Shown here piece by piece: positions 1 to 64,000 of a stretch of DNA of 64,000 nt. The translations under genes and the position numbers were made by a program. The notes below the pieces were generated by a model. The model did no database searches, was not told the DNA's origin, and saw only the letters and a program-made list of their open reading frames with translations. The stretch comes from Lepidodermella squamata. Its lineage: Eukaryota > Animalia > Gastrotricha. The stretch lies in the NCBI GenBank assembly GCA_047495785.1, contig JBLDXI010000032.1, positions 3,906,001-3,970,000 on the forward strand. The letters are read 5' to 3'. Positions within the stretch are counted from its first letter, which is position 1, and each line of letters opens with the position of its first letter.

Positions 1-309
1 ATCACCCCGTTTTCGCGCAGCCCGTCGTCAGCAGCTAGCAGCCCGTCGTCAGCAGCGAGCAGCCCGTCGACATCGGAAAGCAGCCTATCGTATTCGCCGC
101 CAATCACCGTTTCATCCACCGAGTCAACGCCGGAAACTAGGCCGACCACCTGCACCCGTGGGCAGCGAACAGGTGTTAAGTGCATATGTGTTGAGTGTTT
201 CGGCCTGAGCATGAAAACTGTAGCCGGCTTGTGTGAGGTGATCGCAACTCCTGTGATGATGCCTACAGAAAGAGCGATCATCCGCGTCTTTTATGTGGGT
301 GATGAGTAG
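1..309 (+). CDS. 3' end of a gene entering from the left; Ser/Pro-rich then Cys-containing C-terminus, unknown product (partial)
   Basis: Frame +1 is open from base 1 to TAG at 307-309 (ITPFSRSPSSAASSPSSAASSPSTSE...CICVECFG...VGDE*). It contains a 21-bp tandem repeat (~17-70) and is followed by an AT-rich tract with AATAAA near 415-428. Confidence 0.4.
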   Translation: MTPFSRSPSSAASSPSSAASSPSTSESSLSYSPPITVSSTESTPETRPTTCTRGQRTGVKCICVECFGLSMKTVAGLCEVIATPVMMPTERAIIRVFYVGDE

Positions 310-1623
310 TTCTTGCTTTTCGTGCTTGCTTTTCCATTAAAATCACTTTTGTGTAGTGTTATGTAAATGTCACCACTTGTATAACCTCGTTTTTTTGTTT
401 TCGTTCGTGTACAAAATAAATAAAATAAGCTGGATGCAAGTTTTTGGCTAATTTTCATTCATTTTCATTATCTTAATTCAGGTTGAAGTCCTTAAGTCGA
501 AGTTAGTTTTGAAGGGCCTTGTAGTAGCTGGAAACCAGAAAAAGCTTCGCCGAAAAATGAAAAATATGAAGTCAAGAATCCATGTAATATTTCTGGTTTT
601 TATTAAAGAAAAGGAACCTGTCGTGTATTAGTAGAAGAGAAATTATGCACATTTTCGAGGCGGTAGGATGATCGCAATTTTCCAAATATATCAATCAAAT
701 TTAGATGGATATGCTGATGCAAGTGTCAACTGCTACAATAGGTTCTCCACGACACTGCCACTTACTCGGTACGGCACGTAAATCCTCCAACTGCAAATCT
801 TCGGAGTTCACAGTAATAAAAAAGGTTCAATGAAGGTTCAAAGAGGTTAACTTTACATGACAAGATTGAAAATAGGCTAACCCAGCAGTTGCGATTTTAC
901 TATAATCATGCATTCCATAATAACACATTACTACTTTACAAATCCAAATGCTCATAATTCAAAAGAAGCTCCAAATCGACACGCACGAAGACAAAGAATA
1001 CCTATGATGAACGGAAGCTGAATTGAATCCACACGCTTTTATTCAAATATTGAGCTTCCGGCAGATACGAGCTATGCAATAAATAGCTCTAACGTCGGAT
1101 CGAAATCAAACAGTTCCGCGGTGGGAAATCGCTAAGCAGCACCCAGTTTAGACAAAGGCGGGCTTCATTTCGTTTTGAAACCGCCAAACAGCGTTGCAGG
1201 CATTATGCTGGATAAAAATTCAAAAGTCACAAACGTTCAAATTATGAGGTCTTGTGTCTTACCTTAAATAAGTCGAAGATTAAACCACGCAGACTGAGAA
1301 CTTGCAAATATCGAACCTACAAATTAAATAATTTATTATGAAAGTTATTTTCTGCTAAGACCTTACATTAAGAGCGCGAGTGTCCCGAATAAATTGCAGA
1401 GTTCACCATAGTTCTTAGTCAGAAATCTGGAGTAGTGCTAGATGTGCCAGATGGTACATGAGAAGCCGTCGATATTCGCACAGCAATTCAGCATCAATAA
1501 GCTCAACAAAATAATTCGAAATCACGACGAACAAGGATAAAATAGTTCAAGACAGCCGTGAGAAGTCAGAAGCAGGGTAGCAGAAAGTTCCTAGATTACT
1601 AGACTATCTAGGATAAAGGTCTG

Positions 1624-1708
1624 TGCGGTGAAACAACTTTTCTGAGACTTCTAGCATTGAATTGGTGTTTTCCACGTTTAGGCGTCATACCCGTTCAGTT
1701 TTTATGCT
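1624..1708. repeat. 85-bp perfect direct repeat, copy 1 (copy 2 at 6246-6330)
   Basis: TGCGGTGAAACAACTTTTCTGAGAC...CCCGTTCAGTTTTTATGCT is identical at 1624-1708 and 6246-6330. Confidence 0.95.
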
Positions 1709-1711
1709 GAA

Positions 1712-4700
1712 CTAGCAATTCCAGGGACCGGTCCTTCGGACCGGCCAACCGATTGTGTAGACCTATTGAAAAATAAAGGAACCACAAAGAACGCTAACTT
1801 CATTTTGATGAATAACTTATCTGATATGTCCGGCAACGTTGTTGTCGCAGGCCAACGGTTACATTTAACAACGCAAAATAAATTTTCTATAACAAAGGCA
1901 AACAAAATTGATCAATGTCACACTATTAAGGGGAAATGATTTTCTGGTAGACAATGTTAGAAGTGAAATGGCGCTTTTTTCTTGTCAAATGGAGTCTTGC
2001 TTTTCGTCGGTGATGAGCTCAATGCGCGGTATGAAGACCAGCTTACCGGCTTGAGATCCGTTGATAATTCGCGCCTGAATGCTGTTCGGCAGCAACTTAA
2101 CAACGGATAGCCTGGTGCCGTTACATAACCCCCCAGCAGGATTCAAGTTTCGCAGCAATATTACAATTGCATCCTTTTTAAGGGATAGTTGATGTGGAGG
2201 CAAAGAAGCAGGCAGGAGCGAGTTTAAAAGCTCAACCGGGAAAACAGGACCTTGGTCTGGGTAGTAAACCTCATCAACGCTGAAGTAATTAACGGCATCC
2301 CCCGGGAACTTCTCGAAAATGCGGCTGTTAATGTAATTAACTTCCTCGTTTCTAGCCGCGAGTATGCATGAATCACCGATTGTTGCGGGGTCAATGTTGG
2401 ATAAGTCCCCATAGGTCAGCTCAATCAAGCGCGGCAAATCGGTGCAGCATTTGAGATATTTTGAGACGTAAATAGAACCAGGTTTGGGGCCAACGTTAAC
2501 ATTTTCACTTGTCTGACCGTTTCCGATTGTTAGCAGGTCATCTTTAAAATGAGGGTTCCCATTCTGCACTCGCATGTTTGTAGCCAAATTGAAAACTTTA
2601 ACCTCTCGCCACAGAGGCGAGCTTTTCAGGCATGCTTTCCAATAGTCCGCCTCACTTAAAGCTCGGCGAACAACGGGCAAACACTGTCTATTACGAAGTT
2701 AGTAGTTCAGTAATGTTAGTTTTTAATACTTGGTTAGAATTGAAATTATTTTACCTAAAGTCTCCTCCTAGCAAAACAACCTTCCCACCAAACGGCAAAT
2801 CAGGCTTGTCCATGAGGTCGCGAAGCGTAAAGTCTAAAGCCTCGAATGCAAACCTGAGTAGCATTGGGGCCTCGTCAATGATTAATAGTTCAGCCTGCTT
2901 AATTAGTTGCGCGGCATGCGATTGCTTCGAAATGGAGCACTTGGATCCTTCATCTAAAGACAACGGGATCGCAAATCTTGAATGGGCAGTACGACCGCCC
3001 TCAAGGAGAATAGCCGCTATACCGGAGGAAGCAGTAGCAAGGCATATTTTTCCCATAGCTCGCAAATGCGCCAAAATAGTAGAGTAGGTGAAGGTTTTGC
3101 CGGATCCACCGGGGCCGTCGATTGAGACAGTGCCAAGTCGATTGAGGACGGCGCTAACAACCGCATCGAAAGCAGATCGCTGATTGACATTGAGCAAAGG
3201 AGTGTTGCGCTGCGCAATAGTCAACTGATGCTCTACAGAATAAGAAGTCTCTTCAACAATTAACCGGTTAGCGGTATTCGCAACAGCCAATTCCGGTAGA
3301 TTGTAACTCGCTAGTGACTTATTGCTTTGGGATAACAGCCGATCGATTTCAGCTGAAGCTTGTTGGTAGATCCTCTCAGAAAAATCGGCATCAGGTTGAA
3401 GCAACCTAGCGGCATGGAGAACATCTTCGGACATGTAGTTTCGAAATTGAATCCATAACGCGAGGGCGTCTGATGGGGCTGAGAATAGCAAAATACTAAC
3501 AAAGAATTCCCTGACATCCTTGGGGCAAGCGTGACTGCAGACTTCTTCCATGGACAGCTTGATATGACTGTCGTCGGATGTAAGGCCGAGTAATCGACAG
3601 GCTTCCTGGAAGGTAGACGCCGGGGGACCGTCAGGCTGAACTCGTCGCAAGTCCTCGAAACTTTTTGCGCCGCTGCGGTGAAGTAGAAGGAGCCACAGGT
3701 AATATAGTTCTCCAGCCGTTGGCGATACCTGGTACATTCGGCCACAGGGTATTAAACCAAAATTAGGGGCACGCTTTCGCTTAGTCCAAACGCGCTTTTT
3801 ATCGTCGTAAGTGTGGCTGCCAGGGAAATCCATGTATTTAACGTGATAGGAGTCGTTATGGCTGGCGTTTTAGCGAAACCAAGCAGTGAGCGTTGACTCG
3901 GCAAGCCGATCGTTAAGCTGCAACTGCTGCATTGGATTGAAATAAACGTTTTGCTCTTTGGGAAGATGAACATCCAAGCGGACGATGAACATCCAAGCGG
4001 ATACTGTTCCTCCATCGGGTATGATGACGTTAGCCGTAATTACTCGATCTGGGCCCTGAAGAAGGTAGGTGAACGTCAATGAACAGCCAATAAATATTAA
4101 ATTTTTATTACCTTGTGAATGTACTTATAGATGTACTTGATGCTCTTTACGGTACTGCACACCTCGAGGTTGATGTGCGCATCGAAGCGTGACGTCAGAA
4201 ATTTGTTGTAAGGTACCACCCAGCGATTGTCGTAGATGAAACTTCTCGCACCGGTGCCTTTCGTCACTGTGACCCCGTTGTCACGTCGGCGATACTGAGG
4301 ATAACCATGGTCATCTAAAACCGTTTCATCGACGAAGGACTTCGGAAATGCTTTGGAGCAGACACGTTTTTCCAGGTCCCAACACGGAGAATTCGTGTGA
4401 CCAACACCACACGGTCCATGCAGTAAACACTTAGTGACTATGGCATGAAGCCTCGGTTCCGTAACTGGGTCGGGAATTTCTGCACATATCAGATTGTCGA
4501 CTTGCTCAGCAGTGCGTGGCTTGTATGGATCTGTCAGTGTGATCAATGCGTGTATGTGAGGCAGACCACGCTTTTGAAACTCCACAGTGTAGATTAAATT
4601 CTTGATTTCACCGAAAGCCTTATTCTTGATAATATGTTTCAACAACTCGCGAACTTTAGTACGAAAAACCCGAACGCAGAGATCAATTCTGTTTAGGGCG

Positions 4701-6330
4701 GTTTGGCCATGTAAGAGGTTACGCGTTATCTCCGGCCAAGCAGAATTGCAGGTAAACTGTAGGAAAGACACAAAACATGAGACGATCAACAAAAAATCAT
4801 AGGAAAATGGCACTAACCGTCAAGAAAAGGTCTGGTTTTTTATCTCGGCGAACTATAGCCATGGCATCTTGATAGTTTTGCGCTATTTGACGTGGCGACC
4901 CTTGCTTACTGGAAGGCAAAACAATGCGAACACGCGAACCAACATCGCTTGCTCCAGCACCTTCAGCAACTGCATCACAGAAACCGCGATAGTTCTCAAC
5001 TCGTAGCGCGGTTTGGTTGCGACGAATGAAAGCGAGATCGTTAGACTCAACCTTGAGCCAGGAATCGACGATGTACTGCTGAAATAATTTGCCGTACAAA
5101 TGTATGACAGGCATCCCACGAATGAAAATTCGATGTTGAATATAGTCACGTGCTGAAATCTTGGTTTGCTTTTGGTTAGGTTTCAAATTGACTCGCTGCA
5201 TGGTGATGTCCCAGCCAAGATCACCCCCAGGGAACATGATCGGATAGCTTAGGGGATCGTAACAGACGTGTGTCTCGTCGATGCGTTGAAGAGGACCACC
5301 CTTCAAACGAAGAATGATGTCTCGATGTGAGCTCTCAGCAGACTCGTCATCGCAAACAATTGCTGCAACCTCATCGTTGGCAGATTGTGGCGCATTATAA
5401 CGCCGGCGATCGAGTCCGTTAACACTTGCTTTGATTCGCATAACTCGTTCAGGAGCTTGCCGAAGAGTATTCAAGCTGTAGTCGTAAATGCGGACGAATG
5501 GATTGACGTCATACATCATTTCTTGCAAATTCGTCAAGACGACCGTGTTAATGTGAATTTCGGATCCGTATTGGAAGTTCTTGCGTATGGCGACTTGCTC
5601 AGAGGAGGATTGAACGAAATAAACTTGCATATAACGGGGTTCACTTCCTTCATCTGGTAAGAGAGCTCCGTGTCGATGGTAGAGAGAACCCTGCACCTTG
5701 AAAGCACCGAAATTTGGCGTGACGTCTTTGCACCCCATCGAAGTAAATGAAAGGCAATTATTGTATTTTCTGTCATTCAGTAGAAACTGAGTCGATTGTT
5801 GTTCTCCTTTGAGTAAGCGTCGCAAATAAAGAGGAGGCTCCTTTATAGGGTCAAGTATAAGCTGACCATGCTGACAGCACTGAGCAAATTCGGGGTGATC
5901 TGGCGAAGAATTAGTTAGGCGTTCGTCAGAGAAGTGTTGCGCACCGCAGTGTTCACATGCTGCATTCATAGGGCCTAAATCGTAAAGCGGCACGTAAGCC
6001 TCAAGATAGGGAGCCATGGCAGATGCAACGTTGGGAATCCAATTGTTTACTGCTACCGGTGCCAGAGGCGCAACAGGTGGTGGCACATTAAAATCTGGGT
6101 TGTCGTGCATTCCTGGGTCGAACAAATCCAAATCTAAGGCGTTCGGATAGTCTTGTGCTAGTAGGGCTTCATAATCACCGTCAATTATTACAGCAAACTC
6201 TCGGATTGCCTGATTGAGAGCTTCTCCTTCTTCCTCAATGGGACCTGCGGTGAAACAACTTTTCTGAGACTTCTAGCATTGAATTGGTGTTTTCCACGTT
6301 TAGGCGTCATACCCGTTCAGTTTTTATGCT
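1712..6330 (-). mobile_element. Helitron (rolling-circle transposon), defective autonomous-type copy; 3' end defined, 5' end not located (lies at or beyond ~6330)
   Basis: The minus-strand 3' terminus reads GCCGGTCC-GAA-GGACCGGT hairpin, 11 nt, then CTAG|T (CTAG at 1712-1715), the canonical Helitron end. It contains a RepHel gene. Confidence 0.92.
1926..6244 (-). pseudogene. Helitron RepHel (HUH Rep + Pif1-family helicase), inactivated
   Basis: Motifs: CxxC...CC zinc region, HUH (YTVEFQKRGLPHIH), Y2 (KYIYKYIHK), Walker A GPGGSGKT, DEAPM, GGDFRQ, NLNPAGGLCNGTRL. Introns at 4757-4817, 4056-4111 and 2688-2754. Lesions: in-frame TAA at 3870-3872, a deletion with an ~19-bp tandem duplication at ~3965-4001, and loss of helicase motifs V/VI near 1985. 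Confidence 0.9.
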
Positions 6331-8275
6331 AAATAAACACTTCTAGCACTCTATTCAACCCCAAACATTTGCAAAGCCTGAGCGAAAAGCTTCTCGATCT
6401 AGGATAAAGCTCGATATTCTAAAAACTTTCTGTCACCCTGGTTAGAAGGAAAAGGTTAGCTAAGTTAGCTAACTATCAACAAACTATTGTTAACTAACTA
6501 TTGTTGAACTCCAGGTTCTGCTAATACAAGGGTTCAGGCAACAACATTAGTTTCTACCAACAGCTTCAGAGCCACTTCATAACCAATCCAAGCTCAAATT
6601 TAGTATTTCGCTAGTAAATACAACACAGAACAACACTACGATTCATGAAACGATCAACCACCAACACTATGACGCCAACAAATGACTTAGATATGTCTTC
6701 TGTCAACAGTGGCAGCTCCGTAAATATCTTTCTCGACAGAATACAGTCATTTAAGCCCACATCATACGATAAAGAAACAATAGGACAGCTTTAATGTCAT
6801 ATCATCTAAAGAGAATTTCAAGGGCTATCTATTGACATATGAAACACCTGATTACGATCAAAAGTAAGCGTAAGACGGCATCAAAGAGCGATTACGTCAC
6901 AGGGAAAGATAATTTGTTCAAAATCTTCCTAAAATTGTCTTTAATCATGCTATCAACAAAAACCATTCTGCTGGAAGTTTTCTGTCAAATCAACCAACGT
7001 GATTCACAAGGAAATAGCGCCATAGAGGAGATCTCCTGCGGCAATATGATTTTATTTATTCGAGTTATTTATCAATACAAATACTTTAATAATATTTCAA
7101 AGTTTGTTATAAATGTGTGAAAAATAAATTGGGACGACAAAATTGGGATTTCGATCACCTGGAGAAGAGAGAAGACCCGATATCGCGACCCATGTTCTGG
7201 CAATGCAGGTCAAACCTGTTTACCCCTTTTCTAATTACCAGAACTAGAATCATTTTACATGTTGTCTTGAACTACCATAATTACGCGTTTTAGGCACACC
7301 AAGAGTACGGAGTTATGATCTTCTGCGCCTTCGAGAGGTAGCCTCAAACCGTGAAACGTGGAAAATGCTCAGTGATCTAATCCTGACCTCCTCTTCACTA
7401 CAGTGAAATTTTTTAAATGTACACTCATTAATAATGATAATAATAATAATAAGAGTACGGATAACGAAATTTTGGCCTGTGAATTTTGGTTTGTCGTTTG
7501 TCGTTTGTCGCAACGCAAGCTAACGTTATGGTCTTGCGTCTTATTACGCCTTACCTAGTTAAAAAAGTAAAAAGCTTGGGCTATTTTTATTCATTTGCGA
7601 AGCGCAAGTCAAGCTGAACGCTGAACAAGGCTTACTTCAGGTTCTCAATATTTTTTGGCTCCTGACAGCCTTGTTGGCGGTTACCGCGAATCAGGGGAAC
7701 TCAATCTTGGTTTGAATAAGTTACCAGGATATTTGCATTTTTCATAAGCATGTTCGTCCGTCTGTTGTGCTTTTTTATGCTAGCCTGTGGCTTATTGCTG
7801 ATTAATGAAATCGGTAATACCTCAAATGATTTACTTGAACATCTTGTTACAACTCGCCACGCAGCATCTCACTGTTGAACTGCGTAAATACCGATTAACA
7901 CCCGATTTACAATCGCTCACGATCGCACGCATTATATAGATATATATTCCTGCCGCAAACCGTTGATCGCTGACCGTTTCGCCACGGCTCAGAAGTTATA
8001 TGTCACTTTTCTACTCTTCAATGAAGCCTTTTCGGCCGCTCTTACGAGATGATTAATGATTATCAAAGAGCTGACATGGCGAATTATTTTTATGGGACAC
8101 ATATCTGGATTTTTTTGAAACGAGGAGGGGTGCGCGGTGGGTATGTGTGGCGCACGATCTATCTGTGCCTTATATTTTTTTCAAATCCTGTGGGTTATGA
8201 TTTTGAATTACAATGTGTTGTTTTGGTTCGTTTCTAGGCATTTATTCGTTGCCTTTGCTGTTGCCGGAAGTCAAA

Positions 8276-9958
8276 ATGAAGCTTCTTCCTCAACTCCGAG
8301 TAAGTTATTGTTTGCTATCCTTATTTCTATGTGTTAATCATCATATATCTTAAGGCCGTTGCCCAACAGTCTGCCGCGCGTACGTCAGGGCGCCTTGCAC
8401 AAGAGCCAAAGGTAGTATTAAACATTAAACCCGGTTAATTTACATGACTATGGTGTGAATTTTCTCTAGTTGACTGCGGAACGTCTGAGGATTGTATCTG
8501 TGGAAAATCATTCGCCTGTTACTAGGCTGTCGCTATACGTACGCGCTGGCTCTCGACATGAGAGCGGCTTTAATCTTGGTGTTTCGCATTGCCTTCGGAG
8601 CGCTGCAAACCTTGCCACCAAGAACAAGACAGCCATCGCATTGACTCGCACCGTGCAGCAGATCGGAGCTTCTTTAACTACTACCGGTACAAAAGAGCAC
8701 ATCATCTACTCCATTGAAGCTGACCGTAGCAAAGCAGACGTAGCTTTGGGTTGCCTCATGGAGGTTGTGTTTGAACCGGAATTCCACCACTGGGAAATTG
8801 AGAGCTTGCACCATCAAATGGAAATCGATCTAGCTCTTCACAAACAAAATCACGAGGAGCGTGTTATCGAGTTGCTACACCAAGCGGCTTTCCGCACTAC
8901 TGTAGGCCGCTCGTTATATGCGCCTGAATTTATGATCGGAAACTTCGAAAGCGAACAAGCCAAGCATTACTTTGATGCCCATTACCGACACGATCGCATG
9001 GCGTTGGTTGGATTCGGCTGTCCTCATGATTGGCTGAAGGGTCGCACCAACTCGATTCTCACTGCCCCTCCCCCCTCGGTTCGCCACTTTCCAGTAGGCA
9101 GCAAGCCAGCTGAGGCCCCACACAAAGATAAGCACGTCGCGGTTAATGCTAATGACGAAGCAGCTAAATATCATGGCGGCCAGCACCGCGAGGATGCCGA
9201 TTCGAACCTCGCTTTGATCGCCGTAGCTGGCGAAGGAGTTGCCCAGGGCAGCAAACAGAGCCCGGCCGCCTTTGTCCTCCAGCGTGTTTTCGGCGCGGGA
9301 CCTCGTGTTAAATGGTCTGCGAGCCAGAACCACGGTCGTTTGGCAAAGGCTGTCGCGGGTGCCCTCCCCAGCGGCTCTGGCTTCGCCGTCACCGGTCTTA
9401 ACTACAATTATTCGGACTGCGGTCTGTTCGGCTTCTTCTTGTCGGTCGATCCAGCGCTCGCCGGCAAGGCGGCGCGCGCGGCTGTCCTCGAAACCGCTAA
9501 AATCGCAAATGGCAGCCTGACCGAAAACGAGCTTAAAGTTGCCAAGTAAGTTTAGAATGAAATAAGCCTAGGTAACTGAAGTGATAGGCACATGACAGCT
9601 CCATGATAATGATGTTCAAGACTACAAAAATTGATAACTTGATAAAATTGATTAGGCAACAAGCCAAGGCCGATCTGTTGTTTTCGCTCGAACAAGACGC
9701 GAACTACACCGAAGCTCTGGCCCAAGCCGCGCTCGTCTCCGGTGAACTGGCTCCGTCGCATGAACAGGCGATGGCTCAGATCGACGCCGTCACCATGAAC
9801 GACGTTCTTCAGGTAAGAAATGCTTTTGGCGCTGAGCTCGCTTCCTATGTGCACCCGTTTTTTGACAGGTCGCGAAGAGGGCAGCTGGCTCGCGAACGAG
9901 CATGGCCGCCGTTGGCGACCTGACGGACACCCCATATCTTGAGCAACTTATTTCGTAG
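8276..9958 (+). CDS. UQCRC2: Cytochrome b-c1 complex core subunit 2 (M16 peptidase-like, catalytically inactive)
   Basis: Exons 8276-8299, 8355-8411, 8470-9545, 9656-9812, 9869-9958. Contains VRAGSRHE...GVSHCLR (no HxxEH), ELLHQAAF, NYSDCGLFG and C-terminal SMAAVGDLTDTPYLEQL. Confidence 0.9.
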
Positions 9959-10445
9959 AGCAACCAGACTGTCCCGAAGAAAAAATAAACCTATCTGCAC
10001 ACCGTTTTCTTAGCAACCATCCTCGCTGCATAAGGATTACACTGGAAATACTATAATAAATATATATAAAATAATGATGATGACGATGATGAAATACACA
10101 CACCGTGAAATCGAGAGAAGAGAAGAAAAGAAACTGCCACGGCAGCCGATTCTCTGAATAATAATTAATCTTTTCTTGATGCGTGCATAGTGTCGTGCAT
10201 GTACGTACCGATGTACATAACTATACTATTTAGCAAACGCCACAGTTTTAGAGTTGCGAAATTACTAATGATGATATGTAAATGTGTGGTTGACCCTCAG
10301 AAAAAACAGAAAAGATTCGGCGCACCAGTGTGCGACGCCTCAACCGTTTAATAAAACGCGAAAGTGATTGTCCGTTTACATTATTTTCATTCTCGATTTA
10401 GCCGCGATTTTATTTTATTAAAAAATTGCTTAAAAAAAATCAACG

Positions 10446-11311
10446 ATGGCTTCAGGCATTTTATACGGCGCTGTTGTCTACAATCGACAAATTTTATGCA
10501 GCCACCAAGTCGGCCCTGGCTCGTACGAATCCGTCTTCAAGAGCGTTCTGCCGCAAGTTCAAACTAGCCGTAGTGGAGAGAAAACTGCATTCAATGTCGA
10601 CGGGTAATTACTTCGAAATCATTCCTTGGAAATGTATTAACTTGAATTATTTCTAGGGGCCTGACTGTTTTCGTCCTGATTGATCGCGGTGTTGCATTTG
10701 CCGTGATGGCGCCGACAAGTTTCGGAAAGCAGCGCTCTTTCAACTGCCTCGAAGCGCTGAAACGCAATTTCGAAACCGCCGATTTGTTCAGCCGTGTTGT
10801 CGACGCAGGCGCCGGCGGCCTCTCATGGTCGTTCGGTTCGACGCTGCAAATGCAGATGGAGAAGCATTCAAAGGCCGATCCGAGCCAGCAGGTACGCGAT
10901 ATGCAGTCGAAAGTCGACGAGGTAAAGGACGTCATGGTGCAGAACGTCAAGAAAGTAATGGACCGCGGCGAGAAGCTGGACGATCTTATGGACCGGGCAG
11001 AGGAACTCGAAGTTAAGGCTGATCAGTTCCGAAACACCACAAAAGAAGTTCGTAAAAAGTTCTGGTGGGAAAACATGCGAATGAAACTAATTATCGGAGG
11101 AAGGTAAAACATTGTAGAAAATCTCCTTTAATTATGATAAAATAACGTGCTGATTGTTTTCAGTCTTTTCATCATTGTTCTCGTCATTGTGCTTATCATT
11201 TTGGGCACGACTGGTGTATTCGACAGCGGATCGTCTGAAACAAAAACGACAACCCATGCTCCGCCAACGCAGGGTCCGACTACTGCTGCTGTTCTAGCTA
11301 ATCGCGGATGA
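10446..11311 (+). CDS. VAMP7: Longin-domain R-SNARE, VAMP7-like
   Basis: Exons 10446-10603, 10657-11103, 11164-11311. N-terminal longin domain, synaptobrevin coil (VDEVKDVMVQNVKKVMDRGEKLDDL...KFWWENMRMK) and a TM helix followed by a T/P-rich luminal tail. Confidence 0.8.
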
Positions 11312-12409
11312 GCGAGTTGAACGCGATCAATCAACAAGTTTTCCTTACCCTGTACTCGGAATATCTATGTCTTCGTTGTTACTATACATTATTACATCGA
11401 ATTTTTTGCTGATGAAAATTCCCGCGCAAAATTATGAACTGCTGATGCTTGCTAATGCTTGACCGCCAATTTATAAAATTTTTGTAAAAAAAATCTTCCA
11501 GAATAGCAATCTATTGCAGGGTCAACTTCGATTGTTCTCTTTTTATTCTTGGGCTTCCTTAACGTTATTTTAACCTAAAACTTCCAGTCAAATCCTTTTA
11601 TATCTCGAGCCATGACTGAAAACGTATTATTTTAAGGTGGCGAGTTTATGAGCCAAGATTATGGTGATATTATATTAATTGAAAACGAAAAGCTGTGTCA
11701 AATGCCTATTTATTCGAGATCGCGCAATATAAAAATTTTATATGAAGTTTTTCTAAAAATCGATGATTTCAGATATTTCGGTTGTTTGTTGAATCGAGTC
11801 TGCGAAAGCGTGCATTGTGCTAATTGTGTTTTATCTGCACGTTGTTTGACAAATTTACTGCTGAAACTTGATTTTCATTTGCACACGTTATTCACACTTC
11901 AAACTGCTGCTGCTGTTTGTTTTCTTGTGAAAACGAAAAACGAGAAGAGATGCAATTATGATGGTATAATTATTAACACTTGTACCTATTAATCTGGTCG
12001 ACTGGTAACGATTTCATTACGACGCAAATGGAGTTGATCGTACAATAAAAGAAAGGTCTTATTGCTTTTGTCTTTTTTGCTAAACGCCTAATGTAAACAC
12101 GTCGCCCAAATTTTAAATCCGCGGCACTAATGTCCGCGCGTGTCGCCCAAATGAGTGCGCAGCCCATTTTGTCTTTTATGCATGGAGGTGTGTAGGCGTG
12201 TAGGCCGCCACGATGCAGTCAATTTTGTTGTCGATTATTAACAATATAGCCCGATATTAAAGGATGGGCTTTTTATTTTTCTTCGAAAAGCAGCATGCTT
12301 GTCTTAGCGCACTTATTCGGCCGGGATATTCGGCAGCAGTGCATCGTTGAATAGCTAAATCAAGGCTTATTAGAGAAATCAAACTCAAGCTAAATGAGTG
12401 CTTACAGCT

Positions 12410-12720
12410 TTTGAGGTATACTTGAAATCAGGCATAGTAGCCGCGACATCGTCTCGATGAGCCGTGCCAGTTGCTGCAATGATTTCGTTGCGGGCAGTCG
12501 TGAATACCTGGCCTTTGTGCGTCAGATTAGGATTCGCCCTGATAATCTGAAAGCATCATCAGGCAGCTTCCCATCGACCTCGGCGGAGTCGTCAGGGCGG
12601 ATTCGGACTTTCGCCTGGCACCTGAGGTCGTGTTGGCACTTCAGGTAGTGCGTACCATCTCTCTAGCTTTGCTGCTGGAAACGTAATTGTAGCCATTCAT
12701 TTCATAGACGCCGCCAAACA
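12410..12720 (-). pseudogene. Degenerate FLYWCH/WRKY-like zinc-finger fragment, probably from a Mutator-like (MULE) transposase
   Basis: After removing a 2-nt GA slip it reads GVYEMNGYNYVSSSKARDGTHYLKCQHDLRCQAKVRIRPDD, the GYxY...YxxC-x5-CxA pattern. GTCGCCCAAAT occurs twice at ~12101-12152, possibly subterminal repeats. Confidence 0.45.
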
Positions 12721-24586: not shown

Positions 24587-27500
24587 ATGTTTGCCACCTC
24601 TAACCTAAGGCGGCAACTCGTTGCGCTTTTGAAGCGCAACTGGTTGCTGAAAAGGCGCGAACCTCTTCAGACACTATTCGTAAGCTGAGAAATATTGCTT
24701 GAAATATTTTAAATGTATTTTTTGTTTAGGAAATCGTAATCCCTGTGTTCATTTTTGTGGCGGTTGCGTTCGCTGTGGATAGATTAAAACCGGTAAAAAT
24801 CAAGGCATTGCCCCCGAACTCGACAATCGAGTATGAGCCTGTTGAACTGAACTTTACTGGTACCTATAATCGACCTGGCATGGTTCTACTGATTGTGAAT
24901 ACGAAAAGCACCATGAAACGGATAAGAGTTTTCGAAAAATTCAAGCAGATACTCGGACCTAATGCAAATGTCGATTTAGCCAGTGGATCTGAGGATCCAG
25001 TAAAATCAGCTCGTGCCCTGAAGAGGCGTTATTTAAGGGAACGAAAAAAGGCAAGGGATCAGAGCTACTTACCTGTGGGCGTTGTCATCGACCTGGATCA
25101 GGATATGCAGAAGAAGGCGATGACCCAGGGAAACGCCATGAATTTGCCTGGTTTCGACATAATGAACATGTTCGGCTTTTATAGTTATCAAATCGTATTA
25201 GCCGAGCCTGATTTACCCCCTCTACCGGCTTCCTTTCTGGACTTATCTGATTCGAGTTGCCTACCAGGGGATATAAAGATTCCGCTGACGAAGGTTGACC
25301 CTAAAAAACTCAGTGTTTCAAAATGTGCGGCGATGTATTATTCGAACACCGGGTTTTTGCACCTACAGAACGCCGTTCATCGCTCGATTCTTGCCGTTGA
25401 TGCCCAAATGGACCAGGACTTTCTCGCGCAATCGCTCAAGTGGCAAATGTTGCCGCGTACTACCAAATCCGACGATATAATGCTCCGTTCAGACAACGAT
25501 TTGACGAAAACCTACTCATCTTTTACCGTCTACCTAGCTGGTATTGCTGTGATCAATTTATTCTCGGCTCTTGTTGCCGGCGCCGTTACCGAGAAGGAAA
25601 AAGGCGTCAAAGAAACGATGCTGCTCATGGGAATGAATAATTTGATATGGAAAATGTCCTGGTTTATCGTTTATTTCGCCGAAATTCTCTTCGTCAGCTG
25701 CCTGTCAACACTGGTCGCATATCTTCAAGGCCTAATGCCGGGTACTACTGCTGGCGTGTTTTTTATTCTTCTCTCATCATACGGGTTCGCCCTCGTTTGT
25801 TTTGGTCTTCTCCTGATCACATTCTTCAGCACGGTAAGCTACCTTAAATTTTTCACTTCAAAAACTTGAGCAAAATTGTCGTTTTGTATTTCAGGCCAGA
25901 GGAGCTGCTACCGCAACCAGTTTCGTTTTCGTCGTTCTCGGCCTGCCTTACATCATTGTCCGGCTTGCTACGATGTTTTCACGGAAGACCGTGCCTATGG
26001 TGGCCTTCTACCTACTCAGCTTTCTGTTTCCATTCGCCTTTCAACGCGGTATGGATTTGTTGATAGATAACGGCAAATCGTTCGGAACGACTGATATCAC
26101 CGTTTGGGCGATGGTTCTCATGCTAATTTTAGACGGCAGTGTCTACTTGTTAATCGGCATGTTGGTCGACTATTTGCCGGGCATTATCTCGGATTACAAG
26201 TTGTCGCGGAAGAGCCATCACAAAGTCGCTGATGTGATGAAAAGTGGTGATGACAACAAGGCAGATGATGAATTCACTCGGAATGTCGAGTATGACCCGT
26301 CGTTGGAAACTCGCCGCGCTATTGTCATCAGCGGTTTGACTAAAACGTACCACCGCGCTAGTATGGGCCTGCCCGGGCAAGAACGGCCGCTGACAGCCGT
26401 AGATAACCTCTCGCTGACGATATACGGCGGGCAAATTACGTGTCTGCTGGGGCACAACGGCGCCGGCAAGACGACCCTAATTCGCATTTTGACAGGCTCG
26501 CTGAAGGACTACGCCGGCAGCGTGAACATTTTCAACTGGCAAGTCGAGAGCTCGCGCGACATCGAAGACCTACGGCGCGACATTGGCGTGTGCTCGCAGC
26601 AGAACACGCTGCTCGACAGCATGACGTGCGCCGAGCACCTCAACTTTGTCCTCGAGATGAAAAGCGACCTGACGCCCGGCGAGCGCGACGCCATTGTCCG
26701 CGAAACAATGGCGCTTGTGTCGCTCTCGGACCGGGCCAACACCTACGCTGTGCGGCTCAGCGGAGGCGAGAAGCGCAAGCTCTGCCTCGCAATGGCGATC
26801 ATCGCCCGGCCGAAGCTGCTCTTCCTCGACGAGCCGACCGCCGGCGTCGACGTGTACTGCCGTCGCCAAATCTGGGACGTGCTCACGCAGTACAAACAGG
26901 CGGACCGGGTCGTGCTGTTGACGACGCATTACATGGACGAGGCGGATATGCTGGCGGACCGCAAGGCGCTGATGCACAGGGGCAAATTGTACTCGGCCGG
27001 CTCGTCCATGTTTTTGCGCCAACGCTTCGGCTGCGGCTACCGGCTGACAGTTGAGCTAGATCCGAATCAGACTGATGAGGCGAAAATCGCCGAAATAACC
27101 GCTGCCCTGCGAAATGTGATGCCGGCGATTGCGCAGATGGATAGCGAGCGCTCACGCTCTGAACTCGTCTACGCGTTGCCGACGGGCGAAGAAAACATGG
27201 GTGAATTGCTTGGGCTTCTACGCTTTCTCGAGTCAGATCAGACGCAACTCGCCCGCTACGGCGTGTTGTGCTACGGCTGGTCGATAGCCACACTTGATGA
27301 GGTTTTTATGAAGCTTGAAGAGGAAGTGGCTGAGCTCGATCATGAGCTTGATGCGAAACACAGCCCCGCCTCGGAAAAACGTGTTTTCTTCTTCAAGAAG
27401 AAGCTAAACAACCTAGAAGTTGCTGAGGTAGTGCAGCAAAAACCATCAACTGATTCGAAGAAAAGCAGCCACATCCCGCCGCCGATTTCCTTCCAGGGCA

Positions 27501-30500
27501 TTGATGTCCCGGAAGAGTCGCCCAATTCATTCAGACGCCATTACGTTGCAATCCTGTACTTGAGACTGATGCAATCATTGCGAAATTTGAAAATCATTAT
27601 CATGCGGTTTTTCTTCCCGATAATCATCGCCATTGTCGGGTTGTTAATGACCCGGCAGTTATTAGACCGCTTGCTGAATTCGTTGATGGGCGCCGCTGAG
27701 TCGAGTGGGGTTAATAAGACCAGCTTATTCGTGTACCAGCCTTTCATCTACGCGAATGTCAGCTCGGCGTTGACGTCGAAACTGAAAGAAACAATGATGG
27801 ATAAATTGCAGGCGGATGAGACGGGTGATCTTGTCGGGAAAATCGGTACTTTCAGTGGAAATAACGGGCCGTTTTTACTGCTGAAAAATATGACGCAAAA
27901 TTCAACGGCGGCAAATGCGATTGCGGGTTACATCGATATTATGACTAGTTCGTTCATGTCAACGGCGAATGGTGCGGATTTGATGTCTTCATCGCTGGTC
28001 GATGTCGTGGAGCGGTACGGCTCGAAAATTGGCGCGTATTTCGATATTAATGAGGCTGGAATTGTAAGTCTGATTTTTCGCGTCACCCGTAAATGCACCG
28101 AATTTTCTCCAATGTTGTATCAGCGCTATGAAGTTGATGATGACGATGATGGAATTGTAAGCATTCAGTGCAGTGGTATAGTAGCCTCATTTTGAGTTTT
28201 CTTGTCATCACAGCGAAATGTAACGTTGACTTTTAATGATGACGATGATGGACCTGTGAGTCCCATTTGAGTTTAATCAGCCCTTATTCGAAGCTTCTCG
28301 TGTTTTAGTACACTGTGACTGTCAATTTAACTGGCAATTTCACTGACGATGTAACTGACAATGTAACTGGCAATGTAACCTATCACAGGAAATGGATATA
28401 CAAGCGTGAAGTCAGAGTACGAAATCAAAAAATATATTTTACCATAAATTTATAATTTAACCGCCTTAACCTGAAGACCATAACTGAAGTCAGATCAGCG
28501 GATAATTCATCTGTTCGTCAATTATAGTGAACAATATAGTATAAACGCTCTAAAAATATGCTAAACAGCTGCTTAAGCTAAAACGCTAACTTGAATATAA
28601 TATCTAACAAAAGCCTTGCTAACATTTGCATTTTTGTCATCAATTCAGGTCGAGGAAAAGCTCTTGTTTAGCCACACCGCTATTCACGCGCTACCGAGTT
28701 TGCTGGCCTACGCACATTCGATGGATGCCGCGAAAGAGGGTTTCGTCCCGATCTTCCTACCGTTCCTGCAATCATTCACATCAGCATCGCGAGAACTCGT
28801 CATTCAAGCCTACACCTCCAATTTCATCTTCACCCTGTTGTTTGGAATTCATATTCTCACAATTCTGCCATCGCTCGGTTTCGACATAGTTCGCGATCGG
28901 GAAACAGGGTGTTCTACTCAAATTCAACTGGCCGGAATTTCGAAAGCCGCTTACTGGTTGGGGTCATTCACCGTCGATGCGTCTGAATACATGATATTCC
29001 TGCTGTTCTTCCTTCTCGGCGCAACGTTGTTCGATGTTTATTCGCTGTCGTTCGCCGGCGCGAAATATGCGTTTTTGGTGTATATCCTGACGGTCGTGCC
29101 GGCTAATGTGCTGATGGTCTACACAATCGCCATGTTGTTCAAGAGTTTCAGAATCTTCTCCACCATCGTCACACTGGTTGCATCGACGACCGGCTTTTTC
29201 CCGTTCCTCGGCGTCTTCTTCTGGTCGATCTCTTTCGTCATTCCAACGGGCACTGGCATCCAATCTCCAAGCTCAAATTTGAGATTCGACGAGACCTTTC
29301 AATCAGTGATCGCCACTCTTTGTTTCTGCTTCCCGGCGTTCAACGCCGCCGCTGGAGTTTTCTTGATCGCCTTCGTTTCCCAGCCGAATATCGCGACTTG
29401 CGAACTGCCGACTCCTGATATTGAACAGTACTTCAGTGACACAATTCTAAGATATGTTTGGACCGCCTCCATTGTACATGTCTGCGTGTTTGCATCTGCG
29501 ATAACTATCCACCAAAATCGCAGTCGAATCGCGGCGTTTCTCCGCCTCAAAGGCGGGCTGTTCCGATTGTTACGCAAACAGGCCTACCTGAAAAGTCGTC
29601 ATTTCGCTAATGGCGGCGCGCAAAACGCCGGTTTCGAGGGAGATCGACATCGCGCTGAGGAGGATGATGATGTCATAACTGAGCGACGGGATGTTTACGA
29701 CTTAGCGAGTGCGCCGCTTCGCACTGATCAAACCGCGCCTTACGTTTGCGAGGCTCGTAAAGTCTACACGACGTTCTGCCGCGACTGCAAGCCTGTCGAG
29801 CCGAAATGCGCCGTCGAAGATGTTTCGTTCAAGCTGAATTACGGCCAGGTATTCGGCTTATTAGGACCGAACGGGGCTGGAAAAACCACCTTAATTAAAA
29901 TGATTACTGGGTCCGAAAATCCGACATCGGGCGCTATTTTCTCGCGAGGCTCTACCTCGCTTGGTTACTGCCCGCAAGACAACGTGCTATGGGACCAGTT
30001 GACCGGCGAAGAGCACGTGTTCATCTATGCGTACTCGCGAGGTTTCTCGAAAAAACAACGCATTGAGTTGACGAAACGTCTGGGCGAAGGCCTCGGAATT
30101 AGCAGCCACCTTGTCAAGCAAACTCGGGTGATGAGTGGCGGCACGAAGCGGAAGTTGAACGTTGCGCTCAGTTTGTTGGGCCGACCGTCTGTGCTGTGCC
30201 TAGACGAGCCGTCGGCTGGCATGGATCCGGGCTCTAAACGGTTTTTGTGGCGAGTTGTGAAGCAAATCTTCGCCCATCAAAACGCAGATTGGAACATTGC
30301 GGCTTTGCTGACCACCCATCACTTGGACGAAGCCGAAGCTCTATGTCATCGAATTGCGATAATGGTCAACGGTGTTTTGCGTTGCATTGGCTCGAGGCAG
30401 CATTTGAAGACGAAATACGGCCGTTACTACACGTTGGAGATAAAGGTGGGCAGCGACCAGCTGATGACAGACTCAGGTGCTACGGGTTTGATTGATTTCA

Positions 30501-30800
30501 TCGATAAATTGCTGCCGGATTTGATGCCTACATCGACGGGCGAACATCAAGCACCGCAGCTGATCAATAATTTCGGGCGTCATTTCGTTTTTCGCATTCC
30601 GAGTTGCCGAGTTCGGTCACTAGCGAAAATTTTCGGCGACCTCGAGACGGCCAAACGCACCGGCTCGTTTTCCTCGTACAGTTTCAGCCAAGTTTCACTT
30701 GAACAGGTTTGTTCTACATCTTTCATGCTAGAATCCGCCTTACTTTTTGTGTTTTTTTCAGATTTTCATTCAATTTGCGAAAGAGCAATACGAGGAATAA
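24587..30800 (+). CDS. Full-length ABCA-subfamily lipid transporter (TMD1-NBD1-TMD2-NBD2)
   Basis: Exons 24587-24679, 24730-25833, 25895-28063, micro-exons 28124-28156, 28214-28255, 28309-28416, then 28649-30706 and 30762-30800. Motifs: QLVALLKRNWLLKRR, EKEKGVKE, GHNGAGKTT, LSGGEKRKL, LDEPTAGVD, GPNGAGKTT, SGGTKRKL, SLEQIFIQFAK. Confidence 0.93.
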
Positions 30801-31867
30801 GACAGTTTTTATACGCAGCTCTTTCTGTCTGCAATTCGTTAGGTATTTGACCATCATCAACATCAAGACAAGTGCAATCTCATTATTTTACCTCTCCGTT
30901 GTTGCATAATGTGGCTTATCACTTCGAGAGCGATACTCAGAGCAATCCATGATTCATTTATACCAAAGTTGTATTCTCGGTCTTATATCTTTTTTCAGTA
31001 TTACATTCGAAGATAACTATATTATGCATTCCGAATTTTTTCGATGTGTTACTCGAGTTTTATTAGTACTATTTGGGCAATACTCGTATGGAGGAATCTA
31101 CTGATGCAAAATTGAAGCCAAAGTCGTGTTGTGCTAAGTCTTCTCGACTCAGAGTCTGTATGATCATTGTCAACTTCTCAGTTTGAACTTTGCCGGTAAA
31201 TCTCTATCCAATTATCAATAATACTTTGTCGGATGGATCAGGCGCTCTTTTCCCCACCCGATTTTTATTATCGCATGCTTCCGTAAAATATTTACAAGTG
31301 TTAACGGAAATGAAAAATACTTTATGCAAATGTATTGTGAATATTTATGATCCTTTACTCACTGAGCTGGTACTGCTGCGCTATTTCTGCTGGTATTCGG
31401 TGTTTGTTTCTCTAAAAACTACGCCTTTCTCTTCAGAATTATGTATCATAGCCTTATCTTTTTCTAAAAATATGCAGGATTTATCGTTAACAATACCGAT
31501 ATACTTATTTACGTGACAAGGTTTCTTATTCTTCTTCTTATAACGTGAAATTCCTAAAATGTGGTTGTTATTATTATTATTAATATCATGAAAACCGTGG
31601 GTTTCGATACGGGCAAAAATTATTCGCATTATTTGTTGAAATTTATGAAAAGGTTGCACACATCGACATTTGGAAAAAAAGAAGACATCACGGAGCTGAT
31701 CGAACGCTGTTATTTCAATTTCTGATTTCTTGTGTATATGGAAAATTCCGCGTATATTGTTTTGAGAATCTCTATTTATTTGGCCAAATAAAAGTATCTG
31801 CACGTGGTGTAAAATATTTACATGTTGAAAATTTGTTATCTTTAGGGTGTAAGAAGAAGATATAAAA

Positions 31868-33168
31868 ATGTCTCTCGGAAAATGCATGAGCCCGAACTGC
31901 GAGAAGACTGCGCCGACGTTGCAATGTCCGACTTGCATCAAATTGGGCATTCCCGGTTCATTTTTCTGCTCGCAGGAGTGCTTCAAATCGAATTGGAGTG
32001 AGCACAAGGAATTGCATAAAAAAGCGAGTTGGTTTGATGAAAATAGTAAGGCACAATTTTATGTTGTAATATTCTGCAGGAGATGCTGATATCACTACTA
32101 TGATATCAAATCTGAGCACCCGGGATCCGAACCAGGTGTACTGGGACGATTTCTCCTTCACCGGAGCTCTGCGGCCTTACAAGTTATCCGCACCCCGGTT
32201 GGTTCCGTCGCACATTCAGCGGCCGGATTACGCCGATCACCCCGAAGGCCGGTCGATAAGCGAAGAACAGGACCGTGCTAGCCACGAAATCATCCAACTA
32301 ACCGATGAAGAAATCGAAGGCTGCCGAGTTGCCGGCAAATTGGCCCGCGAGTGTCTGGACGAAACGGCACAAGCGATCGAACCGGGCGTCACCACGGATG
32401 AGCTCGATCGTATATGCCACGAAGCGGCTGTCGAACGCGAATGCTACCCGTCGCCGCTGAATTACTACAAATTTCCGAAATCTTGCTGCACCTCGGTGAA
32501 CGAAGTTATTTGCCACGGAATTCCTGACATGAGACCGCTGGTGAACGGCGATATTTGCAACGTTGACGTTACAGTGTACCATCGCGGATTTCACGGTGAT
32601 TTGAACGAGACGATGTTTGTAGGCAGTGTTGATGAGGAATCTCAGCGCCTTGTCCGCTGTGCCTACGAGTGCTTGCAGGAGGGCATTAAAATGGTTAAAC
32701 CTGGAGCGAAATACCGTGACATTGGCGAGGTTGTTCAACGAAAGGCTCACGAGTACGGATTCTCAGTGGTGAAAAGGTACACCGGTCATGGCTGTCATCG
32801 ACTCTTCCATTGCGCGCCCACTGTACCTCATTATGCGAGTAAGTACATTCGAAAATTCTTAAGGAGGATTTTTATATAAAAATTTGTTCATCTTATAATT
32901 TTTTCTTTTTATAGAAAATAAAGCGCTGGGTGTAATGAAACCTGGTCACATTTTTACGATTGAACCGATGATCAACGCTGGAAACTGGCGCGATGTAACG
33001 TGGCCCGATGATTGGACGGCCGTTTCTCAAGATGGAAAACGCTCGGCTCAGTTCGAGCAAACGATGCTAGTCACCGAAACCGGTGTCGAGGTTTTGACGC
33101 GTCGGCGTGCCAACAACGGCCGGCCGCACTTCGAGGACCAACTCGCTAAAATGGGAAAGAAATACTAA
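31868..33168 (+). CDS. METAP1: Methionine aminopeptidase 1
   Basis: Exons 31868-32027, 32080-32838, 32915-33168. N-terminal zinc finger (LQCPTC...FCSQECFK), [22 protein letters not shown]...[25 protein letters not shown]. Confidence 0.97.
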
Positions 33169-33336
33169 CAGATCGAAACAAATTTCGAAAATATATGTTC
33201 GGCTCATATTTTGTGTGTCCCAATATTCTAGTGTGTGCTTTGCACGTTGGGTACCGAGCAACAAATTCTGTTGAAACACGCTTTATCGCAAAGAATAAAT
33301 AAAAGAAAGTAATAACATACACAGTTTGGAGATTTA

Positions 33337-33831
33337 TTAAAAATTGTTCAATGCCATGACGTATAAAATTGAAAAGAGAGTCAACAATATCACCGCGATC
33401 GTTTGAGGTATTGGTGGCATTGCTGAATTGCAAAAATCGCCAGATCGACAGCAGTAGATGTAAAGACTCGAAGCTGATCCAACATTAGTGATTTCTCCTT
33501 TGTAGCATTGCAGCGTGCAACCTCTCGAGACGACTGTTTCATTCAAGATATTTTTCTAAAGAAAAACGGGGCAGTTCCAGCTGGATTCATGGTTAAATGC
33601 GAGCTTTCGAACCTACATAGCAATATTGAGTCGATGTACAGGTGTAAAATGAACTGAAGTCACCACTGTCGGACGCCCAGTTGATGTCACCTTCATAACA
33701 CACCAGAGTCGAAACTATGGATGAATAAAAACATTCCTTCTCAGTGAGATAATAGCTGGAAAAATACCCTGAACAAAAAAGCAGCCAGCTAAAACCGCAT
33801 AGACGACTGCATGCGAACGCGTGTCGCACAT
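33337..33831 (-). CDS. Ly6/uPAR three-finger protein, probably GPI-anchored (copy 1)
   Basis: Signal exon (MCDTRSHAVVYAVLAGCFFVQ), then LVCYEG...CTSTQYCY and SRGC...CCRSGDFCN, ending in a hydrophobic tail. Confidence 0.85.
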
Positions 33832-34164
33832 TTCACGCGGATGTTGTAGTGCGGTAGATCGGTGTGACTTTTTTACGCGCCGGTTGAAAAAAACAAGCGA
33901 ACTTCAATACCCAACGAGCCGTTTATAAAAAATGGTTGCTGCGCTGCCCTGTTGATCCGCCATTGTTATGAATTATGACCAACGTTGTTTATGTATAAGC
34001 GTATAGGTAGGTATTAGGTACCGCAGCCAAAAATTGCGTGCACGCAGCTGACAATGCACTTGCAGCTGTAAATTATTTTTTCGAACGCATAAAAAATGGC
34101 GCCAACATGATTTCCTGATTGTAATTTTATTTGGTGCCATTAATCTTTAACCAAAACCCAAATT

Positions 34165-34622
34165 TCACCGATTATGTATGGCTAATAACATTTTCATTGC
34201 TACAGAAGCGTACGTGGGCGAAACTAGCAAATCAAACATAAATAAATAATTTTTTCGTGCCGAGTTGCACATTGAAGTTTGGCAACAGAAAGAGTCTATC
34301 CTAGTATTATCAAATAATGTTTCGCCGCCGTTGTGAAGAACTGTGCCTTCGTCGCAAATAAGGGCGCAAGCTCGTGAATATTGCTTGAACGAACTGCCGT
34401 ATAAACTTGTCACTGATTTTGTGCAGAAGCCGCCCGCAGTCACATTGCAAATTTTCGTTTGATGATACCCGGGAATTAATGTATCACCAGAATAGCATTG
34501 CAGTTGAGCTTTAGAAATAAAAAGGGGTCTCAAATTGGTAAAAATTCGAATTCAGCTCTCCAACCTGAACAGTGTTCAGCCAAAATAGCGAGGATGAACC
34601 ATGTGAGTATTTCCAAGTTCAT
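34165..34622 (-). CDS. Ly6/uPAR three-finger protein (copy 2)
   Basis: Signal exon MNLEILTWFILAILAEHCS, then LQCYSG...C...FCTK...SRACALIC...CCQTSMCN and a hydrophobic tail. Confidence 0.85.
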
Positions 34623-34642
34623 GTTAAATTTTCTAAGATTTA

Positions 34643-35110
34643 TTAGCATAAGTGAATCAAAGAAAGTGTCATCGGTAGAAGAATAGTTAGCAAATGGTTG
34701 CTCCGCCGAGGAAAAGCAAAATTGCAGTCCGTGGTCGAACAGCAGTCAGTTGAAAAGAAAACACCTTCGGCTTCAAGTTTGCCCGTGACGCATCGGTAGC
34801 TACAACCGCGATCGTAATGGATGGAACCATCGCCATAGGTTGTCTCGGTTTTCTGTTGAAATCATGGTAGGGTTTAAAAGTTAACAACAATGTCGTAGAT
34901 TTTACATAGCAATAGCCATATGTTACGAGACATATTCCCTGGGGTACGTTAAGGGTATCGTAGGCTTTACCAAAGTAACATTGCAAAGAAAAGGCTATCA
35001 ATTTCAAATTAATTAAAGCATCGCCCAAAAGATTCCTAAAGAAAACCTGTTGGAATCGCTGAAATTAAAAGAAAAGTTGACAGCGGCAGGGAGTTGCTTT
35101 CACGATTCAT
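34643..35110 (-). CDS. Ly6/uPAR three-finger protein (copy 3)
   Basis: Three exons: MNRESNSLPLSTFLLISAIPT / LQCYFG...ICLVTYGYCY / KTETTYGDGSIHYDRGCSYRC...CCSTTDCN...LLTILLPMTLSLIHLC*. Confidence 0.85.
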
Positions 35111-35429
35111 TTGTTGTTTAACAGTCCTTAGAACTCGGCGAAACTTGTCTACCGGTGCTCGCGGCACTAGTTGCACTTCATCATGCTGCGCGTTCTCCAC
35201 GTGCTTCCGTGCATGTCTAAGAGTGCGAAGCGTTGTTTACAACGTCTAACACCATGCATCGAACATTTCTACCGAAATATTTACAACCCGAATCACCTCC
35301 CGAGTTAGTAAAAACCGAAAATCTGCCAATCTCTGCGTTCACCTGGTAGCTGATTACTTTTGCTCATTTTATGACGTGAGAGCAGCATGACAGATGTCAT
35401 TATTTAAAACACACATTGCTGAAATTGTA

Positions 35430-35850
35430 GGACAAGAGACTACGCGGAAGAAATCCTCAACTCCCGGCTAAGATTGCCCAGCATACCGCATCGTCGTCTT
35501 CGCTATGATGAATGGCGCTCGCGTCAATTGACTGAAGTGATCAAACCGTCGAGTGAAATCCTACGTCTGATGCTGCCTGTTCTGTCATCTGAATGTCAAA
35601 TTTGAATCGCTTTGGTCATGCCGCGATTGACTGCCCCTAAGTAACCCGTTCACATGTGGCTGTTGCACGTAAGCACGTCGCACAAAGGCTGGTAACAACT
35701 TCAACGTCAGAGGTGGTTACTGTTGGTCCACTCTGGCACATGAAGAATTCAGTGAGGTAGGCGGGGCTTTGCGATTGAGTTTTCGGGAAGATAGTTTTAG
35801 CTGCTGCAGTACCATCGCTCGTGACGTTTGGTCACAGTTTTGCCCTCACC
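35430..35850 (+). pseudogene. Possible decayed retroelement gag/ORF1 zinc-knuckle fragment
   Basis: Broken frames give CQI..NRFGHAAIDCP and FTCGCC, resembling CCHC knuckles, with many stops. Confidence 0.25.
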
Positions 35851-36509
35851 ACTGACCAACATACACCTCCGTCTCACCCTTCGCCAAAAAGGGTTGACCA
35901 ATTTTTCCACATTTTCGTAATATGCTGCGACTCGCCCTTGAAATATTTTATATAATGTTATCTCTCATTTGCTATCAATTTAGAAGGAAATACTAATTAT
36001 TTAGTTTACTATTAAAAGGTCAGTAACCTGGAAATGGCGGCAAATCCCGCTCAGCGCGAAAACGCATCACACGATCGATCCGCCGTCAGGTGCCTGAGGC
36101 TCGCATGGAGCTATCCAATCCCCACTGAGTCTCATCTATGCCTTTGGATGATATCAATTATTCGCGTTTAGGAATGAAACGGTAGGCGACAGGCTCACAA
36201 CGGCGGCCTCCGGGTTAAATCGCGGCATACTGAAATCACTGTTTGTAGGGGATGGTCACATGCCACGTGGTCATTTTTTCTAGTGAATTCTTTATTCTTT
36301 CCTATTCAGTTCTTACTTTCTAAATTCTTTCTATTCATCTTATTCAGTAATAGGTTTTGATTTGCTTTCAGCGTTGACCGTTTTGAAGGATTGCTCTGTA
36401 TATGTAATTGACTCATGGTGTTTCAATCTTTTGCATTCTCATTGTTTGGCAGACTTCTGTTAATTATTGAGACTCTATTATTGTCTAGACTATTATTCAT
36501 AGCTTAAAC

Positions 36510-39500
36510 ATGGATTCTCTTGTCGTCAGAAGGACTGCCGCCGAGAAAGCGGACGTGTTACTTTCTAAGAATAGAAAGCAGCGTTCTGCTCGTGTACGTT
36601 ATCCACCTGTTGTGGTGTGCACCGGACTTCCGCCCCTTGTAGACGGCCAAATCAGATGCTTCTTGAAAGTCACTATCAGAAGATTACGCCTGGTACAAGC
36701 TGACTTGAATGAATTCAACGATTTGATTATAAGAGTTAAATGGTGGGGCGAACCTTCGGATGGAGCTTATTTCAAGCCTATTTGTGGTCGAAAGAAATCT
36801 GGACGGCAAATTACTGCTCGCTACGCAGTGCGATGCGGCCCAAAACAGTTCTCAGCTTACTTGATGGATGCTGGAGCGCTAACAATGGAGTTACTTCCTG
36901 ATGGAATCTATGACAAAGCATTGGGCATTGCCAATATTACTGATATTGTCAATTTATCGATGCAGCGCCCTATCATCGGTTGGTATAAAATGCTAGCCCT
37001 CAGTAGTCACAAACACGTCGCTGATGTTCATGTGAACTTATCATTTTGCGAGTTGCAGGACATTTATGGCGAAAGTTCTGGCACTGGTACCGGAACAGAA
37101 AGATCTCAGGACGAATCAGATGATTCGACGAGTCAACCTGAGATGCCAGCAGGGCGTACCTATCGTGTAGAGACTGGTTTCTCATTGAATGATCAGCCTG
37201 CCAGAGCAAATCCAGGTCGAGTATCGTTTCAGCTAGATGAGCAAGTTGACTCGGATTTGAATCAACGCCTCAGAGGGCGATCGAGTAATTCGGCCGTAGC
37301 AAGTGAGGTTGATCGTTTGATTGAACGGGCCGAGCTTCTAAAAATGTTGGTATCACCTGATCCGGGGCATATATCGCACTCGGCCCCCGCATCTGCTCAC
37401 CGACCGAATTCTGAACTTGATTTCGACGCAGATAATTCAGATCTATATAGTGATACAAGCCTCATAGCGGATCTGTATTATTCAAAATCTAAAAAGCCGA
37501 TGGCGAACCAGGCAGTAGATACTGCCGTTCAAGTTTCACCGAACCGCACTCCGCGAAAGTCCGCTCTCAGATCACCTGACAGCCCTGTCGCTATTCTACG
37601 TTCGCCAGCAAGATCTCCTCGCTTTGAAGTTCGCAGGGTCACATCTCCCAAAGTTGTAAAGTTCATCGACTCTCCTTCAAAAAAGGCTGTACCAAATGAG
37701 CTCTTCTCGCTATTGAAGCGGGTTAATGGTGCTTTGGTTCATGTCCATTCACTATGTCTATCACCCGGAGACTATCGCCATTTTATCGCCGGTTCGATCC
37801 CTCGCAGATCGCTACCAGGTTCGGCGTCGTCGTTGTCGAAGCCGCCTCGGCCGCTTAAAATATCATTTTTCGTCAACGCACAACTGCCCACTGGAGAAAT
37901 GTGTCAATTGACTCGAATCTGCGGCAAAGCTGATCTCGGAACTAATATCATTGATATTGAGCAGGCGGAAATAATTCCGCTCGATATGAGTGAGAGTAAA
38001 GTTAAATTGTGGCTGGAATCAGCTGCAGTCACCTTTCGTGTGTCCTGCCGTCACGCCAGTGTGCATCGAACTCAACCACTCGGCGTTTCAGTGTTCAGCC
38101 TGGAACCGCTTCTCTTTTCAGAGAATTTCAAATCTCGTCAACATGTTGTGCTGAGCAGCCGAAATCCCGGGTCGACAATGGAGATTTCTATCGAGTTGCG
38201 AGTTGCTCAACTGAGTGAGCAAGAATTGGCCGCTCAGTTCGACGAACAAGAGCGTCAGCAGCAACAAGAAATTCCGGAAAAAATCGAATCTAAACCTCAA
38301 AATGACCAAATTGTTGCACCCCCACCAGCTTTACAACCCGCAGTTCCGCTGGTTCTCATGTTTTGCGTGAATGAGGTGGAATTTATGGATTCTTTCGTTA
38401 ACCGAATGGCCGGTGCGACATCTATAGCTCAAAGTGTAGCGAAAGATGACGAAAATGTGTCAAGTCGCTGGGAGGTTTACCTGACGTCAGCTGCATTTTC
38501 TCAGCCCCGCAGGTCTTCAAGCCGCCGTCAAGTTATTATGAAGCCACCGAAAGTTTCATTCGCCCCGAAACTCCAGGTTTTCTACGTTTATAACTTGGAG
38601 CCTCATACTGCTGCAAGATTTGAAGATAATCACCTAATTGTCGAGTTGAGACGGCATTTGCCGAACGAAGAAGAAGACCAGTTACTAGCGATTTGCAAGG
38701 TCTCCCTTCATCAGGTAAATATCAAAGAAATGTTATTTTATTTGCATATGCTAATGTTTGATTTTCAGCTTTATTTAGCGTTCGGCTGTGACCCTGTTGC
38801 AACTTCAGCAGTGTTGAAATCACCCGGGCCCGTTGTGGCGATTTCTGACGAATTTCTACCCGCTGATGACCCGTTCACCCTAGCCTCAGTTGCCCGTCTT
38901 CGCTGCACCCTAACTGCTGGATCAGCCGATCAAATCGCGCATTTCAACGCCGTAAGATCGAACCGTGAGCTGATGCAGTCTCCTTCGGCTGGAAATTCTA
39001 CATCATCGCAAGCTAAGGACGATCGGCGGTTATCAGATGGTCGCCGCTCTTCGACGGAAAATTCGAAAAAGGACCAAAATAAGTTGATTGTGACGATAAC
39101 CGAGCTCGACCAGTTGTACGTCCCGGTCGATATTACCGACTCAACTGGCCGCGAGGTCGATTTATTCGTCACATATCAGTTTCCTGCTATTCTCGGGTTG
39201 AAAAGCGGCGAGGCGTCCAAGCCTGAAATTCGCAGCTTTAAAACGCCAATGCGGCCGTATCAAGGCCCGGCTTCGACGATTTCGTTCGGCAATGACGCCT
39301 CTAACACGCATGATTTCGCTTCGTCATCATCGCCGCTTGATTCTAGCAGTTTACTCGCTGATTTAATCCGCAGTTTTTCATTTGTCAACACCCACTCGTC
39401 GACGCTTGGCGTTGATTTCGCAGTTTCGATGCGGTTGTACCGGCCTGTTGTTCGAGACATGGTGATTGGCTATGCTACGTTGAGTTTGACTCGACTCGCT

Positions 39501-42500
39501 TCGCTGATTACATCGGCCAAATCAGCAAAACATAGACAGCATATTTTCGTGAGGTTGCCAGTTACCCCAGCTGAGCAAAAACACCCGGTTGGCTGGTTGA
39601 CAGTCCGGCTTGATTTTTCTGGAACAATCCTCGATTCATCAGCTTCGATGAGTAAAGTTATTCCTAGTTCTTCGAAACTCGAAGAATCGACGAATCACGG
39701 CCAAATGAGGATTAACGTCCGTCGGGCCTTCAATCTTCGAAGTGCTGCAAAGCGTCTTGGCCTCAGAATATCTTCATCGTCAAGCGGATTCAAGGTAAAA
39801 ATGATTAATTTTACTATCAAATTATCTATATTTTTCATATTAAGGCTTATTGCGGCTTGAAGACGTCCAGCTCAGTTACAACGAAAAGTGAATGCGAGGT
39901 CTCTGATCGGTCTTATTGCCCAGTTTTTCGGACCGCCCTGTTCGAAATTGCGCTGAAGAATAACCGAGCCGAAGATTTTGAAGTTCAGCTGTTCGCTCGA
40001 GATCGTCGCCAGGGCGATTTACTAATCGGCAGTGTTCTGATCAAGTCGTCGCTGATCGACCTGTTACTGCGATTCAGGCCAAAACCGCAATCCGCTTTCG
40101 TTTTGCCGATCACCTGCGAGCAGTCGCTAACGAACAGCGATGTTTTGATAGAAAATGCGATAGGTTGCCTGGAATTGGACATTCAAGTGCCTAGCCATGG
40201 CCAACATGGCATACCAGTCAATATTCCGTCGTGGTTTCAACTCGAACCGCGAGCTAAAATTTCGTTCTTTGTCGATAAAATCGCATTGGCTTTGCCGGTT
40301 GCGAATTTCATCAGCAGTGAAGATGTTTTCAAATGCCGCTTGTCGATTGGCGATTCTTACTCGTCGCCTCTTTCGATTTCAACCGCCAGGCCGCAATCGG
40401 CGACTTACAATGAAGAAGAAGTTGTTATTGTGTCGACTTATCAAGATTCAATCATTCTCGAACATGCTGTGCCTTGCCCGCCTTTTGCTGATTTGGTCGA
40501 TTTTCTGGCTAGGTGAGTAGTTTTCACTCGAAAATTAGGATTGAAATTAGCACTTTGGTTCTTTTCATACGTTTTTTTCACAATTTCTCAAAATTTTGAA
40601 TTGTTGAATTTGCTGTAAAGGGGTCTTGTTTTCGTTTATTGGGCTCAGTTTTTTCAAGGTATTCATTTTTCAAACCGCCAAAAGATGCGCCTTAAGAAGC
40701 CGGATACTTGGGTCATTAGGTATTTTTGTAATTTCTGACAACCTTTAGTGAATATGAGATGCGAAGGTCACATTTGAACAGCATGTAATTTATAGAAAAA
40801 TGAGAAAAGGGAGTATTCTCAGGCATCAAATTCAAGTAGCAATTAATGAAAATGAGCTCATTTGTCATTAATTTTTGGAGTTTTGACGATGATCGAAGTT
40901 ACCAGTTTTACAGCATTCGTGAATAAATATGTACACAAATATTGCGCTAAATCCGGCTATTTTGAGAGGATAGTCTTGTAGAAATTCATTGAACATTGTT
41001 CTGAGGGGGTGAAACGCTCAGTAGCTGTGGTTATGGCAACTGATCAGGCCTTGAACTCGACACCTTAAAGCCTGGAATTTCGGAATCAAAAGCTTCATCC
41101 CAAGGCCTATCTCCTCAAGGAATGCATAGCACGTCACCCAGTTTTCAGTTGTACTCCCTGATCGGTCGGCTTACTAATGAATTCATGGCACATCATAGCT
41201 TCAGCAAATTGACGGAAGTGTACTTTATCAATTTTCAGGTATAAAAATGACAAGTGACTTACTTGGTGAACAACCGTGTTGCTAGGGCTAAGGCTAGTTG
41301 ATTTTGCCTTGTAACCTGCCATCATGTTGAATGTAGTGATCGCCATTGGTGCTTGAATGATACTTGAAATAAGCACTTTGGTTCTTGTAGTCTGTTTTTT
41401 TGATGATTGCTCAAATGTTGAATGGTTTAATTTGCTGTAAATTTACACGAACCCCGCTTCATGGTGCAATCCTGCTCTAGTAAATTGCCGAGTTATGCAC
41501 TAGATTCCCACGAAACGAGAGCAGTATATTTTCGTGTACCTTACTTCATCCACTGAGTGTTCGAAAAATGTTTCCCTCAGGAAGGAATTAGCAAGTACCG
41601 GTGTAGCCTTCAGTGAGAGGTAACCACGCAGATTTTGATATTTTATCTTACTAACGTACGATTTGAAGAGGGACTTCAGGAGGCTTCTCAATTCTTTATA
41701 GTTCGCATCATTAACAGGATGCATATTGTAACGGTTGGCGGACACTTCTTGTTAATAACACCTAAGAAAACAAGAATGTAACGGGTTACATGGATTTACT
41801 GTCATCTGAGAAAACTCTGAGAAAAACTTTTGAATGGCGAATCACCCTCCCGCGAATACTGACTTCAGCTGTCGAGGTGATATTGCAGTGTCTTACAGCG
41901 AAGAAGCAAGTTGTCCTGTGGATGGTCTTCTGTATAAGGAAAATAAAAGTAAAAAGAAACTCATTTCTTTTTAAGTGCATTAATCGGTGTCACTGTAGCG
42001 ATCGGCTTATCATTGACTTCCGCGCCTACGGTAGCAGGATTTGAAATTGAAACTTCAACGCCTGGGTTTGGTTGAATACATCGTGACCACGTTATCCTCT
42101 TCATCGTTGCGTAGTTACAAGCATTACTGAATCCTCTTTTCCCTTGATAATGGCTGGTTCTGGCAAAGAATCGTGATACATTTTCTGCAGTTTGGAATAC
42201 AACGACTCTAAAATTTCTTCAATTCTCACATTTTTGTTGTTACATACGGCTAATGAATACAGGCGCGTGAAAAGGCAACCTGCTCGTTATTCGCCTCATA
42301 CTCGGCAGCAATAGGGTGGTCCCCGCCAGAGCTACCGGCGCGCCCCGACTCGGCTTGAGCAACCAGATCGACATGTTTGCGTCTCTTTTTGACCTAAAAA
42401 ATCCACCCCATGATCACGGTGAGCATTAATCCAGCCACTGCACCGAGACCAACAAGAGCGCTAAGTAAGGGAATATGAGTTGATTGTTGACAAAAACCAT

Positions 42501-44915
42501 GATCCTACATCTGATGGCTAAGCCAAGTTGGCCATTGAGCACTGGTTAAGTGAGGGCTCCCACGAGACGTAGCTTGAAGTTGAATGAAAAATCAGATTAG
42601 TTGAATAAGTTGACGTAGATGGGTCCCGTGTCTCGGGTGAGCCTGGTGATGAGCAAACCCAGCGGTGAGACTTTGACGCCAAAACCTACTTTGTTACACC
42701 GTTAGCTAAGGCAACGGTTTTTCTTTTCTTAATCCTGCTAATTGTTATTAAACTCGTACTAAATTGTGTTTAGGTCCTCGGCTAAGATCGAAGTTCAATA
42801 CGACGGGTCGATCTACTTTTCCGTGGTGCCGTTGATAAGCTTGTTGTCAAAGCAAAGCATTCCCGGCCAATACCCGCTGACCTCAATGGAAACCCCGGAT
42901 TTCCACGGATCCTGCGTCTACGCTCGAGTTGCAGTCGAAGCTCTGTCTTCAAGCTCATCAAACTCCATCAAAGACCGAATTTCCAGTGCGAAATCGCTGA
43001 AGAAAGAAAGCGACTGTTTTGTCGCATCGGTCGGCGTATCCCGAGCCCTGCATTTGCCTGTTCACCTCCTGGCATCCGAAGTGTATGTCGTAGTCGGCGC
43101 GTGGGAGCCGATCCGCACCCACAACGCGCCATCCGGCGACCGGCCTGTCTGGAATTTCGCGACAGAGACGCTGATACCAAAGGACTTACTTCAATCTGGC
43201 GGGTTAATGTTCCGCCTATTCACGAATTCCGGGTCGAAAAACGAGGAAGATGCTGTGATTGGGTACGCCTCAGTCGATTTGACATCGCTATCGCTAGGCA
43301 TCAGCCAGATTTCGGGCTGGTACCACCTGGTCGACGCGTTTGGCCATTGTCTAGGGCAAATTCTTGTCTCGATCCAGCCTATTGAAGAAGTCTTCACCCC
43401 AGCCCGCCCGTCCAGTTCATGTCTGGTCGCTCCAGTCAATTCGATCCCAAGGCCGAAAAGTGTGGACGTTCAAACCGACATCCCTCGCCAGTCTGTCTCA
43501 GTTTCAACAAGCACCGGACCTGGCATTGACGTTGACCAGTTGGAGTCGCTGTCGAGAAGGATTGCGGTACTACTAGCCGACCCGTTACCGCCTCGATTTT
43601 CGAATTCCACCGTTGAAAATTCGACAGTAATGTCGCCGCGGCAACTTCTGGACATCTCAACCGAGACTGAACGTGTTCGACGCGTTGAACGGTCCACCCA
43701 AAACTCGGTCAAATCGTCATCGAGCAGCTCTTCATCATCGTCATCTCGTCGTTCGATTGAAATTCCAGTTCTAGAATCGAAACCAGCGACGAAACCGCCC
43801 AGCCCTGACCCGGTTAATCTGCTGTTTGAAATCGATCAAATGATCAATGATGCTCGATCGCCGTCGCCTGTTCAACCGCCCTTTGTGACATCTGCGATTG
43901 ATGAGCACCTGTTTGGATCGACTTGCCATGAAGAAGCGACTCGGCCGATGGCGACGTTACGCGCTAACGCTTCGACGGATTTTGAAAGCGAGGATGACAG
44001 GTTTCATCACTACACGATGTCTCCGAGTGTTTTGGAACGCATTGAAAAGCGTGAAAATGATGAGAATGATCGATCTATTCACGAGGTTGTTGAGGCTGAA
44101 GTTGCTTCAACTCGATCTGACTCACCTCCACCCCTGGAAGTTCAATCCCAGGCATCAACGGAGGAGTGGTCGCATAATTCAGCGGTAGAACACAGCGATG
44201 ACAAGCAAGATGATAACTCAGATCAGGTAAATTTGCGCGAAAACTCATGGATTTTTTTCTAATTTTTCATCGTTTTTAGGTTGATGAGCTGTTTGCCCTG
44301 AACATGGCTGCCGAAACGACTGTCAACGGCCTTGACCGGCCCAACATGACCAGTGTTGAACAGGCGATGGGTGATTGGTCGACCATCATGCCTAACCAGC
44401 TTAATTCACCACATCACTCGTCATCGCCAGTTTCAGCTCGCAATTCTGTGAAAGAGGATGCTAATAAGCGCGGGAGTGATGCCGCTAATCATCAACCAGC
44501 TACTTCAGGCTATTACACCCCGGTTTTCGATGAAGAATCTACCCCGCGTGGCCAGGGTGCCGAAACCCCTGAAATCGACGCATCTCGTGCCTCTAGTCGA
44601 CGAAATCGCCGTTCGCCTCCAGCTTGGCTTGCAGGTAAATTTTTCCGAAAAAAATCATGATTTTTCGATTAAAATTTTTTTTTTGAAGATGCAAATGCTA
44701 AGTTGGCCACTGCTTTGCCGTCGTTCTTCCCTCACCCTGACACCCTTCGCTCAGCGTTAGAGCGTGTTCGATCTCAGCGAAACAGCGATCAAACCCCGGT
44801 TATTGACCTCAGCTCGTCGTTGAATGAAACCGCCGAAGCGCAACGCCGCCGCTCGTTGCCAGTTTTCGACGTCGAAGAAGCGCGCCGCATCGCTAGAATA
44901 TTTGCGGCGAAATAA
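36510..44915 (+). CDS. C2CD3: C2 domain-containing protein 3 (distal centriole/ciliogenesis)
   Basis: N-terminal LPPLVDGQIRCFLKVTI...VKWWGE...RYAVRCGPKQFSAYLMD, C2 domain with IGYASVDL...GISQISGWY, and C-terminal EEARRIARIF. Introns 38715-38768, 39795-39844, 40513-42773, 44227-44279, 44635-44688. Confidence 0.9.
40560..42720 (-). mobile_element. Unidentified insertion in C2CD3 intron carrying a decayed antisense multi-exon reading frame
   Basis: The intron is 2261 nt, whereas the other C2CD3 introns are 50-54 nt. Minus-strand ORF fragments (41134-41376, 41500-41745, 41786-41980) have GTAAG donors and pyrimidine-AG acceptors but are interrupted by stops. Boundaries are approximate. Confidence 0.4.
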
Positions 44916-45187
44916 CTCAGCATCATTTTTGTGAATTTTTGTATTGCGCTCAATTTTTACTGTTATATCACCGCGTTGTTTCATCAACTCACCATGCACC
45001 TCAAAGTCTACTGCTGCTATTTCATGGTTGTTTTGTTTCACTCTTCCTTCATGTTCTCATGATCACTTTTTGACAAATTTTTGACGTTGAAATTTACGCA
45101 GAAGAAAAATAAATTGATATCGTTTTGCATTGAGAGTTTTTTCGTGATAAAAAAAATCCGCCTTAAATTTATTTTTAAAATTTAATA

Positions 45188-45681
45188 ATGGCTGCTGCGG
45201 TAATTTTTTATTACTATATTTTTGGAATGGTAAGATTTCCCATGGTGTCTCTCACGCATCCTATTAGTTCTTTCCCTAGGATATCAGACTCAGGAGAGCC
45301 GAGTTAAGGAGGCTGCATCATGCGATGCGCTTCGCTGCTTGCTCGAAAAATTTCATTCTCATGTCAATGGTCTTGTCGGCTATATCAATCGGCCTATCTG
45401 CCTCGTATTTCTACAGCATGAGAACGCGGCCGAATGTCCTCATTCGACGCAGCGTAGATTTGACTCCCAACGAAGCCTGTGCTGCGTTCAGTGCGTTCTC
45501 TATCGCTCTGCATCTGCTTCGCGGCTTGATAATATGGTGTACAAGAGGTCGGCAGCTCGTCAACCAGCGATTGATAGACGCCATTTTTTATTTGATCGAC
45601 GTCACTGTGACACTCGTTGTTGCAAGTGCGCAAGTGTACATTTATCTGAAAATGAAGGCCGGTCTGCCCGGGTGGGATTAA
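45188..45681 (+). CDS. Small multi-pass membrane protein, unknown family
   Basis: Exons 45188-45229 and 45280-45681 (GTAAG...CCCTAG, phase 0), with about three hydrophobic segments. Confidence 0.55.
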
Positions 45682-46053
45682 ACGGCAGATACTAATTGAG
45701 TGTGATCCCGAGATGACCTCGCTATGATCGCACCCGCGCGTGCGCACAACTGACCCTGACCATGAGATATCAAATATATTTATGTTAATTAATTCCGATA
45801 AGGATATTAATACCAACTGCGAAATAAAGTTGCGGTTTGCCACTTGCCGATAGTTTAACATCTCATCCGGGTCAGCAATCAGCCCTAGAATTGCATTTCA
45901 AGCGGTGCCTGTATCATTTTACGAAATAGTTTACCTTCAAGTTGAGGTCATTCTGCTTATTTCCATAATTTTAGGTTGATGGATCACAGAAGATTTTTAT
46001 GAAAATATCAACAATTTTGCAAAATATTATTGTAACGCTGTTCGCTGTTTATT

Positions 46054-49000
46054 ATGTGCGACTGTTTTTTCCCCGCACCGCCTAATCGAAAATCATCGCT
46101 ATTACTTGGAAACGCTCGGCTTGAGTCGCAAAAGCAGGAACAACAGTTACAACGCCTTGTTGCCGCCTCGCTGCCGCAACTTTACCCGCAACAACAACAA
46201 GGTCATCCGTATCCTATCTTCCAGCCATCTTACAAGCCAGACAGGCCCTTGAGTAAGTATTGAGGCACAATCATTTAAATTGCATGATAAATCGCATGTT
46301 ATTAAAGCCCATTTAACACTGTTTATACAACACCCTGATTTCCGAAGCCACCTGTTTACACGGCATGCTTTCTCGCTGATTAATAATTGCATGTGATCGC
46401 TGTATTAATTTAATTTTAAAATTTTATTATTTGCGTCTGGAGGCCTCTTTGACCCGTCGACATTGTCGCGCCAAACAGGGTGCGCGTTCACAGGGACCCG
46501 CTCGCGTGTTAAGCTAATTTTAACAGTAAAAATGTGCCACTAAATCTATCACATTATAGTTAGATCGATTCCATATGTACCAGTGTGTGATACAGCTTGT
46601 CGCGGGGCGCAATTACGCTCGCTTTGCGATCGGTGCCAAAAGTCATGCGCCCTTATGTCAGCGCGAGACGCGCCTGTAATATCCAGTGCAAACACACGTC
46701 TCATCAAATTATTCCATTGATACATAGGCAGTAACCCTCAATCAGGCGACGATTTTGCGTATTTCCTCTTAGTTCATCGTTTCACACAATCCTCTTGATT
46801 TTTTTTATTAGTCCCATTGTTTTTATATGCTCTTAAGCTTCTTTTATCGACATACTAAATTGGTTGGCAGTAAACAAAAATGTCTGTAAACAAAACGAAC
46901 AACAATTTTGACCGCATAGCTGGGCTAAAAAATCAATTTGACAACTCTGTTTGTGACAAGATCTTTCAAACGCGGAGTATTCGATGCGAATCAAGTAATC
47001 ATTACAATTTACTTATTGGCAGGGACCATTATTTTTGTTTGCGCTTCGCCTCTTTTTCGTTGAGATATTTTTTCGAGCATGAGCTTGCCGTGACATCTTT
47101 TTTGTTCGTTTCGCAGACTGCATTTTCAGATTTCAGAAGACTTTCACTTATTGTCGAAACGACGAATGTCTCTCGAACCTTCTGTTGCACTACTCGTGGA
47201 TGGTGTGTACTATCGTGCGGTTCAAGTGCCCGTTTTTCGCACTTGAAAAACTGCTCGACCTTATGTCGCGCGTTTCGGGTGTCCAGAGAACACGACTTTT
47301 GGTGTGCGCGTCGTTAATTAATTACACAATATATTTTTAACCAATATGCTTAGCCCATCACCCATATTTTCTAGGCTAACATTCCATAGAGATTACAGTT
47401 GTAGCCAATGAATGAATCGGAGATGCCCTGCGGCTCTTTAATATACGATATTTTTTGATAATGACCATAGCTATTTTTGGTGAACGGTATTTGTCACATT
47501 TATTGAATATTTAACCCACACCCTCGCTCGTGATTTTAATTTTTAAGGCTGCCTCTAGCGGCCAGGCGATCGGTCAAAGTTTTGACAGGTGTCGCAGCCG
47601 CGCGGCCACGCAAAATGTAGGCGCAACCATAGCAAGCGTAGGCTGTCGCATCAATCAAAAACAACTGAATGTAGGTGTGCGGCCTTTTTTGCGCGCGATC
47701 ATATTTAATCAGCCATTGTTTATGGCATATTTTACGCGGAAATATTTTGAAAGTTATTTCAGGAATAAACCTATTTTTGGTCTAATAGATGCGATATAAA
47801 TGCAAATATGCTACTCGCGGCACTCGATATAACCAATATTTTGAAACAAACCCCAGGGATATGTTGCACCTGTTGAGCGAAAACAACAACGATATAGGAT
47901 ACCTATACGCGGACATTACATGAAAATTGAATTTTATTTTTGGTTAATTTTTTTCAAAATCCGCTAGAATATCACAGTGAATTAATTAGTTCAAGCCGCC
48001 TATCGTCCGAATTTTAAGAAAGGAAGCTGTTAAACTTGCCAGTTGATTTTAATTTTTCCTGCGATTTCTCACACGCTTTTTTCGCGAAATTCCCATGTCG
48101 CCATTCTCCAAAACAACAACAACAAATTGGGACTCCTGGTCGAAAAATAATTTACCGTAGTTTTTGCGGCACATTGTCTACCTGATTTGTTGTTCCTCGC
48201 GACATTTAGCCGTGTTTTCTTGTTTGGATTAGCGCTTACGGACAAAAATCGCGCGATAATTAATCAAATTTTAACTAGGCTTGTGCGCGCCCCGATTTAT
48301 TGCGCGCTTAGATATATTTAGCGCGCATCGTTAATTAAATGAAATAATAGCAATAATGGTGATCGACGACGCAGCCATGCAGCACATCTGCTGGTTTTGG
48401 TGGCCGGCCGCTATCAATCACCCCCGTATGCTGTAAAATTAGATGCCCAGACATGCAATAGATTGGCAGCTGAAGTTATAGCGCTTATCGTATAAACAAA
48501 AAGTCGCGCGCTGAAATATTTTTTCACTTGCGATGACTTGTTGCCATAAACAATCCCAACAATCGCGGCCTAGTTTTCAAGCGTTTTGTTATTGTTATAT
48601 AAATTAATCACTCGGATTCTGTTTTTATATTCCCATTTGACCTTTTTGATATTATTCACGTTATTCATTTATATCTGGAAGGAAATGTTACGCATGCAAG
48701 AGTGTCGGCGCCTTTAAAACTGCGCATTATTTTTGTCTCTCGAAACTTTGGTGGCGCCGGTCGAGTGTGGCGATATTGATAATTAAAAATCGGCGCCAAC
48801 TTCTGGTGTTGTTGCGGCCCCTGTTGACGGCGAAAAAATTTCCCCGATTTTCACATCGTCTGTGCGAAGTTTTGTGAATTTTAAAGTGAGGCGAATTGGC
48901 GATTTTATTCTGGCCGTTTTCATTTGACTTGATTTGATGCTTGCCGTTGCGCCGCCGCTCCTTCTCAGAGCCGTGTCACCGAGCCAAGTCGTACTTTGTT

Positions 49001-52000
49001 CACCGTTACATGGCCGCTGCCTACGGGCGATTGTTACCTGTTGCAAAATCAACTTCGAATTTGCTTCACCGATCACCGAATCCTAATCACCACGCCTCAT
49101 CGACGACTAATTTTAACCTGCCGCTGAAGAACTCGCCATCGATTCGCTCGCTACCTAGCGTTGTTCTCACCCGCGACTACTGCGATTACCACGCCGATTC
49201 GCCGCTGTTCAACCGCGATAACCGGCGATCAACCGTCGACAACTGCCCGTATATTTTACCACCGCCTAACAGCAACCAAATCGCTATCGTTAAGCGAGAT
49301 TACACCTTCGACTATTCAGGTAAGCATCGATTTAGCTGCCAAATTGAACGAGACCACCAATCACTGCGTGTTTATTTACATTGTAAGCTAATTATTAGTA
49401 ATATTACGCTATAATATATAAGCTCGCACCTAGTTATAAAGTCACAGTTTAGTACGTGTTGAAGCGCACATCAAAGTCGTGTGGAAAAGGCACCCGAAAC
49501 GTGTTGTTCCGCCCTACTGGTTTTTGCACCGCTTTCTTATGGTATTATCGCTGTTCCTTTTCACTGCTACTGTGTATTTACGTTTCGTTTTTATTATTAT
49601 TACTACGATCATGATAGGAGCCGATATTTGCTGCTTGGTGTAGTTTGTAGTTGATGTATCCTCCGACGGGTTTTTATTACGCGCCCACCTGAGTGAGCGC
49701 GAACGATAAAACCCGCACGTCCCACAGCCCAGCCAGGGTGTAAGCAAGATGATACCTGGGCGCGCGGTTCGGTAAATAATCACAATAATTTTCGCACGTG
49801 TTATACATATCGTGACTGGCGCCTGGCCTACTACTATACAGTCGCATCCACTGCCCGTTTTTACGATATCAAGGTATGATAGCGTTGTTTTTGCCGGCTA
49901 ATTATTCGCATCGGCTCACTTGAGTCATTAAAAATAAACCTCGCGCAAAATGGACCCAAATTTTATCGCTATGCACCTGTCAGACAGTCGAACTCCGTCA
50001 CATAATATCCGTCAATCATATTTCATTGACTTTTTGCCTTGTATAATGATGATAGCGGTAATGATGATGATGAGTCTCCCCCTCCTCTCTATGGATCGGG
50101 TAATAATAATTCCCTAGAAGAAAAGTTTACTCCCTCGCACCTAAAAATGAAGCGAAAACAACAGTTTTATTGTCTCATCATTCGTTCGCCATTTAGACTT
50201 GGCCATTATACAACATTTTCGGTCCATTGTTTTTGCAAAAACCATTGTCGACCACGCCTCAATGCATAACGTGATACTGTGAATGGGCGCGTTCGGCGTT
50301 GGACGCCAAAGCGTCTAAAAAGAAGTTTTTCTTAGCGCGCATTCGAACTCGAAATTAGACACGTGTCAATAAAGAAGCCACCAAGTGTCAGCGAGCTCCC
50401 AACACTTCTTCGTCATAGGTATCTAGCTTTATTGTAGCTTCCCTTATGCTAACACCCTCAATATGTTCGTTCATTTTCTGGAAATTAGTAGAATTAGATA
50501 TAAGTAAGTCCCAGAATTACCTCATATTACTTCCCTCGCTTGCTTATAGGATAGGATCGTGGGGCATCCTTACGTTAAGGAAAATTATCAGATATTTCCG
50601 CTAGCAGATTGGCATTATACTGGGAGCGCCATGGCGCAGAAATTGATAGAGCTGTTAATGCGCAATATTACTTCTGGGTGCGCGCTTCCTTCGACTAGTG
50701 CGCACTGATAAACGCGTTTTTTCACTCTTGCGAGGCGACGACAAAAAATCTTTGTTTATCTTGTGCTTCGAAGAGATAACAACACAATAATTTGCGTTAG
50801 AAAAAAATTAACTAGATTGCGGCGATTTGTTGAGCGTTGTTATGGTCATCGCGGCGCACTTTCGACATGCCGCTAACATCATCGAAAACGAGCGCGCTAA
50901 ATCGATTTCAGAGCCATTAGTATCATCGCCTGGTCATCACCGTTTTCATTTAAATAAGCGCAATAATCATGCACTGATTCAGTTGTCGAACAAGTTCGCG
51001 TGCAAATGGATTTCACTTCCCCGCTATATGTGGCGTGCCGGATTCGGCCCGATTGGCGTCGGTGCTTTCCAATCTTCCGGGCACACGATTTTTCGCGCGC
51101 CGGCTAAAATTTTCTAACTAAATAATAGCTTGTTGCACATTTTTCCGCCGAAATTCTTTACTCTAACGACGCCATCAAGTATGATAGGTCGCGATGACAA
51201 CAAGATGTGTTTTTGGCCGACCCGCCGCCGTCATTCGGCTTATTTCGACGACAAGCGCGCATCGCCAAGCGCTTCAAGTGCGATCAACGCGCGTTACGAT
51301 GGTACTTTTTCGAGCTTGGCAGGTTAGGTACGACAGTGATGGCGTACCTCTTGCTTAATTACCAAAGCAAGAAATCGCATCACTTGAGTAATCCGCCTTA
51401 ATTACTTGCGGGTGCGCCGATTGGGACGCGCGTGCGTTGCGGTGCGCAAACAGCGCCACTGCGCCGCGCCGAGAGCGCATCTTGACAGCGCCGCGCACCG
51501 GACCTGGCTGCACTCGTCGCAGCTAATAATGGCGCCGTGTCATCGTTTAGTGCCCGCCGTTACCGGTGCCTTGTCGGCGTCGCCAGCGATCGCCGGTGCG
51601 TTCCAAACAACGCGCCCACTTGCAGGCAGGCGTAACGCCACTGACGCGTCGCACAACGTCTCTCACGCAAAAACAATAAAAATACGGGTAGCGCTCGCAA
51701 AAACTACCCTATGACAGTAGCGTTGAGGCGAGCGCATGACAGCGACGCCACGTCCGCTTGATTTTTGGTTCTGACATATCGCACTCACGTCACGTTTTAC
51801 CTCAATCCCATAATCCGACCGGTCATATCCTTGCTAATTTTCCCTCCGACCCGGTCTCATTTCCATCATTTTTCACGTAGATGATTTCGCCGATTTGGGC
51901 TAAACTTTGATCCTGTCTTATTACCTACCATGAAAGACTGGCTGAAGAAGGCGCTAGATTGCCGTATTCCGGGTTAGTTGAGTCGCGCCACCCTAACCCG

Positions 52001-53695
52001 CTTTTAGCCATCACTTATTTTGCTACCGTTCTCGTGCCCTTCCGCACGGTGCGGCTAAATTCCATCGCGCCACGTTTAGGATAACCTCTTACCAGGTCGC
52101 GCAGTATTTGCCGAACGTTTGCGTAACATCGGCAGCGCCCAACACCTTTGTACCAGCTTAGCACACGTTGTAGCCGATGTGCCGGGTAGTCACATATAGG
52201 ATTGTCGTAAAAATGTCGGTGTGTTAAATCAAGTGCCGGCTCTTCTTAGCTTAGGACTAAGTCAATTCGCCGCATCCTGAGTAGACTTCCTACGACTAAG
52301 CAATATACATAGATAGATGTAGAATACTCTGTTTTCTCACCGACAATGGAACGTGACTTTGTGGCGATAGGACCTTGGAAAGGTAAAATTGGTTAAACTT
52401 CCGCTCGCGTTAGGCCAAATAAATTATAGGTTACCTTATTATTACCGTGGGAATCTACCTGTTTCTCTGCGTCATCTCCCGTGCATTTCTGCGTGTGTGG
52501 CTGTCTCTTCTTTATTTATTAAGGAAATAATACGAATTATTTTATTTCCGATAAATATTATTGTTATATAAGTTATAATTTTGAACTGAGCTGAATTACT
52601 GTTGTCGAAAATTGCGGCCCGTCGCCAGTTTTTTGCCGATAATTTGCGTTCGGCCATGGCAACGCTTGGCGGCAGTTGCGCCGGCAATCCCGAAAAACAA
52701 CAGCACCACCTGCACCATCCGATGGACATCGAGAAACAAGCCGTGGCGTCGTCGACGGGCGCCGGCGTGCCCACCGTGACCGCGGCAAAGCCCAGCCCGG
52801 GTGGCTGGTCGTCGGCTATTATGCGCGGGTGCAATAACATCGAATTTGACCCGGGCTTTCGGACAAGAAAGGGTAATAGATACATCGCCAGAGAAAACAC
52901 GCTCAAAATGATTAGGCGGGTGCCACTATAATAATTTATGCGCGCTAATATAATTAAGGGGGATTTTTATTATTATTTCCGATTTTAAAGCATGCCGTTT
53001 GATTTTTCATTTGTTTGTCTTTCTGATTTTTCACCTTCATAATGTTCATTGCCCTTTCTGTTGGTTTTAGTAATTGCCGAATTTACATAGGCGTCTTGTC
53101 TCATTTCATATATATATAGGTGTCTTTTGACATGTGTCCCTCTTTTTGGCCACATTTTCTCCGTTTGTTTTATGCGAATAATCACCCCTTTCTATAGACA
53201 TTGGTCACATATTATATAGCTTTATGATAATAATAATAATAATGATAATGTTCGTTAATAGATGTAATAGTTGTATTTTGAAAAAGAAAACGGAGCCAAT
53301 TGTTGTAAAACGAGCAGCAGAATACCTGCGTGCGCAAAAGAGCATTCATTGATTGAGAAATACCTACTATCCAACAACTACTCCTCCTCCTCTCGTTCAT
53401 TCGTTCGTTGTAGAGCATGTGCCTGCTAGCGCCGTGTCTGATGGCTGCATTAGGCGATGGCGATGGCGGTCAGGGCCATCATCATGGACGAACAGGCGCC
53501 GGTTTGTTGATAAAACAAGTTTCATGCGTTTTTACTAGCCCTATACGTATAAAACTATGTGTATTTTTACTACTGCTACTACTATTACTACCATCAACAC
53601 TGATGTATAAAGTCCCTATCATATTCAACTGTCTGTACTCAGTCTTTGCAAAAAGATGAATAATAACTCGCCAACTAGGCGAGCCAGCAGCGGGA
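46054..53695 (+). other. Array of alternative ATG-containing first exons (all phase-1 donors) for the downstream claudin-like gene
   Basis: Stronger candidates: 46054-46252 (GTAAGT), 48356-48425 (GTATGC), 49010-49319 (GTAAGC), 51205-51322 (GTTAGG), 51529-51595 (GTGCGT), 51930-51972 (GTTAGT), 52346-52382 (GTAAAA), 52656-52872 (GTAATA), 53417-53501 (GTTTGT). Weaker: 47166-47202, 53656-53695, ~50631-50697. Each is 3n+1 nt and joins TTTTCAG|GC-ATG at 54164 in frame. Confidence 0.7.
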
Positions 53696-54163
53696 GTGGG
53701 CGCGAGCCGGGGCTTTGAAACGCGTTTCGCTTGTTAATTGGTATTGTTTATTGATGTCATGCATTATTTTATATGTATATTCGTAAATATACCTACCTGT
53801 TCGTTCGTATACCTATGCTCGTTTCGTACAGCCTGCCTTTTCCACAACGTCCATTTGTTATCACTACTTATATTACAAAATTAATATATTATCTTACCTA
53901 ATTGTAAATCCACTGTTTACTATTTATTATATCCGATAACTCTAGCGCACTGATAATTACGCATGTTGAACGCTCTTTTGCACGTTTAAAACATCCCGCA
54001 GTAGTTATACTAACGTACCAGTCAGGTACTTACATAGCTCTTGTCGGTTCAAAGCAGCCGAGAGTAGTAGAACTAATCAAATTAAGAGAATGCTAGATTA
54101 TTTTTTAGTTCTTTTTTGGCATTATTTGTTGTCACTGTTTTTTTACATTTTTCATTTTTTCAG

Positions 54164-55547
54164 GCATGAATGGTACCCATTTGAATATTCGACGAGTCGC
54201 CTCCCTCTTCCTCTCCGCGGCAGCAATTGCGCTAAATGCCGTCAGGTATGCAATTAATTTTTTTGTCTCGATTGGTTATTCATGTATTAATTATTATAGC
54301 TATTCAACGCATCGATGGGCAACGATGCAAAACGTCCCAGTTAATCGTTACAGTCTACCCCTATTATTCAAGGATGAATACACGAAAGATCAAGATTGCA
54401 GGTTTGTTGCCCACCTTGAAAAGTAATGACACGTGATTTGTGATTGTGCGAACATCTAGGACACCTCTCTGCCACCTGCTCGATCTGCGCCGAGATGGTC
54501 AATTACAGGCGGCCGTTTACCGCGGCCTTCTCAAGCGCTGCGAGGAGATCGAGAAGCGCGTTGGCCAAGATGCCATGTTTGTTTTGTGTCGCGAAAACCC
54601 TGAAAACTACAACGCCGGTACGTTTGCCGTTATATTGCCGCGTTACCATTTTGTCGCCCATGTTGTTGTTATCACTCGCTTGTGACACCTATGGTGATGA
54701 GCGCTGCTATTTGCCCGGATGACAGCGAGAGAGAGAGATAACACGGGGCCGTAATATAACAATAATTACTGTTACAACAATACGTTGTAGTGGAGGCTAT
54801 TTGCCAGTGTTTACTCATATTATTGGTGTTGTTTCCGCCTTATATAGAAGTCGCCATCGTTCAGCGTCTACAGTTCGCTGGCATGATCTTCCAGGCAACG
54901 GCTGTATTCAGTGCCATCACGATTTTGACCTTAATACGCCTGGCCGAAAGCCGCCGCAGACTGGCATCCTTCTTAGGCTCACTTTTCCCGTCCTTACTCG
55001 GTGGTGAGTATTTCTTTATCATGACTTGATAAAATAAAGCTAAACGCGCGAATTTTAAACATCGATTTGAAACGAAATGAAAGCAAAATTGAAAATTCAA
55101 TTTTTTTTTATAGCTCTTCTAACCGGCCTCGCTCTGCTCATATTCAGCGAACATCTATTAAAAGGCGAGATGCTGGACTACTCGTTCTGGATGGCAACTA
55201 TCTCGGGCATACTATCCGTTGTTACCGCCGTACTCATATGCGGTGACATGGTGACATGCCCGTCGCGAAGCAGTCACCGAGGCCTCGCGCACCAGGGCAT
55301 GGCGCCGGCGAACCGGGGCGACAACGACCCAGGCGCGAACGTGTCTTCAAGCGGCTCCGGCAACAACCTAGGCTCCTCCGCGCCGCCTCTACCCAGCAGC
55401 CAACCTCCGGCTACGCCTCAGGTGAACCGGCCGGGCGGGCGGACGACAGGTAACGATGACATGCCGCCTCAGGTCGACTTCCCAGCCCTCCAGTCAAGCA
55501 GTGGAAAGCAGCCGTCGTTCGGCTATGTGACCCGGCCGCCTTTATGA
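54164..55547 (+). CDS. Claudin/PMP22-like tetraspan protein, constant exons
   Basis: Exons 54164-54245, 54300-54401, 54460-54617, 54848-55003 (in-frame alternative acceptor at 54791), 55114-55547. TM1 is followed by W...RGLLKRC...C, then three more TMs with LDYSFW and a Pro/Ser-rich tail. Confidence 0.8.
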
Positions 55548-56826
55548 ATACCTTTCGAGAAACGACCACGCTTCAACGCCTCGCTATCGCCAACACCAAG
55601 TAATCACGACGAAAAATATTGACGTGAGATTCGTGAGATGCTCTTCAAATGCCTTCTACGCTCTCTTCGCAAACAAATTGGCAATCATTTTCTATTATAA
55701 AAAATTATCGAAAAAAATCAATCAATGTTATATTGTGTTAACGTGTTAGCATTAGTTAGCTTTTTTCGCCATTTTTTCGATGCTTCGATGATACAAGAAA
55801 TCTGATAATTTATTACGGAAATCAAATTAATTTTCTACCCAGCATCCCTGTACAAAATTTTATGATATTACATTAAAATAACTGATATTGATATTATCAA
55901 TAGCCTAACAAATTATTTGCGAACATTGATGATTTCGGCCGTTCAAAATTATCAGTTTTTCGATATGCATTCCTGTTATTCTATTCGAAATATTTCGACT
56001 GCCATTATAAAACTGATAAAATCGACGAGGCGAATCGGTGCGACCTCGAATTTCGTCTACACAGTATTTGAAAACGGAAAGCTTTCTCTGAACTGCCGCC
56101 TCTCAATTTTTTTCTCTGGCTCGCTCGCTCTCTTCATCTTCGTTTTTTTTTTATTTCGATGAAATGTCCCGAAGTCATTAATTTGCTTGAAAGTATTACA
56201 TAGCAATGCTATCAAACTCCTTTCACAACGCAATTTATCGATATTAGTATCAATCGAAACTACAGCATTTTTCTGTTCACGGCTCCAAAATAATGTGTAA
56301 ATAATTTTTATTGGAAAATGTATAGATAAACTATTTGCATCCCTGCTTTAAACAGAAAACGTGTCAAGAACAGAATTCTATCGCCGTTATTCTATTCATT
56401 AATAATTAGTCATGCCCTGATGGATGTTCAAACGGAGAAAAAATCTCGCCGATGTGCGATGATAAAAAATTGTACTTGTTTCGTCGATGTCCTATATGAA
56501 ACAGTCATTAAGTTATTTAATGTCTCTCATATATAGGCGGCGAGCTTCTTTTTGAATAAAATAAAAGTGAGGTCATTCATTTAATTACGATTTTTTTTCT
56601 TACCGACGGTGTTTATCGACTGCGAAGGCGTGTGACGTCGCACATCTGTACGAGTGTTTGCGGCGTTCTGTTTCGCGAGCGTGTCCAATACCTGGGTAAA
56701 AGCGCACCTGAAGATTAAGGACTGGCTATACCTGGAAATTTTCGCGGAAACAATTTGCAACACCTGCTGCTTGACGCCAAAAATTAAACGTAAAGGTAGG
56801 AAGTATGCGAGGTTCATTACTTATAG

Positions 56827-57077
56827 GAAAATATCCGATGAATCAATCGACTTCACCGAAACCTTTAGACGAGAAAGGTGAAACAGCATTGACCCGCCTT
56901 CTTGCAGAAGCTGCCATGGATCCGCGGCGGCAGGCTGATTTTTGCGAAATTGTTGAATCGTTGCTGTCAAACGACCCTCGCCAGCGTTACGTCCCGAACA
57001 GACGTGGATGGAACGCGTTTCACATCGCCGCTTGGACCGGCCAATTCGACGTGTTACTTTCGCTCCTCGGCAATTAA
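56827..57077 (+). CDS. Ankyrin-repeat coding exon (gene start unresolved; may be a fragment)
   Basis: DEKGETALTRLL and NRRGWNAFHIAAWTGQFDVLLSLL follow a TTATAG acceptor. Confidence 0.45.
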
Positions 57078-57712
57078 AGTTATTGTTATTGCTATCATGA
57101 TCTTTGCGTTTTTCACGGCTCATTAAGAAATAAAAATTGCGGATAAGAAATGTCAACTTGTTTGTTTGTTCAACACCACGCGCGAGCGCTTGTTAAAAAG
57201 CGCGCATCGACGTGTCAAGAGAAAGCGTTCGACCCGTAAAAGAGCTCGTGACAAAATAACAAGTGATAACCATTCGGCGCAACCATCATCCTATGAGTTG
57301 GCATTTGCGAAAATCAGTACCAGATTCGTTCGTACTTGAGACGATAGACTAGGTGCTAATAGGTTACCGTGTTTTCGCTGCTGGCTGTCGGCTGCCCATC
57401 GAAGCGCATCCCGTGCCGCAGTTTAAGGCTAAAAATACCAGCCAACAAGCCGCATATAAGATAATCTCTTCGCGCGCTTCATGAGAACATCACTTTTACT
57501 GCGCTTTCTGCTGTCAATCAACGCATGCGAGTAGTAATAAAGTGAGCTAGAGCGCTAAGTGGTTCATTTAACACGTGCGCGTGGGAAGCAGGTACCATCT
57601 AACATCTCACGAGCGCTTTCAGGTCATTTTCCACCGCAAATTTTCGCCGCAACTATATAAGCGCGCAAAATTTCGTAATTTTAAGACAGATTTTTTTTCG
57701 TAATAGTTCAAA

Positions 57713-59128
57713 ATGTTAGCTGCTGCGATCAAAGGCGCACGAGCTGCCGTTGCTGCTCGCGATAATCCCGCCGAGGTGAAGCCGATGCCAAAAACGCCTT
57801 GTGCTGCCCGAAAGTTCCAACCGGCGCCGGCTGAAATGCGTAAAAATGGGGGAAATTGCACGCATGATCTCACAAAAGCAATTTCTCTTTTGGCTCTGTG
57901 CGTCGGTCTTATCGTGAAAGGCGTGTCCTACGACAACAGCCATTGGGCCAATCAGGACGAGCTTGACGTTGTCAACAACAAGGACCACTTTCCTATCATG
58001 ACATCTTTCATCGGTAATCTATATTATTTAAATCGTTTTTTTTTTAATTTTATACTGGCAATTTAGACAATGTCAAATCTGGGAAACACGAAAACTGCGA
58101 AGACCCAAAGTGCAGGATTTTCTTCGATAAATACGCAGCCTTGCAAACACTGTCCCATTCCCGAGGTGGCAGTGGTTCCAGTTCGGTACCGCTTCGTGGA
58201 ACCGTGAGCCGAGGGGTTAACCGACGATGTGAACGTGTTGCGTTGCTACCGTCAAGCGATACTCCCCTTGGCAGTGGTTCGGTGTCAAAATACGAGAAAT
58301 GCACTGTCGATAAGCAAACGGAAATAAACGGTACCTTAAATTAAGAATACCCAATTTGTTCTAATTTATTGTGATTTTTAGAGTTCAAGACTATTCGATA
58401 TCTGCTAATCGCTAGCATGATCTGCGACGCCCTTGGCTTGTTAAACTGGGTGGCAATTCTTAGTCATTCTGGGCACCCTTCCAACAGTGGCCTGGCGCGT
58501 CTTTTCCTAGTCACGAGTGCTTTGTGCGGCTTCATCGCCGCGCTTTTGACTGCTCTTGGTCTCGGCCTATTCGCGCAGGCTGTTGACGTTTTCGAAGACT
58601 CCCGTCTCTACCTGGGCTGGCCGTTTTACGCTGTTTGCGCCTCAACCGTGCTTTCGATTATCACAGCTTTCACTGGATCGGCCCGGCTTCAAAAAGCTGC
58701 AGTTCAATGTTAGTAAAACTAGTCAATTCTTCGAATTATCTCTGACGTGTACATTTTTAGCTGAGGAGAAACCTCGAAAACGGAGGCAGCTGATGGTTTC
58801 ACCGGCGTTAAGTGTCATCGATATGTCGGGTGATGATTTCGAAGCCGCTTACCCGTTCGGCTGCAACATGTTACCGCCTGGTTATCGAACCGTAGCTGGC
58901 TATAACGGCGTCATTGTCGCCTCACATCAACAACCCCGTCGCAACAAGTTCATAGCGCATGCCGCAGCCCCGTCGAGTGGAACATCATCGGCGTTGTACT
59001 GCGCCGACGATGAAACAATCGATGTGGCTGAAATGCCGCCACCCAACGTGCAAGAGTTCAATCAGTACCGAGCGAATGCGCCGAAAAGAGACAACGATAA
59101 AGATGACTCGGCTTTCCGGCGCGTTTAA
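57713..59128 (+). CDS. Claudin/PMP22-like tetraspan protein (paralog 2)
   Basis: Exons 57713-58013, 58067-58330, 58382-58708, 58761-59128. Motifs SYDNSHW, RGVNRRC...KC and YLGWPFY, with four TMs. Confidence 0.8.
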
Positions 59129-59416
59129 CAGCCAAAATTGTTGCGAAATCAAGAAAATCCTGAAATTGTGTGCCACCTTAATAATAATTATTTGCTCAGT
59201 TAATGAAAATGCTCACTCCACTATATTCGCTTATTTCAGTTGATCTAGTAAGAATTGTTGAATAAATTTAACGTAAAATATGAGGCGATCCTCTTATTTC
59301 CTTAGTCAAATGTGACCTTGAATAGCGGGTCACCTAAGGTGACGTAGGCTTGGTAATTGGACCCGTTGCCGCATAATCTTGTTAAACACGAGGCTTATTA
59401 CCTAATTTCTGTCGAA

Positions 59417-60560
59417 ATGTCAATAGCTCGACTTGCTATAAATAGTGGCATTTTCTCGAATGCAAGAAAAAATCATCCGAAAAAACATCTGATTGCGAGA
59501 TGTAACCTTGGCACCCATGAACCACATTCGAAGGTGTTGCATCGACGATGCGCGCATGAATGTCCCATTATTTTTTCGCTCCTGGCTTTTTGCGTCTCAA
59601 TTATTGTGAAAGGCGTTGCTTATGACAACAGTCGATGGGCCAACTATGACGAGGTCGACGTTTACAACAATAAGGAACAATTTCCAATCATGAGCGGCTT
59701 GATAGGTGAGAATCGATCGATTTTGATAGGATTTTTATCGAATTTTTCCATTTTAGATATGAGCTCAAGTAAGACAGGTTTCGACTCGGGCAGCTCCAGG
59801 TGTGAAGAGGCTAAGTGCCGCAATTTTTTCGAAAAATTGACAGCGATGCAAACAGTCGCGATGACTCAGGGCAAGCCACCCGTGTCATTGCGGGGGTCAT
59901 TCAGCCGTGGCGTTAATCGACGCTGCGAACGGCTTTCCCTTTCCGACGGCTCGCCATCGAAATACGACAAGTGCACAGTTGATAAACAGGTCGAAATCAA
60001 CGGTGAGAATTCAACTGAATAAAATATGATCATCCCTTTGTTTTTTTGTAGAATTTCGGACTATTCGATTCCTATTTATCGCAGCTATGATCGCGGAATG
60101 TTTTGCAATATGCGCCTGGGTCCTAGTTTTTGTTAGACCTGTTAATTCAGGCGAAGCGGCCACGATTACTCGCCTCGGGCTAGTGATAGCCGCCATGTTA
60201 GGCTTTGTCGCTGCCCTGCTAACCCTGCTCGGCTGTGGCTTGTTCAGTCAAGCCGTCGATGTTTTCGACGACCCGCACATTTTCCTCGGCTGGCCGTACT
60301 ACGCCACCTTAATCAGCGCCCTACTCGCGCTTCTAACCAGCGTCATAGCCGCCTCGATGCTGCGATCACGTGACTACGACGACGCAGATTACCGGAATAT
60401 TTTGATCAGGAAAAACTTGAGCGGGCAACAAGTTGAAACTATGCTCGCCTCGTCAGATCTGCTCGGAAATCTGGACACCCTGCCTAAAATTAGTAACAAA
60501 GACCGGACAGTCAGTGAACCAGAAATACGCCGACCCTGCGTGTCATTTGAACATGTTTAA
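59417..60560 (+). CDS. Claudin/PMP22-like tetraspan protein (paralog 3, tandem duplicate of paralog 2)
   Basis: Exons ~59417-59705, 59757-60002, 60052-60560. Motifs AYDNSRW, RGVNRRC, KCTVDKQVEIN and FLGWPYY. Intron positions match paralog 2; the start codon is uncertain. Confidence 0.8.
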
Positions 60561-60646
60561 ACAAAATAAAACAGCAGACATGAACGTCAACTCGAATTTT
60601 ATTTGGTTAATTTACAAAGCAGTACAAAAACAGTGATGGAAAAATG

Positions 60647-61322
60647 TCAAATTTCAGGCCAACCCAGCTGATGACTGCCATGACGCGCCTCGGCTTTGGT
60701 GATGAGTTGCTCGACATCGAGGCACGCTTCATCGCGGAAGTCTTCGTCGACGTTTTTCAGGCGGTAGATGAGCGAGTTGAGAAAGGCCTCGTTGCAAAGC
60801 TTGGCCGTTCGTTTCGGCGCAATGACCAGCTCGTTATCAGCGTCAGTGCGGGCGGTCAGTGGCGAGTATTGAAACGCACGTTTCCGGCAACGGGTCATCG
60901 GGCCAGCTCGGAACGGTGTTGAAGCGACTTTTGCTGACGTTGAGATTGAGCAACGAAATTCGGGAATGGCGGGTGACGGTAGAGGAGTGAACGGGCGGTC
61001 AGGGGCGCTCGGTGTAGCGAGGCCGTGAAATTCGAGGCGAAGCTCTTCGAGGTAGCACTCGTTACACTTGGGCGGAGTCGACGAGCGAAGTGAAGATTTG
61101 CCGCTGTCAGTCGACGAGCATCGGAAACCACGATCAAGTTCTGAATAAACAATAGAAAGTTAATTTTTTATCATCCGAAAGCGTCAAATTTTCACCTTGA
61201 TGTTCGCAGTGTATCACAGTGTGATCGCTGTTGTGGCTGGCCGCTGAATTGCTGCGAATTGTGCTGATTTCACTCAAGGCGCTGAAACTACGCTCCGGGA
61301 CTATTTGTGACACGCCAGACAT
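60647..61322 (-). CDS. Ser/Pro-rich protein with C-terminal BESS-like motif
   Basis: Exons 61322-61196 and 61140-60647 join in frame. The C-terminus NEAFLNSLIYRLKNVDEDFRDEACLDVEQLI resembles a BESS motif. Confidence 0.55.
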
Positions 61323-62158
61323 TTTCAGTTTCAAAAAAAAGTCGATATTCTTTCTACGAAAATTTAAAAAATGAATGAGTAATAAATTATAATGCTAATT
61401 TTGCGATGAATGGTGTCGCAACAGTATAGCGCAGACAAGGTCGTGTCACGTCACAAGCAGTTGACTGATTTACAGCCCTAATCAAAGAAAAAGACGAGGG
61501 TCATCATGGCGCGCGCGTGTCTTTGTTTTGACCTTTCGGGCCAGAATTTGGCGCGCTTTTCTTTATGACTAGTGCGCGCACACTCGAAGATGCGATTAAA
61601 ATCTTGACTTTGCCGCGCGTCGTCGCAAATAGAAATTACTTAGTAATTAGCGAAACCGCAAGCGCGGAACCAACTTACTACCCTTGGTTACTACCAACCC
61701 AATACAAGCCAACTACGTCTTCCCACGAAGAGCCGTGGCGGAAGTTACTGTCAAAGAAAGCGCGCCAAAACTCGGGAAATTCGCGCGAAAATAACTTTAT
61801 ACGCTAAATAGGTACAATTTACGAACATTTTATTCATGCAAATTTATTTCTCTAGAAATTCAGAGCTGGGGCCCACTGTAGAGTAGGTTTCATTGAAGCG
61901 CTTCTATCTGATACAACCAGGTGTTAAAGTGGGATAGCCCTGGGACTCTCGCATCAAACCACCGATGTGCGTCGTGCGCGCGCGCGCCCGTTCACCCTTG
62001 GGTGTCAAGTGCTCGCTGAGGGTGCTAGCGCATCAAGTGGCACCTTCACGCTTCCGCGCCACGCCCTGCTCATCCTCGTATAAATCTATCATTAATAAGA
62101 AATCAACTCAAAGTCTTACTTATTTTTAGCAAATAATTAGCGTTGAAAAGTATTCATC

Positions 62159-62684
62159 ATGTCGAGCCAAATGACTGAGCCTAAGTTCTACCGTCAGCCG
62201 AAGCCGGGCAAGCGGCGCCTGTTGCCAACCGAGCCGATGCGCTACGTCACTATCGGCGGCGACTACCAGTACATCATCGACGAGTTGCTTCTTATGGACT
62301 ACGTCACGGCCAACCCGAACCCGGTCGACTTCGCAGCGAAACTCGCCGCCTACTTCGAACCAGTCTGGCGCAGGTGTGTTGAGCATATTCGAATAATTCG
62401 CAAATATTTCTACGTTATTTTTATGTTATAGGAAGGGCTTCTCGAGCGCGCAGCAAGACCACGAGCTGATGAAGGCGATGGCTGCCGAGTCGTGCCACCA
62501 ATACGCCAAGTCGATGGTTCAACTCGCCGCTCAATCGTTCAAGCCTGCAGCCACTGTCGCGCTGTCGTCGCGGAAACACGCCGCCTACGCTCGAGCTCAG
62601 CAACGCCGATCACGTGCCACGCAACTTCGCAGCCAGTCTACCGACATCGAATCGCGCGCCGGCTCTGCCTCGCCGTTGAACTAA
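62159..62684 (+). CDS. Small protein with BEN-domain-like helical core (paralog A)
   Basis: Exons 62159-62373 and 62432-62684; core VTIGGDYQYIIDE...PVDFAAKLAAYFEPVWR. Confidence 0.6.
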
Positions 62685-63139
62685 CTTCCGCTTTATGTTT
62701 GTACGTAGCTTATCTATCTTGTCAATTTTGTACCATTCCGTGTGCGGTAATTCAATAAAACGCAACGAGTATGAACAAGGTGTCTTTTTCTGCCGGTGTG
62801 GTGTGTTTCGCTACGTTCCGCATGCGCGCCCGCGCGTCTGCTGCGGACGGCGGTGCGTGCTCGTTTGATCCTGACGCGCGCGCGTTTTTCGGCAGCTGCG
62901 CATCAAAGGCAGCGCGACCAGCGTTGTCCATCATTACACCATCTCTCTTGAGTGGCTGTCGTTTCCAATAAAAGCCGCTCTCTACCTGCTCGTCGACCAC
63001 CAGTCATCAAATTATACTTAGTACAGACGATCCAGGCTTAGCCGTTCTCGAATACTAATTTAACCAGGGTTAATCCGTACTCTTGTAGGGCCGGCTTTTC
63101 TCCCTTGCTGAAGTTTAGGTTACTTATTTCAGTGCTGCT

Positions 63140-63738
63140 ATGTCTGTTCGTGTTTTCGCCGTCAACAAGCAACTCGTCAATGTTCGCGCTGCCTCGGCTA
63201 GTCCGAAGACTTCATCGTCACCGAAGCCGATCATGCCCGGTCAGGTTTCGATTGGCAACAACGACCGGTACCAAATCGACGAAATGCAGCTACTCGACAT
63301 GGTCATCGCTAATGCCGACCCGCTAGCTTTTGCCCGCGCTCTAGCAAGGCATTTTGAACCACTCTGGCGAAGGTTAGTTAGATTTTCAGTTTTGTGTCTC
63401 GTGAGAAGATTTATAGGCAAATTTATTGAAATTCGATTATTTTTGCATTCTTTTCCAGCTACGGCTTCAATTCGGCTGACGAAGACAAGGGTTTGATGGA
63501 CGCGTTGGCTGTCGAAATGCTGAACCAGTACGGCGACGGTGTGCTGCCCGCGCTCAGTCACTCGATTTCGTCGATGCTTCGCCGCCGCCGGCAGGCCAAA
63601 CAGCAGCAACAACTGCAACAACTGCTGAAGACGCCGAAACTGGTTCGAACGACGAGCAACAAATCTAACTCGTCGTCAGGCACTTCGGCCAGCTCGCCAA
63701 ATGCTGCAACTAACCCGACCTATGTTGAATTCAATTAG
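63140..63738 (+). CDS. Small protein with BEN-domain-like helical core (paralog B)
   Basis: Exons 63140-63372 and 63459-63738; core VSIGNNDRYQIDE...PLAFARALARHFEPLWR. The phase-2 intron is at the same position as in paralog A. Confidence 0.6.
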
Positions 63739-64000
63739 CTCGACTTTCGAATCGTTTTTTTTCCAAAATTTTTACCACGACGTTTTGCGCTGTTCGCGTT
63801 TTGTGATTTTTTTCCGATTTCCAAATTTTGTTCGTTCTGTTTTTTTCATGGGATTTTCATTTATTGTTCTTCTTTTGATTACATGCCGCATGTCTTACCC
63901 TGCATGTTGTTATTGGCAATAAAGTTTTTGCTATGTTGACAATAATTCGGCCTTGATTTATTTATTGCCTTCGTAAAAGTGGGTCAATGTGTCTGGTTTT

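Follow-up and report, generated by a model that had tools for sequence, protein, structure and literature searches.

Does the long gene-free region upstream of a four-pass membrane-protein gene in the gastrotrich Lepidodermella squamata supply that gene with many interchangeable N-termini, or with only a few? The gene lies in a window of 64,000 nucleotides (GenBank assembly GCA_047495785.1, contig JBLDXI010000032.1, positions 3,906,001 to 3,970,000 of the forward strand; coordinates below are those of the window), in which the gene-model introns are mostly 49-58 nt, as the initial annotation had noted with its figure of about 55 nt. That annotation also described about 8 kb upstream of the gene as free of any conventional gene, and this description holds: between the stop codon of the upstream gene (45681) and the acceptor at 54164 no ORF exceeds 157 aa and nothing matches Pfam. 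It listed nine short frames in this region and proposed that they act as variable first exons giving one claudin-like protein about 10 N-termini. Each of the nine does start with ATG, run for 3n+1 nt as far as a GT, and read on into 54164 without a stop codon. Our verdict is that this is an ordinary alternative-first-exon gene, a larger array being possible; with moderate confidence, we regard it as an orphan gene for a four-pass membrane protein that has at least two promoters and first exons.

The constant part of the gene comprises the following exons.

54164-54245, + strand: constant exon 1, with a phase-1 acceptor, an internal ATG at 54166 and TM1; the joint 54245/54300 is present in cDNA
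54300-54401, 54460-54617, 54848-55003 and 55114-55547, + strand: constant exons 2-5, the remainder of the 309-aa tetraspan

Read from ATG 54166, these exons encode a protein of 309 aa, and the spliced product shares 41-54% identity with the relatives P0001-P0003 along its length. ATG 54166 is homologous to the start methionine of the relatives P0002 and L004, and it is directly preceded by the acceptor TTTTCAG/GC ATG, the TTTTCAG lying 2 nt 5' of this conserved codon. One relative is intronless, and acceptor-like sites occur 14-21 nt upstream of the start methionine in the relatives L003 and L004. Our RNA data are one small cDNA-like public run (X1) kept as contigs, in which minor isoforms can be hidden. 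A spliced contig of 1324 nt (depth 42) from this run joins 52872 to 54164 (GT..AG, skipping 1291 nt), the only junction into 54164 in X1, and X2, a DNA run, lacks the joined form. The proposed opening of the constant exon at 54164 in phase 1 is confirmed by this cDNA joint, which uses the acceptor; 54164 is thus a real internal acceptor, beyond a start-proximal site. The notion of 54164 as a pure leader acceptor, with the 8 kb as its outron, is ruled out by the cis junction. The joint defines these upstream features.

52565-52572, + strand: promoter box TATATAAG for exon E_C below; cDNA cover starts about 40 nt further on, at 52605
52605-52872, + strand: verified first exon E_C, with a 5' UTR from about 52605, a CDS at 52656-52872 (72 codons plus 1 nt) and the donor AGG/GTAATAG
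52873-54163, + strand: 1291-nt intron, spliced out in the cDNA; a long T-rich tract and TTTTCAG form its 3' end

The first ATG downstream of the TATATAAG box is 52656, in the context gccATGg, and further X1 contigs cover 52627-52843, with a loose end at 52605. Joining E_C to the constant exons predicts a protein of 382 aa with an added N-terminus of 73 residues, and this tail before TM1 is predicted to be low-complexity and cytoplasmic. The gene model is corrected accordingly: the main transcript encodes 382 rather than 309 aa, from a start 1.5 kb upstream of the obvious ATG. Inside the verified intron, X1 cover is patchy and shallow at 53181-53502 and 53821-54097, which we attribute to unspliced RNA.

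Two further frames deserve consideration as first exons.

48748-49319, + strand: probable alternative first exon E_B, with a CDS at 49010-49319 (103 codons plus 1 nt), the donor CAG/GTAAGC and a TTTAAAAC box at 48713
46054-46252, + strand: possible alternative first exon E_A, of 66 codons plus 1 nt, starting MCDCFF, with the donor TGA/GTAAGT

On a codon-score scale with a mean of 0.183 for real 70-codon windows and of -0.035 for null ORFs (99th percentile 0.153), E_B scores 0.178 and E_A, the top ORF of the region, 0.167; both fall in the top 1% of null ORFs and are exon-like in codon usage. E_C scores 0.150, and antisense ORFs across the same GC-rich patches as these three long exons score below 0. 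Promoter signs accompany two of the exons: the box at 52565 with cover from 52605, and the TTTAAAAC box at 48713 with low X1 cover of E_B starting about 35 nt later, at 48748. The E_B donor has the best donor score in the region. At 49010 the X1 depth does not exceed that of the patches inside the verified intron, and the putative leader contains an ATG upstream of 49010, at 48937, in another frame. E_A lies outside the stretch compared with the cDNA and DNA reads; two upstream ATGs, at 45980 and 45998, are near it and would interfere unless the start site were within about 50 nt.

The six remaining frames are short.

51205-51322, + strand: candidate of 39 codons starting MCFWPTRRRH, in phase, with no X1 cover and a codon score of 0.064
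51529-51595, + strand: candidate of 22 codons, in phase, with a high-scoring donor CCG/GTGCGT and no X1 cover
51930-51972, + strand: candidate of 14 codons, in phase, with no X1 cover
52346-52382, + strand: candidate of 12 codons, in phase, with no X1 cover
53417-53501, + strand: candidate of 28 codons starting MCLLAPC, inside the verified intron; low patchy cover extends to both sides
48356-48425, + strand: candidate of 23 codons, probably a chance frame, with a weak donor CCC/GTATGC

The X1 contigs contain no junction from the 53417-53501 candidate, and there is no X1 cover of the 48356 candidate in bin 48402-48601, only its last 24 bases being within the compared stretch. In X2 the 51205 candidate shows a single A-to-P change, at 51271; overall, X2 and the window differ at too few sites for constraint on the candidate exons to be judged. 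A tblastn search of all candidates against the relatives' contigs L001-L004 matched constant exon 1 only, and metagenome scans found nothing. No pair of candidate exons is similar (best E about 1), the upstream region contains no internal repeats, and no 6- to 8-mer is shared by the DNA upstream of the candidates beyond the level at random positions. A canonical TATA box followed first by the exon's own ATG occurs at one candidate exon only, and no box and cover start comparable to those at 52565 and 48713 was found for the other candidates.

In-frame joins alone mean little, because about 96 phase-1 frames exist against about 85 per phase in shuffles. When any GT was taken as a donor for frames of at least 8 codons on the + strand of 46000-54163, phases 0, 1 and 2 held 72, 96 and 89 frames, with about 85 each in dinucleotide shuffles (P=0.19). 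Restricting donors to GTAAG, GTAAT or GTGAG, a choice made post hoc, gave 2, 11 and 2 frames against 3.7 expected (P about 0.005); a matrix built from 11 donors of this gene family gave 3, 13 and 5 distinct ORFs, and one built from 23 putative donors gave 2, 6 and 3 against about 2.9 expected. Even at a stricter threshold, about six phase-1 frames are expected by chance. The phase-1 enrichment on which the array idea depended is therefore absent with unfiltered donors and present only with stricter ones, P ranging from 0.2 to about 0.005 with the donor model; because the stricter donors give a roughly two-fold phase-1 excess, some of the short frames may be real. The verified donor AGG/GTAATAG scores near zero in both matrices; thus donor strength discriminates poorly in this genome, and for the same reason our verdict is not based on the matrices. 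Training donors taken from introns by open-frame bridging proved to be mostly false sites and were rejected, and the 23-donor set was obtained by filtering bridged introns for codon score and acceptor quality, some of its sites being doubtful.

These results bear directly on the full array, that is, at least nine alternative first coding exons with their own promoters or joined by trans-splicing, giving about 10 unrelated N-termini. We consider it very doubtful. All nine frames are in phase, the phase-1 excess appears with some donor models, the donors of several short candidates match real ones in score, Met-Cys opens three of the nine, and a long gene-free stretch is unusual for a compact genome. 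Yet a single junction into 54164 was seen, the four short candidates at 51205, 51529, 51930 and 52346 have no cDNA cover, the excess disappears with unfiltered donors and shrinks with the broader matrix to 6 frames against about 2.9 expected, no promoter motif is common to the candidates, a canonical and well-placed TATA box marks one exon only, and frames of 12-23 codons are inseparable from noise. A smaller version is unlikely to a slightly lesser degree: at least six unrelated phase-1 first exons, several with lipid-anchor-like Met-Cys starts (MCDCFF..., MCFWPTRRRH..., MCLLAPC...), might swap the tail and so send the tetraspan to different membrane domains or cell types. If more candidates were real, the locus would be a compact and tractable case of N-terminal tail swapping in an orphan membrane-protein family, and it would allow one to ask whether long 5' regions retain phase-matched ATG-to-donor frames or simply tolerate them.

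The opposite extreme, in which only the 52656 exon belongs to the gene and 49010 and 46054 are instead an independent small transcript (such as 46054-46252 joined to 48969-49414), a non-coding RNA or fortuitous ORFs, seems to us improbable, if less so than either array. Through the acceptor-like CCTTCTCAG at 48968, an in-frame junction of 46252 with 48969 could form, the 49010 frame remains open for 32 codons beyond its donor, a homology search found no homolog of its ORF, and no 49319/54164 junction occurs among the X1 contigs, which can hide minor forms, E_A being outside the compared stretch. However, both frames end in strong donors in the exact phase needed by 54164 and use codons as real exons do; no polyadenylation signal follows the 49010 frame, and X1 cover is absent from bin 49402 onward (none between 49402 and 52401), the low mean of bin 49202-49401 suggesting a drop near the 49320 donor and not read-through. 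The acceptor at 48968 is a good one and makes 48969-49319 a symmetric phase 1-1 exon of 351 nt, so that serial splicing of 46054-46252 to 48969-49319 to 54164 would be open and in frame, adding one N-terminus of about 184 residues to give a protein of 493 aa. This is the least probable reading, because X1 cover is already present from 48748, before that acceptor is reached and about 35 nt past the TATA-like box, and the verified main form begins at 52605, skipping the 46054-49319 exons. A somewhat better, still minor, chance attaches to a reading that complements the others, namely that 54164 also serves as a spliced-leader trans-splice acceptor, through which transcripts that start in the intron or lack a donor would make the short ancestral protein from 54166. 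The strong T-rich TTTTCAG acceptor 2 nt before the conserved ATG resembles the nematode-type outron layout, relatives start at the homologous methionine and, in L003 and L004, have the nearby acceptor-like sites described above, and a further TTTAAAAC box lies at 53985, inside the verified intron, together with the low X1 cover at 53821-54097. Unlike an outron layout, the acceptor is cis-spliced from 52872 in RNA and no leader was seen; the X1 contigs, which can hide minor forms, contain only the cis form and no loose end or leader at 54164.

We thus favor a gene with a few alternative first exons, and propose that it works as follows. A TATA-box promoter at about 52565 would start the first exon, in which the first AUG, 52656, opens the 72-codon frame; this exon is cis-spliced over the 1291-nt intron to the phase-1 acceptor at 54164, as seen in cDNA. 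From their own starts 4.8 and 7.9 kb upstream, 49010-49319 and perhaps 46054-46252 would use the same acceptor, giving two or three unrelated N-terminal tails. The idea that variable first exons feed this gene therefore stands for the spliced 52656 exon and gains from the exon-like codon usage of 49010 and 46054 and the cDNA cover of 49010; the figure of about 10 N-termini does not. ATG 54166 would be the ancestral start, because relatives begin there, and most of the six short frames are probably chance products, about 85 such frames per phase being expected. The remainder of the 8.5-kb stretch may be promoter, enhancer and intron DNA, rich in TAATTA sites (13 in 8.2 kb against about 3 expected).

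Animal genes often have several promoters with different coding first exons; what cDNA shows of this arrangement is therefore ordinary. Plectin and claudin-18 have alternative promoters and first coding exons, the latter joined to a common second exon. As in these genes and in claudin-10, a first exon lying upstream, behind what appears to be a promoter of its own, is here joined to a common acceptor, and the change is confined to the N-terminal end of the protein; plectin is also alike in that its alternative first exons encode short unrelated N-terminal sequences. The earlier statement that no such layout was known for a claudin is contradicted by claudin-10, which uses alternative exons 1a and 1b (PMC6862131). 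In claudin-10, however, the alternative exon carries TM1 together with the first extracellular segment, whereas here TM1 is in the constant exon, only the disordered cytoplasmic tail varies and one join was observed. Protocadherin and UGT1A variable exons are paralogs arranged in tandem; they code for entire functional domains, and a conserved promoter element precedes each of them. The candidates at this locus likewise stand in a row upstream of one constant acceptor, with matching phase, but they are unrelated, short and low-complexity, and one was seen in use. The analogy breaks down on the features tested: because the candidate exons are not paralogs and have no common upstream motif, the locus does not qualify as a protocadherin/UGT1A-type cluster.

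The gene belongs to an orphan tetraspan family. A protein search returned three relatives, and an exhaustive profile search found only five family members among 1.84 billion representative proteins. Two paralogs downstream (57713-59128 and 59417-60557) are distant relatives, and both have N-terminal tails of 45-50 residues that share an exon with TM1; long cytoplasmic N-termini are thus normal for this family, and the earlier comparison with paralogs that lack an array, which took a short N-terminus as the norm, was wrong in detail. Membership in the claudins, which had been assumed, could not be demonstrated. Among claudin-type profiles (PF00822, PF13903, PF06653 and PF07062), only PF06653 appeared, at E=0.022 (15 bits, cut-off 28.7), a Pfam search of both paralogs and P0002 gave nothing, and a PDB sequence search gave no match. 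The claudin loop-1 signature is GLW...C...C (a PROSITE pattern); loop 1 of this protein has W33 and four cysteines (60, 65, 88 and 104) and no GLW motif. An AlphaFold model from four sequences tentatively places helices at 8-36, 113-144, 149-179 and 188-213, with a mean pLDDT of only 41. Setting aside the missing signature and database matches, the protein would resemble claudin/PMP22/EMP in its four predicted helices, its predicted long first extracellular loop with four cysteines and its cytoplasmic C-tail, close to whose terminus a Tyr-Val is conserved.

The constant tetraspan gene has introns of 54, 58, 230 and 109 nt and encodes 309 residues from ATG 54166, which lies 2 nt past the phase-1 acceptor at 54164. 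The features concerned are as follows.

52565-52572, plus strand, TATATAAG box, upstream of the RNA cover start at 52605
54164-54245, 54300-54401, 54460-54617, 54848-55003 and 55114-55547, plus strand, the five exons of the constant tetraspan gene
57713-59128 and 59417-60557, plus strand, distant paralogs in tandem (419 and 347 aa)

The preceding plus-strand gene apparently ends at stop 45681, with AATAAA at about 45825, and no ORF between 45681 and 54164 exceeds 157 aa; this interval has neither a Pfam match nor internal repeats, in agreement with the initial annotation, which described this stretch as lacking a conventional gene. TAATTA occurs 13 times in the 8.2 kb of 45786-53959, where shuffles predict about three (43 copies in the whole window), and by motif content the gene-free stretch looks like regulatory DNA rich in homeodomain sites. 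The 54164 acceptor has a long T-rich tract and TTTTCAG before the first constant exon; the tract (54130-54163) is much longer than those that end the short introns within the gene, a length that would fit pairing with distant donors or with a leader.

Two public runs were compared with 48402-54401, a span outside which exon 46054 lies: X1, a small, cDNA-like run from 2015 in which 11% of the sampled words are present, and X2, in which 82% are present and which looks like genomic DNA from a different individual. An X1 contig of 1324 nt (depth 42) joins 52872 to 54164 (GT..AG, 1291 nt skipped) and also 54245 to 54300, and neither joint is present in X2 across the compared span. Thus, the proposed exon 52656-52872 is really spliced to 54164. 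One X1 loose end presumably carries the reverse complement of a Smart-seq template-switch oligo. Because cover over this exon starts at 52605 and no ATG separates the TATATAAG box from 52656 (gccATGg), the main transcript encodes, by the scanning rule, a 382-aa protein with 73 N-terminal residues added. Among the donors that had been listed as feeding 54164, only 52872 was recovered in X1 over 48402-54401; no other junction into 54164, nor a loose end there, appears among the X1 contigs of this span, which is weak evidence because contigs drop rare forms. Outside the verified exon, X1 cover is low (depth 4-13). It spans 48748-49283, over the 49010 exon, starts about 35 nt past a TTTAAAAC box at 48713 and, as the depth bins imply, ends before 49402; two more patches, 53181-53502 and 53821-54097, both lie within the verified intron. 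There is no X1 cover in 49402-52401, and the candidates 51205, 51529, 51930 and 52346 are therefore unsupported in this run; cover is likewise absent from 48402-48601, a stretch that takes in the compared part of the 48356 exon, its last 24 bases.

Codon usage was scored as log-odds trained on eight Pfam-supported ORFs in the window, with real 70-codon windows giving 0.183 ± 0.072 (leave-one-out) and Markov simulations of the region giving -0.035 ± 0.081 for ORFs of 66 codons or more (99th percentile 0.153). The frames at 46054 (0.167), 49010 (0.178) and 52656 (0.150) rank as the top three among all ORFs of 30 or more codons on the two strands of the region, and the antisense ORFs across these GC-rich patches have negative scores. 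For the 51205 frame the score is 0.064; candidates shorter than this are too short for codon scoring. The sole X1 difference in the 49010 frame (49138 A>T, synonymous) and the sole X2 difference in the 51205 frame (at 51271, Ala to Pro) are one event each and carry no weight. The idea of alternative N-termini is right in principle for one exon and plausible for two more, 49010 and 46054, while a set of about ten is unsupported. The case for these two has weak points. The putative leader of 49010, from 48748 on, includes an ATG at 48937 that is out of frame and begins a 49-codon frame overlapping 49010. The acceptor-like CCTTCTCAG at 48968 would permit an in-frame combination of 46054-46252, 48969-49319 and 54164 (493 aa); cover 5' of 48969 favours a first exon here instead. 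For 46054, transcription would have to start no more than about 50 nt away for ATGs 45980 and 45998 not to come before it.

All nine frames listed in the initial annotation (46054, 48356, 49010, 51205, 51529, 51930, 52346, 52656 and 53417) are present, each running from ATG for 3n+1 nt to a GT, and joined to 54164 all are stop-free, with products of 322 to 413 aa. When every GT on the plus strand of 46000-54163 was accepted as a donor (at least 8 codons, dinucleotide shuffles), distinct ATG-to-GT frames numbered 72, 96 and 89 in phases 0, 1 and 2, against about 85 per phase in shuffles (P=0.19), and nine in-phase frames are not by themselves beyond chance. The phase-1 enrichment was thus absent with all GT donors and appeared with stricter ones, where the outcome depends on the definition of a good donor. 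GTAAG, GTAAT or GTGAG donors, a set chosen after the verified GTAAT donor was seen, gave 2, 11 and 2 frames by phase, where 3.7 would be expected (P about 0.005); one ORF accounts for three of the 11 phase-1 frames, and the earlier list shares only 46054, 49010 and 52656 with them. A matrix of 11 donors from the gene, its paralogs and two neighbours gave 3, 13 and 5 distinct ORFs, with about 6 expected from a background elsewhere in the window of about 3 per phase per 4 kb, and one of 23 putative donors, picked by acceptor quality, gave 2, 6 and 3 against about 2.9. The verified donor (AGG/GTAATAG) scores near zero in both matrices, and donors of confirmed introns here are very diverse (GTATGC, GTTTGT, GTACGT, GTGAGT, GTAATA). 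A two-fold phase-1 excess is possible and not robust, and a few real exons plus about six chance ones would fit it. The nine frames were accurately observed, yet as listed they are largely what chance gives.

Protocadherin and UGT1A clusters combine paralogous variable exons with a conserved promoter element. Here the candidate peptides are unrelated to one another and to the N-tails of the paralogs, and no 6- to 8-mer is common upstream of the candidates beyond the level at random positions; these two defining features are therefore lacking, and on them the comparison with such arrays was not upheld. Alternative first coding exons are common, and the tetraspan gene comes closest in kind to the plectin-type layout, in which many short first exons encode unrelated N-termini. 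Claudin-10 uses exon 1a or 1b (PMC6862131), and there the alternative exon encodes TM1 and the first loop.

The protein can be said to be a tetraspan with a four-cysteine first loop. Its only Pfam hit is sub-threshold (PF06653, a nematode claudin-like family, E=0.022), the paralogs and one relative have no Pfam match, and PDB gave none, so that "claudin-like" describes a resemblance and no membership. An AlphaFold model from the four sequences has four long helices, at 8-36, 113-144, 149-179 and 188-213, but its mean pLDDT is 41. A word-indexed search yielded three relatives, 41-54% identical and each from an ENA metagenome assembly, and among 1.84 billion representatives a profile search picked up only five proteins, two of them fragments. 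The closest full-length relative, P0002 (318 aa; contigs L001, 1882-2838, and L002, 613-1569), comes from a eukaryotic metagenome contig and is intronless, in contrast to the four or five introns of the window gene. P0002 and the relative on L004 start at the Met homologous to 54166, and the L003 ATG lies three residues further in; the relatives' short upstream flanks contain nothing resembling the candidate exons. The paralogs carry N-tails of 45-50 residues in the same exon as TM1. From these starts and tails, the short form is probably ancestral, and cytoplasmic N-tails are common in the family. In the paralogs the first loop is about 130 residues long, and the two share the motifs VSYDNS.WAN, NRRCER and KCTVDKQ.EIN. 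The P0002 gene adjoins a tRNA and a U6 gene, which on L001 lie side by side at about 615-1135, just 5' of it; in the window, about 380 nt separate a tRNA gene from a U6 snRNA gene at 15826-16396 (minus strand).

The route seen for the 52656 exon runs from a TATA promoter through a first exon bearing the first AUG to cis-splicing into the phase-1 acceptor and a longer N-terminus, and one or two further promoters and first exons may feed the same acceptor. It is plausible that transcripts reaching 54164 without an upstream donor receive a spliced leader there and yield the short protein that starts at ATG 54166, although X1 showed no such form. With this arrangement, donors adding an out-of-frame AUG to the leader would be harmful and in-phase donors tolerated, and this tolerance alone could skew the phases with no short frame being functional. 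Acceptor-like sites lie 3-6 nt 5' of the ATGs of two short candidates, TTGTAG/AGC ATG at 53414 (53411-53419) and TCGTCGCAG/CTAATA ATG at 51523 (51517-51531); they have the same layout as 54164 and could mark leader acceptors. Met-Cys starts occur in three of the nine candidates (46054, MCDCFFPAPPNRK; 51205, MCFWPTRRRH; 53417, MCLLAPC) and in 6 of 90 ATG frames on the plus strand of the region, against 2.4-3.6% window-wide; these could be palmitoylation-type starts, and the 51205 N-terminus resembles the MACCFPKRRRRR alternative start in the same genome.

Relative to the window, X2 has 25 differing positions and three indels in the 1.6 kb of 49367-50980, against one differing position in 48741-49366 and seven in 50981-54401; 49367-50980 is a hypervariable block with better conserved flanks. 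Elsewhere in the window, 2751-6131 (minus strand) holds ORFs of Helitron type, in which a Helitron_like_N and a PIF1 helicase domain are recognised.
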